Source of the DNA: an uncultured Candidatus Saccharibacteria bacterium | GTDB lineage: Bacteria; Patescibacteriota; Saccharimonadia; Saccharimonadales; Saccharimonadaceae | Assembly: GCA_963517665.1 (NCBI GenBank) | Contig: CAUQFZ010000001.1 | Coordinates: 37,182-101,181, forward strand | Length of the DNA stretch: 64,000 nt | Direction: 5' to 3' | In this document: positions 1-64,000 of the stretch, in pieces | How the letters are laid out: each line of letters starts with the position of its first letter | Numbering within the stretch: the stretch's first letter is position 1 | Position numbers and translations under genes: made by a program | Notes under the pieces: model-generated | The model's input: the letters and a program-made list of their open reading frames with translations, nothing else | Told to the model about the DNA's origin: nothing | The model's database searches: none

Positions 1-554
1 CCGTGCTTGCCAACGTTATCTTTGGGTCTGGCAAGGTCGATGTCTTGGTGAGCCACGTTCATGTCGCCGCAATACAGTACTGGCTTGGCGGCGCCGTAAC
101 TCCCCTGTTCCAGGCCTTTGAGATATTCCAGACAAGCTGGGTCCCACTGATCATGACGTAAACTGAGGCGGCTGAGGTCGCCTTTGGAATTTGGTGTGTA
201 GCACGTAACCAGCCAGAATTGGTCAAATTCAGCGGCGATGATACGCCCCTCATCATTGGGGTTGCCATACTCGTCGGCGGATAGGTTGTATTCGTCGGCG
301 ATGTCCGCCGGGAAGCCGTCAAGATAGTTCAGCGCTGGTTGCTTTGAAAATATGGCGGTGCCAGAATAGCCCTTTTTGGCTGCCGAATAGAAATGCTCAT
401 AAAATTGTGGCAGATCTAACTCGACTTGCCCGCGTTGGGCTTTGGTTTCTTGCAAACAAATAATATCCGGGCCGTAGGTTTCGATAAATGTGGCAAACTC
501 GCCTTTGTTCAGGACTGCGCGGATGCCGTTGACGTTCCAGGAAAATAGCTTCAT
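1..554 (-). CDS. xth: Exodeoxyribonuclease III / AP endonuclease (3' end outside window)
   Basis: Manual translation, absent from the ORF track: MKLFSWNVNGIRA...DIICLQETK...KGYSGTAI...EGR...YTPNS...GDMNVAH, the ExoIII motifs. Confidence 0.93.
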   Translation of the reverse strand, partial: MKLFSWNVNGIRAVLNKGEFATFIETYGPDIICLQETKAQRGQVELDLPQFYEHFYSAAKKGYSGTAIFSKQPALNYLDGFPADIADEYNLSADEYGNPNDEGRIIAAEFDQFWLVTCYTPNSKGDLSRLSLRHDQWDPACLEYLKGLEQGSYGAAKPVLYCGDMNVAHQDIDLARPKDNVGKH

Positions 555-644
555 GTGGCTATTGTAGCGGGTTTTGTGAGCCGCGTATAGGCTTGGTATG
601 GCGGGGTTTGTGCAAGAAGCGGCATAAATTGTTACAATGAAAGT

Positions 645-1352
645 ATGTATAACAGGATTCTTCTCAAGCTTTCGGGCGAACAACTACAAGGACAATATGC
701 TGGTGGATTTGATCACGCCAGAGCGCGGTGGATTGCCGAACAAATTAAGCCGGTGGTGGCGAGCGGAACGCAAGTCGTCATCATGGTTGGCGGTGGTAAT
801 TATGTGCGCGGGGCGCAAATTGCTGGCGGTGGTATCGGTGACGTGACGGCACACAACGCAGGTATGCTGGCAACGTTGATCAATGCCATCACCCTGGCTG
901 ATGTGTTCAATGATGATGGCCTGGCGACGCGCGCCTTGTCGACAGTGGAAGTGAACCAATTTGTCGATCAATACACCTACCGACGAGCAGTTAGCCACCT
1001 GGAAAAAGGTCGCGTAGTGGTAGTTGGTTGCGGCACCGGACGACCGTTTTTGACCACCGACACAGCAGCTGTCAATTTGGCGCTGGAGATGCAGTGCGAC
1101 GTGGTAATCAAAGCCACCAAAGTGGACGGCGTGTACGACAAGGACCCAGTCCAGTTTGCTGATGCTGTCAAATTTGACCAATTGACCTATGACGAGGTTT
1201 TGGTAAACCCGGACATTGGCGTGATGGATAAAGCGGCTATTGGGTTGGCTGCTGAAGAGAAAAAGCCAATGATTATTTGCGACCTGCTGAGTGACGGCAA
1301 TATCGTGCGTGCGGCCAGGGGCGAAGCGGTTGGTACGCAACTTGTGGTATAA
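645..1352 (+). CDS. pyrH: UMP kinase
   Basis: RILLKLSGE, GGGN, GMLAT, GTGRPFLTTDTAA, VDGVYDKDP, VMD motifs. Confidence 0.95.
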   Translation: MYNRILLKLSGEQLQGQYAGGFDHARARWIAEQIKPVVASGTQVVIMVGGGNYVRGAQIAGGGIGDVTAHNAGMLATLINAITLADVFNDDGLATRALSTVEVNQFVDQYTYRRAVSHLEKGRVVVVGCGTGRPFLTTDTAAVNLALEMQCDVVIKATKVDGVYDKDPVQFADAVKFDQLTYDEVLVNPDIGVMDKAAIGLAAEEKKPMIICDLLSDGNIVRAARGEAVGTQLVV

Positions 1353-1360
1353 TAGGTAGT

Positions 1361-2389
1361 ATGACACGCAAGACTCGACTGAACGTCGATATGATTTCCG
1401 AGAGTGAGTTTACTGTCCAAGGCCATGGTGTTCACACTGCTTTTGTAGAGATGACAAATGCGCTTAAGGCGAGAAAAGACACGTCCGTCGTGGTCAATCA
1501 AGCCCGCTCTGATGCAGATATTGTCCATGCTCAGACCATTGGTTTGTATTCAATGTGGATGCTCAAACGTTCGCGTGGTAAAAAGATTATCTCTGGCCAC
1601 GTCATCCCTGCTTCCTTGGTTGGCAGCATCAAAGGCATGGGTAGAATGCAGTGGCTGGTGCGAGCGTATATGCGCTGGGTATATAACCAGGCTGATTTGG
1701 TATTGGCCTGCTCTAACATGGTCAAAGAAACCATGACTGGTCCGATGAAGCTGAAAACGCGCGTGGAGGTGCTGTACAATACGGTCGACATGAGCCGCTA
1801 TGCATCCACTGCAAAAACCAAACAAGCTGCTCGCAAAAAACTGAAACTGAAGCCGTCAGACTTTGTGGTGGTTGGTAATGGACAGGTTCAGCCGCGCAAG
1901 CGTCTGGACACGTTTTTTGAAACGGCACGAGCCCTGCCCGAGGTAACGTTCATTTGGGTGGGCGGCATTCCTTTCAAACATTTGGGCGCAGAATATGGCA
2001 AAATGCAAGACCTGATAGCATCAGCTCCTGACAATGTGATCATTACGGGCGTGATTGATCATACAGACGTCATGACCTATTTACATGCGGCCGACGCGTT
2101 CTTTTTGCCTGCTGAACAAGAGAATCACCCAATGTGCGTGTTAGAAGCCGCGGGTGCTGGACTGCCAATCATCCTGAGAGATATTCATGAATACGACGAC
2201 ACATTTCGCCCAGATGCTCAGTTTATCTCCTCAGCTCAAGATGCTGTTAAGGTGATAGATAAGCTGAGGAATGATGCTACATGGTATAAACAACAAGTTG
2301 CTGCAGCTGGTCGGATTGCCAAACGGTTTGACAGTCGAGCTGGTGGCGAGCGATTAGTGGAATTTTACAGGAGCGTAATAGAATCATGA
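1361..2389 (+). CDS. GT4 glycosyltransferase, CpoA/DGS-like diglycosyl-diacylglycerol synthase
   Basis: N-terminus VDMISESEFTVQGHGVHTAF resembles streptococcal CpoA; GQVQPRK, EAAGAG GT4 motifs; ATGA-coupled to an MGS-like gene. Confidence 0.75.
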   Translation: MTRKTRLNVDMISESEFTVQGHGVHTAFVEMTNALKARKDTSVVVNQARSDADIVHAQTIGLYSMWMLKRSRGKKIISGHVIPASLVGSIKGMGRMQWLVRAYMRWVYNQADLVLACSNMVKETMTGPMKLKTRVEVLYNTVDMSRYASTAKTKQAARKKLKLKPSDFVVVGNGQVQPRKRLDTFFETARALPEVTFIWVGGIPFKHLGAEYGKMQDLIASAPDNVIITGVIDHTDVMTYLHAADAFFLPAEQENHPMCVLEAAGAGLPIILRDIHEYDDTFRPDAQFISSAQDAVKVIDKLRNDATWYKQQVAAAGRIAKRFDSRAGGERLVEFYRSVIES

Positions 2390-3711
2390 GAATTGGACTG
2401 TTTACTGATACCTATCGACCATCAATCAATGGCATCGTTTTTGTGGTTGAATCGCTCAAGCGAGAGCTGGAAAACCTAGGACATGAGGTCTACGTATTTT
2501 GCCCTGCCAAGTCGATGAGTCCGTCCAAGCAAGCCGAATTGCTCAACGAAGACTCTGACTCACGGATCATTCGCTTCCCGTCGATCAAGGGTGCGTTTTT
2601 TGATGATTATGACACATCGGTATTCTTTCCGCCGACAGTACAGCGTCGCATCAAAGAGCTGGAGCTAGACATCGTACATGTCTTTACGCCATCGCAAATT
2701 GGGTTAGTTGGCGTGAAGGCTGCCAAAAAGAATAATATTCCGTTGGTGATTCAGCACTGTACCGACATCTATGAGTTCGTTGATCACTACCCGGCGGTGC
2801 TGCCTGGTGCTTTGGCGCTGGCAGGAATCGTCTTCCCGATGTCGGTGAGATTGCGCGGCCATGACCTACTAGAAATTGCCAAATTGTACAAGCCGCGAGC
2901 GGGCGTCACTAAGTGGAACAAAGACATCATTGAAAGCGTTATCACTATTTTGTACAGTAAAGCAGACGCGGTCATCGCCTTATGTCGAAAGAGCTGTAAG
3001 CAACTAAAGTCCTGGCAGTATGATGATTATCAATACGAATTGGTGCTAATGCCAAATGGCGTAAATGCGCTGCCTCGTCCAACAAAAACTGAGGTGAAAG
3101 CATTTCGTGAGCAGTGGAACTTGGCGGAAGATGACGAAATCTTTGGGTTTGTTGGTCGGTTGGGTGAAGAAAAGAATTTACCGCTCCTCATCAAATCGTT
3201 TGAACGGCACATCGCCAAGAAACGGCCGAAAGCAAAATTATTGTTTGTTGGTGATTTTGAATACCGAAAGACCTTGGAGGAAATGGCTGCCGCAACCAAA
3301 TATGCTGACAGAATTATTTTCACCGGCGCCATGCCGCGCGAAAAGCTTGGTTTGGCATATTCGGTGCTGGACGTATTTGCCTTTCCGTCGTTGAAAGACA
3401 CGCAAGGCTGGGTGCTGCATGAAGCGGCTCATGCAGGACTGCCGATCGTGCTGGTGGACAAAGAGCTGTCAGAAGTGGTTCAAGACGGCGTGAATGGTTT
3501 CATCGCGAATGATAATCCGACCAGCTTTGGGCGAGCGATCATTGCCCTGCTGGAGGATGCCAACAAGCGTCAAGAGTTTGGTGCTATTAGTAAAAAATTG
3601 GCAGCCAAATTTACTGAAAGCCGCCAAGTGAAGAAGCTGGAAAAATTATACCAAGAGCTTATCGACCAGAAAGCTGCCGACGAGTCTCACGATCCTGATC
3701 TCGACGCTTGA
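2386..3711 (+). CDS. GT4 glycosyltransferase, MGS-like monoglucosyl-diacylglycerol synthase
   Basis: MRIGLFTDTYxP..G, GRLGEEKN, FPSLKDTQGWVLHEA motifs. Confidence 0.8.
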   Translation: MRIGLFTDTYRPSINGIVFVVESLKRELENLGHEVYVFCPAKSMSPSKQAELLNEDSDSRIIRFPSIKGAFFDDYDTSVFFPPTVQRRIKELELDIVHVFTPSQIGLVGVKAAKKNNIPLVIQHCTDIYEFVDHYPAVLPGALALAGIVFPMSVRLRGHDLLEIAKLYKPRAGVTKWNKDIIESVITILYSKADAVIALCRKSCKQLKSWQYDDYQYELVLMPNGVNALPRPTKTEVKAFREQWNLAEDDEIFGFVGRLGEEKNLPLLIKSFERHIAKKRPKAKLLFVGDFEYRKTLEEMAAATKYADRIIFTGAMPREKLGLAYSVLDVFAFPSLKDTQGWVLHEAAHAGLPIVLVDKELSEVVQDGVNGFIANDNPTSFGRAIIALLEDANKRQEFGAISKKLAAKFTESRQVKKLEKLYQELIDQKAADESHDPDLDA

Positions 3712-4135
3712 TGGTCTCGCGTTTGTCGTAGCGTTTTTTACCCCGTCCGAGTGCGATGACAATTTTGATGAAGCGACCATTGGTCAATAATTTCGTCGGT
3801 ACAATTGTCAGTCCCTGTTGTTTGGCAGCAGCGAATCGGTCAATTTGTTTACGACTGGCCAGTAGTTTTCGCGCTGAGGTGTCGACACTCTTTGAATTCG
3901 CCTGACCACGAACGTTCAGCCGCAACGAAAAACTTGCGTTATTGAGCCACAATTCATCATTTCTCAGACTGACAAAGGCGCCTTTGAGTTGGACATGGCC
4001 GTCTCGTGCAGCTCGTACCTCTACTCCTGTCAGCACCAGCCCAGCTACGATTTCCTCGCCCAACTCATAGTCAAACCGTGCTCGACGGTTAACGATGGCG
4101 TGAGTAGCTGGTTTTTTTGCTTTGGGCTTTGGCAT
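3659..4135 (-). CDS. smpB: SsrA-binding protein
   Basis: NRRARFDY, AGLVLTGVEV, RKLL, GKKRYDKRETIKRRD. Confidence 0.96.
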   Translation of the reverse strand: MPKPKAKKPATHAIVNRRARFDYELGEEIVAGLVLTGVEVRAARDGHVQLKGAFVSLRNDELWLNNASFSLRLNVRGQANSKSVDTSARKLLASRKQIDRFAAAKQQGLTIVPTKLLTNGRFIKIVIALGRGKKRYDKRETIKRRDQDRETRRQLSGR

Positions 4136-4153
4136 GGTCCCATTATAGCAGGT

Positions 4154-4798
4154 TTAGCGTTCAGGTGGTGTATGGGCACCAGTGACAGGGTCGAATTCAC
4201 CTGGAGTGAGGCTTAGTACGAGAGTGGCTGTCATAATTGCATCCCTGATTGGTCGATAGCTTGGATGTCGTTTTCTTGCTTGGAAGTTGGGGTCATATTG
4301 CATATTAAGGACGACACCAAGCAACCTTACGAAGTTTGGGTGATGGACTACTGCTTTAGAGAGGTTTTCGTGGGACTCGCCCAGTACGCTGGTTAGCTTG
4401 ATGGCTAACTTTTTCTTTTGGTCAGGGCTAAGCTCTTCGTAGCAATCCTCCAATTGACCATTAATGATGTCTAGGAATCCTCCTAGGTCACCGTCATATT
4501 CTGGCAAAGCTTCAAAGTTTGTTGTGATATCTTCCACCATTTCTGCAATGACTTCCCCTTCGGTATCTTGCTCCCCAGTAACGATATCTTCTTCAGCGGC
4601 AGCCTCTGGAGCGGTGGTTTTTGGGAGACGACTGGAGATGTCATAAACCCGGGCTAGCGGTTCTGACTGTGACCCCTCAGCATCTGCACCGAGTCGTCTA
4701 AACACAATACGACCAGCTTCTCGCATTCTCCTCCTGTTGAGATATGGAGCGAGAGGAATAATTTTAGCTTCTTTGCTAGCATGAGAATCTTTTTCCAT
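4154..4798 (-). CDS. Hypothetical acidic protein
   Basis: 214-aa ORF from MEKDSH; TTGAAA-N17-TATAAT 7 nt before the ATG. Confidence 0.7.
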   Translation of the reverse strand: MEKDSHASKEAKIIPLAPYLNRRRMREAGRIVFRRLGADAEGSQSEPLARVYDISSRLPKTTAPEAAAEEDIVTGEQDTEGEVIAEMVEDITTNFEALPEYDGDLGGFLDIINGQLEDCYEELSPDQKKKLAIKLTSVLGESHENLSKAVVHHPNFVRLLGVVLNMQYDPNFQARKRHPSYRPIRDAIMTATLVLSLTPGEFDPVTGAHTPPER

Positions 4799-4869
4799 AA
4801 CTCGTATTATACCACAAAAAATCATATATTTCAATACCCTTACGGTATGGCGTGTGGTACAATAGCCCA

Positions 4870-6654
4870 ATGATAGCCGACATTCACATCACCGAGAAGA
4901 GTTTTAGCGACAAGACGTTGATGCGCAACGTCAAGTTTAGTGTGGATGACGGCGAAAAGGTCGGCGTGGTCGGCCGCAATGGCGTCGGCAAATCGACGCT
5001 GTTTGGCATATTGGCGGGCATGGACAGTGATTATACTGGCGAGGTGATTTTTCGCCGCGGCATCACGGTGGCTAGTACGGCGCAGGAGCATCATGGTTTG
5101 GGTGATCAGACGGTATTGAGCTACATTTTGTCGGGGCTGCCGGAATATTCGGCCTTAAAGAAGATTATTGATGAATATCCTGAAACCATGGGCGATAATA
5201 TGCGTAAGATTGAGGAGTATACGCAGGCGCTGGAGCGATTTGACCAGAAAGGGTTTTACCAGATCGAGGAGAAGATTGAGCGGGAGCTTGATAATTTCCA
5301 GCTGAGTGGGTGTGGCGAGCGGCCGCTTGGTTCCCTGTCGGGTGGCCAGAAGCGGCTGGTGGAAATCGTGAAGATTATGCACTCGGAAGCGCATTTGGCG
5401 CTGATTGATGAGCCGACCAACCACATGGATTATGTAGCCAAGCAGCAGTTCATCGACTGGATGAGCTCGCAGCCGCGCCAGGCCATGCTGATCATCACGC
5501 ACGACCGCGATGTGCTGGGCCGGGTGGATCGAATTATTGAACTTAAAGATGGCCGAGCGGTCAGCTACCGCGGTAATTATGATGCTTACCTCAAGCAAAA
5601 TGCTCAGGCGACGGCGGCGGGTATGAATAATTTTGAGCAAATTGAGAAGCGGATGACTAATCTTCGACAAAAGGTGTTGGATTATCAGCGGCTAAAGGAA
5701 AAGTCGCGAAACCCCGGCACTATCCAAAAGTTCAAGCGGCTGGAACATGAGGCGCGGGCCGAGCTGGCGGAATTATCAGAGATGGACAAGCCGACGTTTT
5801 GGATTGACAAGGAGTCAGCTGGGCAGCTTGATTATAAGTCGGCTGAGCGCTACGGCAAGTTCAAGGCGCGCAATATTCGGCTATCGATGAAGGATGCGGC
5901 TAGCCGTAGCCAGCATGTGCTGGTGCGAGTTGAGGATGCGGCAGTTGGGGTTGGCGAGCGGATACTGTTTGAGGGGGTGGATATTGATTTGCGTGAGGGT
6001 GAGGCGATGGAGCTGCGTGGTCGTAATGGCGCTGGTAAGACGACGCTGATTCGGATGTTGTTAAATAGTAGGGCGGCAGTCACTCCACCGTCCTCCGCCA
6101 GAGCACACTCTTCGCTCAAATCTCCATCGGAGATTTTTCGCGAGCGTTCGGCTGAAACGTCCGCTACTCGCGAACGTTCCACAGCCTCTGGCGTAGAAGG
6201 TGTCGCACCTGCCGCTCCTATCCTCTACTCCGGCAACCTCTTCCTCGATCCGCAGGTGCGGGTGGGCGTGTATAAGCAAGAGATTGATGAGCGGTATTTG
6301 GTGGATCCGCTGGAGGTGGCGATTGAGAAATTATACCTTAGCCGCGACTTACCGATTTCTGATACCAAAATCCGCCAATTACTAGCCGATTATCTGTTTA
6401 CCGAAGCGGACCGGATGACACCACTGGCGCGCCTGTCGGGTGGCCAGAAAGCCCGCTTTCAGATCATTGCTATGCTGGCGAATGACCCGCAGCTATTAAT
6501 TTTGGACGAGCCGACCAATCACCTTGATTTACCAAGCATTGAGGAGTTAGAGACGGCGCTGGCGAAATATTCCGGCGCCATCCTCTACGTCAGTCACGAC
6601 AATTATTTCCGCCAAGCAATTGGCGGTGAGGTTGTGCAAATTGGTGCAGAATAA
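4870..6654 (+). CDS. ABC-F family ATPase with an in-frame palindromic insert
   Basis: Two ABC domains (GRNGVGKS/LSGGQ/DEPTNH and GRNGAGKT/LSGGQ/DEPTNH), no TM segments; start set at the ATG after TACAAT. Confidence 0.92.
   Translation: MIADIHITEKSFSDKTLMRNVKFSVDDGEKVGVVGRNGVGKSTLFGILAGMDSDYTGEVIFRRGITVASTAQEHHGLGDQTVLSYILSGLPEYSALKKIIDEYPETMGDNMRKIEEYTQALERFDQKGFYQIEEKIERELDNFQLSGCGERPLGSLSGGQKRLVEIVKIMHSEAHLALIDEPTNHMDYVAKQQFIDWMSSQPRQAMLIITHDRDVLGRVDRIIELKDGRAVSYRGNYDAYLKQNAQATAAGMNNFEQIEKRMTNLRQKVLDYQRLKEKSRNPGTIQKFKRLEHEARAELAELSEMDKPTFWIDKESAGQLDYKSAERYGKFKARNIRLSMKDAASRSQHVLVRVEDAAVGVGERILFEGVDIDLREGEAMELRGRNGAGKTTLIRMLLNSRAAVTPPSSARAHSSLKSPSEIFRERSAETSATRERSTASGVEGVAPAAPILYSGNLFLDPQVRVGVYKQEIDERYLVDPLEVAIEKLYLSRDLPISDTKIRQLLADYLFTEADRMTPLARLSGGQKARFQIIAMLANDPQLLILDEPTNHLDLPSIEELETALAKYSGAILYVSHDNYFRQAIGGEVVQIGAE
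6069..6220. mobile_element. Putative MITE-like palindromic element inserted in frame in the ABC-F gene
   Basis: Terminal IR TAGGGCGGCAG / CTGCCGCTCCTA; inner stems CGCCAGAG/CTCTGGCG, AAATCTCC-atc-GGAGATTT, TTCGCGAG/CTCGCGAA; TA at both ends, 150 nt net. Confidence 0.6.
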
Positions 6655-6684
6655 AAATCCCGCCACTGTTAGGCGGGATAATTC
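6655..6684. terminator. Bidirectional intrinsic terminator
   Basis: aaaATCCCGCC-actgtta-GGCGGGATaatt between convergent genes. Confidence 0.75.
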
Positions 6685-6696
6685 GTATTCAGATTT

Positions 6697-6981
6697 TTAA
6701 TCAGCCAACAAGCCGTTCTTGCGCAGCAAGTCTTGCAGCTTTGGTCGGTCAAAGCCAAGCACTAGTTCCCCGTTAATGTCGGTGACTGGCACGCCTTGGA
6801 AATTGCCGCCATTTTTTGCCAACAATTCTTCTTTAGCCGCAGGTTCCGCTTCAATGTCTTTTTTGATGAAGTCAATTCCCAGTTTTTCCAACCATTCCAT
6901 TTCAGTGTGGCAAAATGCGCACCAACTAGTGCTGTAGACGGTTACTTTGGCGCTGTGGTTGGTTGCTGTATCTTCGCTCAT
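6697..6981 (-). CDS. Glutaredoxin / NrdH-like redoxin
   Basis: YSTSWCAFC, GVPV, LGFD thioredoxin-fold motifs. Confidence 0.88.
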   Translation of the reverse strand: MSEDTATNHSAKVTVYSTSWCAFCHTEMEWLEKLGIDFIKKDIEAEPAAKEELLAKNGGNFQGVPVTDINGELVLGFDRPKLQDLLRKNGLLAD

Positions 6982-7063
6982 ATATTCCCCTCAACTTTCT
7001 TTACGTAAGTCCATTATAGCATATTGTACATGCTTATCGACAAGTGTATAATGATGAGTAATC

Positions 7064-9283
7064 ATGGGTGCGGACAACAAAAAAACAGGATTTACCCTAC
7101 CAACAGTTCTCATCACCTCAGTAATTATGCTGACCTTACTTTTGGTGGCTATGCAGTTGGCTGCCTCATATGCAGCGGCGTTACGGGACCGGTACTATAA
7201 CCAATTGGCGCGCGAAGCCGCTGAAAGTGGTCTGGCATATGCTGTGTCTTGTCTGCGCAGCAACGGTATGATTTCGCCATGGGGATCAAAAAATCTAGCT
7301 CCAGAGACAAACTGTGCGGGTGACCCAGAGCCTGGTCAGGCAAATACTGTGATGCATGAGAGCAATATTCGAACGCGGTTTACTGTCCCTCCTCTTGGCT
7401 CAACCGGTGGTGAGGTCCAGCAGGCCTATGCTACGGGTTATGTTGAATTATTGCGACCAAGCGGTGGCGTTTGGAAAACCTATACTCGAGTGTTGTCATT
7501 GGCCACTGGAGCCCAGACGCGTGTCGACACCTTGGCGTTTGGATATGAGGGTGATATGCACGGCATACAGCACAAAGTATTCTTTGCGACAATTGACTCT
7601 GCTGGACGTGTCCGGTCAGTTGGGGCGAACGACCGTGGTCAGTTGGGCGCTGGATTGGTTTCGACAGCTCAGCCAACGCCAGTGAGATTTACTATATCCC
7701 AGCGCGCAGTTTCAGTGCACACCAACTTTGTCTCTGTCGGTGGAAACTTGATGATTCGAGATGAGAATGGTGCGGTGTATGGTGCGGGCAAAAATGATCG
7801 CGGTCAATTGGGCGCTGGCTATATGAGTCCGACCGTCTCAACACCAGTGAGGTTTGGCTTGCCGGTTGGAGTTAAAGCAGTTACTGTCAACTCAGGTTGG
7901 GCAAACTTTGTACTGGGGAATGATAAAAATATCTATGCTGCTGGTGAATGTACGTACGGCCTATTGGGTACTGGTGATTATACTGTCACTCCAGCGTATG
8001 CGACCGCCTGTAGTAACAGGTCTACTCCAAAGCGTGTCGCTTTACCTTCTCCAAATCCAGCTAATCCTGCAACAATTCCGACAGCTCACTTGGTACAGGA
8101 CCGATATAATGCTTATGTCATCATGCAGAATGGTGCCGTGTACGGTTGGGGTGCAAATGATTATTATCAGTTGGGTCGCGCCAATATATCAAGTTCATCA
8201 ACGCCAGTAAGAATTGGTGACTTTGGTAATCCCGGTAAACCACGCGCTATGCAGCTGGCCTTTGACGGAGGTACCCTATATATCTTGGCGAATGATGGTA
8301 AGGTTTATGGCGTGGGTGGCTCAAACCACTTGGAGGTTGGTAAGGACAATCTAGTGTTCCGCTGGCGGTTCTTGGAGGGCCGTTGCATGGAGGCAGTCGG
8401 TCCTACTACGGTAGCTCCTCGTAGTTGCAACGATAGTTCTCAGCAGCAATTTGAATATACACCGCAGGAGCAGATCAAAATAAACGGTAAATGTGTGGAA
8501 AATACTGCCGGTGACTTGGTGAACATTCGTTTGGCAAATTGTAATCCTTCAGCCGCCATTCAGCGCTGGCGCATGGTCTCCTATGGTTCGGATCGTATTT
8601 TCCGCCGAGGTGCCAGTAACCACTGCCTAGCGGCTAATGCTTCGGGTACAGGAATGGCGATAGCTGCTGCCTGTCCCCCGAGTAATAAGCATATATTCTT
8701 CAGGCTTCAGACGCCAAAGATTCGAGATTTGGGTGTTCCAGGATTTGTGCAGCAGATTTCCACCGACGAGTTGTTCGCATCGTATCGTACGTCTGACGGG
8801 CGCGTCTACAGTACTGGTAGTAACTACCATGGTGTGTTTGGTAACAGCGCCAACCACGCAAATGGGGCTACTAATTGGCGAAACCCAACCCCAGTACAAT
8901 TCATGCTACCAGCCGGCGTAAAAGCGGTTGACATCTGGTCAACAGCCTATGCAGGGCGTGTCAGTAACTTGTTTGTAGTGGGTGATGACGGTAAGGTGTA
9001 TGGTGCTGGCTCAAATGAAAATGGTCAGCTGGGTACTGGTGATAAAGTCAGTCGCAATACACCGACACCAATGCAGTTGTTTGGCAGTAGCCCAACTGCC
9101 CCTCGTGCTAAGCACGTGGAAAGTGGCGGCGGTACGACCGTGATCTTTACGACTGATAATCGCGTCTATACTGTCGGTAACAATAACCGAGGACAGCTCG
9201 GTGATGGTACGACGACTGATTCGACGGTGCCAATTTTGGGTCGTTACACGAATGTGCCAATCCAAGAACATCTCGTCTTCTAG
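7064..9283 (+). CDS. Pilin-like (PilX-type) N-terminus + RCC1 repeats + ricin-B lectin-like domain; putative adhesin
   Basis: KKTG|FTLP plus hydrophobic helix; repeated GxNxxGQLG; Cys/QxW(F) repeats (GRCM..QQQF, GKCV..IQRW, NHCL). Confidence 0.8.
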   Translation: MGADNKKTGFTLPTVLITSVIMLTLLLVAMQLAASYAAALRDRYYNQLAREAAESGLAYAVSCLRSNGMISPWGSKNLAPETNCAGDPEPGQANTVMHESNIRTRFTVPPLGSTGGEVQQAYATGYVELLRPSGGVWKTYTRVLSLATGAQTRVDTLAFGYEGDMHGIQHKVFFATIDSAGRVRSVGANDRGQLGAGLVSTAQPTPVRFTISQRAVSVHTNFVSVGGNLMIRDENGAVYGAGKNDRGQLGAGYMSPTVSTPVRFGLPVGVKAVTVNSGWANFVLGNDKNIYAAGECTYGLLGTGDYTVTPAYATACSNRSTPKRVALPSPNPANPATIPTAHLVQDRYNAYVIMQNGAVYGWGANDYYQLGRANISSSSTPVRIGDFGNPGKPRAMQLAFDGGTLYILANDGKVYGVGGSNHLEVGKDNLVFRWRFLEGRCMEAVGPTTVAPRSCNDSSQQQFEYTPQEQIKINGKCVENTAGDLVNIRLANCNPSAAIQRWRMVSYGSDRIFRRGASNHCLAANASGTGMAIAAACPPSNKHIFFRLQTPKIRDLGVPGFVQQISTDELFASYRTSDGRVYSTGSNYHGVFGNSANHANGATNWRNPTPVQFMLPAGVKAVDIWSTAYAGRVSNLFVVGDDGKVYGAGSNENGQLGTGDKVSRNTPTPMQLFGSSPTAPRAKHVESGGGTTVIFTTDNRVYTVGNNNRGQLGDGTTTDSTVPILGRYTNVPIQEHLVF

Positions 9284-9288
9284 TAGCT

Positions 9289-9507
9289 CTAGCGTGACGT
9301 GAGGTGCCAGCCGCCGCACCAATTGCATTTGTAAGTTGACAAGGTCAGCTGTGGGTCAGTGAGCTGACGGTTAGCTACTTCCCTTTCGGCTTGTTGTTGG
9401 GTTGAAAAGCGGCGTTTTTGATGGCAATTGTTGAGCTCATGTACAGTAGTCAGTGGCTGTCGATGTTTCTGGAGCGGTTGAGATTTTGGATAATTTCTCC
9501 TGGGCAT
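9289..9507 (-). CDS. Small hypothetical protein, probable zinc binder
   Basis: 72 aa; C..KRRF and C-terminal YKCNWCGGWHLTS; TATACT 9 nt before the ATG. Confidence 0.7.
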   Translation of the reverse strand: MPRRNYPKSQPLQKHRQPLTTVHELNNCHQKRRFSTQQQAEREVANRQLTDPQLTLSTYKCNWCGGWHLTSR

Positions 9508-9545
9508 ATTGTCAAATAGTATAGCAGATTGATATAGTATAGGTA

Positions 9546-9806
9546 ATGGCTGGAAAACCTAAGGTTCGGAGCGACCAAAAAACAGATGTGGACGCCACTG
9601 CGATTATGATGAAAACCATCATCGGGACGACTTGGCGCATGTTTGTGCCGAGCATCGGCTTGATGCTCGTGGGGCTGTGGGCAGACCTGATGCTGCACAC
9701 AAAACCGTGGCTGATGTTTGTAGGGATTATCGTGGGTCTGGCGACGTCAGCAGGGTTGATTTATCAACAAATACGATTCATAAAACAGAGAGAGGCTAAT
9801 CAATGA
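9546..9806 (+). CDS. AtpZ/AtpI-family ATP synthase accessory membrane protein
   Basis: Two TM helices with GLWAD..LHTKPW; first gene of the atp operon. Confidence 0.8.
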   Translation: MAGKPKVRSDQKTDVDATAIMMKTIIGTTWRMFVPSIGLMLVGLWADLMLHTKPWLMFVGIIVGLATSAGLIYQQIRFIKQREANQ

Positions 9807-10645
9807 TACACCAGTTTGCAAGCAGTCTGCATATTTCAGTGAAAGCAGATGAAATATTACAGGTTGGCGGTATTTCCATCACCAACTCTCACCTGTTGGG
9901 TGCTTTGGGATTATTGGTTTTGGCATGGATCATGCTACGAACACGCGCGGCAGCACTGGGTAAAAAGAAGCCTAACTTTGTGACGCGTTTGGTTAACTGG
10001 ACGTTTGATGGCTTGTACGGCACGGTCAAACAGGTTATCCAAGATGACGTTTGGGCGGCGCGAGTGGCGCCATTGACTATCACTATATTTTTCTTTGTGA
10101 TAGCGCAGTACTGGTTGGGGCTGTTGCCTTTTGTTGGCCCAGTCACTGTTGGCGAGCATGGCACTCCCCTGTTTCGTGGCGGTGTGGCTGATTTGAACAT
10201 GACGTTTGGACTGGCTATCATCACTATCATCGCGGCGCAAGTCTATGCGTTCCGCTACTTGGGATTCCGTGGCAATATGGGGCGATATTTCGTCAATCCG
10301 CTGAAAGATCCAATCATGTCATTTGTCGGTATTTTGGAGTTGGTAGCAGAGTTTTCGCGCTTGCTGGGACTGAGCTTTCGTCTGTTCGGTAATGTGCTGG
10401 CAGGCGAAGTATTGCTGATTATGATCGCGTATCTAACAAAGTACGCTTCACCAGCAATGCTACAGCCGTTCTATTTGTTCGAACTATTCATCGGTGGTAT
10501 TCAGGCGTACATTTTCTTCATGTTGTCAACGGTATTTATTTCCCTGGGACTCACTCCTCACGGCGACCACAACGAGTCCAGCCATGCGCATGTTCATTCC
10601 CCTGTTGATATTTCAAAGAAAATGACAGAGAATGAAAATAAGTAG
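9803..10645 (+). CDS. atpB: ATP synthase Fo subunit a
   Basis: ADLNMT, LSFRLFGNVLAGE, IQAYIF. Confidence 0.96.
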   Translation: MIHQFASSLHISVKADEILQVGGISITNSHLLGALGLLVLAWIMLRTRAAALGKKKPNFVTRLVNWTFDGLYGTVKQVIQDDVWAARVAPLTITIFFFVIAQYWLGLLPFVGPVTVGEHGTPLFRGGVADLNMTFGLAIITIIAAQVYAFRYLGFRGNMGRYFVNPLKDPIMSFVGILELVAEFSRLLGLSFRLFGNVLAGEVLLIMIAYLTKYASPAMLQPFYLFELFIGGIQAYIFFMLSTVFISLGLTPHGDHNESSHAHVHSPVDISKKMTENENK

Positions 10646-10676
10646 TTAAGTAATAATTATAAGGAGAATATCAACC

Positions 10677-10889
10677 ATGGAAGCATTAGCTTTTGCCTTA
10701 ACTTACGCAATCCCAGCAGCCTTCGCAGCAATTGGTGCCGCAATGATCGGTGCTGCAGCGATGAACGCCGCAGGTCGCAACCCAGAGAAGATTAATGACT
10801 TGCGTACCATGATGATTCTTGGTATTTCATTTATCGACGCCTTGGCGATTATCGGTTTCGTGGCTGCCATCGTCGGTAAGGTTATGTAA
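10677..10889 (+). CDS. atpE: ATP synthase Fo subunit c
   Basis: 70-aa hairpin, GRNPE loop, FIDA carboxylate; AAGGAG RBS. Confidence 0.96.
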   Translation: MEALAFALTYAIPAAFAAIGAAMIGAAAMNAAGRNPEKINDLRTMMILGISFIDALAIIGFVAAIVGKVM

Positions 10890-10903
10890 TTTAGAGGTAA
10901 ATT

Positions 10904-11452
10904 GTGGAAAGATTGGTAACACAATTTGCGAGTGCTGAAGCTCACGCAGCTGATAAGGCTGATTTGTTTGGTTCTTTGGGGATCGACTGGAAGCTGTTGA
11001 TTCTACAGTCGGTGGCATTTTTGGTATTGCTGTTTGTGTTGAGCAAATGGGTATATCCGCCACTAGCAGCGATGCTGGACAAGCGTGATAAAGACCTTCG
11101 AACGGCCGAAAAAGCCGCCAGATCAGCGCGTGAAAATGCTGACAAGACTGAGAAAATGATCAACGCATCGATGCGTAAAGCGCGAGCGGAAGCACGTGAC
11201 ATCGTTGCTTCAGCCAGGAATGAAGCAACGGAAATCGTTGAAGCCGCAGCCAAGAAAGCCGAAACACGAGCCGACGGCATCATCGAGGCGGCTCGGACAG
11301 AAATTGCTGGTGAAGTTGCGGCTGCGCGCCAAGCGTTGCATAACGAAACATTGCAATTGGTGGCTGAGGCAACCGGCACCTTGGTGAACGAGAAATTGGA
11401 CGCTAAAAAAGACGGCAAATTGATCGAGAAAGCTTTGAAGGAGGCGCGCTAA
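10904..11452 (+). CDS. atpF: ATP synthase Fo subunit b
   Basis: LGIDW..Q TM segment, PL..MLDKR, Ala-rich coiled coil; GTG start. Confidence 0.94.
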   Translation: MERLVTQFASAEAHAADKADLFGSLGIDWKLLILQSVAFLVLLFVLSKWVYPPLAAMLDKRDKDLRTAEKAARSARENADKTEKMINASMRKARAEARDIVASARNEATEIVEAAAKKAETRADGIIEAARTEIAGEVAAARQALHNETLQLVAEATGTLVNEKLDAKKDGKLIEKALKEAR

Positions 11453-11835
11453 TGCCTGCACGAACGTCGCGTCGTAAATTGGCTCGGTATGTGGCTGAAC
11501 GATTGTTAGACAACGACACCAAGGTTATGGACGAAGTAGCGGCGCTACTCAGCCATGAAAATCGTCAGCGTGAAGTCGACTTGTTGGTGCGTGATATTCA
11601 GACAGAACTGGCGGAGCGTGGCTTAACGGTGGCGACGGTTGAGTCAGCGCGCTCGTTGACTGATGAGGCGCGTTCGGCCATCATGACGCTACTCAAGAAA
11701 CCCCAGACGGCTGTTCAATTGAGCGAAGTTGTTCGCCCAGAACTCATCGGCGGTTTCAAGCTACGGACGCCAACTGCAACACTGGACGCAACGGTTTTGA
11801 AGAAGCTAAACGACTTGCGGGCGAAGAAAATCTAG
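11452..11835 (+). CDS. atpH: ATP synthase subunit delta (short form)
   Basis: ATVESA..L, PELIGG, LDATV; operon position. Confidence 0.9.
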
Positions 11836-11843
11836 GAGGAAAA

Positions 11844-13370
<1,527 letters not shown>

Positions 13371-13373
13371 TCC

Positions 13374-14251
13374 ATGCCGAGTACTCGTGCGCTGAAAAAT
13401 CGCATTCGCTCGGTGGATTCGACCAAGCAAATCACCAAGGCGATGCAGTTGGTGGCGGCCAGCAAAATGCGCCGTTCGCAAGAGGCGGACAAGGCGTCAG
13501 CTCCCTACACCATGGCAGCCGAGGAGTTGCTGAGCTACCTGGCCAGTCAAGGTGCAACTGATAACCACCCGCTGTTTAAGCGCCGCAAAATTACTAAGCG
13601 TCTAATCATCGTCATCGCCAGCGACAAGGGTTTGGCTGGTGCGTACAATACTAATGTCTTGAAGAAATATCTGGAGCTGCTGAAGCGTGATGATGAGCGC
13701 GGCATTGAGAATTTGACCTTGACCGTTGGCCGCCGAGCTTCGCAATTTGCCTCGCGCTTGAAAGACACTGAGGTGATCGGTAGTTATGACAATTTGCCAG
13801 ACCAACCAACAGGACTGACTTTTCACACGATTTTAAACACCGCCATCGGTATGTTTGAAAATGGCGAGGTTGACGCGGTGACATTGGTGTATACGCGATT
13901 TGTGAATAGTATGGTGCAGACCGCAGAGCTGTCACGGTTGTTGCCAGCGGGAACCAAAGCCTTGATCGACCCAAGTGAAGTTTCGAACACGGTTTCCGAC
14001 GCTAAATACGAGCCAAGTATCCCAGAGGTACTGGACGCCGTCGCCTATCGTTTGACTGGCGCGCGACTGTTTCAGGCATTGCTGGACGCTCGTGCTAGTG
14101 AGCACTCCATGCGGATGATGGCCATGAAAAATGCAACGGATAATGCTTCTGACCTGGTTGACGATCTGACACTGGCGATGAACAAAGCCCGCCAGGGTGC
14201 GATCACGCAAGAGTTAGCGGAAATTTCTGGCGGCGTGGAGGCGATGGAACA

Positions 14252-14255
<4 letters not shown>
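13374..14255 (+). CDS. atpG: ATP synthase subunit gamma
   Basis: ITKAMQLVAASK, SDKGLAG, RMMAMKNATDNA, RQGAITQEL. Confidence 0.97.
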
Positions 14256-16043
<1,788 letters not shown>

Positions 16044-16047
16044 CCCG

Positions 16048-16467
16048 ATGAATTTGAAGCTAGTAACGCTCGGTGGTGTCAAGCTGGATGAGATGGTCTA
16101 CTCGGTGACCATTCCGACGATTGACGGCGAAATTTCGGTACTGCCGAGTCACGAGCCGCTGGTGACAGTGGCGAGGGACGGTGTCATCACCGTCCGCCGC
16201 ACCAAGGAGACGCAGGAAGAAGAATTCTTCGCTATCTCCGGCGGTGTGGTAGAGATTGATCAGACAGGCGTACGTATTTTAGTTGATGAAGCCGACCATG
16301 GTGACGACATCATCGAGGCAGAAACCCAGGCGGCACTAGAGCGAGCCATCGCAGCACGTGACAACGCTGACGACCAAATAGAACGCGAAAAGGCCAAACA
16401 GCTTATCGACCGACACTTAGTGCGGCTAAAGGTGGCTGATTTGCAGCGGCATAAGCGGCGACACTAG
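16048..16467 (+). CDS. atpC: ATP synthase subunit epsilon
   Basis: GEISVLPSHEPL, AISGG, C-terminal helices. Confidence 0.94.
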   Translation: MNLKLVTLGGVKLDEMVYSVTIPTIDGEISVLPSHEPLVTVARDGVITVRRTKETQEEEFFAISGGVVEIDQTGVRILVDEADHGDDIIEAETQAALERAIAARDNADDQIEREKAKQLIDRHLVRLKVADLQRHKRRH

Positions 16468-17330
16468 TAGCGATCGTTCATCACATCATTAATGTTGATA
16501 GCTAGGCAGGCGATGATTTTACGCATCGTCTGTCTTTTGCTGTGAGGAAATATATTGTCAATCTGATCATGATATGGCCGCAGGAATAGATCTTCAACCT
16601 GCTCTTCTGTTGGGTAGGGTGTTTGCTTGCCATATCGTGATAACGAGCTTAGATATAACGACAAATCTTCGCCAAATTTATATGGGTCGTTTTGTTTCTT
16701 TACACTAGTCAGGTCGATAATACGTGGCTGCTGGGTTATATCATAGGCTGTGTTCTTGACTTGAAAATCACCATGATGCAATCCTCGGTCATGGAGCATT
16801 ATGAGGCTTTGTGCCGCTATACCGAGTGTTAGAGATATACTAGAATCAGCAGGTCTTTGGCGCTCGTTATTTCCCCATAGAATGTTATCACAGCTTGTCA
16901 CGCCTTGTTCAAACTTTGTTATAGTGCAGATCTTATTCTTGCCCTGTTCATCTTCTTTTCGTAAAAAGCCGATTGGCTCGAATGTTACATGTCCGCCCTC
17001 ATTGAGTTTTATGGCTGTACGATAATCACGCGTGGCTAGCCATTCGACATCAAAAGGCTTGATGGCAACTGGTTGAGTGCTGAGTATCTCATTATCGCCT
17101 AATATAGACAGGTCTGCGAAATGTACTTTTTGTACGCTATTATCGCGTCCTGTTTCGTAATCTTCTCTTGGGCTAAGCATGGCGGCTGTCGTTGAAGAGT
17201 CTACGGTTTCATGATTGTCAGAAACTAATAACAGATGATCCATTGGTAGTTGCTGTAATCGGGGCGTTAAGCCCTTTGTTGTTTGCTCGGGATTGATAGA
17301 TGATAATGGAACTCTGCTAATTTCATCCAT
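16464..17330 (-). CDS. Protein-kinase-fold hypothetical protein
   Basis: VAIK, LHHGDFQVKN, IIDL; own TTGAAA-N17-TATAAT promoter. Confidence 0.7.
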   Translation of the reverse strand: MDEISRVPLSSINPEQTTKGLTPRLQQLPMDHLLLVSDNHETVDSSTTAAMLSPREDYETGRDNSVQKVHFADLSILGDNEILSTQPVAIKPFDVEWLATRDYRTAIKLNEGGHVTFEPIGFLRKEDEQGKNKICTITKFEQGVTSCDNILWGNNERQRPADSSISLTLGIAAQSLIMLHDRGLHHGDFQVKNTAYDITQQPRIIDLTSVKKQNDPYKFGEDLSLYLSSLSRYGKQTPYPTEEQVEDLFLRPYHDQIDNIFPHSKRQTMRKIIACLAININDVMNDRY

Positions 17331-17405
17331 ATTACTATTATACCATAAGCATTATATTTTTTCAAGCAATTTGCGTATAGCGCTAAGACTCTAATTAATA
17401 CTAAT

Positions 17406-17885
17406 CTAAATAGCGACGTCTTCCGTTGTCTCTTCTCTGTCTTCAGCGATGCCAAAAGTAACAGCCACGAATAGAGACAGAACTACTACAAACCCTGAGA
17501 TAATGGCGATAGCTTTTGATGTTTCAAATGAAATAGCGTTATTTGTATACACGGATAATGTTGAAAAGGTCTCTATGTCGCTAAAATCAGGCATTGCAAG
17601 GCCGCAGATAAATAATGAGATTGACATGACGATAAAGGAAACACGTACTATTGTGGTGAGATGGTCTTTTGATGCATGGCGTTTTTTCACTTGTCGGGAG
17701 ATGATTGCAAGACAGATACAGCTAACGATAAGTGCCCACGGGCCAAGTAGTGCTAGTACCCAACCGCCGATGCCAGTAATGAATCCGCGTGCGAGCGAGA
17801 ACCAGATAGCACTCGCCCATAATGCTATGACGATCCATGTGTCTATAGTCTGTTGTTTTTGCAGTCTTTGTTTTTTTGTTGTCAT
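17406..17885 (-). CDS. Hypothetical membrane protein (about 4 TM)
   Basis: Hydrophobic segments; TTGCAC-N17-TATACT inside the dus 3' end, 7 nt before the ATG. Confidence 0.72.
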   Translation of the reverse strand: MTTKKQRLQKQQTIDTWIVIALWASAIWFSLARGFITGIGGWVLALLGPWALIVSCICLAIISRQVKKRHASKDHLTTIVRVSFIVMSISLFICGLAMPDFSDIETFSTLSVYTNNAISFETSKAIAIISGFVVVLSLFVAVTFGIAEDREETTEDVAI

Positions 17886-17886
17886 G

Positions 17887-19002
17887 TCAATAAGTATAAT
17901 GTGGACGATCGTTGTGTGCAAGTATTGATCGCACCTCGTCGGTCGTCTTGGTGTGCATCAGCTGGTCGCGCAGTTCCTTGGCGCCGTCGAAATCGCGGAT
18001 GTAGATTTTGAAGAAGCGTTTGAGGGTTTCGAAGGGGCGACCGAGGGTTGATTGGTAGTGGTCAAAGAGGTCAAGGTGGTAATGTAATAGACATATAAGT
18101 TCCGATTTAACATTACCGCTCCCGTCGTCGCCGTCTGCGACGGCACGTAGGTCGCTAGACGCGGGTCCTGCTAGTCGGTCCGCCCCTTCTCCTGAAAAAT
18201 CAGAGATTTGTTCAGAAGTGGGTGCTGCCCCGCCGACTATCACCCGCTTATCCTCGATCTCTGAAGACACTCCGCCTTTCCGAAAGCAAAACGGATTACT
18301 GAAGATTCCCCGCCCGATCATGATGCCGTTGAGGCCTGGGTGGGCTCTGACTAATGCTTCGCCGTGGGCGCGGTCGCGGATGTCGCCGTTGATGGTTAGC
18401 AGCGTCTGCGGGGCGATTTCATCGCGTAGTTTGACAATGTTGTCGATGAGTTCGTAGTGTGCTGGGACTTTGCTCATCTCCTTTTTGGTGCGGAGGTGGA
18501 TGGTTAAGTTGGCGAGGTCCTGCGTCAGTAGCGTGCTCAGCCACTCTCGCCATTCGTCAACATACGTATAGCCCAGCCGAGTCTTCACACTAACTGGCAA
18601 CCCAGCAGTTTTAGCAGCGGCGATGGCAGCAACCGCTACGTCGGGTCGGCGAATCAGTGCGGCACCGCCTGATTTGATGGCGGATTTGGCGGGACAGCCC
18701 ATGTTGATGTCAATGCCGTCAAAGCCGAGCTCCATGCAGTGAGCGGCAAATTGTTCCATGTCGCCCGGCTCACCACCCCAGATTTGGGCGACCAATGGAT
18801 GTTCGTCGTCGGTCTTAATCAGTCGCCCAGCGATGGCCTTGTCGCCAGCATGTACCCAGCCGGTGGCATTGGCAAACTCGGTGAAAAACACGTCGGGGGC
18901 ACCCGCCCGCTTCACGACATGACGAAACACCACGTCAGTGACGGCTTCCATGGGTGCCAAGATGAAAAACGGCTGCGGTAGGTTGTCCCAAAATGATGTC
19001 AT
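17887..19002 (-). CDS. dus: tRNA-dihydrouridine synthase with an in-frame structured insert
   Basis: LAPMEAVTD, FTEF, DINMGCP, SVKTRLG, TIHLRT, NGDI, MIGRG. Confidence 0.94.
   Translation of the reverse strand: MTSFWDNLPQPFFILAPMEAVTDVVFRHVVKRAGAPDVFFTEFANATGWVHAGDKAIAGRLIKTDDEHPLVAQIWGGEPGDMEQFAAHCMELGFDGIDINMGCPAKSAIKSGGAALIRRPDVAVAAIAAAKTAGLPVSVKTRLGYTYVDEWREWLSTLLTQDLANLTIHLRTKKEMSKVPAHYELIDNIVKLRDEIAPQTLLTINGDIRDRAHGEALVRAHPGLNGIMIGRGIFSNPFCFRKGGVSSEIEDKRVIVGGAAPTSEQISDFSGEGADRLAGPASSDLRAVADGDDGSGNVKSELICLLHYHLDLFDHYQSTLGRPFETLKRFFKIYIRDFDGAKELRDQLMHTKTTDEVRSILAHNDRPHYTY
18110..18280. repeat. Palindromic in-frame insertion in dus (boundaries approximate)
   Basis: About 55 extra residues after NPFCF; nested stems GCGGGT/ACCCGC, TAGTCGG/CCGACTA, TGAA-AAATC-aga-GATTT-g-TTCA, GCCGTC/GACGGC. 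Confidence 0.55.
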
Positions 19003-19020
19003 CTCTGTTATTTTACCACA

Positions 19021-19064
19021 AAAAAGGAGAAAACCCCCTCACTCTCGCCATTGAGAATGAGGGG
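19021..19064 (-). terminator. Intrinsic terminator of the structured transcript
   Basis: CCCCUCAUUCUC-AAUGGC-GAGAGUGAGGGG followed by GUUUUCUCCUUUUUU. Confidence 0.7.
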
Positions 19065-19180
19065 CGCTGGTGGGCTCAAGCGGTTCTGCTCGGAGTTGAT
19101 CTCGACGGTGAGAAAAACTGCCACGAGTGAATCTCGCGAACCCGGGGAGGGAGAGATGACACGCCATTGTGCCATCTCAG

Positions 19181-19250
19181 TGGATGTGACGGGAGTCAAA
19201 CCCGCGAGACGGTGGACTTCGAATGTCCTGTCTCCCTACCTGGCACACCC
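19181..19250 (-). ncRNA. D-armless tRNA-like element with G3-U70 and A73
   Basis: GGGTGTG/CACATCC-A acceptor stem; T-arm GCGGG-TTTGACT-CCCGT; helix GAGAC..GGAC-ATTCGAA-GTCC..GTCTC. Confidence 0.6.
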
Positions 19251-19453
19251 TGACCATTCTGTGTTGAAAACATTGGTCTTCTCGATGTAGCGGTATACAC
19301 CCGCTTTGGTTTGTCGTACGCCATTGGACCACAAAACAAAGCTGAGAAGTCAATGAAACTCGGGCGGAGTGGTGGAAACACCCAAGTTTTTTCGCTTACA
19401 TACGGCTTCACACGGGTGATGAGTCCGTGTGACTGCGCATGCAACCGCGACGG

Positions 19454-19541
19454 CGGACACAGCGGGACTCGAACCCGCAGCCTCCCGTTGCGTCGACACC
19501 GTTGTCGACGCGGGCGCTCTGCCGATTAGAGCTATATGTCC
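19454..19541 (-). tRNA. tRNA-like gene with a 14-nt-extended anticodon arm (mimic or pseudo-tRNA; isotype unassignable)
   Basis: GGACATA/TGTGTCC; TA-GCTC-TAATCGGCA-GAGC; AGGCT variable loop; GCGGG-TTCGAGT-CCCGC; 31-nt anticodon arm. Confidence 0.7.
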
Positions 19542-19662
19542 TGTGATTCTTTTCTGGGCTACCAGCTGGGCGAATCACCCCAGGGGCGGACAGACGCCCT
19601 TTACTGACCGCGGAGGTCAGTGGTTTCGGGGTCGCACAAACCCCAACTGTCGTATTGTGGTG

Positions 19663-19791
19663 TTACACCATGAAATGCCCGCAGTATGGGCACTTAAACT
19701 GTGTACCGGCATCTCCAGGACGCCTATACGCAACATGGTGGTTTCTACCACTGCATGTCATTGCAGTGGTATAATCTCCGTAGCTATACAT
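19663..19791 (-). CDS. Putative 42-aa CPxCG zinc-finger microprotein
   Basis: Manual translation MYSYGDYTTAMTCSGRNHHVAYRRPGDAGTQFKCPYCGHFMV*. Confidence 0.45.
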   Translation of the reverse strand: MYSYGDYTTAMTCSGRNHHVAYRRPGDAGTQFKCPYCGHFMV

Positions 19792-19970
19792 TGATGCTAC
19801 GGGATAAGAGAAAAACACCAAGGGTTTCACCCCCTTCCCGCCGCAGTTGCGGCAAAAGAAAAAGAGCTAACCCTCTCTCGAACCATGCTTTTGTGCGAAG
19901 CATGGTCAGGACTTGACGCCATTTGCGGCGTCTTGTCGAGAGTTAGCTCCATGAACAAAAGCTAATAGAT

Positions 19971-19999
19971 ATCATAACACGAACTGTAAAAAATAGCAA
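19971..19999 (-). promoter_or_regulatory. Sigma70-type promoter
   Basis: TTGCTA-N17-TATGAT with an extended TG. Confidence 0.7.
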
Positions 20000-20016
20000 C
20001 AATATATGGAAAATAA

Positions 20017-23000
20017 TTATATTTCCTCTGTCAGTAAGTCCTTTTCAAACTGTAGCATACCTTTGTAGTCTGCTGAATAGCCAGAAACGTCTGGTAGGTC
20101 CAGGGTGGTGATTTTCCGCCAGACGACACCGATGAGCCTGGTGAATTCAGCCAATTCCTCCTCAGAGAACGTATCCTCCAGGCTGAGGATATCGCCAGTT
20201 TTCATGTCTGGCTCGACGAATTGTAGTCGTCCACCAGTAAAAGTGAAATTGCTATAATCACGCGATGATGTAACTAGTAACTGATAAAACATCAGCTGCT
20301 GGCGGTATTTGTGGAGCTTGATTTTTTCATAGTCAGACGTCCCCTTCCAGGAGTGCGATGGCTTGCCAGTTTTATAGTCTGTGATGTAGATGGTCTTTGC
20401 TGTTTTGTCTATATCGACCAGGTCCAGCGAGCCTGTTAGATGCGCTTGACCGACGAAGGAATTTTGATTGGCAAAATTAAGTTCAGCCAGCTGCTGCTGG
20501 GTGAAGCTGCTTTGTTTGGCGTCCAGAAAAGCGGTCAGGACTGATTGCCCCTTTTCGGTGAATAGTTTGGTGTCATCTGGCGATAGGTGTTGTGCTGCCA
20601 AGGTTTGAGCATACAAGCGCATAATCTCTGAGCGTGGTGGCAGTGTCCCGTCCGCGACAAACATATCGTGCAGCTGCTGCAGACAGGCGTGAACCGCGGT
20701 TCCGTAGGCAGCTGATGGGCTTTTGGCTTGCGGAAAATGGAGCAAATTATTTAACAAAAATCCTTGAGGGCCGCCATGTGAGACGTCGAGGAAATTGTTC
20801 AGATGAGTGGCGGATAGTTTGTAGTGCTGTAAGATTGGCGCCAAGACTTCCTGTAGCACTCCGTTGTGCGGTTCAGTCAGCCTGGCACGCCAGTCGGTGA
20901 GCGGTGACTCGGTTGTATCAGCAGTCTCAGAGGTATCAATGGTCGACATATCTAGCTGTAGCGAGCTTAGGAAGCTGGCGATCAAGTTATCTTTACCACT
21001 GGTGTCCGTGAGACTGTGACTGAGGTGAAGGGTCTGTTTGGCGCGAGTCATGGCGACGAAAAACAGGCGTAAGCGCTCGTCATAATTGTTGCCTGCTGGT
21101 TGCAGCTGCAGGTTGGCTGGATAGCGGATGATCCGGCTGCGTGCACGGACTTTCTCGCCCCACATGTTGTCGGTCGCACCGATGATGAATACGTGTAGAA
21201 ATTCCAAGCCCTTTGATTTGTGGGCGGTCATGAGATTGATTGAGCCTGATTTGTGTTCGACGGCTGGCCTGATGCTGGTGAGGCGAGTCTTGGTCAAATG
21301 ATGGAGATCGATGAACTGGAGAAGCTGTGTCAAGGTTGGCGTTGCTTCGGTGTAGTGGTCGCGTAATTTCTGGCGCAAGGTGCGCAGCGCTTCTAGGGTG
21401 GTGAGGTAGGCTTCTGGGTCTGACTGTAATTTGTCTGGTGAAAAGTAGTAGGTGTAGAGGGAGCGGTTGGTGGCGGTTTCGGTGAGGCCTAGTAGCTCGT
21501 CAATGTGTTCTTCGAGCGTGAGATTGGGGACATTTTTGGCTTGTTCTAACAACCACTGAGCCAATGGTTCGAACGTTGCTTGAGCGAGCATGGCTTCGAG
21601 CCAGAACTGTCGGTTGCGCCAGGCTGCCAGGCTTAATTTCCAGATGTCCGTGGCGGCAAAGCCAAACGCTGGGTGCGCCAGTAACTCTGGTAGTAAGCTA
21701 TTGGTGGTGGTTAGGTCGTTGTTGTGGAGCGAGATGACGATGCGGGCTAGCAGTTCCAACGCTTTGATGCTGTCTAGCTCCAGGATGTCGTCATGGTGTT
21801 CGTAGTTGACGCTGATGTTGTTTTGATAGAGGTGAGGTAATAATTCAATCAGTTCATGATGTCGGCGAGATATGACGGTGATGTCTTCAGGTGGCGTGCC
21901 TGAGGTGATGAGATGTGCAATTTGCTTAGCAACACCTGCCCTTTCGTCTAGTGGTGTCATGAAACGACTGAGCTCGACGCTAGCGCCTGATGATGAAGCG
22001 TGGGCGGTGAGTTGTTTGGATAGGTCGGGGATGGTGTTTTCCAGGCGGTCACTGCCTTGGGTGATGACGCTGCGGGCGGTGGTGAGGATTTGCTCTGCCG
22101 AACGGTAGTTGTCGGTCAGGACGATGACGGTTGGGTCGTGATAGTGCTGACGGAAGCGCTGGATATTGCCAACATTAGCGCCCTGGAAGCTAAAAATAGC
22201 TTGGTCGTCGTCACCGACTGCCATGATGTTTGGCTCAGGCTCGTCGCCAGTCAGATTGAATAATAGCTGTAGCTGTGCCAAGTTGGTGTCCTGAAATTCG
22301 TCAACCATGATGAACTGGTATTGCTCTTGGAGGTTGGCGCGCAGATCTGGCTGGTGTTTGCAGGCATCTAGCACGTTCAAAATCATGTCATCATAGTCAA
22401 ACAATCCACGCTGTGCCAGTGCGCTGCGGTATTGGTCGTACACTGCAGTAACGGCACGCAGCTTGGCAATTGACTCGCTGTCCTTTAAGATAAATTCCCC
22501 TGCTGCATTCTTTTTGCACCACGCGTTTTTCCAGGCGGTGATGGGTTTGGTGCTGTCATTTTCCAAGGCTTCTTGCGCAGCGTTGGCCATGCTGAGTGCC
22601 AGAACATTAGCGTACGGCGTGATGGCTGCTGGCAGAGACTGTGGGGTGATGGTCGCTGCTATTTCTGCAACGTTGGCAAAGGCTGGGATGGTCGACTTTT
22701 TGATGGTGGTTTGGAAGAGCTGCGCGATGGCTTCAGCGATTTCTGTGATTGTTCGCTCCACGTCGTCCAGAATATGTTGTATTTCTTCAGAGGTCAGACC
22801 GTTGCTTTTGAATTCGGAAATGGTTTTGAGCGTTTCTTTCAGATAGATAAATTCGTCATTGTTTTTGACATTGAGCGGATTGTCCCAGCTCATGGCCTCA
22901 AAAATTTCTTGCAGAATCTGTTGCTGTGTCAGTTCGTCGGTTGGTTGCCGATCTGCACCGCGGAAGAAATATTGCCGGTTGGTGTTGATGATTTCTGAAC

Positions 23001-23280
23001 CAAAACTGTGAAACGTATGAATGGCGACTTTATAGGCATCTTCGCCGATGATTTGCTGCAATCGCTGGCGCATATTGACCGCACCCGAATCAGTAAAGGT
23101 CAGGCATAAAATATTGCTTGGCAAGGTGTCAGTTTGGCGCAATATGTGAGCAGCTCGCATGCTCAAGAGCTCGGTTTTGCCAGTGCCAGGACCCGCGATA
23201 ACCAACAGTGGCCCGTGAATTGTGTCAACGGCAGAACGTTGATTGGCATTGAGGTTGGCGTAGCGTGTAGAAAAATCCAT
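20017..23280 (-). CDS. UvrD/PcrA-family helicase fused to a C-terminal PD-(D/E)xK nuclease
   Basis: AGPGTGKT, VDEFQD, GDDDQAI, NYRS, TAHKSKGLEF, VAMTRAK; then LSAT..., GSLDLV, DYKTG, QLMFY; start after TATACT. Confidence 0.93.
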   Translation of the reverse strand: MDFSTRYANLNANQRSAVDTIHGPLLVIAGPGTGKTELLSMRAAHILRQTDTLPSNILCLTFTDSGAVNMRQRLQQIIGEDAYKVAIHTFHSFGSEIINTNRQYFFRGADRQPTDELTQQQILQEIFEAMSWDNPLNVKNNDEFIYLKETLKTISEFKSNGLTSEEIQHILDDVERTITEIAEAIAQLFQTTIKKSTIPAFANVAEIAATITPQSLPAAITPYANVLALSMANAAQEALENDSTKPITAWKNAWCKKNAAGEFILKDSESIAKLRAVTAVYDQYRSALAQRGLFDYDDMILNVLDACKHQPDLRANLQEQYQFIMVDEFQDTNLAQLQLLFNLTGDEPEPNIMAVGDDDQAIFSFQGANVGNIQRFRQHYHDPTVIVLTDNYRSAEQILTTARSVITQGSDRLENTIPDLSKQLTAHASSSGASVELSRFMTPLDERAGVAKQIAHLITSGTPPEDITVISRRHHELIELLPHLYQNNISVNYEHHDDILELDSIKALELLARIVISLHNNDLTTTNSLLPELLAHPAFGFAATDIWKLSLAAWRNRQFWLEAMLAQATFEPLAQWLLEQAKNVPNLTLEEHIDELLGLTETATNRSLYTYYFSPDKLQSDPEAYLTTLEALRTLRQKLRDHYTEATPTLTQLLQFIDLHHLTKTRLTSIRPAVEHKSGSINLMTAHKSKGLEFLHVFIIGATDNMWGEKVRARSRIIRYPANLQLQPAGNNYDERLRLFFVAMTRAKQTLHLSHSLTDTSGKDNLIASFLSSLQLDMSTIDTSETADTTESPLTDWRARLTEPHNGVLQEVLAPILQHYKLSATHLNNFLDVSHGGPQGFLLNNLLHFPQAKSPSAAYGTAVHACLQQLHDMFVADGTLPPRSEIMRLYAQTLAAQHLSPDDTKLFTEKGQSVLTAFLDAKQSSFTQQQLAELNFANQNSFVGQAHLTGSLDLVDIDKTAKTIYITDYKTGKPSHSWKGTSDYEKIKLHKYRQQLMFYQLLVTSSRDYSNFTFTGGRLQFVEPDMKTGDILSLEDTFSEEELAEFTRLIGVVWRKITTLDLPDVSGYSADYKGMLQFEKDLLTEEI

Positions 23281-23323
23281 ACTTACAGTATACGCGTGCG
23301 GTTGAAAATGGTAAAATAAAGCC

Positions 23324-23809
23324 ATGAAGCCTACAGTGACCGCGTCGGAGTTGGAAGCATTAATCAGCGAAGCCTTTGATGTTGATGTCTCAGTAAAGCG
23401 ATTTATCTTGCCGTTGGCTGATGTTGGCCGTACGGCTCAGGCGACGGTATTTATGGCATCGAACAACCGGTTATTGCTCTATTTGCGCGCGTCTTCCAAC
23501 ATGACGCTGGCGGATGTCAAGAAAATAGCAGTACGCATGGGGCTCAGGCTGGACGAGTTCTATCCGCCTAAATACCAACCGGATTATTTTAATATCCTTG
23601 GTCGCCAAAAATTTCAAGAAGTATTCCCTGGTATGACGGTGCAGTCCGAGGAAGACTTGATTTTTTACCGAACCTTGGCGCCATATAACCCTGCCCTGGC
23701 AGTGGTTTCAGAGATTAAAAATGGCGAAATCCATCAGTTTGATCCTGACGTTCACGGCGAATGGCGAGTGGGCGCACGGTTTGCCTACAGGAAGGTCCGC
23801 GCCAAGTAA
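23324..23809 (+). CDS. Hypothetical protein
   Basis: 161-aa ORF; TAAAAT 5 nt upstream; TAATG-coupled to the P-type ATPase. Confidence 0.75.
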   Translation: MKPTVTASELEALISEAFDVDVSVKRFILPLADVGRTAQATVFMASNNRLLLYLRASSNMTLADVKKIAVRMGLRLDEFYPPKYQPDYFNILGRQKFQEVFPGMTVQSEEDLIFYRTLAPYNPALAVVSEIKNGEIHQFDPDVHGEWRVGARFAYRKVRAK

Positions 23810-26130
23810 TGAACGGCTATTGGGAAATTATTCGTCGTAATTTGTTTTCGCCGATTGTTATTGCGATTTTCCTGCTGGCGGGTGCGTTGATTTATGCTCG
23901 GGAGTACCGCGATGCGTGGTTCATCTCAGTGGTGATTGTGGTAAATTCGTTGATTGGTATCATCCAGGAAATTCGCGCCAAACGGGCACTCAAGAAACTA
24001 GAGTTGATGAGTCAACCGCGGGCACGGCTGTTGTCGGCTGATGGTTCTGTGACGGAAGTGGCATATGATGCGTTGCAGGTCGGCGATAAGATTCAACTGA
24101 TCGCTGGTGATGAAGTGCCAGCAGACGTAGAGATGTTGGAGGTCAAAGGCTTGGAATTAAACGAAAGTATGTTGACTGGCGAATCAGCAGCCGTCGAAAA
24201 AAGCGTCGGCGACACGGCTTGGGCAGCAACGACTGTGTTGGCTGGGTCTGGCGAGGCTCGTGTTACGGCAGTTGGTGCGGACACAAAAGCCGGTGCCATT
24301 AGCCAAGTGCTGAAGCAGTACAAACCAGAATTGACTCCTTTGCAGCGAGCGATTCAGCGCGCTATTAGCTTTTTGACGTTTGGCGCATTTGAGCTGGCGG
24401 CGTTGATATTCATCGCCTATATGACGTCTGGTCAGGACTCGGTACAGATATTAAAAACCATTACTTCGGCGGCCGTGACGGTTGTACCAGAGGGGTTGCT
24501 GCTGGCAAGTTCATTGCTGCTAGCGTTCGGTTCGATCAAATTAGCACAAGCCAGAGTCTTGCCGCAAAAACTGTCAGCTATCGAAGCCATGGCACTGCTC
24601 AATTTGTTGTGTGTCGACAAAACCGGTACGCTTACTAGCGATGAAGTGACGTTGGAAAAAATCGTTGCTTTGGGTAGTGGCGATCAATCAGACGAAATGC
24701 TTTCAGGGATTGTTGCCTTGATCGCTGAGCAAACCAGTGGCGGTAACATCACTGGCCAAGCCATCTTGGAGGCAGCGACGCCGCTCAAGGACGCCAAGAT
24801 TATTGACGTTATGGCGTTCTCGTCTGCGCGCAAAATGGCGGGTTTGCGGTTTGAGTTTGAGGGTAGAACTCGCACGGTTGTCATGGGCGCACCAGAGTTT
24901 GTCACAGAGCTGGCTCCGGTTGATGAAATGGGCCAGCGTCAAATTAACGAATGGGCTGACGCGGGTCTGCGTGTGCTGCTGCTGGCTGAGTTTGATGATT
25001 CTCGGAGCGCTTTGAAAGATTTGCCTGCTGGGTCTGGACGTGCCATCGGTGTGGTGATTTTGCGTAATTCGCTGCGTGATGGTGTCCAGAAAACTGTTCA
25101 ATTTTTGCAAGATCAAGGCGTCAGTATCCGTGTGATATCTGGTGATAATCCACGGACGGTGCAGTTCATCGCCTCGGCGGCTGGCATCAATAATTCTGAC
25201 AAAGCCATCACTGGTGCGGCGCTGGCTGCTTTGAGTGACAAAGATTTTGTCAAGGCGGCCGACGAACACGTTATATTTGCTCGGGTGCATCCAGAGCAGA
25301 AGGAGCGGCTGATTGCGCATTACAAAAGCCAGGCCTTGTTCACGGGTATGGTCGGTGACGGTGTTAATGACGCATTGGCGCTGAAAAAAGCTGATCTTGG
25401 CGTGGCTATGCACGCGGGTGCACCAGCGTCGCGTCGTGTCTCAGACATTATTTTGTTGAACAATTCATTTACGTCTTTGCCGCTTGGTATGCGGCTGGGT
25501 AACCGAATCATGCAAGCAATTGAAGTCATCGCCACTCTGTTCTTCCACAAAATTACGTACGGTGTGGTGTTGCTGATTTGTACGCTGTCGCTGGGCATGG
25601 TCTATCCATATCAGCCGCGTCACATCACCTTTATGAATATTTTCCTAGTGACGCTGCCGACTTTGATGTGGACATTTTTTCCACCTGTACCGAACCATCG
25701 CATCAATCCTCGCCTGTTTTGGCGCCATACGCTGGTTAGCGTGATGCCCATCGCGCTGATCACGGGGTTGACAGTAGCCTTCACCTATTGGATTGGCTCT
25801 GCCATCTTCCCTGACCGTCCAGAGGAAGTTGCCACCATGACGGTGCTGACGGCAACATTCTATGGCGTCTACCTGGTATTTTTAGTTGGACCAATGCTGG
25901 GCGTTACTTTAACGCGCAACGCCAGAAAAGCGCGCTTGCTGTACATGTTGGCAGTGAGTGTTGTGGCGGCTGGTAGCTTTGGCATTGGCCCGCTTCGCCG
26001 ATTTTTCGACTTTACTAAGCCAGATATCATTGTGCTACTACCGGCGCTTGGCGTCATCGTCCTGGCGGCAACCTTACAGTGGTGGCTCGCACTGCGCGCT
26101 GGTGTGAAAGTCAGATCTTCGCAGTCTTAA
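23809..26130 (+). CDS. P-type cation-transporting ATPase (CtpE-like)
   Basis: LTGES, VPEGL, DKTGTLT, SGDN, GDGVND. Confidence 0.92.
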   Translation: MNGYWEIIRRNLFSPIVIAIFLLAGALIYAREYRDAWFISVVIVVNSLIGIIQEIRAKRALKKLELMSQPRARLLSADGSVTEVAYDALQVGDKIQLIAGDEVPADVEMLEVKGLELNESMLTGESAAVEKSVGDTAWAATTVLAGSGEARVTAVGADTKAGAISQVLKQYKPELTPLQRAIQRAISFLTFGAFELAALIFIAYMTSGQDSVQILKTITSAAVTVVPEGLLLASSLLLAFGSIKLAQARVLPQKLSAIEAMALLNLLCVDKTGTLTSDEVTLEKIVALGSGDQSDEMLSGIVALIAEQTSGGNITGQAILEAATPLKDAKIIDVMAFSSARKMAGLRFEFEGRTRTVVMGAPEFVTELAPVDEMGQRQINEWADAGLRVLLLAEFDDSRSALKDLPAGSGRAIGVVILRNSLRDGVQKTVQFLQDQGVSIRVISGDNPRTVQFIASAAGINNSDKAITGAALAALSDKDFVKAADEHVIFARVHPEQKERLIAHYKSQALFTGMVGDGVNDALALKKADLGVAMHAGAPASRRVSDIILLNNSFTSLPLGMRLGNRIMQAIEVIATLFFHKITYGVVLLICTLSLGMVYPYQPRHITFMNIFLVTLPTLMWTFFPPVPNHRINPRLFWRHTLVSVMPIALITGLTVAFTYWIGSAIFPDRPEEVATMTVLTATFYGVYLVFLVGPMLGVTLTRNARKARLLYMLAVSVVAAGSFGIGPLRRFFDFTKPDIIVLLPALGVIVLAATLQWWLALRAGVKVRSSQS

Positions 26131-27461
26131 TGCGACACTCTGTCTAAGACAACCAGATTCTCAATGTGTGGTGTGCGCGGGAAGAAATTATAGCCCTGAT
26201 GATGCACGATACGATATTTTTCACTGAGCAAAGCAACGTCTCGAGCTTGGGTAACGGGGTTGCAGCTCAGATAGACGATGCGCGGTGGCAATTTTTCTAA
26301 CAGGCGGCTAACAACGTCTGTGTGCAAACCAGCTCGTGGCGGATCGACGATGATGAGATTGTCAGGGTGAATATAATCAAGGGCTTGCTCACTGGCTGCC
26401 AAGACGGCTTTGGCATTGTTTTCGCGTCCCAAAGCGTGAATATTTCGCTGCATTTCTTTGACGGCATGTTCATTGATTTCCACCAATGTGACATGTTCTC
26501 CACCAATGGTGAGGCCGATGGTACCAACGCCCGAATACATGTCAACAGTTGCTAGAGCGTTGCTTGACCCCACTGGCGCGGTGCGAATCCACGCTGCCAT
26601 GTCGGTGAGCGCCTGTTCATATACTGGCAGGTTGACTTGGAAAAATCCTTCGGCAACATAGCGAAACGGAACGCCCAGCACTTCGTCAGCAAGAACGGTG
26701 CCGCCAAACGCTGCTAGCCGTTCGGTGATGACGCTGGCGGGGCTTTTGGGGTTAGAATAGATGATTTCTCCGCCTTGGGCTGACAGGTTAGCTGCTTCTT
26801 CGGCAGTGATGACATCTTCCAGGCGGTCTTTGAGGTATAATTGCCAAATGCACTTTCCTGACCGGCTGCATCTGATGAGTACTGTTTTGAGGTTACGTGC
26901 GGTGACTGGTTTGGTGCGCAGCAAGTCGCGAATTTCTAAGGCTAGCGTGTTGATCTCGGGACGAGCAAGCGAGGTACCGTCGACAGTGATTTTGCCCTTT
27001 GAGCCACGTCTGAAAAATGCCAAATCAAGGGTGTCGGCCTCCGACTCCGGGTCGGTGTCGCTGTACCAGCTGTATTCAACTTTGTTACGATACGCCAATT
27101 GCTGCTCGTCTGTATAGACTGTTGGTGTAGTCGGCAAGGTAACGTGATGTAGCCGAAAAGCCTCAGCAATCAACTGGGCCTTGTACTGCTGCTCTGCTGA
27201 AAAATTCATGATTTGCCAGGGGCTAGTGCTGAGATAGCTATCTGAATCAACTGGAGTGATTCGCTCAGAACTGGCGTGATGAACCTCGGTTACGACGCCT
27301 TCGACGAACTTTGATTTTTTCTTGGTCACCCTGATAGTCACTTGTTCGCCTGGCAGCCCACCCCATACAAATGCTTTGCGTCCATCCGCCAGCGTGCCAA
27401 TGGCTTGGCCGCCGCCAACGATGTTTTCCAGAGTTAACGTTGCAGTTTGCGCTTTCTTCAT
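26127..27461 (-). CDS. rlmD: TRAM-domain RNA m5U methyltransferase (RlmD/TrmA family)
   Basis: GGLPGE, YRNK, FFQVN, DMYSGVG, VDPPRAG, YLSCNP, FFPRTPHIE. Confidence 0.88.
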   Translation of the reverse strand: MKKAQTATLTLENIVGGGQAIGTLADGRKAFVWGGLPGEQVTIRVTKKKSKFVEGVVTEVHHASSERITPVDSDSYLSTSPWQIMNFSAEQQYKAQLIAEAFRLHHVTLPTTPTVYTDEQQLAYRNKVEYSWYSDTDPESEADTLDLAFFRRGSKGKITVDGTSLARPEINTLALEIRDLLRTKPVTARNLKTVLIRCSRSGKCIWQLYLKDRLEDVITAEEAANLSAQGGEIIYSNPKSPASVITERLAAFGGTVLADEVLGVPFRYVAEGFFQVNLPVYEQALTDMAAWIRTAPVGSSNALATVDMYSGVGTIGLTIGGEHVTLVEINEHAVKEMQRNIHALGRENNAKAVLAASEQALDYIHPDNLIIVDPPRAGLHTDVVSRLLEKLPPRIVYLSCNPVTQARDVALLSEKYRIVHHQGYNFFPRTPHIENLVVLDRVSH

Positions 27462-27513
27462 TGCCCTATTGTACCCCAAACAGACCGCATTTGGAAAATA
27501 GCCAAGTAGTAGC

Positions 27514-27975
27514 TTAGAAATCGCAATTCTCAGCCGCTGGCGCTGGTGTGCTCCACCACATCGCCAGGATGCCTTTTCCGACGCGACATCTGGTGCCGTT
27601 AGCTCGGTACATTAGTAACCCATAGCGATTATCGGGGCTTTTGTTGACGGTGTATTCGTAGTGTTTGCCGCGCCAGTCTGTCGGTAATTCTTTGAGGTAT
27701 TTTGGCACTAACAATGGATTGAGCTCGCCAGCGTCGCATGTGCGGTTGGTTGCCGAGCTGTATTTGCTGCAGGACGCAGGCCACGGGTATTCTCCGTTTT
27801 GGGTGTAATATTCTTCGACGGCGTTTTGGATGGTTAATAATTCAGTCTTGCTTTCATTGTTAATGGCGTCTTCGCGGGCAGTACGCCACGCCAAGCCACC
27901 GACGGTCATCAAGATAGCGAGGACTAAGACGACCACCAACACTTCTACAATTGTAAAACCATAGTGCTTATGCAT
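27514..27975 (-). CDS. Type IV pilin / GspG-like pseudopilin
   Basis: MHKHYG|FTIVEVLVVV class III signal; Y..NGEYP; LVPKYLKELPTD. Confidence 0.88.
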   Translation of the reverse strand: MHKHYGFTIVEVLVVVLVLAILMTVGGLAWRTAREDAINNESKTELLTIQNAVEEYYTQNGEYPWPASCSKYSSATNRTCDAGELNPLLVPKYLKELPTDWRGKHYEYTVNKSPDNRYGLLMYRANGTRCRVGKGILAMWWSTPAPAAENCDF

Positions 27976-28075
27976 AGTTTGATTATACGGCGGTGTTGGC
28001 AGATTGGCAAGCTTGGTATCTCTGCCCTGATGTGGTACAATATTAGACGTAGTTGCGCTCACGCGTTGCTCATAT

Positions 28076-28150
28076 TGGGCCGTCGCCAAGTGGTAAGGCA
28101 CCAGGTTTTGGTCCTGGCATTCGGGGGTTCGAATCCCTCCGGCCCAGCCA
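28076..28150 (+). tRNA. tRNA-Gln (TTG)
   Basis: TGGGCCG/CGGCCCA-G-CCA; anticodon arm CCAGG-TT-TTG-GT-CCTGG; GTTCGAATC. Confidence 0.97.
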
Positions 28151-28163
28151 AATAGAATTTTCT

Positions 28164-28201
28164 CTAAAGCCACCATTAGGTTATATGGTGGCTTTAGCTT
28201 T
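28164..28201 (+). terminator. tRNA terminator
   Basis: CTAAAGCCACCA-N10-TGGTGGCTTTAG-ctttt. Confidence 0.8.
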
Positions 28202-28398
28202 ATGATGAACATGGGTCTCTATATAAGGAAGGGCTCTTCTTCGCTGTTTTGGGCTGCAAGATACTCTAGTGTTTTGATCGCTAGTATCAGTAGTCGACTC
28301 TTGCATAGGGATATTGCTCGGTCTTATTTTATCTTGGTTATTGTCTATAGTGGTATCATATTATTCAATATTATTTGTCTACAATATATAATGTTTTT

Positions 28399-29985
28399 AT
28401 GATTAGCAAGATTAAACTGAAAAATTATAAAAAATATGACGAAGCTGAGTTTTGTTTCAATGCTGGGAGAAATATATTAGTTGGCGATAATAACTCTGGC
28501 AAGAGCTCACTGCTTCAAGCTATATCATTGGTATTAAACGGTAGCTATTCTCAAGTTGAAAATATAGGACTTATTAATTTGTTTAATAGTGATTCTGTGG
28601 ACATATTTTGTAAATTACCTGTCGTGGAAAGAACTATTGAAAAATTACCAGTGCTATATATAGAGCTATACTTTGACTCAACTAATGAAAAAATAAAAGA
28701 TAATTTTAATTTATATGGCAAGCATAATAGTGAAGAAAGATCGAGTTTTGGAGTAAGATTATTAGTTGAGCCGAACCTGGAAGAATATGAGAATATACTA
28801 TTGGCATTGTCAGACGAATCAATGACTTTTCCTTATGAGTATTATGGTGTAAAATTTCAATCATTTTGTGGTGCTGATTATAACAGCTATTCGAAGCCTC
28901 ATAAATTTAAATATCATTATCTAGACACTAGTCTTGTTGACACAAAAAAAGAAATCGATAAGCACATATCGATGATTTATGAAAAATCAATTGGTAAAGA
29001 TAATCAGGCTAAAATTAACCACAGTTTTAGACAGATGTCAGATGATTTTATAAAAGATATGATAAATCAAGGAATTTTACAACAAGATGAGGAATATAAA
29101 TTGCTAGTTAACAACAATAGCAATACCTCTTTCAAAGACAAAGCTACAGTTAAAAATAGCGGCGTGGATATAAGAAACTTTGGTCAGGGCGAAAAAGTTT
29201 TATTAAGTGTTCGTAATATGTATAGCGCTGTAGATGAAAAGGTTGGCGTTGTTTTAATAGAAGAACCTGAGAATCATTTAAGTTTTTTGAAAATGCACAC
29301 TTTATTAGATTATATAAATAGAAACAACGAAACACAGCTATTTATCAGTACTCACTCAAATATGATAGCTTCAAGATTAGGTTTGGATAATTGCACCATA
29401 CTACACGGTAAAAAACAGTTAAAGCTAGACAAGCTCGACAAGGAAACTGTTAAATTCTTCAATAAAACATCCAACCAAAATATCTTAAACTTTATATTAA
29501 GCAATAGGTCTATTTTGGTTGAGGGCGATTCTGAGTATATACTGCTCGAGAAAATGTACGAGATTGTAAACAGTTCTAACCCATCTCAAGACGAGGTTAT
29601 GGTCGTCTCAGTTAACGGCCTAAGTTTTAAAAGATACTTAAACGTTGCTAAAGAGCTTAATAAGAAAGTAGTTGTCATAACCGATAATGATGGTGATTAT
29701 CAAAAGAATGTAGTAGAAAGATACCAAGAATATGAAGATTGCAAAGAAATAAAAGTATTATCTCAAGATGATAGCAGTATGTATACTTTTGAAGTTTCAT
29801 TATTCAACCAAAATCAAGATTGGATAAAATTAAAGAGAATTACCAAATCTCCAAATATTCAGGACTGGATGCTTAATAATAAAAGTGAAAGTGCAATTAG
29901 AATTTTAGAAAAATTAGAAGACAATACGGATGGTTTTAAAGTGCCAGACTATATTAGGCAGGCGGTGGAATGGATAAAAAACTAA
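28399..29985 (+). CDS. gajA: OLD-family ATPase-TOPRIM nuclease, Gabija A-like
   Basis: GDNNSGKS, GQGE, IEEPENH, STHS, LVEGDSE, TDND; AT-rich. Confidence 0.85.
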   Translation: MISKIKLKNYKKYDEAEFCFNAGRNILVGDNNSGKSSLLQAISLVLNGSYSQVENIGLINLFNSDSVDIFCKLPVVERTIEKLPVLYIELYFDSTNEKIKDNFNLYGKHNSEERSSFGVRLLVEPNLEEYENILLALSDESMTFPYEYYGVKFQSFCGADYNSYSKPHKFKYHYLDTSLVDTKKEIDKHISMIYEKSIGKDNQAKINHSFRQMSDDFIKDMINQGILQQDEEYKLLVNNNSNTSFKDKATVKNSGVDIRNFGQGEKVLLSVRNMYSAVDEKVGVVLIEEPENHLSFLKMHTLLDYINRNNETQLFISTHSNMIASRLGLDNCTILHGKKQLKLDKLDKETVKFFNKTSNQNILNFILSNRSILVEGDSEYILLEKMYEIVNSSNPSQDEVMVVSVNGLSFKRYLNVAKELNKKVVVITDNDGDYQKNVVERYQEYEDCKEIKVLSQDDSSMYTFEVSLFNQNQDWIKLKRITKSPNIQDWMLNNKSESAIRILEKLEDNTDGFKVPDYIRQAVEWIKN

Positions 29986-30971
29986 TACATGCTGTTGCTG
30001 GCAGTGGAAAAACAAGAAAGATTATAGATGACTTAGATACTTCAAGAAGAGCTCTGATTATTACTTACACTATTAAAAACCAAGAAGAGATAAGAAATAG
30101 GGTTTATGAAAAGTTTGATATGATCCCCGAAAATGTACATATTTTTGGATTATTTCAGTTTTTATTTAACTTTTGCATTAAGCCAACTGCAAAATTCCCT
30201 AAAGTGAAGAGCTTTATATTAAGTAATGAGAATCATTACGGTAAGTACGTATCTGGCGATGTATTTTTTAGTAATATGCTTAGCAAATGGATTTTAGACA
30301 ATTATAGTGAAGAGGGTATAGCCCAAAGACTAGAGATGTTCTTTGATGCTTTATATGTTGATGAATTTCAAGATTTAACAAGCTATGACTTTGATTTGAT
30401 GCTCAAGTTGGGTATGTTTAGTATGAACATGAAAACTTGGCTCTTGGGTGATTTCTATCAAAAAACTTACAACTCTTCAAATAATGGAAATAAAGGGGTT
30501 GGGGTACATAAATATTATGCTCAATGGGTAAGGGCGGTAAATAAGTCGGGATATTTAATAGATAATAAATCACTCGTTAAATCTAATAGATGCCCTAAGG
30601 CTGTTTGCAATTTCGTAAAAGATAAATTGGGCATTGCTATAGAATCCTCCCTCCCCTATGAAGGAGTAATTGAATTTATCGAAGATAAAAACAAAATAGA
30701 CGATTTAATGAAAGATAATGACATCAAGAAGCTGTTTTATCGAAAATATTATGATTATGATTGCAATTCTTTAAATTGGGGTGAGAGTAAAGGCAGGGAG
30801 TTTGATAGAGTGTGCGTGGTTTTAAATAAAAATATGTGCAATATTTTTGATAGTGGTAATTTCAGCAAGCTTGCATCCGCTACCAAGAGTAAGTTTTATG
30901 TGGCGTGTACTAGAGCTAAAAAGGAGCTATATTTTGTAAGGGAGTCCGATGTTATCAATTATAAGATTTAG
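29970..30971 (+). CDS. gajB: Short UvrD-like helicase, Gabija B-like
   Basis: AVAGSGKT, VDEFQD, GDFYQ, SNRCP, ESKGREF, YVACTRAK; overlaps gajA. Confidence 0.85.
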   Translation: MDKKLIHAVAGSGKTRKIIDDLDTSRRALIITYTIKNQEEIRNRVYEKFDMIPENVHIFGLFQFLFNFCIKPTAKFPKVKSFILSNENHYGKYVSGDVFFSNMLSKWILDNYSEEGIAQRLEMFFDALYVDEFQDLTSYDFDLMLKLGMFSMNMKTWLLGDFYQKTYNSSNNGNKGVGVHKYYAQWVRAVNKSGYLIDNKSLVKSNRCPKAVCNFVKDKLGIAIESSLPYEGVIEFIEDKNKIDDLMKDNDIKKLFYRKYYDYDCNSLNWGESKGREFDRVCVVLNKNMCNIFDSGNFSKLASATKSKFYVACTRAKKELYFVRESDVINYKI

Positions 30972-31038
30972 GCCTTACTAGTTTGCCATAATCTCTATTT
31001 TAAATCTGTGATATTGTATGGGGCATGGACACAGAAAT

Positions 31039-33540
31039 TTAATGTATAGCGCCTCTCGTAACATACTTATGCCATTCAGAGACGACAATTGGGATGATGA
31101 ATGATGCCAGGCTGATGATCATCATGTCACTAAGGGCGACGTGTGTGATGTGCAGGATTTCGCCAAGAGGCCCGAAGAAGACCAGGACTTGCAGGATGAT
31201 GGACAGGCTCATGCCAGCGTAGAAGCTCTTGTTCATGACTTTTAGGCGCTTCAGGAGTGACTCGTCATCGGAGCGAGCGTTGAAGGCATTTGCCCACTGG
31301 CTGACTACCAGGGCGATGAAGGCCATGGTTTGAGCGTACGCGTGTCCCTGCCGCTGCTCAAAGAAGATGTAAACCGCCAAGGCGATGGCTGACATGGTGC
31401 CGGCGACAATAACCATTCGCCAGACCATCATGTGGTTCAAGATTGGTGAATCTGGCTTTTCGGGTGGACGATCCATCACCCCCCTCTCTGTTGGCTCTAG
31501 GCCGAGTGGGATGACCATCGAGGTGTCGGTGACCAGGTTCACCCACAAGATTTGCACTGGCTCCAGCGGTGTTTTGATGCCAATCAGGAGCGCGCCAATC
31601 ATGGTGATCAGCTCGCCGGTGTTGGTCGACAGCAGATAAAACAACATACGGCGAACATTGGCGATGATGGTTCGCCCTTCGCGCATGGCGTCGATGATGG
31701 TTTTGAAATTATCGTCCAGCAAAATGATAGCTCCAGCGTCGCGTGCGATGTGCGAGCCCGAACCCATAGCCACGCCAATGTGGGCGTTGCTGAGTGCTGG
31801 CACATCATTGACGCCGTCCCCTGTCATGGCGGTGATGTGATGCTTTTTGAGGATAGTGAGCAGGCGGTATTTTTGTTCAGGAACGACGCGGGAGAAGACT
31901 TTGGTTCGCTCGACAATTGGATCGAGCTGTTCATCTGTTAGTGTATTCATCTGTCGGCAGTCAAACACCTCGTCACGGTCCTTGACCATGCCTAATTGGT
32001 GTCCAATTTGATAGGCTGTCTCAAAATGGTCGCCAGTGATCATGCGTACGGACACGCCAGCTTTTAGAGCAGCGCGAATTGCTCGAGGTGCTTCTGGGCG
32101 CAAGACGTCGCTGACTGCTACAAAACCTTCAAAGGTCAATTTCTTGCCTTTCAGTTCGTAAAATTCATGAACTGGGTGTGCTGACGTATAAGACGCCAGG
32201 CCGATGACTCGCTGTCCCTTGGCGGCAAATTCTTCCAGGGCTGCCAGGGCTTGTTTTTTGACAGTAGCGGTTACTTTGCAGGCTGCCAAAATCTGCTCAG
32301 GGGCGCCTTTGAGGTACAGCTGAAAATCCTTGCCATGATGCCACACGGCGGCGGACATGCTGAAATCTTGATTGAACGGTATGTCACGAAACGGCGAATT
32401 CTTAACTTGAACGCCATGTGTGCGCACAAATTCTTCCAGCGCAATATCAAGCGGATCGTGGCTTTTGGCGTCGCCACGGTTGATGGTGCGGGCGATGATG
32501 TCGATGACGGCTGTATCCTTAGGAGACCAAGTTTCTTGGACGGTCAATTTGTTTTTAGTCAGCGTGCCAGTTTTGTCTGTGGCGATGGTAGTGATGACGC
32601 CGATGGTCTCGATGGCTCGCATCTGATGCACCAAAGCTTTTTTGGCAGCCATACGTCGCATACCCAGCACCAACACAACAGATATGGCAATTGGTAGACT
32701 CTCGGGAACGGCGCTGATAGCCAGGGCCATGACAAAGCGCAGACTCTCCAGAACGTCCATGCCGCGCAGCAGACTGAGCCCAAAAGCTACGACGCTGACG
32801 GCAGCGACAACGGCGATGATTCTGGTGATCAGGACGTCGATTTTTTGCTGAACGGGGCTTTGGGTGCTTTGTCGTTTTGACAGTGTGGCAAGGTTGCCGA
32901 ACTCGGTGTTGTTGCCGGTGGTCACCACGACGCCAGTGCCGGTGCCGCTGATGATAAACGAGCCTTGAAACAACATGTTGGTTTGCTCATACAATTCTTT
33001 GTGGCCCTCGAGTACGTCAGGTTTTTTGCTGATGGGCAATGATTCGCCGGTCAATTGTGACTCGTCGACCCGCAGGTTGGACGTTCGGAGGAGTCTGATG
33101 TCTGCGGGGATTTTTTCGCCTTCAGCCAGGGTGATGATGTCGCCAGGTACCAATTGTGAGGCGTCAACGCGAGCCGTGTGGTTGCCGCGTAGTACGTCAA
33201 CCTTTTGTACGCTGCGTTTGGATAAGCTGCGGAGAACCCGGTCAGTCGAAAATCGCTGTATATAGAAAATGATTGCCGAGATGGCGATGATTACCAAAAT
33301 GATGACCGCGTCAATGTGATCGCCGTGCCACAAACTGATGGCGGCTGCCACCCCTAGCACCAGCATGAAAATATCCAAAAACGGTTCTACAATCTTTTTC
33401 CAGAGCGGCTCGGACTCAATTTTGATAACGTTGATGCCGTACTGCTTTTGGCGACGCTTAACTTCTCTGGCCGTCAGCCCGCATTCATTTGTGCGTAATT
33501 TTTTCAGGGTTTCGTGAGCGGGCGTGGCGTAAAATGTCAT
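31039..33540 (-). CDS. P-type cation-transporting ATPase (type IIA, Ca2+-like)
   Basis: LTGES, VPESL, DKTGTLT, KGAPE, TGDH, GDGVND, ILWVNLVTD. Confidence 0.93.
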   Translation of the reverse strand: MTFYATPAHETLKKLRTNECGLTAREVKRRQKQYGINVIKIESEPLWKKIVEPFLDIFMLVLGVAAAISLWHGDHIDAVIILVIIAISAIIFYIQRFSTDRVLRSLSKRSVQKVDVLRGNHTARVDASQLVPGDIITLAEGEKIPADIRLLRTSNLRVDESQLTGESLPISKKPDVLEGHKELYEQTNMLFQGSFIISGTGTGVVVTTGNNTEFGNLATLSKRQSTQSPVQQKIDVLITRIIAVVAAVSVVAFGLSLLRGMDVLESLRFVMALAISAVPESLPIAISVVLVLGMRRMAAKKALVHQMRAIETIGVITTIATDKTGTLTKNKLTVQETWSPKDTAVIDIIARTINRGDAKSHDPLDIALEEFVRTHGVQVKNSPFRDIPFNQDFSMSAAVWHHGKDFQLYLKGAPEQILAACKVTATVKKQALAALEEFAAKGQRVIGLASYTSAHPVHEFYELKGKKLTFEGFVAVSDVLRPEAPRAIRAALKAGVSVRMITGDHFETAYQIGHQLGMVKDRDEVFDCRQMNTLTDEQLDPIVERTKVFSRVVPEQKYRLLTILKKHHITAMTGDGVNDVPALSNAHIGVAMGSGSHIARDAGAIILLDDNFKTIIDAMREGRTIIANVRRMLFYLLSTNTGELITMIGALLIGIKTPLEPVQILWVNLVTDTSMVIPLGLEPTERGVMDRPPEKPDSPILNHMMVWRMVIVAGTMSAIALAVYIFFEQRQGHAYAQTMAFIALVVSQWANAFNARSDDESLLKRLKVMNKSFYAGMSLSIILQVLVFFGPLGEILHITHVALSDMMIISLASFIIPIVVSEWHKYVTRGAIH

Positions 33541-33590
33541 ACTTCATAGTATAAAGCAAAAAGCATAAGCGGTCTATTCGTACTCTTTGG

Positions 33591-34634
33591 CTACTGCACG
33601 TATTTTTTGGCACGTGCTTTATCAACTTGTACTGTCTCAAAGACAGTTTTGGCCATTTGATCAAAGGCGTTCTTACCTTCGGCGTTGTAGCGGCCAGCTC
33701 CCTGCAATATTACGCCGTCCTTTTCAAAATAGTAAAAGAAGGTTACGTAGTTCGTTGGGTCGCTTTGCGGTGCTGTGTGTCGTACTTCTTTGGAATTGTA
33801 CTTGGTGATTTGGTCGTATTTGTGGGTGCCAGCCTTTACATAATAATCATCTGCAGTCGCCTGCTCTAACGTTTTTGAGGTGGAAACAGGACGAACTGTG
33901 AGGCTGATTTGGACATTGTTTCTGGTGCCAACAAAGGTGATTTTGTCATCAGCACTGGACCGCTGGGTGATGCTGAAGCCGTCGATTTCATTGGCGAACT
34001 TATTCACCTTCACGATTTCTCGGTCGTCTGAGGTGTATTCTTGGTCGGGCGCTTGGTAATTACTATCGTACCTGACAGACTTGACCAGAGACTGGATACT
34101 GGACGATTCAAACAAGGTTTTACTACCTGAAGCATTGCTGATATTTTCAATGTCCAGGTGGAGTTCGTACCATTCTTGGTCACGCTGAACTAGTGGTATT
34201 TTGACGATGTAGTGATATGAATTGTCATCATAGGCATAGCCTCCCAGTGCGCCAGTGGCTTTGTCAGCTTTGAGCTCGGTGAAGTTGCCTCGTTTTTTGG
34301 CGGCCTCGAGGTCATTGGCACGGCTGGCTTTACTAACCTGCGCGATTTTGGCAGTGATGGTGTACGTTTCGCCCTTGTCTTTGATGGTCATGGTTGGAAA
34401 GCGCGGACGCTCTTCGCTCTTGATTTCGTACGAATACTGGTCTTTCGGCAGCAACATAGTAGCAGCGATATTGTAGCCATCAGAGGCGAAGTGGACCGTG
34501 TTGGCAGCCAGACGCTGATTGATCTGCTCTTTTTGATAGTGATTATAAAATATGATTCCCAGGATACTGACTGCAATGACAAATAAGCCAATGAAAACGC
34601 TAATGAAAATCTGTTGTTTTTGTCTTCTACGCAT
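33591..34634 (-). CDS. Hypothetical N-terminally anchored surface protein
   Basis: Basic N-terminus, single TM, then a soluble domain; TTGACA-N17-TATAAT promoter. Confidence 0.75.
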   Translation of the reverse strand: MRRRQKQQIFISVFIGLFVIAVSILGIIFYNHYQKEQINQRLAANTVHFASDGYNIAATMLLPKDQYSYEIKSEERPRFPTMTIKDKGETYTITAKIAQVSKASRANDLEAAKKRGNFTELKADKATGALGGYAYDDNSYHYIVKIPLVQRDQEWYELHLDIENISNASGSKTLFESSSIQSLVKSVRYDSNYQAPDQEYTSDDREIVKVNKFANEIDGFSITQRSSADDKITFVGTRNNVQISLTVRPVSTSKTLEQATADDYYVKAGTHKYDQITKYNSKEVRHTAPQSDPTNYVTFFYYFEKDGVILQGAGRYNAEGKNAFDQMAKTVFETVQVDKARAKKYVQ

Positions 34635-34676
34635 AAGCGGTATTATATTTTGTTTATGCTAAATTGTCAATCGCAC

Positions 34677-34707
34677 AAAAAGAGCTTCCACCATGATGAC
34701 GGAAGCT
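34677..34707 (-). terminator. Intrinsic terminator after the Gre-like gene
   Basis: AGCTTCC/GGAAGCT stem followed by a T-tract on the minus strand. Confidence 0.65.
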
Positions 34708-34730
34708 GAAGGGGGCGTGGTGGTTCGTAG

Positions 34731-35198
34731 TTATCGGATGGCGACTAGCTGGGCGCGCTGCAATTTGACGCCAGCGCACCAGGAAACGGTGTCTTTGGGG
34801 CGCTTATCTAGTAGGCTGCGACCCAACGGGCTGTCTATGGATATGCGGCCGTCTGTCGGATTGGCTTCCAGACTGTCAACCAGTATGTAGTGAAGCATGC
34901 GACCTTGCTGATCGACTAAGTCAACGATTGAGCCCAGAGCGACGCGTAAGCGGTCGCGTTTGCGTGGTAGCGGTTTGGCATTCTTTAGCATGTGGCGTAA
35001 ATTGGCCAATTTGCCACTGACCAGTTCCAGGTTCATGATGACTTCATTGCGCTGCAATTTATCGTCGCGGGATTTAGCGCGACCGATTTCACGCAAGGTG
35101 AACTGGAGCGTTTTTTCTTGTGCTTCTAACTGAGAAATTTCTTTGTGTAATTCTTTAAAGCCTTTTTGACTGAGATGTGTCGTTCGCACATTACTCAT
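34731..35198 (-). CDS. GreA/GreB-family factor with an atypical tip
   Basis: LSQKGFKEL coiled coil; VALGSIV, EANP..GRISIDSPLGRSLL; lacks GDLSENAEY. Confidence 0.8.
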   Translation of the reverse strand: MSNVRTTHLSQKGFKELHKEISQLEAQEKTLQFTLREIGRAKSRDDKLQRNEVIMNLELVSGKLANLRHMLKNAKPLPRKRDRLRVALGSIVDLVDQQGRMLHYILVDSLEANPTDGRISIDSPLGRSLLDKRPKDTVSWCAGVKLQRAQLVAIR

Positions 35199-35251
35199 AG
35201 TACCCCTTTCCCGGTTGCTTACCCAACCGACACTATCTAGTACATCACGCC

Positions 35252-35271
35252 TACCTGAAAAATACCTGAAA
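35252..35271 (-). promoter_or_regulatory. Direct repeat, putative OmpR-family site
   Basis: TACCTGAAA-aa-TACCTGAAA, period 11. Confidence 0.55.
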
Positions 35272-35272
35272 T

Positions 35273-36238
35273 TTAGCGTTTTGGCAGCGAAAGTGTGAAT
35301 GTTGTAATTTTTCCAGGGGTGGATCGTGCAGAAATATGCCCGCCCAAGGCGCGAGTTAGTTGATGCGCTAGGCTGAGCCCCAGCCCGTAACTATTGGCGT
35401 GTTGCTGCCCGCTGTAAAATCGTTCAAAGATGTGCGGCAAATCCTTGGCGTTAATGCCTGGGCCATGGTTGGCGACGGTGATGATGACGGTCGTCTTGAG
35501 AGGTTTGATGGTGAGGCTAATGGGTGAAGTATCGGGGCTGTGCTTGACCGCATTGTCCAACAGCACTGCAATCACTTCTCGGACTGCTGGTCGGTTCATG
35601 GTGACCGCCAAGTCGTCGGGGGCGTGTAGTGTCACCCGCTCCTTGCCGGGCCTGGAATTGATCAGATTATTAGTTAGTTCCACGAGGTCAAATTTTTCGA
35701 TGTTGGACGAGAGCTGTCGTTCGCTGTGGGATAATTCTAAAAGCATGGTGGCAAGCTCGTTCAGACGATTGATCTCCTCAAGGTTGCTTGCCAAGGTTTG
35801 TCGCAACTCGGACTTGGGCGTTTTGGGGTTGTGTAATGCCAGCTCGGCCTCGGCTTTCATGATGGCCAGTGGCGTGCGCAGCTGATGGCTGGCGTTAGCG
35901 ACAAAGCGTGATTGGGCTTGGTGGGCAGCCTCGATGGGCTCTAGGGTGCGCTGCGCCAACAGATAAGCGATAACCCCACCGCCGAGTAGTACCACCAGGT
36001 TGAGATACGCCAAGCTGATGATGAGATTGGCGTCAGTAGCCTCCATCTGTTCACTGAGTGGCTTGTCCAGTGAGTTGCCGCTGGCTAGTCCACGCTTGAC
36101 GGCAAAACCTTGCAAGCGAGCGTCAATTTCCGAGCGCGCAATGTTAAAGATGATGCCGCTAAACAGTAGACTGACCATCATCAATATCAACAGATACCAG
36201 CTGGCTAGTTTGATGGTGGCGGAGGTGAATAGTTTCAC
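35273..36238 (-). CDS. Sensor histidine kinase
   Basis: Two TM; ASHQLRTPL, LLDNAVKH, GPGI, FERFY, GLGLS. Confidence 0.93.
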   Translation of the reverse strand: MKLFTSATIKLASWYLLILMMVSLLFSGIIFNIARSEIDARLQGFAVKRGLASGNSLDKPLSEQMEATDANLIISLAYLNLVVLLGGGVIAYLLAQRTLEPIEAAHQAQSRFVANASHQLRTPLAIMKAEAELALHNPKTPKSELRQTLASNLEEINRLNELATMLLELSHSERQLSSNIEKFDLVELTNNLINSRPGKERVTLHAPDDLAVTMNRPAVREVIAVLLDNAVKHSPDTSPISLTIKPLKTTVIITVANHGPGINAKDLPHIFERFYSGQQHANSYGLGLSLAHQLTRALGGHISARSTPGKITTFTLSLPKR

Positions 36239-36909
36239 GCGCCTGCCTCCACTTTATAGCCAAAGCCACGCACGGTGTGGATCAGTGGACGGCGAAACGG
36301 CTTGTCGATTTTCTTGCGCAGTTGCTTGATGTAAGCTTCGACGTTGTTCGGCAAAATATCAGCATCAAAATCCCACACATGAGCGATCAGCGTTTCTTTA
36401 CTCAAGGTCTGGCCAGGATGGCGCATCAGGTATTCCAACAGCGCGAACTCTTTAGCGGTCAGTTCAATGGTTTTACCGCTGCGTTTGACAGTGCGCTGAG
36501 TTTGGTTGAGCGTTAGATCAGCAACGGTTAGTTCATCATCATGCGCCAAAGGCGGCCGCCTCAGGAGTGCTCTGACGCGGGCAGTCAGCTCATCGATGGC
36601 AAATGGCTTGACCAGATAGTCATCGGCGCCGACGTCCAGACCAAAGGCTTTGTCTTCGGTTGTACCGAGCGCCGTCAACAGTAAAATAGGCATTGATTTG
36701 TTGGCTTGGCGCAGTGAAGTGATGATATCGGTGCCGCTCTTACCGGGTAACATGCGGTCTAGCACCAGTAGGTCATAGGGCTCAGTTTCTGCCATGGCCA
36801 GACCTTCTTCTCCGTCGTGTACCATATCGACAGCGTGACCTTCCGATCGCAGCGCCGCCGCGATGACCCGGGCGATTTTTCTTTCGTCTTCGACGACCAA
36901 TAGTCTCAT
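36235..36909 (-). CDS. OmpR-family response regulator
   Basis: LLVVEDE, LDRMLP, GADDYLVKPF, LTAKEF, IHTVRGFGY; start after TATAAT. Confidence 0.95.
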   Translation of the reverse strand: MRLLVVEDERKIARVIAAALRSEGHAVDMVHDGEEGLAMAETEPYDLLVLDRMLPGKSGTDIITSLRQANKSMPILLLTALGTTEDKAFGLDVGADDYLVKPFAIDELTARVRALLRRPPLAHDDELTVADLTLNQTQRTVKRSGKTIELTAKEFALLEYLMRHPGQTLSKETLIAHVWDFDADILPNNVEAYIKQLRKKIDKPFRRPLIHTVRGFGYKVEAGA

Positions 36910-36931
36910 ACGCCCATTATACCTTGGTTTT

Positions 36932-36947
36932 CTGAAAAAGCCCTGAA
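36932..36947. promoter_or_regulatory. Direct repeat, putative OmpR-family site between divergent promoters
   Basis: CTGAA-N6-CTGAA between two opposite TATAAT boxes. Confidence 0.5.
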
Positions 36948-36983
36948 TGCTATAATTGATGGTGACAATAACCAAGGAGGTGT

Positions 36984-37736
36984 ATGGGTAAAGAGGTAAA
37001 TCCCATTATTCAGATCAAAAACTTTAGTATGAAGTTTGGCACCAAAACTGTCATCAAAGATTTGAGCTTTGAGGTGATGCGGGGCGAAGTGTTCGGATTT
37101 TTGGGTAGCAATGGTTCAGGAAAAACCACGACACTCAGGGCGCTATTGGGGCTATACGAGCCAACGGCCGGCGAGCTACTGGTTGACGGTAAACAATTTG
37201 CTGTCGAAGATGGTGTCAAATTGGGCTATCTCCCGGAGGAACGCGGCTTGTACAAAAAAGAAAAAGTCATTGACACGATGATTTACTTTGGCCGGCTGAA
37301 AGGCCTCAGCAAAGAAGAAGCTCGTAATTTCTCCATGAATTATCTGGAGCGAGTAGGCTTGAGTGACAAAGCAAAAACCAAACTTGATAAATTATCAGGT
37401 GGTCAGCAGCAAAAAATTCAACTGGGTGTAACCATCATGGGCGACCCAGAGCTACTCATTTTGGACGAGCCGACCAAGGGCTTTGACCCAGTCAATCGCC
37501 GATTACTAATGAACATCATTGAGGAGCGACAAGAGGCTGGCGCTACTGTGGTGTTTGTAACGCACCAGATGGAAGAAGTTGAGCGCTTGTGTGATCGAGT
37601 AGTTCTTCTGAAAGATGGTAAAGCAGTAGAATACGGCACGGTGGCGGATGTCAGAAAGAAATATGGTGGTAAGAGCCTAGATGATATTTTTGTGAAGATT
37701 TACGGCGGTGAGGAAAAGGAGGCGGTCAATGCGTAA
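36984..37736 (+). CDS. ABC-2 exporter ATP-binding subunit
   Basis: GSNGSGKT, GYLPEERGLY, LSGGQ, ILDEP; AAGGAGG RBS. Confidence 0.93.
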   Translation: MGKEVNPIIQIKNFSMKFGTKTVIKDLSFEVMRGEVFGFLGSNGSGKTTTLRALLGLYEPTAGELLVDGKQFAVEDGVKLGYLPEERGLYKKEKVIDTMIYFGRLKGLSKEEARNFSMNYLERVGLSDKAKTKLDKLSGGQQQKIQLGVTIMGDPELLILDEPTKGFDPVNRRLLMNIIEERQEAGATVVFVTHQMEEVERLCDRVVLLKDGKAVEYGTVADVRKKYGGKSLDDIFVKIYGGEEKEAVNA

Positions 37737-38964
37737 CATGTACAATTTGGGAACAGTGGTCAAATTTGAGATCGTGCGCATGCTGAAGAAATTCAGCTTT
37801 TGGGCAATGGCGCTCGGCTTCCCGCTGATGTTTGCTGCTATTTTTGGTATCATCTTTTGGTCAAATCAAGCCACCATGGAAGCTACCAAAAAGCTTCAAG
37901 AACAAGACTTCAAGGCAGCCATTGTTGACGACTCAGGCGTGGTCAATTCACAGCTGGCTGAGCAGATGAAGCTGGAAAAATTAAGTAGCAAGGACCAGGG
38001 TATCCAGCGTGTCAAAGACGGTAGTTTGGACGGATTTATTTACTTCCCTGCTAACTTGGAGCAAAATACCGTGCAAGCCTATGGTAAGGATGTTGGTATG
38101 TTCCAAAACAGCCGCTACTCTGCGGTGGCTGAGACGTTGTTGACCGCCTCAATTGATGCAAAGGTAGATCCACAATCCAAAGCGATTTTACAAAAGAAAG
38201 TCAAAACGGAAACGACCACTTACCGTAACGGTGTCGAGTTTGACGGCGTGAAAGAAATGATCGTGCCGGGCTTCTTCCTGGTGCTGTTCTATATGCTACT
38301 TGCCTTCTTTGGTGGACAGATGCTCAACAGCACGGTTGAGGAAAAAGAAAATCGTACAGTGGAAATGCTGCTGACGACAGTCAAGGCTAAAACGCTGATC
38401 ACCGGAAAGATTCTGGCGATGATCTCGTTGGCATTGATCCAGGGGTTGGTTATCATTCTGCCGGTACTGGTGTTGTACTTCACTTTGGGTCAAAAACTTC
38501 ACATGCCAGCATTAGATTTGAGCAATGTGGTATTCGACCCAGTGAGAATTGGCATCGCTTTGGGGGTATTTGCCACTGGATTTATGATGTTCACTGGTCT
38601 TTTGGTCGCGGTCGGCGCCATGATGCCAACCGCCAAAGAGGCTTCCTCATGGTTTAGTATTGTGTTGATTGCCCTGTTTGCTCCGTTGTATGGCTTTAGT
38701 GTGTTTGTGTCCTACCCAGATTCACCATTTGTCCAATTCTTTAGCTACTTCCCACTAACTTCGCCAATTCCACTACTGCTCCGCAACACCGTTGGTAACC
38801 TACAGGTTCATGAGGCAGCTATTGCAGTAGCTATTTTGGCGGTCAGTGCTTTCGTGGCGGTTGTGGTGGCAGTCAGGCTGTTCCGCTACGGCGCCATGCA
38901 GTATGACAGCAAATTGTCACTGTCAGTCTTGCGCGCTCGACGTGACGAAGCTGCGAAAAGCTAG
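37729..38964 (+). CDS. ABC-2 exporter permease (NatB/YhaP-like)
   Basis: VEEKENRTVEMLL, GKIL, multiple TM. Confidence 0.9.
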   Translation: MRNMYNLGTVVKFEIVRMLKKFSFWAMALGFPLMFAAIFGIIFWSNQATMEATKKLQEQDFKAAIVDDSGVVNSQLAEQMKLEKLSSKDQGIQRVKDGSLDGFIYFPANLEQNTVQAYGKDVGMFQNSRYSAVAETLLTASIDAKVDPQSKAILQKKVKTETTTYRNGVEFDGVKEMIVPGFFLVLFYMLLAFFGGQMLNSTVEEKENRTVEMLLTTVKAKTLITGKILAMISLALIQGLVIILPVLVLYFTLGQKLHMPALDLSNVVFDPVRIGIALGVFATGFMMFTGLLVAVGAMMPTAKEASSWFSIVLIALFAPLYGFSVFVSYPDSPFVQFFSYFPLTSPIPLLLRNTVGNLQVHEAAIAVAILAVSAFVAVVVAVRLFRYGAMQYDSKLSLSVLRARRDEAAKS

Positions 38965-38983
38965 TCGTCAGACGTCAGTAGAG

Positions 38984-39016
38984 AGCGAGGCGCTCAGCGG
39001 TTGGGCGCCTCGTTTT
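38984..39016 (+). terminator. Intrinsic terminator
   Basis: AGCGAGGCGCTCA-gcggt-TGGGCGCCTCGTT-tt. Confidence 0.75.
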
Positions 39017-39054
39017 GCTTGCGCTACTCGGTATAAGATTGTACAATGTTGAAT

Positions 39055-40188
39055 ATGAAAGTACGTATTGAAATAGACACTAAAACTTTTGTGCGATTCT
39101 GGCTGGTAGTGATTGGTTTTGGACTGGCGGGGATGGCAATTTATTCGGCAAAGAGTGCGCTGATTCTCCTTGGTATCTCCTTGTTCTTGGCTCTGGCTTT
39201 GAACCGGCCCGTTTCGGCTCTGGCGAAGCTGCTGCCTGGCAAAAGCCGCCTGGGCGGTACAGCGTTGGCATACGTTATGTTGGTGACGCTACTGGGCTGT
39301 GTGGCGTGGTTTGCAGTGCCGCCAATTGTCCAGCAGTCCGCCAAGTTTGTTGAGAGCGTGCCGGGCTTGGTTGATCAAGCTGGTTCGCAGTGGCACGGCA
39401 TCAATGAGTTGATCGATAGAAATGGCTGGCGCCCACAGGTTGACGCGACATTAAACAACTTAAAACAACAGGCTTCATCGTGGGCAGCCAGCGCGGGCAC
39501 CAACTTGATTTCAAGCGTAGGTTCGCTGGCGTCATTCCTTGGTTCTCTGTTTTTGGTATTGGTTTTGTCGTTTTTGATGCTACTGGAAGGTCCGATGTGG
39601 ATGAAGCGCTTGTGGGGACTCTACAACGACCAAAGCAAGATGGAAAATCATAAAAAACTGGCTGGACAGATGTACAATGTCGTCACGGGGTATGTATCTG
39701 GACAATTGACAGTGTCGGGTATCGACGCTGTGCTGTCGGGTGTGGTGGTGTTCTGTTTGAGCTTGGCGTTTCCAGCTATTGACTCGAACTTGGCAATGTT
39801 GACCGTCATGGTTACCTTTATCTTGACGCTTATCCCGATGTTTGGCGCCACTCTGGCTGGCCTGCTGATAGCGTTGCTATTATCCTTTAACAACGTCACC
39901 GCTGGTATCATCTACGCCGCCTACTTCATCATTTACCAGCAGATCGAGAACAATTTCATCGCGCCATCAATTCAGTCAAAGAAATTAGAGCTTTCGGCAC
40001 TGATGGTGTTGTCATCAGTGACTATCGGCCTCTACGTTGGTGGGCTATTGGGAAGCTTGATCGCTATCCCAGCGGCTGGTGTGGTCAAGGTCCTACTAGA
40101 AAACTACCTGGAACAAGCCAAGAAAAATCGTCTTGAAAGTGCAAAGCCACTCAACAAGTTAGTAAAGAAGATGAAAAACGAAGACTAA
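39055..40188 (+). CDS. AI-2E (PerM) family transporter
   Basis: LALNRPV, GYVSGQ, LIPMFG, QQIENNFIAP, LIAIP. Confidence 0.9.
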   Translation: MKVRIEIDTKTFVRFWLVVIGFGLAGMAIYSAKSALILLGISLFLALALNRPVSALAKLLPGKSRLGGTALAYVMLVTLLGCVAWFAVPPIVQQSAKFVESVPGLVDQAGSQWHGINELIDRNGWRPQVDATLNNLKQQASSWAASAGTNLISSVGSLASFLGSLFLVLVLSFLMLLEGPMWMKRLWGLYNDQSKMENHKKLAGQMYNVVTGYVSGQLTVSGIDAVLSGVVVFCLSLAFPAIDSNLAMLTVMVTFILTLIPMFGATLAGLLIALLLSFNNVTAGIIYAAYFIIYQQIENNFIAPSIQSKKLELSALMVLSSVTIGLYVGGLLGSLIAIPAAGVVKVLLENYLEQAKKNRLESAKPLNKLVKKMKNED

Positions 40189-40206
40189 TCAAGCTGCGCC
40201 ATGAGC

Positions 40207-40234
40207 TAGCCCGCTCGGTTGCTCCGGCGGGCTA
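40207..40234. terminator. Hairpin between convergent genes
   Basis: TAGCCCGC...GCGGGCTA. Confidence 0.6.
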
Positions 40235-41665
40235 TTTCCATGTCCAGATGCTGCCGCTTGGTGTGTCGCGAATGGCGATGCCAGCCGCCAACAGCTCGTC
40301 GCGAATGCGGTCGGATTCTTGCCAATCTTTCTCGGCGCGTGCCCCGCGCCGCTGAATGATTAGTCTCTTCAAATCGTCGGTAATATCAGGCGTCGATTCC
40401 GCCAAATCTAGGCCCAAAACCTCGTCAATAATTTCAATGAGCTGCAGCAAACCGCCACGGTGAATTTTCTCCAGTGGTGCATGATCCAGCCGTGAAAAGG
40501 CCTCGTCGATCAGTGCCAACGCCCCTGGCGTATCCAAATCATCATTTAGCTTTTCGACGAGTGCCTGCCGCGCCGCCAACAGCGACACCGTGCCCTCCCG
40601 TTCATCTTTCTCGTCGTCATCATCCAGCGTGTCGTGCGTCTGGTGCCGCAGCGCCGCATAGCCGCGCCAATGGTCCAGCCGCGCCTGGGCCGCTTCCAGA
40701 ATGTCCCAGGTAAAATTTCCCTCGGTTTGGTAATGTTTGCTGAGAATCGCCAGTTTGAAGGCCATCGGGCTGAAGCCACGGGCGGTGATATCGCTGAGGG
40801 TGATGATGTTGCCAAGCGACTTACTCATCTTGCGGCCATCCACCTTGATGTGATTATTATGTAGCCAAATTTGAGAAAATTGCTGCCCAGTCAAGCTCTC
40901 GCTCTGAGCAATCTCGTTGGTGTGGTGTACCGGAATATGGTCAATGCCGCCGGTGTGAATATCAATACTATCGCCCAGCGTCTCCCGGGCGATAGTCGAA
41001 CATTCCAAATGCCAGCCCGGAAAGCCGACGCCCCACGGGCTGTCCCATTCCATGTCTCGCTTAGCGTTGGTCGGTGAGAATTTCCAGACGGCGAAGTCGG
41101 TGATGTTGCGCTTGCCTGCCATGCTGACCCGGGCGCCGGCCTCCAGGCCTGCCACGTCCAGCCGTGCCAATTTGCCATAATCTGGCAGTCGCGACGTATC
41201 AAAATACATACCGTCGCCGTCAATTTTGTACAAAAATCCCTTTTCGTCCAGCCCCTTGGCAAAGTCAATTTGCTGCTGGACATAGTCTGTTGCCCGCACC
41301 AAATGGTCGGGCCGCATCAATTTTAGCACCTCGTAGGCTTCGTGCTCGGCGATGTTGATGTACTGCTCGGCCACATCCCAAGCGGTTTTACCCTCGCGGC
41401 GGGCACCCTTCTCCATCTTATCCTCACCGTCATCATCATCGCTGGTCAAATGTCCAACGTCGGTGATATTCTGCGTACGAATCACTGGAATGTCCTGCCA
41501 GCGCAACAAGCGCACCAATACATCCCAGTAAATATAGCCAACCCAGTTACCAATGTGCGGCTGTGAGTACACCGTTAGCCCGCAGGTGTACATGCGAACC
41601 GTCTGCCCGTCAAGCGGCGTCAGTTCATCTTTACGGCGAGTGAGGGTGTTGTAGAGCTGTATCAT
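40232..41665 (-). CDS. cysS: Cysteine--tRNA ligase
   Basis: MYTCGLTVY, HIGN, PGWHLECS, HHTNEIAQ, KMSKS; start after TACAAT. Confidence 0.97.
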   Translation of the reverse strand: MIQLYNTLTRRKDELTPLDGQTVRMYTCGLTVYSQPHIGNWVGYIYWDVLVRLLRWQDIPVIRTQNITDVGHLTSDDDDGEDKMEKGARREGKTAWDVAEQYINIAEHEAYEVLKLMRPDHLVRATDYVQQQIDFAKGLDEKGFLYKIDGDGMYFDTSRLPDYGKLARLDVAGLEAGARVSMAGKRNITDFAVWKFSPTNAKRDMEWDSPWGVGFPGWHLECSTIARETLGDSIDIHTGGIDHIPVHHTNEIAQSESLTGQQFSQIWLHNNHIKVDGRKMSKSLGNIITLSDITARGFSPMAFKLAILSKHYQTEGNFTWDILEAAQARLDHWRGYAALRHQTHDTLDDDDEKDEREGTVSLLAARQALVEKLNDDLDTPGALALIDEAFSRLDHAPLEKIHRGGLLQLIEIIDEVLGLDLAESTPDITDDLKRLIIQRRGARAEKDWQESDRIRDELLAAGIAIRDTPSGSIWTWK

Positions 41666-41830
41666 CAACTCTATTGTACGGCAGACAGGCCGCTTTTTCA
41701 AAGTTCGCTTTCGTCGTTTTCGACTCATCAGCATAGACATACATCTATGGAGCGAACTGACAAGCAGGAGAATAATACCGCGGCGGAGAGAGCCGCCAGA
41801 TATGGTTCTCGGCGGCTTGTCAGCTCGGAA

Positions 41831-42097
41831 TTAGGAGAGGAATTGTTCGAGTTTTTCCTCCTCTATGGCGTATAGAGTATAAGGGGTTTCCTTATACTCT
41901 AATTGTTGATACCGCTCAGCAGTATCAACAATTAGCAGAACCCTATGTGTCGGGTACTGGGCAATGGCGAAGAGGCTCTCGCCATGTCGTAGATAAAAGG
42001 AAGCCTCTCCATAAGAAGAGGCTCCTATTCTACGCCCGATGTCGCCGGCCTCGAGAGCCTTGATGATACGGTTGATGGTTTCGGTCTTGATCTCCAT
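41831..42097 (-). CDS. Hypothetical 88-aa protein with a long structured leader
   Basis: MEIKTET...; GAGGAG RBS upstream. Confidence 0.65.
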   Translation of the reverse strand: MEIKTETINRIIKALEAGDIGRRIGASSYGEASFYLRHGESLFAIAQYPTHRVLLIVDTAERYQQLEYKETPYTLYAIEEEKLEQFLS

Positions 42098-42334
42098 TGT
42101 AATTACTCTCTCCTCATCCAGGCGGAGTGCCTGTGCCTTCCCTTCAGGAAAAGCACTGCTCTTGGCGCCCGGATGGCGCGTGAGCAAGATGAGGTTTCAA
42201 AGCACTATTTGCCCAATCTGTGTAGACATGCCAAAATAACGCTGCAAAATCTCACCTCGCTCTATTCTCAACTGCTTGTCAACATACAACTTTTGGACAA
42301 AGCCATAAAACTTCGTCAACAAAAGTCTACTATC

Positions 42335-42363
42335 TTTATACCACTAATTAAATAAAATGTCAA
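42335..42363 (-). promoter_or_regulatory. Sigma70-type promoter
   Basis: TTGACA-N17-TATAAA with an extended TG. Confidence 0.7.
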
Positions 42364-42453
42364 CGTCTATCATCAAAGACACAGCCCTGATCCCCTGTTA
42401 GCCAAGGCATAATCATTGACATAATGAATGATATAGTGTATAATTTGATAACT

Positions 42454-43338
42454 ATGAGTGAGCGACGTCCTGGCAGCGCATCACCCACGCGGCAGAGATG
42501 GCACCCGATTAACAACCCAGCGGAGCTTGGGCGTATTCAGGACCGGCTGGTAGAAACGCTGGACCGCCCTGAAATCACCGACAAGCTGGGAGGCTTGGCG
42601 CTGGAACTTTCAGAGGTTGCTCAGCAGCTACATCCTGTTACGTACAACAAGGCCGGCATTATTAGTGCCGATGAGTTATTGGCATCTGACCCGAACAGTA
42701 TCCCGCTAGTCGGGAGTACGAAGTTTACCTCGCACTTTAAGCTTGTGCCAATGCCTATGCAGCTTGAAGCTATAAACAAAAAGTTGACCAGCGATGAATG
42801 TGATCAAATATTAATTCCTCAGCTAGAGAGAGTGTTAGGTAGTAAATATAATAGTGAGATGATGAAGGTTGATCGTCCAAGTCTAGCTACATGCTGCGCA
42901 GTGACAAAATATTTTAATCTTACTAAAGACGATATCTCTCATGTTGCAGGTCGGCCTTTTATAGGCATGAACTCTACTGACATTGAACCAATCGACATTG
43001 CGGTTGTGGTCCATGAAGCAACGCATGCGTTGGACCATACAAAAGACCCATTGCTTTACGTCTGTGACAAAAAAGACCTGTCAGCTACCGCATTGGCAGA
43101 TTTCAGGTCTCATCTCAAGCTTGCCCGTGAACTAAAGGCATATGCGGTTGGTGATTGTGTTGAGCGGTACCTTGCTGAAACCCACGGGTCAATGGAGCGC
43201 CCTATGCTAGCATCTCACAGAGTTGAAGCTATCCGTCAGGAGGTCAATGGTCCCGTGACTGCAAAAGATGCCTTTGCGGTGCATGAGGATTTGGTGAAGC
43301 GTTTGATTGCAGCAGGTTTGGGTCATATTTATCAGTAG
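42454..43338 (+). CDS. HExxH zincin-like protein, paralog 1
   Basis: VVHEATH...RELKAYAVG; TTGACA-N17-TATAAT upstream. Confidence 0.7.
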   Translation: MSERRPGSASPTRQRWHPINNPAELGRIQDRLVETLDRPEITDKLGGLALELSEVAQQLHPVTYNKAGIISADELLASDPNSIPLVGSTKFTSHFKLVPMPMQLEAINKKLTSDECDQILIPQLERVLGSKYNSEMMKVDRPSLATCCAVTKYFNLTKDDISHVAGRPFIGMNSTDIEPIDIAVVVHEATHALDHTKDPLLYVCDKKDLSATALADFRSHLKLARELKAYAVGDCVERYLAETHGSMERPMLASHRVEAIRQEVNGPVTAKDAFAVHEDLVKRLIAAGLGHIYQ

Positions 43339-43402
43339 AGCTTATGTCTTGAGCCTTATACTTGACAAAATACCAAGTATAATGTATAATACAAAGATAG
43401 TT

Positions 43403-44245
43403 GTGAGAGACGAACTATACATCATTAACCCACCAACCTCTAGCTATGATAATCCTATCTCGCTAGATTCTTTAAAGTACATGAAAGATAAACTATTAGG
43501 TGCTTTAGAGAATCCTGAGATACTTGATAAGCTGGGAGCGGTAGCCCTAGGGTTATATGACACGGCTCAAATGCTGGAGCCTATGGAATGGGTTGAGGGT
43601 GAAGAACTAGGAGATAGTCATCCTAACTCTGATTGGACGGATAAAAATATTATACCGCTTATTGGTTGTGATAAGTTTGTTATCTCTGGAAAACAGATGT
43701 CTCATATGCCAGTCCAAAAAGCTAAAATAGACGAGGCTCTCGCCAGCGACAAGTATGCCGGAGTGTATGGCGATGAAATATATGATCAGATAAAGGCCTC
43801 GCCTGTTATGACAAAAGAGGCAGGAAAGCTCACCGGATCTTGTCATACCAGTTTCTCCATGGTAACTAACATGGACCTTTATATATATTCTCGTCCTGTT
43901 GTCAGCGTAGCTAATAGTGGACTTATGGCTATCAATGTCGCCACTTTGTCTCACGAGACAGATCATGCGCGTGATTATGTTATGGACCCAGTTGTGGAGA
44001 TATATCCCAAAGATGACCGAGCAAGACTCTGCTCTGAGCTGCGAGCCTATGCCGTAGGTAAGGTATTTCAGGATCATTTAGTGCATGAGAGCGGGCTGAT
44101 GTTGAGATACCCTAGTTTGTCCGATCAGGTAGAAAAGGTACGAAGAGAGGTCAACGGTCCCGTGACTGCAAAAGATGCCTTTGCGGTGCATGAGGACATA
44201 ATTCAGCGCTTGGAGCAAGCGGGTCTGAGTTATATTTATCGATAG
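43403..44245 (+). CDS. HExxH zincin-like protein, paralog 2 (GTG start inferred)
   Basis: LSHETDH...SELRAYAVG; TTGACA-N17-TATAAT at 43362-43390. Confidence 0.7.
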   Translation: MRDELYIINPPTSSYDNPISLDSLKYMKDKLLGALENPEILDKLGAVALGLYDTAQMLEPMEWVEGEELGDSHPNSDWTDKNIIPLIGCDKFVISGKQMSHMPVQKAKIDEALASDKYAGVYGDEIYDQIKASPVMTKEAGKLTGSCHTSFSMVTNMDLYIYSRPVVSVANSGLMAINVATLSHETDHARDYVMDPVVEIYPKDDRARLCSELRAYAVGKVFQDHLVHESGLMLRYPSLSDQVEKVRREVNGPVTAKDAFAVHEDIIQRLEQAGLSYIYR

Positions 44246-44248
44246 ATC

Positions 44249-45148
44249 TTACTCGAGTCTTATTTTACTAAGTAGATTGGCGACTATACTTGTGTCTGCT
44301 AATTCCTTCCAGGTTTGTTCACCGATGATTATGCCGAGCTCTGAAATATGTGTATCAATGTTTGGCGTGTCCATTCTTCCGCTGCTGTAAGAAAAAGATT
44401 TGAGGCGCCGATGTAAGCGTGCTAATACTGTCTCTGTTTGCATTATTTTGATAACGTCGCCGTATATCTTCTGTAACTCGAATTCATTCTCTAGATCTCT
44501 AACTACTGCAAAGTTGCAAACACAATGTAATGTTTTACTAACTTTTGCCGCACATTCCTCAAAGCTATAATAACCTAAACGAGCGTTAGCTATGTCGGCC
44601 ACTGTACCGTGAATCGCATAAGCCAGATAATGGGACAATGCTAGTAGCGCTGGATTATCATTTACTGTGATATTGAGGACGGAAGAAGGTTGGCTGATCA
44701 ATGGTATTGGTTCATTAATCTCGTGTAGGAATTCATGCTCAGCAAGTTGCTTAACGATGAGGGGCTGATCAAGTCCTTCGATCGTCTGCCAAGCGGCATT
44801 ATTTAGGGCTATGATATTTTGCCGGAGCGCGTTCATATCATCGCACGCCACAGTCTGCTTTTTCTCTGCCGTGATTTGATTCATTGCTAAAAGCAGAGCT
44901 TCGTCGTTTGTAGATGCCTGAATATGTCGCAACTTGTCCGTTAAGCTTACCGCTTCATCGGTATAGAGATCGATATCAATGGTAATAAGTCCTGTGTCTA
45001 TATAGCGTGAACCAAGTGCGAAATAATCAACTTGTCGCAACAAGCCAGCCTGCTGCGTCATTTGCTTGAACGTATTCATCGCTAGATGTTCGTAAATATG
45101 TGCCTCAATCGGTGAAGTGGCTTGTTTACAGAGAAAAATTCGTTGCAT
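44249..45148 (-). CDS. Hypothetical protein with an N-terminal HxxEH (M16-like) motif
   Basis: AHIYEHL at about residue 17. Confidence 0.65.
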   Translation of the reverse strand: MQRIFLCKQATSPIEAHIYEHLAMNTFKQMTQQAGLLRQVDYFALGSRYIDTGLITIDIDLYTDEAVSLTDKLRHIQASTNDEALLLAMNQITAEKKQTVACDDMNALRQNIIALNNAAWQTIEGLDQPLIVKQLAEHEFLHEINEPIPLISQPSSVLNITVNDNPALLALSHYLAYAIHGTVADIANARLGYYSFEECAAKVSKTLHCVCNFAVVRDLENEFELQKIYGDVIKIMQTETVLARLHRRLKSFSYSSGRMDTPNIDTHISELGIIIGEQTWKELADTSIVANLLSKIRLE

Positions 45149-45211
45149 ATCCGTCTATATATTATCACAGAGAATAGACAGTTTATTGACTTGTCTAGGT
45201 CATGTGCTTAG

Positions 45212-45409
45212 CTAGAATCGCTTACCGTTACCACTACGACCATGGTAGTTGCGACCCTTAGTGTCATGTTCCTTTCTGTCGGTGTCCTTGCGCTTGGAGC
45301 GGTTACCTCCGCCGCGCATGAGAGCGTTATTGCGCCTCGTTTCGCACTTGGAACAAGGACAGACCTTCTTTGGGACACCATACGTCGAGCAGTTGCTGCT
45401 GCGGACCAT
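45212..45409 (-). CDS. Small basic Cys-rich protein (65 aa)
   Basis: MVRSSNC...VCPCSKC...; AAGGAG RBS inside a hairpin. Confidence 0.55.
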   Translation of the reverse strand: MVRSSNCSTYGVPKKVCPCSKCETRRNNALMRGGGNRSKRKDTDRKEHDTKGRNYHGRSGNGKRF

Positions 45410-45521
45410 GATAACTCCTTCTGGAGTTGGGCGAAGAAAAGCTATTCTTCGCGAAGCGAGACATCTCAAGCCTAGTAGCTTCCAGGCGAAACGCCAGCCT
45501 CTGCGATTGCAAAAGCCAATA

Positions 45522-45550
45522 TATATACCAATAATAGAACAAAACGTCAA
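45522..45550 (-). promoter_or_regulatory. Sigma70-type promoter
   Basis: TTGACG-N17-TATATA with an extended TG. Confidence 0.65.
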
Positions 45551-45647
45551 TAGATTTTTGTCAAGATTATGTTATAAAAATATCGTAGCCCCTGTTACGA
45601 GACGTTGGTAAAGCATGCTGTTAACTGCTGAAATATTGTAATAAGTG

Positions 45648-46634
45648 CTAGTTCTGTCGTACCTCTTCCAGAGCCCGGCTAGTCGCCTCGACCAATTCCC
45701 GTACGATTTGGTCGTACTCTTCGTATACGCGAAACCCAGCCGCATACGGATGGCCGCCGCCGCCGAAGTAGCCAGCCACGGTGTCGGCGATTGGTAGGTT
45801 GCCACGCAGGCGGGCGGTCAGTTTGCCGTCAGGATAGGTTTTGATGACGCAGCTGAGCGCCACACCTTCGACTAGTCGTAGTTCGTCACCGATCAGCGCG
45901 CCGGGGTTGTAGGCGTCGCTGTAGGCTTGAATTTCCTCGAACGGTACGTGCACCAGCGCTAATTCCCCGTCTAGTAAATATTCGATTCGCTCAATCAACT
46001 TGCCTTTGTAGGCCAAAATTTCCGGCAATTTTTTCATAAATTCACGCCGCCGTTCTTCAATCTTGGCATTGGATGCGCCGAGTGCGGTCAATTCACCGGC
46101 CACGTGGAAGGTTGACTCGGTGGTGTTTGGCGTGGTGAGACCCAGGCTGTCAGACATGATGGCGATGAGGAGGTTTTCGGCGGCTTGCTGGTTGATTGCC
46201 CAGCCGGCGTGGGTGAACAATTGGTAGAGCAATTCCCCGGTAGCCACTACGGTATCAGAGAGCATGGTATGCTCAAAACTCAGCGTTGACCCGGCGGTGT
46301 GGTGGTCGATAACCAAGACTGGATGTGTTTCCAAAAAGTGCCGCACGCCCGGCGTTTCCAAAACCTTACTGAGCAAAATGTCAGCGCTGGTATCAACGAT
46401 GATAGCCAGGTCAGCGCGGGCTGGAAAATCGCCAACTACCCTGTCCCAGCCGCGGATGTAGCGCAGATATTTAGGGATGTCGACTGGGCAGTACAGTGTC
46501 ACGGTCTTACCCAAATCACTCAGCACTTCCTCCAGCGCCAAGCTAGAACCCAGGCTGTCGCCGTCAGGGTTTTCAGCTTGGATGATGACGATGTTGTTGG
46601 CGGATTGGATGAGTTGTTGGGCGGTATTAAACAT
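45648..46634 (-). CDS. DHH/DHHA1 phosphoesterase (NrnA-like)
   Basis: PDGDSLGS, IVD, IDHH, SDS, GGGHPYAAG. Confidence 0.9.
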   Translation of the reverse strand: MFNTAQQLIQSANNIVIIQAENPDGDSLGSSLALEEVLSDLGKTVTLYCPVDIPKYLRYIRGWDRVVGDFPARADLAIIVDTSADILLSKVLETPGVRHFLETHPVLVIDHHTAGSTLSFEHTMLSDTVVATGELLYQLFTHAGWAINQQAAENLLIAIMSDSLGLTTPNTTESTFHVAGELTALGASNAKIEERRREFMKKLPEILAYKGKLIERIEYLLDGELALVHVPFEEIQAYSDAYNPGALIGDELRLVEGVALSCVIKTYPDGKLTARLRGNLPIADTVAGYFGGGGHPYAAGFRVYEEYDQIVRELVEATSRALEEVRQN

Positions 46635-46774
46635 GTTCTTATTATAGCAGATGAGGTTTTTACCGATAGAGCGACAATATGTGATAAATGACCACTATTA
46701 TTGACAAAAAATAAAGTTTATGATAATATGGAGCTATAAGGTCCGAGGTGAGGATCGAAAGAAGAGGAGTTTTT

Positions 46775-47929
46775 ATGAATAAATTTAAGAAAATCGGTAT
46801 AGCTATCTCTTTGGGGATTGCTCTCATCGGTGGTGTTTGGATGGCAACTCCATCTAAGGCTGCCAACTGTAGTAACTTTAATGTTGTCCACTGTGGTACA
46901 AATTCTCTGTCAGAATTGAAAGCTGCGTATGCTCGTCCAGAGATCAAATCATTGTACAACCAATGGTATATCAATGACGAAATGGTACAAGGCGGCTCAA
47001 ACATGCGTGAAGGTGTGGTTGATGCTAACGGAAATATTACTGTTGATGGTCGTGTTGTCGCCACCAATGCAGTCACTGTTCAGGCAAAAGCTGGTACGCG
47101 CCAGGTGACGCCTTCTCGTCAGTATAGTGCTGCTGGTCACACCTACTACCAGTACACGACTGGCCAGAGCTTTATCGACGGTATTACCCGGTACAAAATT
47201 TATGCTTGGTTTGACAATGATGGCAAGTTTATCACCGGTGTAATCAAGGATTGTGGTAACCCAGTCTGGGGTCCTCCTACAACTCCTCCGGCAAAACCTG
47301 TGTTGACTTGTGATGCGATGCAAAAAACTGCAGTATCTCGCGATACCTTCAAGTTCAGCACTAAAGCAACTGCCAAGGGCGGCGCAAGTGTCACTAGCTA
47401 CACCTACAACTTTGGTGACGGCACTACTAAAACAACTACCTCATCTGAAATTCAACACACATACGCAAAAGCTGGTAACTATAAAGTTACCGTTACGGTG
47501 AATGGTAAAGAAGGCTCCAATGTTCAAAAAACTAGCCAAAACTGTCAGACGACTGTTACGGTTAATCCTGAGCCTACCATGGAAGTCTGCCGATTATCCG
47601 ACAAGAAGTACCCAGTAACTATCAAGGCTTCAGAATTTGACGCTAAGAAGCACTCAAAGAACCCGAACGACTGCAAGGAAGCTCCAGCTAAGATCAAGGT
47701 TTGTGTCATCGAAACGAAAGAGATTCGTGAGATTAAAAAGGAAGAGTTTACTGAGTCGAAGCACACGACTGACATGAGTAAGTGTCAACCAGCGCCAACG
47801 ACTCCTACTCCTCCAACAACTCCTGAATTGCCACGGACTGGTACTGAGAACATGGTTGTTTCAGTACTGGGACTCGGTGGATTGACCACGGCAGCTGTCG
47901 CTTACGTCATCAGTCGCCGCCGCTTGTAA
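46775..47929 (+). CDS. Secreted PKD-domain surface protein with an LPxTG sorting signal
   Basis: Signal peptide; YNFGDG..HTYAKAGNYKVTVTV; LPRTG-TM-RRR; GAGGAG RBS. Confidence 0.85.
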   Translation: MNKFKKIGIAISLGIALIGGVWMATPSKAANCSNFNVVHCGTNSLSELKAAYARPEIKSLYNQWYINDEMVQGGSNMREGVVDANGNITVDGRVVATNAVTVQAKAGTRQVTPSRQYSAAGHTYYQYTTGQSFIDGITRYKIYAWFDNDGKFITGVIKDCGNPVWGPPTTPPAKPVLTCDAMQKTAVSRDTFKFSTKATAKGGASVTSYTYNFGDGTTKTTTSSEIQHTYAKAGNYKVTVTVNGKEGSNVQKTSQNCQTTVTVNPEPTMEVCRLSDKKYPVTIKASEFDAKKHSKNPNDCKEAPAKIKVCVIETKEIREIKKEEFTESKHTTDMSKCQPAPTTPTPPTTPELPRTGTENMVVSVLGLGGLTTAAVAYVISRRRL

Positions 47930-47946
47930 ACAGCTAACAATGAAAG

Positions 47947-47977
47947 AAATACCCGCTTGGTGTTAAGCGGGTATTTT
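47947..47977. terminator. Bidirectional terminator
   Basis: AAATACCCGCTT-ggtgtt-AAGCGGGTATTT. Confidence 0.85.
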
Positions 47978-47983
47978 GATTAG

Positions 47984-50329
47984 TTAGTTTTTCTTGCGAG
48001 CTGTGGGCTTTTTGGTGGAAGTTTTTGGCTTGGTTGCAGTGCGGCCGCGGCGAGCGGGCTTAGCGGGAGCGGCTTTGAGAAGTTCCAGAGCTTGCTCATG
48101 GGTGATAGCTTTAGGGTCGGTATCTTTAGGGATTTTAGCGTTTTTCGTGCCGTCAGTGATGTATGGACCAAAGCGGCCGTTGAGAACTTTGACGCCATCG
48201 CCAAAGTCAGCGATATTTTTCTCGGCTTCGGTCTGGAGTTTGGCGGCGTAGAGTTCGCGGGCTTTCTCCAGAGTGATGGTATGCGGATCTTCGGGCTTGA
48301 TGGAGACGAAGAGCTTGCCGACTTGGATGTACGGACCAAAGCGTCCGATGTTGGCCTTGATGTCTTGTCCGTCTTCGGTTTGTCCGACGACACGCGGCAA
48401 CTTGAACATTTCTAGTGCCTGCTCCAGAGTGACGGTCTCAATTTTCGCTCCCTTTGGCAGCGGCGCAAAGCGTGGTTTATCCTCGTCATCAGTGGCACCC
48501 AGTTGCAACATTGGGCCAAAGCGTCCAAAGCGCGCCAAGATTGGTTTGCCGGATTTTGGATCGATGCCGACTTCGCGGTTGGCGCCGACGGTGCTGCGGT
48601 CGATGCCGCCTGATTGTTCAATCAATTTGTGAAATGGCGTGTAAAATCCTTGCAGCATGGCGCTTTTCGCTAGGTCAGCGGCGGCGATTTTATCAAATTC
48701 AGTTTCGACATTGGCGGTAAAATCATAGTCAACGATTTGCGTGAAATGGTCGGTCAAAAAGTCGGCGATCAGTTCCCCGCTTGGCGTTGGGATGAGCTTG
48801 CCGCGGGTAGAGCCGGTTTTTTCCTGAACGATGTTACGGCTGACTTCCTCGCCGTTGTAGCTGAGGACGATGACGTCGCGCGGCTGGCCTTCGCTGTCGC
48901 CCTTTTCGACGTAGCCGCGGGTCTGCACGGTGTCGATGATGGTAGCGTAAGTGCTTGGTCGGCCGATACCGAGGTCTTCGAGTTTCTTGACCAATGAGCC
49001 TTCGGTGTATCTGCTCGGCGGCCGGGCGAAGGTTTGGCGGGCGGTGATGTCGTGGGTTTCGAGGGTGTCGCCGGTGTGAAGCTTTGGTAAAATCTCGTCT
49101 TTGCCGCCGCCATAGACACGCAAGAATCCGTCAAAGGTGATGACTTCGCCTTTGGCTTCAAAATGTAGCTTGTTATTTCCTTGAATATCTATGGAAATTG
49201 TTGTTTTCTCTAATTTCGCTGGTGACATTTGGGATGCCAGGGTGCGGCGGCGGATGAGGTCGTAGAGTTTTTGGTCGTACTCGTTGGAGGTAACGGTTTC
49301 ACGGGTGATGTCGGTTGGGCGGATGGCCTCGTGGGCTTCTTGAGCTGAGGCGGATTTGGTTTTGAATTTGCGGACGGTGGAGTAGTCTGGACCGTACAGC
49401 CGCTTGATAAAGTCGGTGGCGCTGGCGATGGCCTGCCCGCTCAAATTGACCGAGTCAGTACGCATGTAGGTAATCTTACCGTCTTGGTAGAGCCGCTGGG
49501 CTGAAGCCATAGTGGCTTTGGAACTAAAGCCAAGCTTGGCGTTAGCCTCCTGCTGCAGAGTCGAGGTCGTAAACGGCGCGGCTGGATTGCGGGTGCCAGG
49601 CGTCTTGGAGATATCGCTGACGGTGAATGTGGCTAGCTTGAGACTAGTTAAGAACTCATGCGCAGCTGCTTCGGAATCAAATTTCTGGTTGAGCTCGGCT
49701 TTGAATTCTTGATTATCGTGGATAAATATGGCGGTCACCTTGAACTGCGAGCTGCCTTCAAATTTCATAATTTCTCGTTCGCGCTCGACTAGCAGTCGCA
49801 CTGCCGGGCTCTGAACGCGGCCGGCTGACTTGCCGCCCGGCACCTTTTGCCAGACCACGGGGCTGAGCTCAAAGCCAACCAGCCGGTCGAGGATTTGCCG
49901 GGCTTGCTGGGCTTGCACCAGATTCATATCAACAGTACGCGGGTTTTTGATGGCATTGGTGATAGCGTCTTTGGTAATCTCGTGAAAGACGATGCGTTTG
50001 GTCGTCTCAATCGGCAGATCCAGCACTTTACAGAGATGCCAAGCAATAGCCTCCCCTTCGCGGTCTTCATCGGTGGCCAGCCAGACATTGTCTTTACCAA
50101 CGGCCTTAACGTTTTTCTTTAGCTCACTGATGACTTTCTTTTTCTCAGGATCGACTTCGTAGACAGCAAAAAAATCATTCGCCACATCAATCGGCGGCGT
50201 GCCGTCCTTGGTTTTTTTGACAATCGAGCGGATGTGTCCCACGCTTGATAAGACATGAAAATCCTTGCCCAAATATTTCTCAATGGTTTTGGCTTTAGCT
50301 GGTGACTCGACGATGACGAGATTTTTCAT
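47984..50329 (-). CDS. topA: DNA topoisomerase I
   Basis: LVIVESPAKA, DEDREGE, SAGRVQS, ITYMRTD, GIGRPSTY; GRFGPY repeats and Lys-rich tail. Confidence 0.97.
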   Translation of the reverse strand: MKNLVIVESPAKAKTIEKYLGKDFHVLSSVGHIRSIVKKTKDGTPPIDVANDFFAVYEVDPEKKKVISELKKNVKAVGKDNVWLATDEDREGEAIAWHLCKVLDLPIETTKRIVFHEITKDAITNAIKNPRTVDMNLVQAQQARQILDRLVGFELSPVVWQKVPGGKSAGRVQSPAVRLLVEREREIMKFEGSSQFKVTAIFIHDNQEFKAELNQKFDSEAAAHEFLTSLKLATFTVSDISKTPGTRNPAAPFTTSTLQQEANAKLGFSSKATMASAQRLYQDGKITYMRTDSVNLSGQAIASATDFIKRLYGPDYSTVRKFKTKSASAQEAHEAIRPTDITRETVTSNEYDQKLYDLIRRRTLASQMSPAKLEKTTISIDIQGNNKLHFEAKGEVITFDGFLRVYGGGKDEILPKLHTGDTLETHDITARQTFARPPSRYTEGSLVKKLEDLGIGRPSTYATIIDTVQTRGYVEKGDSEGQPRDVIVLSYNGEEVSRNIVQEKTGSTRGKLIPTPSGELIADFLTDHFTQIVDYDFTANVETEFDKIAAADLAKSAMLQGFYTPFHKLIEQSGGIDRSTVGANREVGIDPKSGKPILARFGRFGPMLQLGATDDEDKPRFAPLPKGAKIETVTLEQALEMFKLPRVVGQTEDGQDIKANIGRFGPYIQVGKLFVSIKPEDPHTITLEKARELYAAKLQTEAEKNIADFGDGVKVLNGRFGPYITDGTKNAKIPKDTDPKAITHEQALELLKAAPAKPARRGRTATKPKTSTKKPTARKKN

Positions 50330-50396
50330 AACTTTATATTATACCATATCGGACGACCCATCAAATAATGGCCGTTTGAGCGTGGCGGTTTCTGCG

Positions 50397-51038
50397 CTAT
50401 TTCTGGTTACTATCCATCAGATCGCGGGCGCGCTTAACGTATTGTCCAGCCGCTACTCCTGCCACAGGAAGATAGCCGGCAAAGCTCAGTGTACCTAGCC
50501 CCTTCAGTGCCTTGGCGGTTTTCTGATAACCCAAGGACTCTGCTGACTTGCCGATGATGAGTAATGTCGTGGTTGCTGCGAGCAGTGCGCTGCTGACTCG
50601 TCCTGCTTGAGTTGGGCGAAGTGGCTCGCGTTCATCAGGGAGTTGCTTGTGTTTGCATTCGGCAACAGCGGTAGCAATGGCTTTTGTTGATTCTAGGCCA
50701 GCAATTGTCGCCACCATGGCTTTTGATGTGGGGTCCTCTTGTGATAACTTCAGTAGTGCTGCTGCTCCAACGATTTTATCCCTGATGGGGTCTAGCTTGA
50801 TGCCTAATTTTGACTGTTGGTTAAGGGCCCTCGCCAGTGAACCATCGACTTTGTCTGACAACTCACCAGCAACTAGTGCTGCCATGCCCTTGAGGGAGTC
50901 GGCATGCTTGATACCGTATAGGCTGAGCATCGCACCTGCTACCGTCACACCGTTCGGTAGTGTTACTATGTCGTCTGAGACAGGTTGTTCTTCTGGGGAC
51001 TTGGTGGGACGAAACTGTGGTTGATGTTCTGCATTCAT
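50397..51038 (-). CDS. CDP-alcohol phosphatidyltransferase-family protein
   Basis: TLPN; DKVDGSLARALNQQSKLGIKLDPIRDK signature. Confidence 0.8.
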   Translation of the reverse strand: MNAEHQPQFRPTKSPEEQPVSDDIVTLPNGVTVAGAMLSLYGIKHADSLKGMAALVAGELSDKVDGSLARALNQQSKLGIKLDPIRDKIVGAAALLKLSQEDPTSKAMVATIAGLESTKAIATAVAECKHKQLPDEREPLRPTQAGRVSSALLAATTTLLIIGKSAESLGYQKTAKALKGLGTLSFAGYLPVAGVAAGQYVKRARDLMDSNQK

Positions 51039-51083
51039 TGACAATATCATACCACTATGGTGAAGTATATTCAAGCATAGGCG

Positions 51084-51956
51084 TTATCGTAGCGTCCAGT
51101 TGTTTGCCCCGAGTGGCTTGATCACGCCATTAATCTCCAACATGGTGAGTGCGGTGGCAAAATCAGCTGCTGGCAGTCCGGACTGTTTTTGTAGCTCATC
51201 GCCGTCACGTACGCCATTTTTGATGAGCTTGGCGATGGTAATTTCAGCTGGTGTAGAACCAATTGGCAATGCGCATTGGGTGGGCTGGGTGGATTTCCAA
51301 GTTGGCGCAATGGCGTTCAAAATATCCTTGGCTGAGAGCGCTGGATTGGCACCTTGAAGCAGCAGGTTGTTACACCCTGCGGATAATGGGCTGGTGATGT
51401 TGCCGGGAACGACAAACACATCACGCCCCTGCTCGAGGGCGTATGCTGCGGTATTGAGCGTACCGCTACGTTCAGCCGCTTCGGTGATGATGATAGCGTC
51501 TGCCAGCCCGCTAACCAGGCGGTTTCTTTGCAAAAAGCTCCATTTGCGTATTTTCATGCCGTCGCCGCGCATCCATTCTGACAGGACTGCGCCGCCCTGT
51601 TTGATGATGTTTTCTGCTAATCCTCGGTTGCTGCGCGGTGCAATATCTGGGAGCTCTGACGTGACGATGCCAATGACCGTGCCACCAGCATTGAGAGCTG
51701 CGGTCTGGGCAATGCTATCAACGCCAAGTGCTAGTCCACTGATGATAATCACCCCGGCTTGTGCCAGGTCTGTGGCTAACCGTTCGGTAACCTCGCGTCC
51801 ATAGCTGCTTGGTTTGCGTGTACCGACGATCGCGACTCGAGGAGCCTGGCTATCTGGGAGTTTTCCCATAAAACATAACCTTTTTGGCGGCTTGGCAATA
51901 TTGACCAACCTCTTGGTGAAAATATGCTCCTCTGGTAGTACTGTATTGATTTCCAT
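51084..51956 (-). CDS. dprA: DNA-protecting protein DprA
   Basis: VAIVGTR, ISGLALGVD, FLQRNRLVSGL, EAAERSG, FVVPG, GCN. Confidence 0.95.
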   Translation of the reverse strand: MEINTVLPEEHIFTKRLVNIAKPPKRLCFMGKLPDSQAPRVAIVGTRKPSSYGREVTERLATDLAQAGVIIISGLALGVDSIAQTAALNAGGTVIGIVTSELPDIAPRSNRGLAENIIKQGGAVLSEWMRGDGMKIRKWSFLQRNRLVSGLADAIIITEAAERSGTLNTAAYALEQGRDVFVVPGNITSPLSAGCNNLLLQGANPALSAKDILNAIAPTWKSTQPTQCALPIGSTPAEITIAKLIKNGVRDGDELQKQSGLPAADFATALTMLEINGVIKPLGANNWTLR

Positions 51957-51976
51957 GACTTTTATTGCAAAAAGTA

Positions 51977-52005
51977 TTGACACTATGTCAAATCTTTGCT
52001 ATAAT
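51977..52005 (+). promoter_or_regulatory. Consensus sigma70 promoter
   Basis: TTGACA-N17-TATAAT with an extended TG; the -35 is half of a TTGACA-cta-TGTCAA palindrome. Confidence 0.8.
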
Positions 52006-52011
52006 GATACA

Positions 52012-52328
52012 CGATTGGTTGATCAGCGAGTTCAACCAAATGCACCTTATACCCCCTATTCTAACTATATGTTAGGTTGCGCGCAATGGCATTAAGTATC
52101 TTACCCTCCACTTTTTGCGTTAAACGTTACGCGCATACTAACCCCTTTAACTGCCCTTTTGATTAAGGCGACCTCTGTTTCATGGTGAGTACGCACTGTA
52201 TTGACGATTCGTCAGGCGCCGGTCTTTTGGAGTTTTGACCGCAGACGCTTTGCCATGACATGGAAGCTCGGGTGGGTTGAAGGGTAACAAAGCACCAGGT
52301 GATGCCCACCCTTACCTGGTGCTTTTTT
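52012..52328 (+). ncRNA. Candidate ~315-nt structured small RNA
   Basis: Lies between a perfect promoter and a strong terminator; no ORF of 60 aa or more starts in it; several stems. Confidence 0.55.
52289..52328 (+). terminator. Intrinsic terminator (may also serve fur)
   Basis: AAAGCACCAGGT-N13-ACCTGGTGCTTTTTT. Confidence 0.8.
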
Positions 52329-52343
52329 AGTTGGGAAATTATT

Positions 52344-52757
52344 TTATTTCGTTTGGTGTTTTTGACAATTTTTACAAATGCCTTCTAGTTCAAAGTGGTG
52401 TTTGACGACGGTAAACTGATGTTTGCGGCTGAGATAGCCGACAAGCTGCTCCAATTCTGGTGTTTGGATAGGCTCAGCGTTTTGACAGCGGATACAGTAG
52501 AGATGGTGATGATGCGGAATAAACGGCTCAGCGAGCTCGTAGTAGTTTTTCCAGCCAATAGCAACGGCGCTGACGATGTGTAACTGATCAAAGGTAACGA
52601 GGGTGCGGTAGACGCTGGCTCGGTCAACGTTTTTGCACTTTTTGGCAATATCACTAATGGTTAGTGGAACAGCTGACTGCTGCAATACCCCAAATACTTG
52701 CTGGCGTGGTTTCGTCAGGCGCAGGTTGTGCTGTTTAAGCAGTTCGTCTATTGTCAT
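52344..52757 (-). CDS. Fur-family regulator (Zur-like)
   Basis: LRLTKPR, ASVYRTL, HHHHLYCIRC, GICKNC. Confidence 0.93.
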   Translation of the reverse strand: MTIDELLKQHNLRLTKPRQQVFGVLQQSAVPLTISDIAKKCKNVDRASVYRTLVTFDQLHIVSAVAIGWKNYYELAEPFIPHHHHLYCIRCQNAEPIQTPELEQLVGYLSRKHQFTVVKHHFELEGICKNCQKHQTK

Positions 52758-52801
52758 ATTGTTGCAATTATATCATTTATTGCGACAAATTTGCAATAAA
52801 T
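52751..52801. promoter_or_regulatory. Putative Fur-family operator(s)
   Basis: ATTTATTGC-N9-GCAATAAAT (52775-52801) and TTGt-N9-GCAA over the fur start (52751-52767). Confidence 0.65.
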
Positions 52802-52827
52802 GAGAGGGTTTGGCATTATGAAAAGCT

Positions 52828-53595
52828 ATGGATATAGCGATTAGAACAGTAATGAATTTGCATGAGTTTGCGCCATCACCAGATGTGAATGCGGCTTTTT
52901 CTGGTTTGGTGGCGGCAGTCGTGCAGGCAGCAGCTTTACCGAGTTGGTGCAATGAGGAGGTGCGTCGCGAAGTGCAACGCCGTTGCTCCCTGTCGGAGTC
53001 AGAGATGGAAATGTATTGGTCGCGGCGAATTGCCAGCTCAGCCCGTCCGCAGCAAGAGCTGGAAAAGTTTTGGTATATTGATAATTACCGCGAGCTGGTG
53101 CGGCGTGAAGTTGGTCTACTGGGTGGCTCGGGTTTGATGTTGAGTGATAGTAGTCGCGTGGCGATGATCGGCAGTGGTCCTCTGCCTTTGACCGCTTGGT
53201 GTTTGTGGTATCAGACAGGCGCGATGGTTGATTTGGTAGACGTGGCGCCGGCTGCTTTGGTGCAGTCGCGCGAACTAGCACGGGCGATTGCTTGGCCGGT
53301 TGGCGAGTGTCTGGTGGCGGACGGAGCGGCGGTAGCTTTGCTGGGTAAGGCTTATGATGTGGTCTATGTGGCTGGGCTGGCGGGCGATTCAGCTGAAGCC
53401 AAACAGCAAATTATTGATAATATTTTGCCAGCGCTCCGGCCTGGCGGGCGGATCATCGTGCGCAGTGCACGTGGTGCGAAAACGTTGCTGTATCCAGCGT
53501 TTGACCCGAATAGTTTACAGCGCGTGCAGTTGTTGGTCGAATATAATCCTGACGACGATATTATCAATTCAGTATATGTGTACAAGAAAGGCTAA
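52828..53595 (+). CDS. Nicotianamine synthase-family protein
   Basis: E..ME.YWS, F.YIDNY..LV..E, AMIGSGPLPLT, YDVVYVAGLAG, VRSARG..LLYP. Confidence 0.85.
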   Translation: MDIAIRTVMNLHEFAPSPDVNAAFSGLVAAVVQAAALPSWCNEEVRREVQRRCSLSESEMEMYWSRRIASSARPQQELEKFWYIDNYRELVRREVGLLGGSGLMLSDSSRVAMIGSGPLPLTAWCLWYQTGAMVDLVDVAPAALVQSRELARAIAWPVGECLVADGAAVALLGKAYDVVYVAGLAGDSAEAKQQIIDNILPALRPGGRIIVRSARGAKTLLYPAFDPNSLQRVQLLVEYNPDDDIINSVYVYKKG

Positions 53596-53597
53596 TT

Positions 53598-54497
53598 ATG
53601 AATGATAAGATTGCGTTATATCTGGTGAATGGCGCGCTGGGTGCCGGCAAAACCACGCTGGTCGATTTTTTGGTGCAGCAGCCTGAGTTTGCTGGCGCGC
53701 GAGTGATTGAGAATGAGTTTGCGTCGGAAAGTATTGATAGCTGCAGATTGGCAGAGCGTGTTGACGAAGTGGCAACAATTGCTGGCAAGTGTATCTGCTG
53801 CAGTAGCGGCGAAGAGCTGATTGACATTTTGCACAATTTTGCAATAAGCGGGAAAGCACCAGTGATCATTGAGTCAACTGGTGTTGCTAACACGCTGCGG
53901 GTGGTCGAGAAATTGCTGGCTGGTGATATCTTTGAGCAGTATGATTTGCAGCAGTCGTTGTATGTCGTGGATGGAGCTGAAACTAGGGTTAATGGTTTGG
54001 CGGAGGTGTTGCTAACGGAAGCTCAGGCGGCGGACATAGTATTGCTCAGCAAGTTAGACTTACTGACTGACAGTAACCGTCAGCAGCTCATTGAGATATT
54101 GTCGCAACAAGGACTGACTAATGTTGTGAGGATGGATCGCGGTAAATTTGATTTGGCGCAGCTTGGCAGTCAGTCACAGATTTTGGATTATTTACTGCTG
54201 CACGATCCTGCGGAAAACGCGGCTGAGGATGCCTTAAATTACAGCGTGGTTGACGTAGCAGGCCTGGTTATTAGCACTGAGGAGACTGAAACGGTCTGGA
54301 CTAATTTACGAGATAAATATACTTTGCGGCGCATGAAAGGCGCGGTTGCTGATGGTGACGAGATATTTCACATCGAAGCAACGCCGCAGCAAATGCAGGT
54401 CACGCGCGGTACCACTGATGAGTCATTAAAATTAGTTGTCATTGGCGAGCGGGCGCGTGAGATTACGCGCGCAGTAATTATGAAGGAGTTGGGATGA
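53598..54497 (+). CDS. COG0523/CobW-family metallochaperone GTPase
   Basis: GALGAGKTT, ENEF, CICC, IESTG, SKLD, RMKG. Confidence 0.88.
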   Translation: MNDKIALYLVNGALGAGKTTLVDFLVQQPEFAGARVIENEFASESIDSCRLAERVDEVATIAGKCICCSSGEELIDILHNFAISGKAPVIIESTGVANTLRVVEKLLAGDIFEQYDLQQSLYVVDGAETRVNGLAEVLLTEAQAADIVLLSKLDLLTDSNRQQLIEILSQQGLTNVVRMDRGKFDLAQLGSQSQILDYLLLHDPAENAAEDALNYSVVDVAGLVISTEETETVWTNLRDKYTLRRMKGAVADGDEIFHIEATPQQMQVTRGTTDESLKLVVIGERAREITRAVIMKELG

Positions 54498-55039
54498 TGG
54501 AAGGTACGAATAATGCGAGAGCGGCGGTTGATAAGCTGCTTGATATGTATGATGAGTATAAGACTTTGACAGTAAAGATTGCTGCTGCGGAGCGCCGTTT
54601 GGCATTGGCGAAATTGAAGAATAGCAGTGGCGAACAGATACGGATAGAGCTGGATGACTTACGGCATAGCCAGCAGCAACTGTCTGATAATATGACGTTT
54701 GATACGCCACTAGTTTGGGTGATGTACAAGTTCGAGGCCTACCAGGATGAGGCGCAGCCGATTCAAACCATGCACGATTTTCGCTTACACTGTTCGAAGC
54801 CCGGCTATATTTGCACTAAACGCTTCACATTTTTAAATACACACTTGTGCAATAATGGGCAGTGTCCCCTGGCGGACGACGAACGATACCCTGACAAAAT
54901 GTTACTTAGTGAGATTTTTCCGCTCCTTGGTGAAATTGAACGAGATGAAGTTTTCGTATCCATTTGGCGTGCGCATGAGTACTACCAGGAGGATGGAATT
55001 GTCAAAAAATGGCAGGACTATGCGGGCTGTGCGACATAA
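54494..55039 (+). CDS. Hypothetical protein: coiled coil + Cys/His cluster
   Basis: ATGA-coupled to the GTPase; HC-x6-C-x9-HLC-x4-C. Confidence 0.7.
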   Translation: MMEGTNNARAAVDKLLDMYDEYKTLTVKIAAAERRLALAKLKNSSGEQIRIELDDLRHSQQQLSDNMTFDTPLVWVMYKFEAYQDEAQPIQTMHDFRLHCSKPGYICTKRFTFLNTHLCNNGQCPLADDERYPDKMLLSEIFPLLGEIERDEVFVSIWRAHEYYQEDGIVKKWQDYAGCAT

Positions 55040-55098
55040 CTTATAACCTGCCAACTAAGTACAGATGATTCTATGTAGATATGCTATACTAAAGCAAT

Positions 55099-56172
55099 AT
55101 GAAACATCTCTGGCGTTCACATCATCCATTTCGAATCTTTTGGTTTTCAGCACTATTGACATTGATTTTGGGCGGTTTGATGTTCATACACTTGGGCCTT
55201 GGTGGCCTCTGGCTATTTGCTATTTTGGTGGTGTTGGAAGTGACGTTTAGCTTTGACAACGCGGTGATTAACAGCAAAGTATTGGCTGGTATGAGCTCGA
55301 CGTGGCAAAAAGTATTTTTGACGGTTGGGATTTTTGTGGCGGTGTTTGTGGTGCGGTTTATTTTGCCAATTTTCATCGTTATGGTGGCGAGCGGTCATGG
55401 TTTTACTGAGGTGGTCGACCTGGCTATCAATAAGCCGACTGAGTATGGTCACATCTTGCACGAGGCGTCACCAATGATTGACGCATTTGGTGGTGCGTTT
55501 TTGATCATGATTGGGCTGAGTTATTTCATCGATTATAATAAGCGTATCCACTGGGTCAGTCATGTTGAGCCGTGGCTGGCCAAGGCTGGGCGATTTGAGA
55601 ATTTCAAAGTTTGTTTGATGCTGGCGGTGGCGACTATTTTGTATTTCACAGTGGAGCCAGCACATCAGTCGCTGATTTTGATTTCATCTATTTTGGGAAT
55701 CATGCTGCACATCGGGCTAGAATTGTTTGGCTCATTTTTCCATGAGGAAGATGCTCAATCTATCAAAATCAAGACCGGTTGGGCGGCATTTGCGAGCTTG
55801 CTGTACCTTGAGGTACTGGATGCTAGCTTTAGTTTTGACGGCGTCATCGGTGCGTTCGCTATCACTAGTAGTGTTTTGTTGATTGTTGCTGGCTTGGCGG
55901 CTGGCGCGGTTTGGGTGCGGTCGCTAACAGTGTATCTATTGCGCACAGGCGTGCTCAGTAAATATAAGTATTTAGAAAATGGCGCACACTGGGCGATTAC
56001 GGCACTTGGTATGATGATGATCGCGAAGCTGTTTCATCTGGAGTTGCCAGAATGGGCGACAGGCGGCCTGGGGTTGTTGTTTGTGAGTTTGGCGGTTGGT
56101 AGTAGCGTTTTGGAGGCACGATCCATCAGGCTGCGAGAAGCAGCAGCGAAAATCAAACGTCGAAAACGATAA
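55099..56172 (+). CDS. DUF475 / TerC-like membrane protein
   Basis: LEVTFSFDNAVIN, YLEVLDASFSFDGVIGAFAIT, YLENGAHWAI. Confidence 0.9.
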   Translation: MKHLWRSHHPFRIFWFSALLTLILGGLMFIHLGLGGLWLFAILVVLEVTFSFDNAVINSKVLAGMSSTWQKVFLTVGIFVAVFVVRFILPIFIVMVASGHGFTEVVDLAINKPTEYGHILHEASPMIDAFGGAFLIMIGLSYFIDYNKRIHWVSHVEPWLAKAGRFENFKVCLMLAVATILYFTVEPAHQSLILISSILGIMLHIGLELFGSFFHEEDAQSIKIKTGWAAFASLLYLEVLDASFSFDGVIGAFAITSSVLLIVAGLAAGAVWVRSLTVYLLRTGVLSKYKYLENGAHWAITALGMMMIAKLFHLELPEWATGGLGLLFVSLAVGSSVLEARSIRLREAAAKIKRRKR

Positions 56173-56177
56173 GCGTT

Positions 56178-56194
56178 TTGCAACGTTGTTGCAA
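56178..56194. promoter_or_regulatory. Palindrome matching the putative Fur-family box
   Basis: TTGCAAC-GTT-GTTGCAA (TTGC-N9-GCAA). Confidence 0.45.
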
Positions 56195-56201
56195 TTTGCA
56201 A

Positions 56202-56762
56202 TTAGAGCTTGACGCTTAGTGGTTCAATGCTACCATCAAGAAATGCGCTAACTAGCTTGATTGACTCGGGGATTGTCCAATCGCAGAGAATGGTGCGTTC
56301 GTCGGCGTTGAACTTGCTGAGGACAAAATCAACATCGCCGATTTGCCGGCGTAGCAAGTTATCGGTGCCGATGCGGATGTGCCAAAACTCACTGCCAACG
56401 TGTCGATGCAGTGATTTCAAACCGTTATTGCCAGCACTTTCGCCACCCTTGCGGACGCGAATTTTACCAAAATCAAGAGCCGTATCGTCATGGATGATCA
56501 GCAGATCATCGAGCGTTACCTTATAAAAATCCATGAGCGCTCGCGCTGCAATGCCAACTTCGTTGTAATACGTCGTCGGTTTGACAAGCAGGATTTTCTC
56601 TCCAGATATGTTCAATTCGGCAATATCAGCCGAGAATTTTGGCTTATTGCTAAATTGTGCACCGTGCCCTGCTGCCAACTGGTTGACCACCAAAAAACCA
56701 GCGTTATGCCGCGTGTACGTGTACTTATCGCCAGGATTGCCGAGGGCTAGAATGACTTTCAT
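56202..56762 (-). CDS. pth: Peptidyl-tRNA hydrolase
   Basis: LGNPG..Y..TRHNAGF, KPTTYYN, IHDD, GNNGLKS. Confidence 0.96.
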   Translation of the reverse strand: MKVILALGNPGDKYTYTRHNAGFLVVNQLAAGHGAQFSNKPKFSADIAELNISGEKILLVKPTTYYNEVGIAARALMDFYKVTLDDLLIIHDDTALDFGKIRVRKGGESAGNNGLKSLHRHVGSEFWHIRIGTDNLLRRQIGDVDFVLSKFNADERTILCDWTIPESIKLVSAFLDGSIEPLSVKL

Positions 56763-56806
56763 ACCTTCAGTATATCACCTCGGACGCGATGGCGTATAAT
56801 AGAGAT

Positions 56807-57778
56807 ATGGCGAAACGCGATGATGATTTGGAATTTAGTATCAATGCAGCGTTTGACGAGGCGCGGACGGTTGTCGACAAGGTGCCGCTGTATTTGGTGA
56901 ATGGCTCGCTGGGCGCTGGCAAGACGAGCGTGCTGGAGTTCTTATTGCAACAATGTGACTTTACGGGCGCGCGAGTGATTGAAAATGAATATGCCAACGA
57001 AAATGTCGATGGCTACCGGTTGGAGGGCTTGGCGGACATGGTGACGACCTTGGCTGGTGACTGTGTTTGCTGTGGCTCGGAGGATGCGCTGACCAAGATG
57101 CTGATGGACTTTAGCCGCTATTCCCCTGCGCCAGTGTTCATCGAGGCGACGGGCGTGGCACGGACGATGAATTTGGTGGAGCGATTGATTAGCGCCAAGA
57201 TGTTTCATAAGTACGAGTTGATGCAGAGTTTTTACGTGATCGATGCGCATGAGATTTTACGCGGTGTTGAGCCAGCGCACGAAATTGAATTGCAAGCCGC
57301 AGATGCGATTTTGGTGACCAAGGAAGATCTGCTGAAGGACAGCGAACGGGCTGAATACGAAATAAAACGCCACGCCCTGCCCTATGCCAAGGTGCTGAGC
57401 GCCCCACACGGCCAGTTTGACCTCAGTAAAATCACCACGCCGTCGGGGCTGTTGGCGTTTTTCGACCAGTATGATGGCGAGCTCGCGGTGCCGGACAATC
57501 CAACCTATAGCGTGGTTGATTTATCGGCCGTCGCTGTTGGTGAAGCGGTGTTTGAAAAGCTGTGGCCAGAGCTGTTTGCAGTATATGGTCTCAGGCGGCT
57601 GAAAGGTTGTTTTATAAACGACCGTGGTGAGCGGCGGCACATTGAGGCGACGCAGTACCAAATTGGGATTCGTCATGCATGCTCAGATGAGGCAGTAAAA
57701 ATTGTGCTGATCGGTGAGCGAGCAGATGAAATTACACGCGATATTTTGCAAGCGCACATTCTCATGTATGGTGGATGA
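56807..57778 (+). CDS. Second COG0523/CobW-family GTPase
   Basis: GSLGAGKT, ENEY, CVCC, IEATG, TKED, RLKG; start after TATAAT. Confidence 0.88.
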   Translation: MAKRDDDLEFSINAAFDEARTVVDKVPLYLVNGSLGAGKTSVLEFLLQQCDFTGARVIENEYANENVDGYRLEGLADMVTTLAGDCVCCGSEDALTKMLMDFSRYSPAPVFIEATGVARTMNLVERLISAKMFHKYELMQSFYVIDAHEILRGVEPAHEIELQAADAILVTKEDLLKDSERAEYEIKRHALPYAKVLSAPHGQFDLSKITTPSGLLAFFDQYDGELAVPDNPTYSVVDLSAVAVGEAVFEKLWPELFAVYGLRRLKGCFINDRGERRHIEATQYQIGIRHACSDEAVKIVLIGERADEITRDILQAHILMYGG

Positions 57779-58420
57779 TTAGCTTTTTCCTGCGGTGTCT
57801 GGGCTATCGACAGTGATGGTTTGGTATGATTTACCCTTTTTTGTTTTATCTATCTCAGCAGGCTTCACAGTAAGAGTAAAACCTTCCTGTAGTTCGGAAA
57901 ATGGTCCAAGTAATCCGTAGGCTGCAACCTCTCCAACTGCTCGCATAAAGTTCTCGGCAGCTTGTTCTCGTTCAGCTAGTTCTGCTGGACTTTCACCTGC
58001 TACTCCTGGTATCTCAACACCAGTAATAACTTCACTAAAGTCGGGGTACTCGGCGTCACCTGGTTCTGCTGTAACAGACATACTTGCACTTGTGCAACCA
58101 GTAGCTTCGGACATGTCAAAGATGGATGATTTTTTACCAGCACGGTCAAGTAGCGGTTGGTGGTTACCAGTGTCTCCGGCGAGGAGAGTAACTCCTACCA
58201 TAGTCTCCTCACGCGTCGTGTCTTTGTCGTCTTGCGGTAGTACTTGAATGTCATCGACTGAGCCGATACGCATGGAATATTCGGTTGCTTTTTCGCTAAA
58301 GAAAGGTTTAACGGTGATCCTAAAAGTAGTTTTCTTAGGGTCTATGGTATCAATGGACGGCGTTTGTTCGGGACCGGGAACTGCCCGTTCAGGGAGTGTA
58401 GAATTTGTCAAGTTTTCCAT
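57779..58420 (-). CDS. Hypothetical acidic protein
   Basis: 213-aa ORF; TTTACA-N17-TATAAT upstream. Confidence 0.7.
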   Translation of the reverse strand: MENLTNSTLPERAVPGPEQTPSIDTIDPKKTTFRITVKPFFSEKATEYSMRIGSVDDIQVLPQDDKDTTREETMVGVTLLAGDTGNHQPLLDRAGKKSSIFDMSEATGCTSASMSVTAEPGDAEYPDFSEVITGVEIPGVAGESPAELAEREQAAENFMRAVGEVAAYGLLGPFSELQEGFTLTVKPAEIDKTKKGKSYQTITVDSPDTAGKS

Positions 58421-58522
58421 ATGTGTTTTATTATATCACATCAGCTGATATTTGTAAATAGTGTATTGACATGAAAATAGACCACCCAGAGAGGTTCAAG
58501 CTGAGATGCAAATCATCAAAGG

Positions 58523-59971
58523 CTATATGCCCTTTTCGGCGTTTTTGGCTTGTTTGTAGGCTTTGGTGACGGGCGCCAGGCCGCGGGCGACGCGTTCGCG
58601 GTTGGCTTTCAGTTGTTTTTCGTCGCGGAAAGATAGTTTGATGGGCGTGCCAGCGAAATTGAAAGCTTCGCGTAAAGTGCGCTCGAGGTAGCGTTTGTAG
58701 CTCCAGTGGACGAATTTGAGGTTGCTGCCGTAGATGACGAACCATGGCGGGGCCGTATCGGTCTGGACGATGTAGCGGAGTTTTGGATGCGAGTTCTTTA
58801 GGCCGGCTGGTGGATGAGCGGCGACGGCTTTTTGCAAGAGGTCGTTGAGGATGCGGGTTTTACACTCTTGGTGGCGGCGCTTGTAAATGTCGAGGGCTAG
58901 GTCGAACAATTTGGCGACGTTTTGGCCAGTGACTGATGAGGTGAAGATCAGTGGCGCGTAGGGTGTGAATTTGAAATGATAGCTAATTTGTGGTGCTAGC
59001 TCGTCGTGAGTGTAGGCGTCTTTGCCTTCGAAGGAGTCCCATTTGCTGACCACTAGGACGAGCCCCTTGCCTGCTTCGTCGATGATGCCCGCCAGGCGTT
59101 GGTCCAGCCCGACATTCAATTCGTTGACGTCCATCAGCAGAAAACAGATGTCGGCTTCGTTGATAGCTTGCATGGTGCGTAGGACTGAGAACTTTTCGAT
59201 GCCAGTCTCTTGCTTGCCTTGGCGGCGAATGCCGGCGGTGTCGAGTAGCTCGATGGTCTGGCCATGGTAGCGGACTTGGACACGGTTGACGTCGCGGGTG
59301 GTGCCGGCGACATTGGCGACGATGGCTTGCTGCTTGCCTGCTAGGGTGTTGAACAGGTTGCTTTTGCCGACATTTGGCCGGCCAATGAGGGCGACGCGGA
59401 TGATGTCGTCTGGCGTGGTGTCGGTAGCTGGCGGGATGAGCTGGGCGATGTTGTCAAGTAGCTCAGAGATGCCGATGTTGTGCTCAGCAGAGGTTTTGAT
59501 GATGGTTTTGATGCCGAGGCGCTTGAATTCGTCGGTGTGGAGTGAGCCTTTGAGGTCAGCTTTGTTGGCGATGAGCAGGACGGGCTTGCCGCTTTTGAGG
59601 GCTTTTTTGGCCAGTTGGCGGTCAGCGTCTGATGGGTAGACGGTGGAGTCGACCATAACGAGGATGACGTCGGCCGCGGCGGAGGCGTCAGCGATTTGGT
59701 CTTGGATGGTGGCTTCGAATTCGTCTTCAGCGGGTTTGAGGCCGGCGGTGTCGATGAGCCAGAATTCGGCGGTTGTGCTCGCGTCAGTCACAGCCTCCTC
59801 GAGAGATGAAGTGCGGCGCTTATATGAAACTTTGCCGACGACGTTGTCGCGGGTAGTGCCGGCTTCGCGGGCGACGATGGCGGTGCGGGCGCGCGTCAAG
59901 CGATTGAACAATGAACTTTTGCCAACGTTAGCTTGACCGATGATGGCGACGGTAGGTAATTTATGAGACAT
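58523..59971 (-). CDS. der: Ribosome biogenesis GTPase Der
   Basis: Two G domains (GQANVGKS/DTAG/NKAD; GRPNVGKS/DTAG/SKWD) and a KH-like C-terminus. Confidence 0.96.
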   Translation of the reverse strand: MSHKLPTVAIIGQANVGKSSLFNRLTRARTAIVAREAGTTRDNVVGKVSYKRRTSSLEEAVTDASTTAEFWLIDTAGLKPAEDEFEATIQDQIADASAAADVILVMVDSTVYPSDADRQLAKKALKSGKPVLLIANKADLKGSLHTDEFKRLGIKTIIKTSAEHNIGISELLDNIAQLIPPATDTTPDDIIRVALIGRPNVGKSNLFNTLAGKQQAIVANVAGTTRDVNRVQVRYHGQTIELLDTAGIRRQGKQETGIEKFSVLRTMQAINEADICFLLMDVNELNVGLDQRLAGIIDEAGKGLVLVVSKWDSFEGKDAYTHDELAPQISYHFKFTPYAPLIFTSSVTGQNVAKLFDLALDIYKRRHQECKTRILNDLLQKAVAAHPPAGLKNSHPKLRYIVQTDTAPPWFVIYGSNLKFVHWSYKRYLERTLREAFNFAGTPIKLSFRDEKQLKANRERVARGLAPVTKAYKQAKNAEKGI

Positions 59972-60040
59972 AATCACGCCTATTATACCAGAGGCGTGAG
60001 GATTTGGCGAGGATGAGCGGTATGCGAAATGGGACTAGCC

Positions 60041-60469
60041 TTAGCCTGCCGGAGTGGGCGTTGCAGTAGCGGCTGGTGTTGGGCTACTTTCTGGTGCTTG
60101 TGAAGCGGTACACTCAGGGCTGTTAGGGACTGCTGTTATGCCACCTTGCCCGTAGTAATTATAATATTTGTATAGTAGAGTGGTACCATCACAACCTTTC
60201 TCTACGGATGATATTGCACGCTTGCAGTCAGGTTCATCAAGACAGTTCTGGTCAACAGTTTGCCAATCGATATTGGGCTGGTTGGTTGAGTCTAGCTCCG
60301 GGCTGATTGTAGATCCTTCTGTAGTTGCCGTTGGTGCTGTTTCTGATATTGGCGCACCGCAGCCTGACAGAGCCAGTGCAGCGCTGGCTACTGTGCCAAG
60401 CACGACTCCTACTTTTTTCCGCCATAATCCACTATTATTTTCAATTGAAAATTTGTTACCTTCTCGCAT
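60041..60469 (-). CDS. Putative lipoprotein / surface protein
   Basis: GGAGG RBS; hydrophobic stretch ending ALSGC; four further Cys; Pro/Thr-rich ends. Confidence 0.65.
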   Translation of the reverse strand: MREGNKFSIENNSGLWRKKVGVVLGTVASAALALSGCGAPISETAPTATTEGSTISPELDSTNQPNIDWQTVDQNCLDEPDCKRAISSVEKGCDGTTLLYKYYNYYGQGGITAVPNSPECTASQAPESSPTPAATATPTPAG

Positions 60470-60504
60470 GGTATATCCTCCTATGTATCTATACGATACA
60501 CCAA

Positions 60505-61221
60505 TCATTGACTTGGTGTCAATTTACTTTCCTGAAATTCCCCGCGTTTGATGTCACCGAGAGTGTAATTGCCAAAGTCTGTGCGGTGAAGTTTGATGAC
60601 GGTGTAGCCGAGGGCGGCGAAGGTGCGGCGGATTTGGCGGTTGCGGCCTTCGCTCATCTGGACGATCCAGCGGCGGTCGTCGCCGTCGTGCTGGCGTTCG
60701 AGCGTCAAGCGACTGGGCCCGTCAGGTAGTTGCACGCCAAAATCATTGATCATTTGCCGGTGGAGCGGCTGCAGCGGCTGGTCGAGCGTCACGAGATAGC
60801 GCTTGATTTTATAAAACGATGGGTGTGTCATCTGGTTGGCGAAGTCACCGTCGTTGGTGAGGAGGATGAGCCCAGAGCTGTCTTTGTCCAGGCGACCGAC
60901 GGGTTTCAGGTGATGGAGGTTGGTTGGTAATAATTCATAAATAGTTGGTACGCCACCCTGGGAAGCGCGCGAACAGAGGTAGCCGACGGGTTTGTGGAGG
61001 AGAATGAGCTGGTGGGTTTGGGCGGTGAGCGGTTTGTTGTCGTAGCGAATGACGTCGGCTGTGGTGATGCGTTGGCCGAGCTTGGCGGGCTGGTCGTTCA
61101 CCGTGACCTTACCCTGTTCAATCAACTCGTCAGCCTGGCGGCGCGACACACCAAGCGCCAGCGCCACGAATTTGTTGAGGCGCTGGGCAGGTTCATGAGT
61201 TGGTGTGGTATTGTCTGCCAT
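60505..61221 (-). CDS. rRNA pseudouridine synthase (RsuA/RluB family)
   Basis: S4 domain SRRQAD, HKPVGY, VGRLDKDSSGL, EGRNRQIRR. Confidence 0.94.
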   Translation of the reverse strand: MADNTTPTHEPAQRLNKFVALALGVSRRQADELIEQGKVTVNDQPAKLGQRITTADVIRYDNKPLTAQTHQLILLHKPVGYLCSRASQGGVPTIYELLPTNLHHLKPVGRLDKDSSGLILLTNDGDFANQMTHPSFYKIKRYLVTLDQPLQPLHRQMINDFGVQLPDGPSRLTLERQHDGDDRRWIVQMSEGRNRQIRRTFAALGYTVIKLHRTDFGNYTLGDIKRGEFQESKLTPSQ

Positions 61222-62274
61222 TTATGCTTGTGGTTGTGTTGGCGGAGGAGTCTGTGGCGGCTGCGGCGGCTGAGACGGAAGCGGATGCAAGACTGGAGCT
61301 GGTGGTATGTGAGTTGGCGCAGCATTTGCCAGTGGTTGTGGAGCTGGGCTGACAACTGGTGCTGCTGGAACGCTTGGAGTTGGTTGTCCTGGAGTGGCGG
61401 CGCTTTGCAGGCTTTGTGGAGCTTGAGGTGTTGGTGTGGTAACGGGAATGTGAGTAGGCTCTGTTGGAGCTTCAGGAGCTGGAGCCGCTGTTAGGGTTGG
61501 AATAGTTTCTTCTGTGCTTGTATCAGGCTGCGGAGCTGGTGCTGTTTCCTCTGGGGCGTGCTCAGGTTCAGCCGGTTGCGGTTTGAGGTTTGGAATTCCC
61601 TCTAGTTCCTGTTCCATGAGCTTGGCAACATCCTCTGTTGGCGTCAGACTGGCACCCTCAAGTGGTCGAATGACGCGCTCGCCTAAGTTGGCAGGACGCG
61701 GCGCTGAAGATGAGAAAGGTGCAGTTGGCTGCGGTAGTGTGGCTGGCGCTGGTGCGGCAGCTTGCAATGTTGGCTGCGGTGACAATGCTGAGACATCAGG
61801 CCGGACCGGCGGCATTTGCGGTGACTGTGGCATAGCTGGCGCTTGTTGCGGTGCTGCTGTTGGTTGTGCGGCTGTTTGCGGTTGCGGTACTGGCGTAAGT
61901 CCCGGAACATCGCCCAGAACTTCGTGCACGGTACGGACGACGTCTTCGATGCCGACTTGGGATTTCACAAGATATCGGTCAGCGCCTAATTGTTCACCAC
62001 GGGCTCGCTGGTCTTCTGAGGACAAAGCGGTCATGATGATCACTTTGATGTCTTTTGTCTCAGTAGCAGACCGCAAAATATCTAGCATGTCAAAGCCAGA
62101 AATTTTTGGCATCATCACGTCACTCAAAATGAGCGCTGGCCGTTCTTTGATGGCCATGGCGAGCGCCTCTTCACCGTCGCCTGCGGACACGATGTCGTAT
62201 CCCTCTGCTAATAATCGTACGCCATAGATTTCGCGTAAACTTTTGTCATCTTCAACGAGTAAAATTTTTGTCAT
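61222..62274 (-). CDS. Response regulator: receiver + long Pro/Ala/Gln-rich tail
   Basis: LLVEDD, SDVMMP, TAL, YLVKS; no DNA-binding domain. Confidence 0.88.
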   Translation of the reverse strand: MTKILLVEDDKSLREIYGVRLLAEGYDIVSAGDGEEALAMAIKERPALILSDVMMPKISGFDMLDILRSATETKDIKVIIMTALSSEDQRARGEQLGADRYLVKSQVGIEDVVRTVHEVLGDVPGLTPVPQPQTAAQPTAAPQQAPAMPQSPQMPPVRPDVSALSPQPTLQAAAPAPATLPQPTAPFSSSAPRPANLGERVIRPLEGASLTPTEDVAKLMEQELEGIPNLKPQPAEPEHAPEETAPAPQPDTSTEETIPTLTAAPAPEAPTEPTHIPVTTPTPQAPQSLQSAATPGQPTPSVPAAPVVSPAPQPLANAAPTHIPPAPVLHPLPSQPPQPPQTPPPTQPQA

Positions 62275-62328
62275 ATCTACTACCTACTATACGATATTAT
62301 TATTAAAATTGCTATCATTCTTATGCTT

Positions 62329-64000
62329 TTATGAATTATTGTTCCTCCGCGGTATGCTGATGGCGCGGCGGCTGGTCTCCAAGTGATGTTCAATATCAGC
62401 CAGCGTGGCGTGTTCTGGGCTGGTTGATATTGGTTGTGGCTGTGGTGGCTGGTTGGGCTGGACAGGTGACTCAGTGACCTGAGCAGGTTCGGTAGGCTGC
62501 TGGGGCTGTTCTGTTGGCGGCTGTGCTGGAGGATTTGCTGGTGGTTCTACGGGCGTTGCGTCAGGAATTACCGGGGCTTGCTGCTGTGGTTGATGGTACT
62601 GAACTGATGCTGGCTGTAGGGATGCTTCTTTGTGAGCAGCTTCCTCTTTAGAAATCCGTGGTATTTCCAAAAAGAAGGTACTTCCCTTGCCGTACTCGCT
62701 TTCGACGCGTAAATCGCCTGACATACTTTCGGCTAGTCGGCGGGACAAATATAGTCCCAAGCCGGTACCGCCAATTTCACGAGTGGCTGAATTATCAACC
62801 CGATAAAACTTTTGGAAAAGATGCGGAACGTCTTCTGCGGGAATTCCCAGACCAGAATCCATCACGCTGACAACCACCTTTGACGAATCACCAGTGACAT
62901 CGACCACGACCTCGCCTTCTTTGGTGTATTTGATGGCGTTTTCTATGAGGTTGGCGGTGATTTCTCGGAAATGGTCGGGGTCGACAAAGGCATAATAAAT
63001 GGGCTGCAAATGCTGATCAGCGGAGTCTTTGGCCAACGCGTGTGGTCGGAAAGAATAGAGCAGATTTTTTTCGGCGGCTTTGTGCGCCAGGCCTTCAAAA
63101 ATATCTGCCACAAAATCAGTCACGTTGAATAATTTTGGCTCATCTTTGAGACGCCCATCTTCAGCTCTACTGATGTCTAACAAGTCTTGGAATAATCGGC
63201 CCAGGTGTTGAGCTGAGGCGTGCGCTTTGGTGATGAAATCACGTGCTTTGTCGTCAATTTGGGCGGTTGCTGGGTTGAGCGCCAGGCCCAGATATCCCTC
63301 GATGGAAGCCACGGGCGTGCGCATTTCGTGGCTGGCGGTGGAAATGAACTCGGCTTGTTCTCGCTCCTCAGCGCGTTCTTTGGAGATGTCGCGGAACACG
63401 ATGATGACGCCCTCCTTTTGTGGGCCGATTGGAGAACTGACGATGGTGATCGGTAGTCGTTTGTCTGAAGAGGTTTTGAGAAATAGGTTGTCGCTGTGGG
63501 TGGGTTGGTTTGAAGACAGTGCTTGAGCAACGGGATGTTTGCCCTCTGGGATGTCAGATCCGTCTTTGAGCACCAGTTTGAGGACGCTCCGCCAACTCAA
63601 CCCCAAAGCGTCGCCTTTGTCCCAACCGATCATCTGTTGCGCGGCTGGATTGATAAGTTCAATGATACCGTTATTGGAAATAGCCATCACGCCGTCGTCG
63701 ATGGTATTGATGACGACATCAGATTTGCCCTCGGCGGAGGTTAGCCTATTTTCCAGTTCAGCAAATCGATCATCAAGCTTTTTCTGCGGCTGGTATCGCC
63801 ATAGAACGATGCTCAGGATGAGCGGCATGACTCCAAGCGCTGTGCTGATAGCTATTTGCTCCAGCGTCAGTGGTGTTTCCAAATGAATCATGGCGATGTG
63901 CGCCACGACCAGCAAGATGATACCGCCAGTCAGCCATAATCCGAATACGGCTGCAAAGACGGTCACCATGAGCCAGAGGCTGGTAAATGGAGAATAGATA
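62329..64000 (-). CDS. PAS-domain sensor histidine kinase (5' end probably outside window)
   Basis: TM, PAS (INPAA..FRD), ASHEMRTP, NAIKY, DSGLGI, GGTGLGL; frame open to the window end. Confidence 0.92.
   Translation of the reverse strand, partial: IYSPFTSLWLMVTVFAAVFGLWLTGGIILLVVAHIAMIHLETPLTLEQIAISTALGVMPLILSIVLWRYQPQKKLDDRFAELENRLTSAEGKSDVVINTIDDGVMAISNNGIIELINPAAQQMIGWDKGDALGLSWRSVLKLVLKDGSDIPEGKHPVAQALSSNQPTHSDNLFLKTSSDKRLPITIVSSPIGPQKEGVIIVFRDISKERAEEREQAEFISTASHEMRTPVASIEGYLGLALNPATAQIDDKARDFITKAHASAQHLGRLFQDLLDISRAEDGRLKDEPKLFNVTDFVADIFEGLAHKAAEKNLLYSFRPHALAKDSADQHLQPIYYAFVDPDHFREITANLIENAIKYTKEGEVVVDVTGDSSKVVVSVMDSGLGIPAEDVPHLFQKFYRVDNSATREIGGTGLGLYLSRRLAESMSGDLRVESEYGKGSTFFLEIPRISKEEAAHKEASLQPASVQYHQPQQQAPVIPDATPVEPPANPPAQPPTEQPQQPTEPAQVTESPVQPNQPPQPQPISTSPEHATLADIEHHLETSRRAISIPRRNNNS

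What the first reader, a model, noticed from the sequence alone, without database searches (positions are those of the whole stretch)
19021..19999. ~950-nt ornate RNA transcription unit containing tRNA mimics, upstream of dus
Seen: nearly 1 kb without a credible long ORF in a very gene-dense genome, bounded by a TTGCTA-N17-TATGAT promoter and a hairpin + U-tract terminator. It is tiled with stems, e.g. GAGCTAAC/GTTAGCTC enclosing ACCATGCTT/AAGCATGGT and GACGCC/GGCGTC; TACCACTGCA/TGCAGTGGTA; CCGTAGC/GCTACGG; TCACACGG/CCGTGTGA; AAACTTGGGTG/CGCCCGAGTTT. Imperfect pairs are G-U only on the minus strand, which points to selection at the RNA level. I see no RNase P, SRP, tmRNA or rRNA signature. Known: large ncRNAs such as GOLLD can embed tRNAs. 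Inference: a new large ncRNA, or a polycistron of small RNAs cut apart at its tRNA-like units. A U-tract near 19855 suggests an attenuated ~110-nt 5' product.
Basis: partly seen in the sequence, partly recalled or inferred. Interest (0 to 1): 0.88.

Follow-up and report, generated by a model that had tools for sequence, protein, structure and literature searches.

The report
Small-protein gene with tRNA mimics
The supposed 950-base giant RNA is a lineage-specific transcription unit of oral Saccharibacteria in which a short, exchangeable protein gene is embedded among conserved RNA folds, including transfer-RNA look-alikes that cannot be charged and probably mark where the transcript is cut.

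Summary
The structural observation is real: window 19003-20016 (minus strand) has a promoter, a terminator, two tRNA-shaped elements and folds far better than shuffles (z -10.9). It is not one ornate non-coding RNA. Bases 19821-19663 are a Shine-Dalgarno-led 52-codon ORF under purifying selection (differences by codon position 6/5/27). In related genomes this slot holds at least six unrelated small ORFs.

The rest is conserved structured RNA:
- a 5' three-way hairpin followed by a CU tract;
- a three-hairpin, pseudoknot-like module C (17 of 35 pairs with double changes);
- tRNA mimics that keep only the acceptor stem, T arm and a GG 'elbow' (38 distinct);
- a near-invariant rod, F.

The unit is single-copy. 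F was found in 98 of 131 genomes of the genus (Candidatus Nanosynbacter) and in none of 150 other genomes of the order.

The mimics lack an encoded CCA, whereas 43 of 44 tRNA calls in this genome carry one. No CCA-adding enzyme or RNase Z was found.

Best reading (inferred, no RNA data): the mimics punctuate the transcript for RNase P and tRNA-end processing, yielding a small-protein mRNA with a structured 3' end plus a mimic-headed ncRNA.

The parts
19971..19999 (-). Promoter: TTGCTA, 17-nt spacer, TG-extended TATGAT. The predicted transcript start is near 19964.
   Evidence: The same sequence occurs in 9 of 9 close relatives, a near-identical form in most others, and a second promoter-like variant (TTGACA type) in L010/L013.
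19864..19949 (-). Leader module A. The closing stem GAGCTAAC/GTTAGCTC encloses CTCTCGA/TCGAGAG and two hairpins (GACGCC/GGCGTC and ACCATGCTT/AAGCATGGT).
   Evidence: On 32 distinct long-form leaders, 11 of 25 predicted pairs show double changes. Among 120 loci, 56 have the long form, 28 a short one-hairpin form and 36 are other or truncated.
19827..19863 (-). CU-rich tract TTTTTCTTTT (19863-19854), hairpin GCCGCAACTGCGGC (19853-19840) and purine tract with the Shine-Dalgarno GGGGGTGA (19834-19827). The CU tract can pair with the purine tract.
   Evidence: The MFE structure pairs the two tracts. In short-form leaders CTCTTTTCT faces AGAAAAGAG directly. Whether this acts as a terminator, as SD masking, or both is inferred.
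19663..19821 (-). Small ORF: TTG start, 52 codons plus stop. It is a zinc-ribbon-like protein with one CPYC motif. This slot is exchangeable.
   Evidence: differences by codon position 6/5/27, 20 synonymous against 11 non-synonymous codon changes, no indels; other ORF families occupy the same slot; a contig of run X3 has 181 other letters in place of 19650-19817; only 2 database homologs.
19542..19651 (-). Module C: three hairpins, then a hairpin whose loop GUGAUUC can pair with GAAUCAC just before TL1 (pseudoknot), plus an A-rich tract.
   Evidence: on 25 distinct sequences: 91.9% of cells paired, 17 of 35 pairs with double changes, 0 of 500 shuffles reach the score, slid controls at most 50% paired. 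The pseudoknot helix itself hardly varies, so covariation does not prove it.
19455..19541 (-). TL1, a tRNA mimic. It has a 7-bp acceptor stem, D arm and T arm, but the anticodon arm is replaced by the rod CGTCGACA-ACGG-TGTCGACG. It is followed by GCCG, not CCA.
   Evidence: ARAGORN calls it Ser(cga) here and Val(gac) in 3 of 9 close relatives. The real tRNA-Ser(CGA) is elsewhere.
19251..19454 (-). Module E: optional structured spacer containing TCACACGG/CCGTGTGA and AAACTTGGGTG/CGCCCGAGTTT.
   Evidence: It is present in the close relatives and, in altered form, in some others (L011, L015, L017, L018). It is absent from the shortest units (L012, L014, L016, L019).
19182..19250 (-). TL2, a second tRNA mimic. 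It has no D stem, carries G3:U70 and A73, and has a hairpin with loop AUUCGAA. It is followed by CTG.
   Evidence: ARAGORN calls it tRNA-Arg(tcg) in 3 of 9 close relatives and not in the window. The same type is the only mimic in the sub-clade L038-L046.
19153..19178 (-). Hairpin G (GAGATGGCAC...GTGTCATCTC).
   Evidence: The sequence differs but the hairpin is kept in other genomes, by eye on the alignment. No count was made.
19072..19143 (-). Module F: a long, irregular rod with nearly invariant strands (core CAGAACCGCTTGAGCCC).
   Evidence: on 61 distinct sequences: 97% paired, 6 of 24 pairs with double changes. The alignment is fitted to the model. One copy per genome; found in 98 of 131 genus genomes.
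19024..19064 (-). Intrinsic terminator of the unit (12-bp stem, U tract).
   Evidence: Conserved in the alignments.
19010..19018 (-). dus's own promoter element, TGGTAAAAT, 7 nt before the dus ATG. It is not part of the unit and marks its border.
   Evidence: Sequence. Invariant TAAAATAACAGAG in 12 of 12 rows. Promoter function is inferred.

Best explanation
This is a self-contained, lineage-specific transcription unit, not one giant RNA. One promoter drives a highly structured transcript with four parts.

1. A leader hairpin followed by a CU tract that can mask the ribosome-binding site or terminate early.
2. A roughly 50-codon gene for a small, often zinc-binding protein. Strains exchange this gene like a cassette between conserved flanks.
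3. One or two tRNA mimics that keep only the acceptor stem, the T arm and the elbow GG.
4. A conserved rod-shaped RNA (F) and a terminator.

I propose that the mimics act as punctuation. RNase P cuts at the 5' side of the first mimic. That leaves the small-protein mRNA ending in the pseudoknotted module C, which shields its 3' end. It also releases a mimic-headed non-coding RNA carrying rod F.

Shown here: the ORF is coding, the folds are conserved with covariation, and the mimics cannot be charged in this organism. Inferred: the cleavage, the 3'-end protection and any function of F.
For: Coding ORF:
- L001 against L004 differs at codon positions 6/5/27, with 20 synonymous against 11 non-synonymous codon changes and no indels. 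GGGGGTGA lies 5 nt before the TTG.

Cassette behaviour:
- Different small ORFs, each behind an SD, occupy the same slot. An automatic pick over 120 loci (some genomes fetched twice) gave 11 clusters, at least three of them wrong-frame picks. By eye this leaves at least six unrelated families.
- One public contig carries 181 other letters in place of 19650-19817.

Mimics (38 distinct sequences among 47 found in 40 loci):
- The acceptor stem pairs in 36-38 of 38 at each position, with AT/GT/GC and CG/TA exchange at positions 3-7.
- The T loop is TTCGAnT in 34 of 38. The middle part varies from 48 to 91 nt.
- GG occurs within 15 nt after the acceptor strand in 38 of 38, against 54% of background windows. 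G+1 occurs in 35 of 38.
- The tail is R73-C74-Y75 in 36 of 38 but NCCA in only 4 of 38. Bacterial RNase P pairs its L15 GGU with R73, C74 and C75 (review PMC4919922, passages read), so RCY keeps that contact while A76 is lost.

This genome:
- It has RNase P RNA at 269 bits.
- 43 of 44 ARAGORN tRNA calls have an encoded CCA; the exception is TL1.
- No PF01743 or TIGR02651 match was found.

Placement and structure:
- The first mimic always follows module C directly, after GAAAAGAATCA plus 1-2 nt.
- Module C is supported by covariation.

Distribution and context:
- Single copy.
- Helicase-unit synteny holds in all 40 loci tested with both neighbours.
- The neighbours are housekeeping genes.
- Related genera of the family also have a CCA-less tRNA mimic and/or small ORFs before dus.
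Against: - No RNA evidence exists. No run on record as RNA holds the stretch.
- The one suggestive contig (run X4, 433 nt) carries cDNA-adapter-like letters. It joins the ORF 3' part, module C and TL1 in one piece. If it is RNA, uncut molecules exist, and its end 7 nt past TL1 would fit a 3'-terminal mimic as well as or better than RNase P cutting.
- The base before the mimic is A in 30 of 38, not the U that bacterial RNase P prefers.
- The pseudoknot helix is invariant, so it is unproven.
- Three genomes (L039, L041, L042) lack the pseudoknot part of C.
- Nothing explains the near-invariance of F.
- The proteins have no assignable function: no Pfam or PHROG family above its cut-off and AlphaFold pLDDT 58.
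Confidence: 0.5

Rival explanations
1. The mimic is not a cleavage site. It is a functional end-structure or decoy: a 3'-terminal tRNA-like cap on the small-protein mRNA (as in plant-virus TLS with upstream pseudoknots), or a bait for a protein that binds the tRNA elbow, such as a T-loop modification enzyme or Dus.
For: - The X4 contig joins ORF, module C and TL1 and ends 7 nt after TL1 beside adapter-like letters.
- The pseudoknot-then-tRNA-like order resembles viral TLS (recalled).
- The elbow GG and T loop are kept in 38 of 38 and 34 of 38.
- Genes for tRNA enzymes lie nearby: dus, and a TrmA-like gene at 26127-27479.
Against: - Whether X4 is RNA is only a guess, and it is a single contig.
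- No 3' end-forming signal follows TL1.
- G+1, the 7-bp acceptor stem and the R-C-Y tail are what RNase P reads.
- The D loop, Dus's target, is not conserved.
- In one sub-clade about 1 kb and another gene lie between the unit and dus.
Confidence: 0.2
2. It is a single large ornate non-coding RNA of the GOLLD/ROOL kind with embedded tRNAs.
For: - Extreme folding z-score.
- Many covarying hairpins.
- tRNA-like elements inside.
Against: - There is a coding signature in 19821-19663.
- The ORF slot and the leader are replaced by unrelated sequence in relatives.
- Length ranges from 666 to 1056 nt through module gain and loss.
- No Rfam match to any large RNA at E up to 10.
Confidence: 0.05
3. It is a cis-regulatory leader of dus: a tRNA-shaped operator and attenuator through which Dus, or tRNA supply, controls dus transcription.
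For: - It lies directly upstream of dus in the window and in most relatives.
- Other genera also have a tRNA mimic before dus.
- A terminator stands between the unit and dus.
Against: - dus has its own conserved TGnTAAAAT element 7 nt before its ATG.
- The unit carries its own promoter and its own ORF.
- In the sub-clade L038-L046/L048 another gene and about 1 kb separate module F from dus.
- The linkage that is always kept is to the helicase gene's 3' end.
Confidence: 0.08
4. It is a neutral relic: decaying duplicate tRNA genes and leftovers of integrated mobile DNA at a tRNA attachment site.
For: - The mimics look tRNA-derived: TL1 has a Ser-like G73 end and TL2 an Ala/tmRNA-like G3:U70 with A73.
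- Content varies between strains.
Against: - Module F is found in 98 of 131 genus genomes. A diverged unit is also present in 2 of 2 non-hit genomes inspected.
- Compensatory changes occur throughout.
- The ORF is under purifying selection.
- No integrase or other mobile gene is nearby.
- No repeats of the unit occur elsewhere in the genome.
Confidence: 0.07
5. The mimics are chargeable: a special tRNA or a second, tmRNA-like rescue RNA (alanine identity G3:U70 with A73).
For: - 15 of 38 distinct mimics have G3:U70, and the commonest tail, ACTG (18 of 38), begins with A73.
- The tmRNA model matches TL2 at 23.5 bits.
- L011-type mimics carry the tmRNA-like AUUCUGGA.
Against: - There is no CCA end in 34 of 38, and A76 is mostly G.
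- No CCA-adding enzyme was found in a 99.9%-complete genome.
- Ordinary tRNAs score as high on the tmRNA model, and the real ssrA (84.4 bits) is elsewhere.
- There is no 7-nt anticodon loop in TL1 and no tag frame.
Confidence: 0.05

Closest known systems
MALAT1 / MEN-beta 3'-end formation (tRNA-like mascRNA cut by RNase P, upstream 3'-end-protecting structure)
   Same: A tRNA-shaped element sits directly after a conserved structured element with an A-rich tract. The proposed logic is also the same: RNase P makes the 3' end of the upstream RNA, and that structure then protects it. (Review PMC4919922, passages read; the triple-helix details are recalled.)
   Different: MALAT1 is eukaryotic, nuclear and non-coding. 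Here the upstream RNA is a bacterial small-protein mRNA. The protecting fold is hairpins plus a putative pseudoknot, not a U-A-U triple helix. No RNase Z was found to free the mimic. Cleavage has not been shown.
tRNA punctuation and tRNA genes co-transcribed with mRNAs or rRNAs (mitochondrial transcripts; bacterial mixed operons; RNase P action on polycistronic mRNAs)
   Same: tRNA shapes inside a longer transcript act as cut marks for the tRNA-processing enzymes. Bacterial RNase P is known to process mRNAs, tmRNA and 4.5S RNA.
   Different: Those marks are mostly real, decodable tRNAs. Here the marks keep only the acceptor stem, T arm and elbow, lack CCA, and cannot serve in translation in a genome without a CCA-adding enzyme.
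tmRNA (SsrA)
   Same: It has the same ingredients: a short ORF, pseudoknots, and a D-stem-less tRNA-like domain with G3:U70 and A73 in TL2-type mimics.
   Different: The topology differs: the ORF has its own SD and start, and the tRNA-like domain is intact and lies downstream. The score is 23.5 bits against a cut-off of 47. There is no CCA. The true ssrA is at another locus.
Dual-function RNAs such as S. aureus RNAIII (recalled)
   Same: A long, many-hairpin transcript that also encodes a small protein.
   Different: No target-pairing loops were identified. A search for complements of the conserved parts in the own genome found none. The ORF is exchangeable. tRNA mimics are present.
GOLLD / ROOL large ornate RNAs
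   Same: Size range, richness in hairpins, and association with tRNA-like sequence.
   Different: There is no Rfam match at E up to 10. This is a chromosomal, single-copy, housekeeping context. It contains a translated-looking ORF and is modular rather than one fold.

Membership tests
tRNA (RF00005) | Score over the family cut-off and a cloverleaf call | tested here: met
   TL1 scores 45.9 bits against a cut-off of 29, and ARAGORN calls it tRNA-Ser(cga). TL2 is not called by either tool in the window.
tRNA (RF00005) | 5-bp anticodon stem with a 7-nt loop and a stable anticodon reading | tested here: not met
   TL1's arm is a 4-bp stem plus an 8-bp rod with a tetraloop. ARAGORN's reading flips between Ser(cga) and Val(gac) among 9 close relatives. 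The middle part of the mimics ranges from 48 to 91 nt.
tRNA (RF00005) | 3' CCA end, encoded in this genome's tRNA genes or added by an enzyme | tested here: not met
   43 of 44 tRNA calls have an encoded CCA; TL1 has GCCG. NCCA occurs in 4 of 38 distinct mimics. No PF01743 match was found.
tmRNA (RF00023) | Score over the cut-off, spanning the tRNA-like and mRNA-like domains | tested here: not met
   23.5 bits against a cut-off of 47, aligned to the two ends of the model only. Ordinary tRNAs of the genome score 13-32 bits. The real tmRNA scores 84.4 bits on another contig.
tmRNA (RF00023) | G3:U70 and A73 alanine identity with a CCA end | tested here: inconclusive
   TL2 has G3:U70 and A73 (15 of 38 distinct mimics carry G3:U70), but the tail is CUG, not CCA.
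Large ornate RNAs (GOLLD, ROOL, HEARO, OLE, raiA) and riboswitches in Rfam 15 | Covariance-model match | tested here: not met
   There is no match to any of them at E up to 10 in 18900-20100, and none at the gathering score in the whole window.
RNase P substrate of the tRNA-like kind | Acceptor stem stacked on a T arm with a T loop and elbow, G+1, and an R73-C74-C75 contact | tested here: met
   7-bp acceptor stem; TTCGAnT in 34 of 38; GG in 38 of 38; G+1 in 35 of 38; R-C-Y in 36 of 38. The defining features are taken from PMC4919922.
RNase P substrate of the tRNA-like kind | Actual cleavage at the -1/+1 bond | not testable with these tools
   No RNA run holds the stretch. A possible cDNA contig spans the junction uncut.
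MALAT1-type 3'-end module | U-rich motifs forming a triple helix with the A-rich tract | tested here: not met
   Module C has an A-rich tract (GAAAAGAAUCA) but no U-rich internal loops. Its supported helices are three hairpins plus a hairpin and putative pseudoknot.
Type I toxin-antitoxin mRNA | Small hydrophobic membrane peptide with an antisense RNA | tested here: not met
   The ORF families are hydrophilic, helical or Cys-rich zinc-finger-like. An antisense promoter was not looked for beyond, which found none on the plus strand.

The most novel reading that the evidence does not exclude
Nanosynbacter carries a bacterial counterpart of tRNA-punctuated, MALAT1-like RNA maturation. A fixed RNA chassis (leader, 3'-end-shielding pseudoknot module, unchargeable tRNA mimic, conserved rod RNA) serves as an expression and processing platform. 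Strains swap unrelated small-protein genes in and out of it. Its 3' product, headed by a tRNA mimic and carrying the near-invariant rod F, is a new stable regulatory or protein-binding RNA of these epibionts.
Probability: 0.3. Interest if true: 0.8.

Novelty: new variant of a known kind. Interest (0 to 1): 0.6.

Why it matters
Saccharibacteria have tiny, gene-dense genomes. A TM7x transcriptome preprint states that the species has 'no currently validated small RNAs' (10.1101/2022.03.25.485537, one passage read).

A single-copy unit of 0.7-1 kb, found across most of the genus and made mostly of covarying RNA structure, is therefore a strong candidate for the first defined RNA element of this group.

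It also offers a clean natural case of tRNA shapes kept only for their upper half. The organism appears to have neither a CCA-adding enzyme nor RNase Z, which makes the question 'what reads a tRNA mimic if not the translation machinery?' directly testable.

The exchangeable small ORFs point to strain-variable small proteins in an epibiont whose host interaction is poorly understood.

Tried and rejected
- **RNA evidence.** The look-up of sequencing runs listed no RNA holder. All four runs laid were contigs. Parts without cover say nothing. The strand of the adapter-bearing X4 contig cannot be told, because the adapter-like letters fit either a template-switch oligo or a tailed random primer.
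- **SRP RNA, 6S RNA and Y RNA as identities for rod F.** No RF00169, RF01854 or RF00013 match, and no SRP54 M domain or TROVE protein, in the own genome. F is none of these.
- **RNA targets.** No second copy and no complement (up to 3 mismatches) of the F strands or of the third hairpin of module C (19601-19583) in the own genome. Hits to the 14-nt tail are chance-level.
- **Protein identity.** Pfam and PHROGs gave nothing above a cut-off. The best was phrog_3931 at 9.2e-06, for the DnaJ-like cassette of another genome. The protein database gave 2 homologs. The ESM Atlas gave only small zinc-binding look-alikes, at score 0.92 with a low shared-feature count. AlphaFold2 on 7 sequences gave pLDDT 58, so no fold search was made.
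- **Paralogs.** No paralogs of the cassette proteins in the own genome.
- **Terminator inside F.** The terminator-like hairpin at 19139-19121 was rejected because its U tract is missing in the sub-clade L038-L046.
- **Module A as a riboswitch.** Considered and not adopted. At least three unrelated leader forms occur before the same SD.
- **Literature.** 'Saccharibacteria' with 'tRNA-like' found 0 papers. Two further searches listed nothing describing this unit (search listings only).
Full report
**What is at the coordinates**

Window 19003-20016 is the gap between two minus-strand genes. Upstream is an AddA-like UvrD/PD-(D/E)XK helicase-nuclease (20017-23325). Downstream is a dihydrouridine synthase gene (17887-19002).

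The hairpin plus U tract is at 19064-19024. Six terminator-like sites were found where shuffles give 1.3.

The 979-nt stretch folds at -408.5 kcal/mol against -327.3 +/- 7.4 for 20 dinucleotide shuffles, z -10.93.

Rfam gives only a tRNA match (19454-19541, 45.9 bits) above any cut-off. At E up to 10 it shows a 23.5-bit match of the tmRNA model at 19178-19250 and nothing for any large RNA family.

The genome's real tmRNA (84.4 bits) and RNase P RNA (269 bits) lie on another contig. Ordinary tRNAs score as high on the tmRNA model as the 19178-19250 element does.

So the observation of a long, ORF-poor, highly structured, promoter-to-terminator unit with tRNA-like parts is real.

**It contains a protein gene**

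Comparison with relatives changes the picture. A BLAST of the stretch against 61 genomes matched 28 of 36 other genomes of the same genus and none of 24 genomes from other families. The matches fell in separate blocks.

In all 20 loci fetched, the stretch lies between the same two genes and is 668-1035 nt long.

In the alignments, block 19821-19663 either changes mainly at every third base or is replaced outright. It is an ORF of 52 codons with a TTG start at 19821, and GGGGGTGA lies five bases upstream.

Between the window and L004 the differences by codon position are 6/5/27. There are 20 synonymous and 11 non-synonymous codon changes and no indels.

It keeps only 5-7 of 10 pairs in three diverged relatives. 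CCGTAGC/GCTACGG, also inside the ORF, is kept.

**The ORF slot is exchangeable**

In other genomes the same slot, behind the same kind of SD, holds other ORFs of about 50-60 codons:
- a helical type ending KLHW;
- a 'TW..R...AGG.LS.FE.RKL' type;
- DnaJ-like CxxCxGxG zinc fingers;
- a CxGCCPN...H...CSxC type, also present before dus in another genus;
- further zinc ribbons.

An automatic pick over 120 loci gave 11 clusters. Some genomes were fetched twice, and at least three clusters are wrong-frame picks. By eye there are at least six unrelated families.

A public contig carries 181 other letters in place of 19650-19817, the same borders.

None of the proteins reaches a Pfam or PHROG cut-off. 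The window's protein has 2 homologs among 5.8 billion sequences and no paralog in its genome. The Atlas look-alikes are small zinc-binding proteins. The AlphaFold model is unreliable, pLDDT 58.

**The conserved RNA parts**

On 32 distinct long-form leaders, 11 of 25 predicted pairs show double changes. The leader comes in at least three unrelated forms: 56 long, 28 short and 36 other or truncated among 120 loci (sequences).

It is followed by TTTTTCTTTT (19863-19854), which the MFE fold pairs with the purine tract holding the SD. In short forms CTCTTTTCT directly faces AGAAAAGAG.

It could mask the ribosome-binding site, or do both. That is inference.

*Module C (19651-19542).* Three hairpins are followed by a hairpin whose loop GUGAUUC can pair with GAAUCAC just before TL1.

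On 25 distinct sequences, 91.9% of cells pair. 17 of 35 pairs have changes on both sides. 0 of 500 shuffles reach the score, and slid controls pair at most 50%.

The pseudoknot helix is nearly invariant and therefore unproven. Three genomes lack that part.

*Rod F (19143-19072).* This is a long irregular helix with almost invariant strands. On 61 distinct sequences, 97% of cells pair and 6 of 24 pairs show double changes, on an alignment fitted to the model.

**The tRNA mimics**

In 40 loci I found 47 mimics, 38 of them distinct.
- All have a 7-bp acceptor stem, paired in 36-38 of 38 at each position, with AT/GT/GC and CG/TA exchange at positions 3-7.
- All have a T arm, and 34 of 38 have the T loop TTCGAnT.
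- All 38 have GG within 15 nt after the 5' acceptor strand, against 54% of background windows. 35 of 38 start with G.
- The rest is free. Lengths run from 48 to 91 nt, with or without a D stem, and with rods or short hairpins in place of an anticodon arm.

TL1 of the window (19541-19455) has the rod CGTCGACA-ACGG-TGTCGACG. ARAGORN reads it as Ser(cga) here and as Val(gac) in three of nine close relatives. TL2 (19250-19182) has no D stem and carries G3:U70 with A73.

The 3' tail is R-C-Y in 36 of 38 but NCCA in only 4 of 38.

In this genome 43 of 44 ARAGORN tRNA calls carry an encoded CCA. The single exception is TL1. Neither a CCA-adding enzyme (PF01743) nor RNase Z (TIGR02651) was found in a 99.9%-complete assembly, and both searches rang in the control genomes.

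The mimics therefore cannot be charged here. What selection keeps is the upper half of a tRNA.

**Distribution**

A covariance model of F found:
- one copy in the own genome;
- none in 150 other genomes sampled across the order, covering 120 other genera, three of them in the same family;
- one copy in 98 of 131 genomes of the genus, and in 69 of 79 high-quality ones.

In the two non-hit genomes whose locus I read (of five queried with dus, three matched), a diverged unit with promoter, ORF, module C, mimics and an F-like rod is present. So 98 is a lower bound.

Record titles place the relatives in Candidatus Saccharibacteria, many of them in Candidatus Nanosynbacter.

Two other genera of the family also have a 600-900-nt region before dus. 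It holds small ORFs, and in one of them a CCA-less tRNA mimic with a 6-nt 'anticodon' loop.

In one sub-clade about 1 kb with another gene lies between F and dus. The constant neighbour is therefore the helicase gene, not dus.

The surroundings are housekeeping genes: ATP synthase, a P-type ATPase and a TrmA-like methyltransferase. No mobile-element genes are present.

**How it most likely works**

*Shown:* a single promoter-to-terminator unit; a translatable, selected small ORF; covarying RNA modules on the minus strand; unchargeable tRNA mimics placed immediately after module C.

*Inferred:* the mimics are punctuation marks.

Bacterial RNase P reads the acceptor/T-arm stack and pairs its L15 GGU with R73, C74 and C75. 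It is known to process mRNAs, tmRNA and other non-tRNA substrates (review PMC4919922, passages read).

The mimics keep exactly those features, with U75 still able to wobble-pair, while they lose A76 and the anticodon.

Cutting at G+1 would leave the small-protein mRNA ending two or three bases after the GAAUCAC strand of module C. That is a 3' end buried in structure. The logic is that of MALAT1 (recalled).

The downstream product would be a mimic-headed RNA carrying hairpin G, rod F and the terminator. The invariance of F suggests a sequence-specific partner. I found no RNA target for it in the genome.

**Against this reading**

- There are no RNA data. No listed holder is on record as RNA.
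- One 433-nt contig of a small run carries cDNA-adapter-like letters and joins the ORF end, module C and TL1. It ends 7 nt past TL1. If it is RNA, uncut molecules exist, and a 3'-terminal mimic (viral-TLS-like cap or protein bait) fits as well. I give that rival 0.2.
- The base before the mimic is A in 30 of 38, not the preferred U.

**Verdict**

The finding is real but mis-described. It is a composite small-protein/RNA unit, new as a whole and built from known kinds of parts.

One preprint states that TM7x has no validated small RNAs (10.1101/2022.03.25.485537, one passage read). Searches for 'Saccharibacteria' with 'tRNA-like' found no paper, and two further searches listed nothing relevant (listings only).

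Noticed in passing
whole genome of the window (G000) and 60 other genomes of the order: No SRP RNA was found. RF00169 matched 0 of 61 genomes sampled across the order. RF01854 and the SRP54 M domain (PF02978) matched 0 of 1 in the own 99.9%-complete genome. The same searches rang in 11-14 of 14 control genomes. Either the signal recognition particle is missing or it is very divergent in this order.
   Followed up: partly
whole genome of the window (G000): No CCA-adding enzyme (PF01743) and no RNase Z (TIGR02651) were found, while 43 of 44 ARAGORN tRNA calls carry an encoded CCA. This is a coherent minimal tRNA-maturation set.
   Followed up: yes
window 42105-42198 (-): A full-length RAGATH-10 RNA (RF03147, 88.8 bits against a cut-off of 41.2).
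   Followed up: no
window 28375-29985 (+), beside tRNA-Gln 28076-28150: An OLD-family AAA/TOPRIM nuclease gene, a candidate defence gene, next to a tRNA gene.
   Followed up: no
window 19002-19018 (-): dus has a TG-extended -10 element (TGGTAAAAT) only 7 nt before its ATG. TAAAATAACAGAG is invariant in 12 of 12 aligned genomes. The gene looks leaderless or nearly so.
   Followed up: partly
L038-L046, L048 (sub-clade of the genus): After the unit's terminator comes a conserved segment of about 130 nt and a further gene starting MNAAQLLQEIL. dus lies about 1 kb further on.
   Followed up: partly
L032 843-920 and L033 2230-2862 (other genera of the family): The region before dus there also holds small ORFs. 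One is a Cys-rich CxGCCPN type shared with the genus. L032 has a CCA-less tRNA mimic with a 6-nt loop, which ARAGORN reports with a 4-base anticodon.
   Followed up: partly
L139 (G190:C13:52-381): The dus match in this genome carries one in-frame TAG. It lies at a contig end and was not examined.
   Followed up: no

Follow-up and report, generated by a model that had tools for sequence, protein, structure and literature searches.

On the minus strand of the window (the whole stretch of 64,000 nucleotides that was analysed), positions 19454 to 19541 carry an element, here called type A, which has the body of a class I tRNA in every part except the anticodon arm, where a long paired rod is found instead. 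We tentatively favour, with rather less than even confidence, the reading that type A is a selected, non-decoding tRNA-shaped RNA module that may serve as a handle for RNase P in a non-coding RNA composed of several modules. The module directly follows a pseudoknotted RNA domain of ~110 nt, and the slot that it occupies is filled in related genomes by other tRNA-shaped bodies.

Anatomy of the tRNA-shaped module

The sequence-only reading of this DNA had described an intact tRNA body with a 31-nt hairpin arm and a 3' end G-CCG. The description was borne out by the parts read from the sequence, by the Rfam alignment and by the predicted fold; the strand, which that reading had not given, is minus.

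19454..19541, minus strand: type A tRNA-shaped module (ARAGORN, Rfam tRNA model, fold, 20 distinct homologues)
19541-19535 / 19461-19455, minus strand: acceptor stem, 7/7 bp, read from the sequence
Between acceptor stem and D arm, minus strand: U8-A9, read from the sequence
19532-19516, minus strand: D arm, 4-bp stem and 9-nt loop with GG
19514-19484, minus strand: rod at the anticodon-arm position, 31 nt (4 bp + 8 bp + ACGG loop)
19483-19479, minus strand: variable loop, 5 nt
19478-19462, minus strand: T arm, 5-bp stem and UUCGAGU loop
19454, minus strand: discriminator G, followed by CC-G (19453-19451) in place of CCA

The cloverleaf framework is therefore present, with a 7-bp acceptor stem, a D arm with G18G19 and a T arm with a UUCRANY loop, and what is absent is the 5-bp anticodon stem with its 7-nt loop (U33, anticodon and purine 37). 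The arm that stands at this position has 31 nt, where a usual anticodon arm has 17, and carries a 3-nt bulge on its 3' strand between the 4-bp and the 8-bp helices. The Rfam tRNA model (RF00005) aligned with the element from end to end (45.9 bits against a gathering threshold of 29; E 1.3e-6 in the 64-kb window), with 23 nt inside the anticodon stem where the model has 9. The minimum free energy (MFE) was -44.0 kcal/mol, against -32.3 +/- 3.4 in 200 shuffles (z -3.49), none of which was as stable. ARAGORN called the element tRNA-Ser(cga), a call for which half of the rod must serve as the anticodon stem, with pairing at 3 of 5 positions, and the "variable arm" stays unpaired; judged by the sequence, this is a forced parse, and for close homologues the same program gave Ser(cga), Val(gac) or no call. 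Type A has A3-U70 and no ACCA, and its best match with regard to parentage was tRNA-Ala(UGC), by a narrow margin (21 vs 18).

Host tRNA set and processing enzymes

The host is a member of the Saccharibacteria (TM7); its genome comprises 786,446 bp in 7 contigs and is scored 99.9% complete. ARAGORN found 44 tRNA genes in it, type A included, and the other 43 cover all 20 amino acids without type A; the tRNA-Ser set, for example, consists of Ser-GGA, Ser-UGA and Ser-GCU and a separate Ser-CGA at C2:106335. CCA is encoded in all of these 43 genes, and the tRNA-Gln of the window (28076-28150), to which the sequence-only reading had pointed for comparison, encodes it as stated there. In the 43 genes, position -1 is U in 29 and C in 10.

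In this 99.9% complete genome no CCA-adding enzyme (PF01743) was found, with 10 of 10 bacterial controls responding, nor was RNase Z (TIGR02651; 14 of 14 controls responding), and the search of the host genome for the tRNA-splicing endonuclease (PF01974) gave 0 hits, with 4 of 4 archaeal controls responding. Both parts of RNase P were found, the RNA at 269 bits and the protein RnpA. The true host tmRNA lies at C2:17553-17937 (84 bits), and SmpB is encoded elsewhere than the RNA locus described here. Because type A has neither an anticodon loop nor CCA, in a cell with a complete tRNA set and with no detectable CCA-adding enzyme, RNase Z or splicing endonuclease, we conclude from its sequence that it cannot be charged or read codons in the host cell. 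The earlier suggestion of a non-decoding tRNA mimic is thus well supported by the lack of a 7-nt loop and of CCA, by the complete tRNA set and by a rod that is conserved, as described in the following section.

Conservation of type A within the genus

Full-length matches to type A were present in 11 other species of the genus, at 84-100% identity, and the type A body was found in 29 of the 84 genus genomes that have the locus. In a DNA pattern scan, the upstream motif marked 40 loci as true homologues, of which 11 had been collected before and ~30 stem from the scan itself; the leftover pattern hits are at chance level by arithmetic. When the type A model was run on 150 genomes of the order, it returned only ordinary tRNAs of 75-77 nt, at 50.8 bits or less.

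Among the 20 distinct type A sequences, 98.5% of the cells pair on the cloverleaf-with-rod structure, and a rod of 12-15 bp is present in all 20. The variation within type A consists almost entirely of one-sided G·U changes, with 1 double-sided change, and shuffles were not exceeded, so that nucleotide covariation within type A alone is weak. Better evidence comes from the level of structure: in 4 of the 20 sequences there are 3 extra nt on the 5' strand opposite the 3-nt bulge, and the rod with this insertion becomes a helix of 15 positions with one C·A mismatch. In alignment A1, no change was seen in the T arm or the 3' acceptor strand in any of the 12 species, against an identity of 74-94% for the flanking genes. 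CCA is encoded in none of the type A homologues.

A pseudoknotted domain 5' of the module

The ~110-nt domain adjoins type A without a gap, the domain ending at 19542 and the module starting at 19541.

19542..19651, minus strand: pseudoknotted RNA domain, ~110 nt (39 distinct sequences, covariation, covariance model search)

It is laid out as a pseudoknot of the 5' end with the P3 loop, hairpins P1-P5, an A-rich stretch and the leader GAAUCA. From 39 distinct sequences, RNAalifold derived a structure of three helices, in which 9 of the 17 pairs show compensatory changes. A fuller helix model of the same 39 sequences was 96.2% paired; it holds 11 pairs with double-sided change, a number attained in 7 of 500 shuffles, and 66 double-change cells, which none of 500 shuffles reached. 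The covariation score was 0.211 vs 0.113, again reached in 0 of 500 shuffles, with slid controls far lower. Pairing reaches 99.5% in the pseudoknot of 5' end and P3 loop, where 2 of the 5 pairs show double-sided change and 11 double-change cells occur (0 of 500 shuffles as high). The leader GAAUCA is complementary to the P4 loop UGAUUC and varies by wobble only; because it is otherwise invariant, this pairing is neither backed nor refuted by covariation. Taken as a whole, the ~110-nt domain is a real structured RNA.

Of 120 other genus genomes, 83 contain the domain according to its covariance model, each in a single copy, and the domain occurs in 54 of the 72 high-quality genus genomes, counting G000. 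Outside the genus, the model gave 0 matches in 150 genomes of the order, among them members of three further genera of the same family, and no Rfam family matched the domain at E<=1. An identity of the domain or locus with tmRNA or RNase P RNA was rejected, the genuine genes lying elsewhere in the host genome, as was SRP, 6S or another Rfam family, with no match at E<=1 to 10. At least 8 of 50 loci have, upstream of the domain, a Cys-pair mini-ORF that stops 10-15 nt short of it.

Interchangeable bodies behind the domain

At least six interchangeable tRNA-shaped body designs occupy the same syntenic slot between conserved flanks. The census given below covers the 84 genus genomes with a match to the domain model.

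Design A, 29 genomes: D arm and long rod, the form in the window
Design D, 18 genomes: short body, 9-10-bp rod, tetraloop
Design C, 11 genomes
Design B', 9 genomes
Design B, 5 genomes: D-armless, 7-nt loop
Design E, 1 genome (G207): near-canonical cloverleaf, ACCA, loop CCAAAAG, ARAGORN call "Phe(aaa)"
Leader found, body unparsed, 3 genomes
Leader not found by pattern, 8 genomes

What the 73 parsed bodies have in common, without exception, is an acceptor stem of 7 bp, a T stem of 5 bp, a loop of the UUCGANU type and the tail R-C-Y; this statement takes two off-by-one parses as corrected. For the 47 distinct bodies of all designs, the 12 pairs of the acceptor and T stems are 98.8% paired; this figure is partly circular and inflated, because the parser required at least 6 of 7 acceptor pairs and at least 4 of 5 T-stem pairs. 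Double-sided change was found in 9 of these 12 pairs, in 73 cells, and 0 of 1000 shuffles were as high. Between close relatives, the middle part of the module has been exchanged, the D arm with it, and the anticodon-arm position is taken by a rod of 9-15 bp with a tetraloop; rods are kept in most designs. Position -1 of the slot is A in the window and A, G or C in relatives.

The sequence-only reading had considered that close relatives might carry a normal tRNA at this place, with the hairpin private to this strain. The comparison of homologues showed the hairpin in 29 genomes, so that it is not private, and one relative, G207, does have something close to a normal tRNA in the slot. The acceptor of its CCA-ended body has C1-G72/A73, as in the host tRNA-Pro genes.

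Remaining modules and neighbours of the locus

The RNA locus lies in the ~1 kb of non-coding DNA between an addA-like gene and dus, and was detected in a single genus of Saccharibacteria. Its order is pseudoknot domain, slot tRNA-like element, optional spacer and second tRNA-like element, hairpin, third cloverleaf with ACCA (T3) and terminator.

23325->20017, minus strand: addA-like UvrD/PD-(D/E)XK helicase-nuclease gene, upstream neighbour
19251..19451, minus strand: spacer from A to B, ~200 nt, only in the A-spacer-B arrangement
19182..19250, minus strand: module B, D-armless tRNA-like element (tmRNA and tRNA-Sec model matches, ARAGORN in relatives)
19154..19177, minus strand: hairpin H, 10-bp stem, between the tRNA-like modules and T3, read by eye
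19068..19143, minus strand: T3, 76-nt four-arm cloverleaf (MFE fold, 14 distinct sequences)
19025..19064, minus strand: intrinsic terminator, 12-bp stem and U-rich tail, ending the RNA locus just before dus
19002->17887, minus strand: dus (dihydrouridine synthase), start codon at 19002, downstream neighbour

Module B has a 7-bp acceptor stem with G3.U70 and A73, the tail A-CUG, a long bulged hairpin with the 7-nt loop AUUCGAA and the T arm CGGG-UUUGACU-CCCG. It was matched weakly by the tRNA-like part of the tmRNA model (23.5 bits) and by the tRNA-Sec model (14.5 bits, E 5.7), and at its place in L002, L006 and L008 ARAGORN called a 71-nt "tRNA-Arg(tcg)". It is found 202-213 nt after type A in at least 14 of the 29 type A genomes; the others go directly to the hairpin, which, by eye, is exchanged in other lineages for other hairpins or a larger insert. 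T3 ends in A-CCA, has a pyrimidine at -1 and is without the D-loop and T-loop consensus; no Rfam match to it was found at E<=10. Its MFE structure is a cloverleaf (-27.6 kcal/mol, z -2.15), and across 14 distinct sequences it is 96.6% paired, with double-sided change in 4 pairs (4 of 500 shuffles) and in 8 cells (0 of 500 shuffles), including a change of the acceptor pair G3-C70 to A3-U70. In relatives, the terminator stem, examined by eye, differs in sequence and keeps its pairing. A Fic-domain gene lies between the terminator and dus in four relatives, so that the RNA locus and dus are separable.

Several other origins of the region were considered and rejected. A small ORF upstream of dus does not account for the T3 region, as the frame is lost between G000 and G010 (by eye) and the terminator stem changes as paired RNA and not as codons. 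A remnant of a general tRNA cluster upstream of dus was set aside with a tRNA call in just 1 of 29 other-genus loci. For a phage origin, a 5-kb query against phage records gave one match of 127 nt, inside dus. For a viral origin, none of the 39 matches to a loose leader pattern in viral contigs exceeded 13.2 bits when scored with the domain model or was detected by the type A model, and all are therefore regarded as chance matches. The single other-genus tRNA is a tRNA-Pro(UGG) in the unpublished genome G069, publication of which needs the permission of the depositors and on which no other result depends; the Pro-like acceptor (C1-G72/A73) in the slot of G207 is in keeping with it.

A possible handle for RNase P

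From the anatomy, conservation, covariation and enzyme inventory observed above we infer transcription of the locus, its cleavage and any role of the products. The slot module would be a recognition handle for RNase P, of which the host encodes both the RNA and the protein. The cut would be made at the junction of leader and +1, between 19542 and 19541; it would release the pseudoknot RNA or define its 3' end, and so separate the modules. The rod, the missing CCA and the lack of a CCA-adding enzyme and of RNase Z would keep the module out of translation.

This reading is favoured because what all designs have kept is what bacterial RNase P recognises, and because the anticodon arm can vary as long as it remains a helix. 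One such substrate feature of type A is the coaxial helix of acceptor stem and T arm, of 7 + 5 bp, with its T loop. In the review PMC4919922, R73, C74 and C75 are described as pairing with the GGU of L15 in bacterial P RNA, and the tail G-C-C of type A fits this rule, GGU being that of bacterial P RNA in general. A U at position 75 would still be able to wobble-pair with the L15 GGU. The same review gives a preference of RNase P for U(-1) (PMC4919922), and here the evidence points the other way, as type A has A at -1 against mostly U or C in the host tRNAs; such a purine speaks against an optimal substrate. Also against the handle are the leader, which, if paired with the P4 loop, would not be a single-stranded leader of the kind bound by RnpA, and the long, well-paired rod, for which a mere RNase P handle has no obvious need. 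The RNase P processing signal proposed by the sequence-only reading is accordingly retained in part: the shared parts fit it and it is the use we favour, as a predicted substrate that is probably less than optimal.

A wider picture can be drawn, which we regard as possible and somewhat doubtful, of a genus-specific "RNA operon" in an ultra-small epibiont, in which a pseudoknotted RNA is fused to exchangeable non-decoding tRNA-shaped cassettes that would act as RNase P punctuation. The middles of the cassettes would then turn over rapidly, possibly under diversifying selection.

Alternative explanations

The explanation that competes most directly is unlikely on balance and still carries real weight: the pseudoknot domain and the module may stay joined as an integral tRNA-mimic domain that presents an elbow or minihelix to a tRNA-binding protein, with RNase P cutting T3 only. 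The partner may be an enzyme that modifies the T loop or D loop, for which Dus, encoded next to the locus, is a candidate, or the small Cys-rich protein whose gene lies just upstream, and both the position of dus immediately downstream and the Cys-pair mini-ORFs just before the domain (at least 8 of 50 loci) agree with this. With its pyrimidine at -1 and full RCCA, T3 looks a better RNase P substrate than the slot element with its purine, which leaves real room for this explanation; the complementarity of leader and P4 loop, by which the domain may stack on the acceptor stem, and the retention of the rod structure in most designs also speak for it. However, the swapping of the module middle and D arm between close relatives would be odd for a specific protein-binding surface, and the locus is parted from dus by a terminator and, in four genomes, by the inserted Fic gene. 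DNA is known to be inserted or exchanged at tRNA and tmRNA genes, and it is improbable, though consistent with several observations, that the slot is merely a hot spot of recombination or integration, with a tRNA-like gene as target, the bodies and the A-spacer-B tandem as scars and a functionless rod. Body designs are indeed replaced wholesale between conserved flanks, several different inserts start right after the 3' acceptor strand, and tandem modules occur in at least 14 of 29 type A genomes. Yet the inserts measure only ~135-290 nt with no integrase adjacent, both tandem modules are of full length and not 3' fragments, and no homologue was seen on phage records or among the viral-contig pattern hits; such a hot spot would explain the variation, but not the intactness of minihelix, tail and rods.

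A decaying paralogue, in which a palindromic insertion in the anticodon arm of a former tRNA persists neutrally, is quite improbable. The G207 body in the same slot, a near-canonical cloverleaf with ACCA and a tRNA-Pro-like acceptor, and the tRNA-Pro upstream of dus in one other-genus genome (the unpublished G069) would suit it, but decay does not agree with a T arm and a 3' acceptor strand that are unchanged in all 12 aligned species beside less conserved flanking genes, with helix substitutions that keep pairing, with a 3-nt indel that compensates a bulge, or with a highly reduced genome of only 786 kb. The hypervariable middle within a conserved framework could also reflect an arms race, with type A as a decoy or sponge for toxins, synthetases or other enzymes that target tRNAs, whether encoded by the host or by phages. 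We consider this very improbable: the element is single-copy, no defence or toxin gene is consistently adjacent, and it has no CCA end for acceptor-end toxins or synthetases; a decoy for anticodon nucleases, as the sequence-only reading had suggested, is unlikely because no anticodon loop is offered. Barely credible, finally, is a real decoding tRNA, either tRNA-Ser(CGA) as called by ARAGORN or a tRNA made functional by removal of an intron of ~14 nt, which would leave a 7-nt loop with U-CGA. The poorly paired anticodon stem and unfolded "variable arm" of the Ser parse are against it, as are a class I D arm unlike those of the four genuine host tRNA-Ser genes, the Ser-CGA already present, and homologues called Val(gac) or nothing. 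The short unusual intron offered by the sequence-only reading also fails on structure: there is no bulge-helix-bulge (two 3-nt bulges, 4 bp apart), only a single bulge, and 4 of 20 variants have it filled. Nor was a splicing endonuclease, an encoded CCA or a CCA-adding enzyme found for it in the host.

Relation to known tRNA-like RNAs

RNase P recognition of a tRNA-like fold makes the 3' end of MALAT1 and MEN-beta, and plant mitochondrial t-elements are tRNA-like structures that serve as processing signals in precursor transcripts, as described in PMC4919922. Like mascRNA and menRNA of mammals, type A is a non-decoding tRNA-shaped element directly 3' of a structured non-coding RNA, and the Rfam mascRNA-menRNA model gave a weak, sub-threshold match to its T-arm half (17 bits, E 0.8). 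The 3' end of mascRNA, however, is made by RNase Z; the host has RNase P, but RNase Z was not found in it, so that the two-enzyme mascRNA pathway would probably not apply as such. Moreover, the upstream RNA is here a pseudoknot domain of ~110 nt and not a long nuclear RNA with a triple helix, and the element is bacterial, without sequence relationship to mascRNA and with a cleavage that is here predicted only. The t-elements are organellar and are cut by a protein-only RNase P, unlike the bacterial module described here. With these differences in mind, it is possible, if again somewhat doubtful, that the suggested RNA operon is by analogy a bacterial counterpart of MALAT1-mascRNA or of the mitochondrial t-elements, in a cell without RNase Z and CCA-adding enzyme.

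The tRNA-like domain of tmRNA, which is processed by RNase P, resembles the locus in having an acceptor/T-arm minihelix without a decoding arm together with pseudoknots, and the tmRNA model gave weak matches to module B and to the T arm of type A. In contrast to tmRNA, both acceptor strands lie here within ~90 nt, there is no tag reading frame, and type A is without the alanine identity of G3.U70 and ACCA. Viral tRNA-like structures with a pseudoknot domain upstream, for example those at the 3' ends of tymo- and tobamoviruses, likewise join tRNA mimicry to pseudoknots in a larger RNA, but they end in CCA and are aminoacylated. In the bacterial YrlA Y RNAs, the anticodon-stem position is extended as a long helix. 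These too are tRNA-like modules with helices in a larger RNA, although they have their ends within the long helix and work with Ro/Rsr. As for the canonical tRNA (RF00005), type A shares its acceptor, D arm, variable loop and T arm above the Rfam threshold, and differs in having no anticodon stem-loop and no CCA and in being surplus to a complete decoding set.

Significance

Non-decoding tRNA-like structures are a known kind of RNA; the architecture of this locus is absent from Rfam 15, and a literature search in a limited collection found no account of tRNA-like elements in Saccharibacteria or Patescibacteria. The novelty lies in the joint presence of a pseudoknot domain specific to one genus, an exchangeable tRNA-shaped cassette with a rod at the anticodon-arm position, and a cloverleaf ending in CCA, all in a cell that lacks RNase Z and a CCA-adding enzyme. 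ARAGORN and the Rfam tRNA model label the element as a tRNA, and the label changes with the species (Ser, Val, "???" or none), which leads to inflated or confused tRNA inventories of reduced genomes. Saccharibacteria have densely coding genomes of less than 1 Mb, so that a non-coding RNA of ~630 nt that is structured and conserved is unlikely to be idle. If the favoured reading is true, these bacteria would offer a natural case in which tRNA-shaped elements serve RNA processing, or serve as handles for proteins, and not decoding. The genus would then also supply more than 40 natural variants in which nothing of a tRNA is retained except what matters to RNase P, as well as a new pseudoknotted RNA domain, in bacteria whose culture together with their host is now feasible.

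Region between addA and the pseudoknot domain

The addA-like helicase-nuclease gene (addA), encoded on the same strand, is the upstream neighbour of the RNA locus. The region between it and the pseudoknot domain, the conserved structured RNA directly 5′ of the non-decoding tRNA-shaped element (module A), contains the following features:

19844-19999, minus strand: region kept across the genus
19999-19971, minus strand: promoter-like TTGCTA-17-TATGAT with TG, immediately past the addA stop codon
about 19950-19854, minus strand: three-way-junction fold of ~100 nt with a U tract at its end
19663-19761, minus strand: ORF of 32 codons whose product has a zinc-ribbon-like Cys pair; it stops 11 nt ahead of the pseudoknot domain

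The predicted three-way-junction fold, lying behind the promoter-like site, may represent a small RNA of its own. The sole Rfam match in the 19844-19999 region was ctRNA, to the terminal hairpin, with a sub-threshold score of 23.8 bits.

Mini-ORFs with a Cys pair were also found in at least 8 of the 50 loci from relatives, where they end 10-15 nt ahead of the pseudoknot domain and fall into several unrelated sequence families. A further zinc-ribbon ORF, in locus L204 (genome G264), ends where the 5′ half of the pseudoknot domain would be; here the domain consists of its 3′ half only (P4, P5 and leader), fused to a rod-type body.

Spacer between the tRNA-like modules and downstream gene insertion

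Module A is separated from the second tRNA-like element (module B) by a spacer that is kept among the genomes with the A-spacer-B arrangement:

19251-19451, minus strand: spacer of ~200 nt
about 19433-19410, minus strand: 8-bp hairpin within the spacer

Further downstream, four relatives (L201, L202, L203 and L205, in G230, G030, G004 and G006, respectively) carry a gene with a Fic-type motif, recognised by eye from the DNA, between the terminator that follows the CCA-ended cloverleaf T3 and dus. T3 is retained in G030 and G004, two genomes in which the pseudoknot-domain model found no match.

tRNA set and RNA inventory

All 43 real tRNAs of the genome (G000) have an encoded CCA, and neither a CCA-adding enzyme (PF01743) nor RNase Z (TIGR02651) was found in it. 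The tRNA set includes Arg-GCG (C2:105847-105923) and lacks Arg-ACG, an unusual situation among bacteria, which normally rely on an inosine-modified ACG.

Two further features of the window are:

14252-14632, plus strand: ORF of 126 aa, flanked by the genes for ATP synthase gamma and beta and containing a nucleoside 2-deoxyribosyltransferase-like domain
42105-42198, minus strand: RAGATH-10 RNA (88.8 bits, far over the gathering score)

Neither the bacterial SRP RNA models (RF00169 and RF01854) nor the 6S RNA model matched in G000, which is 99.9% complete; the genome may encode an SRP RNA that goes unrecognised.
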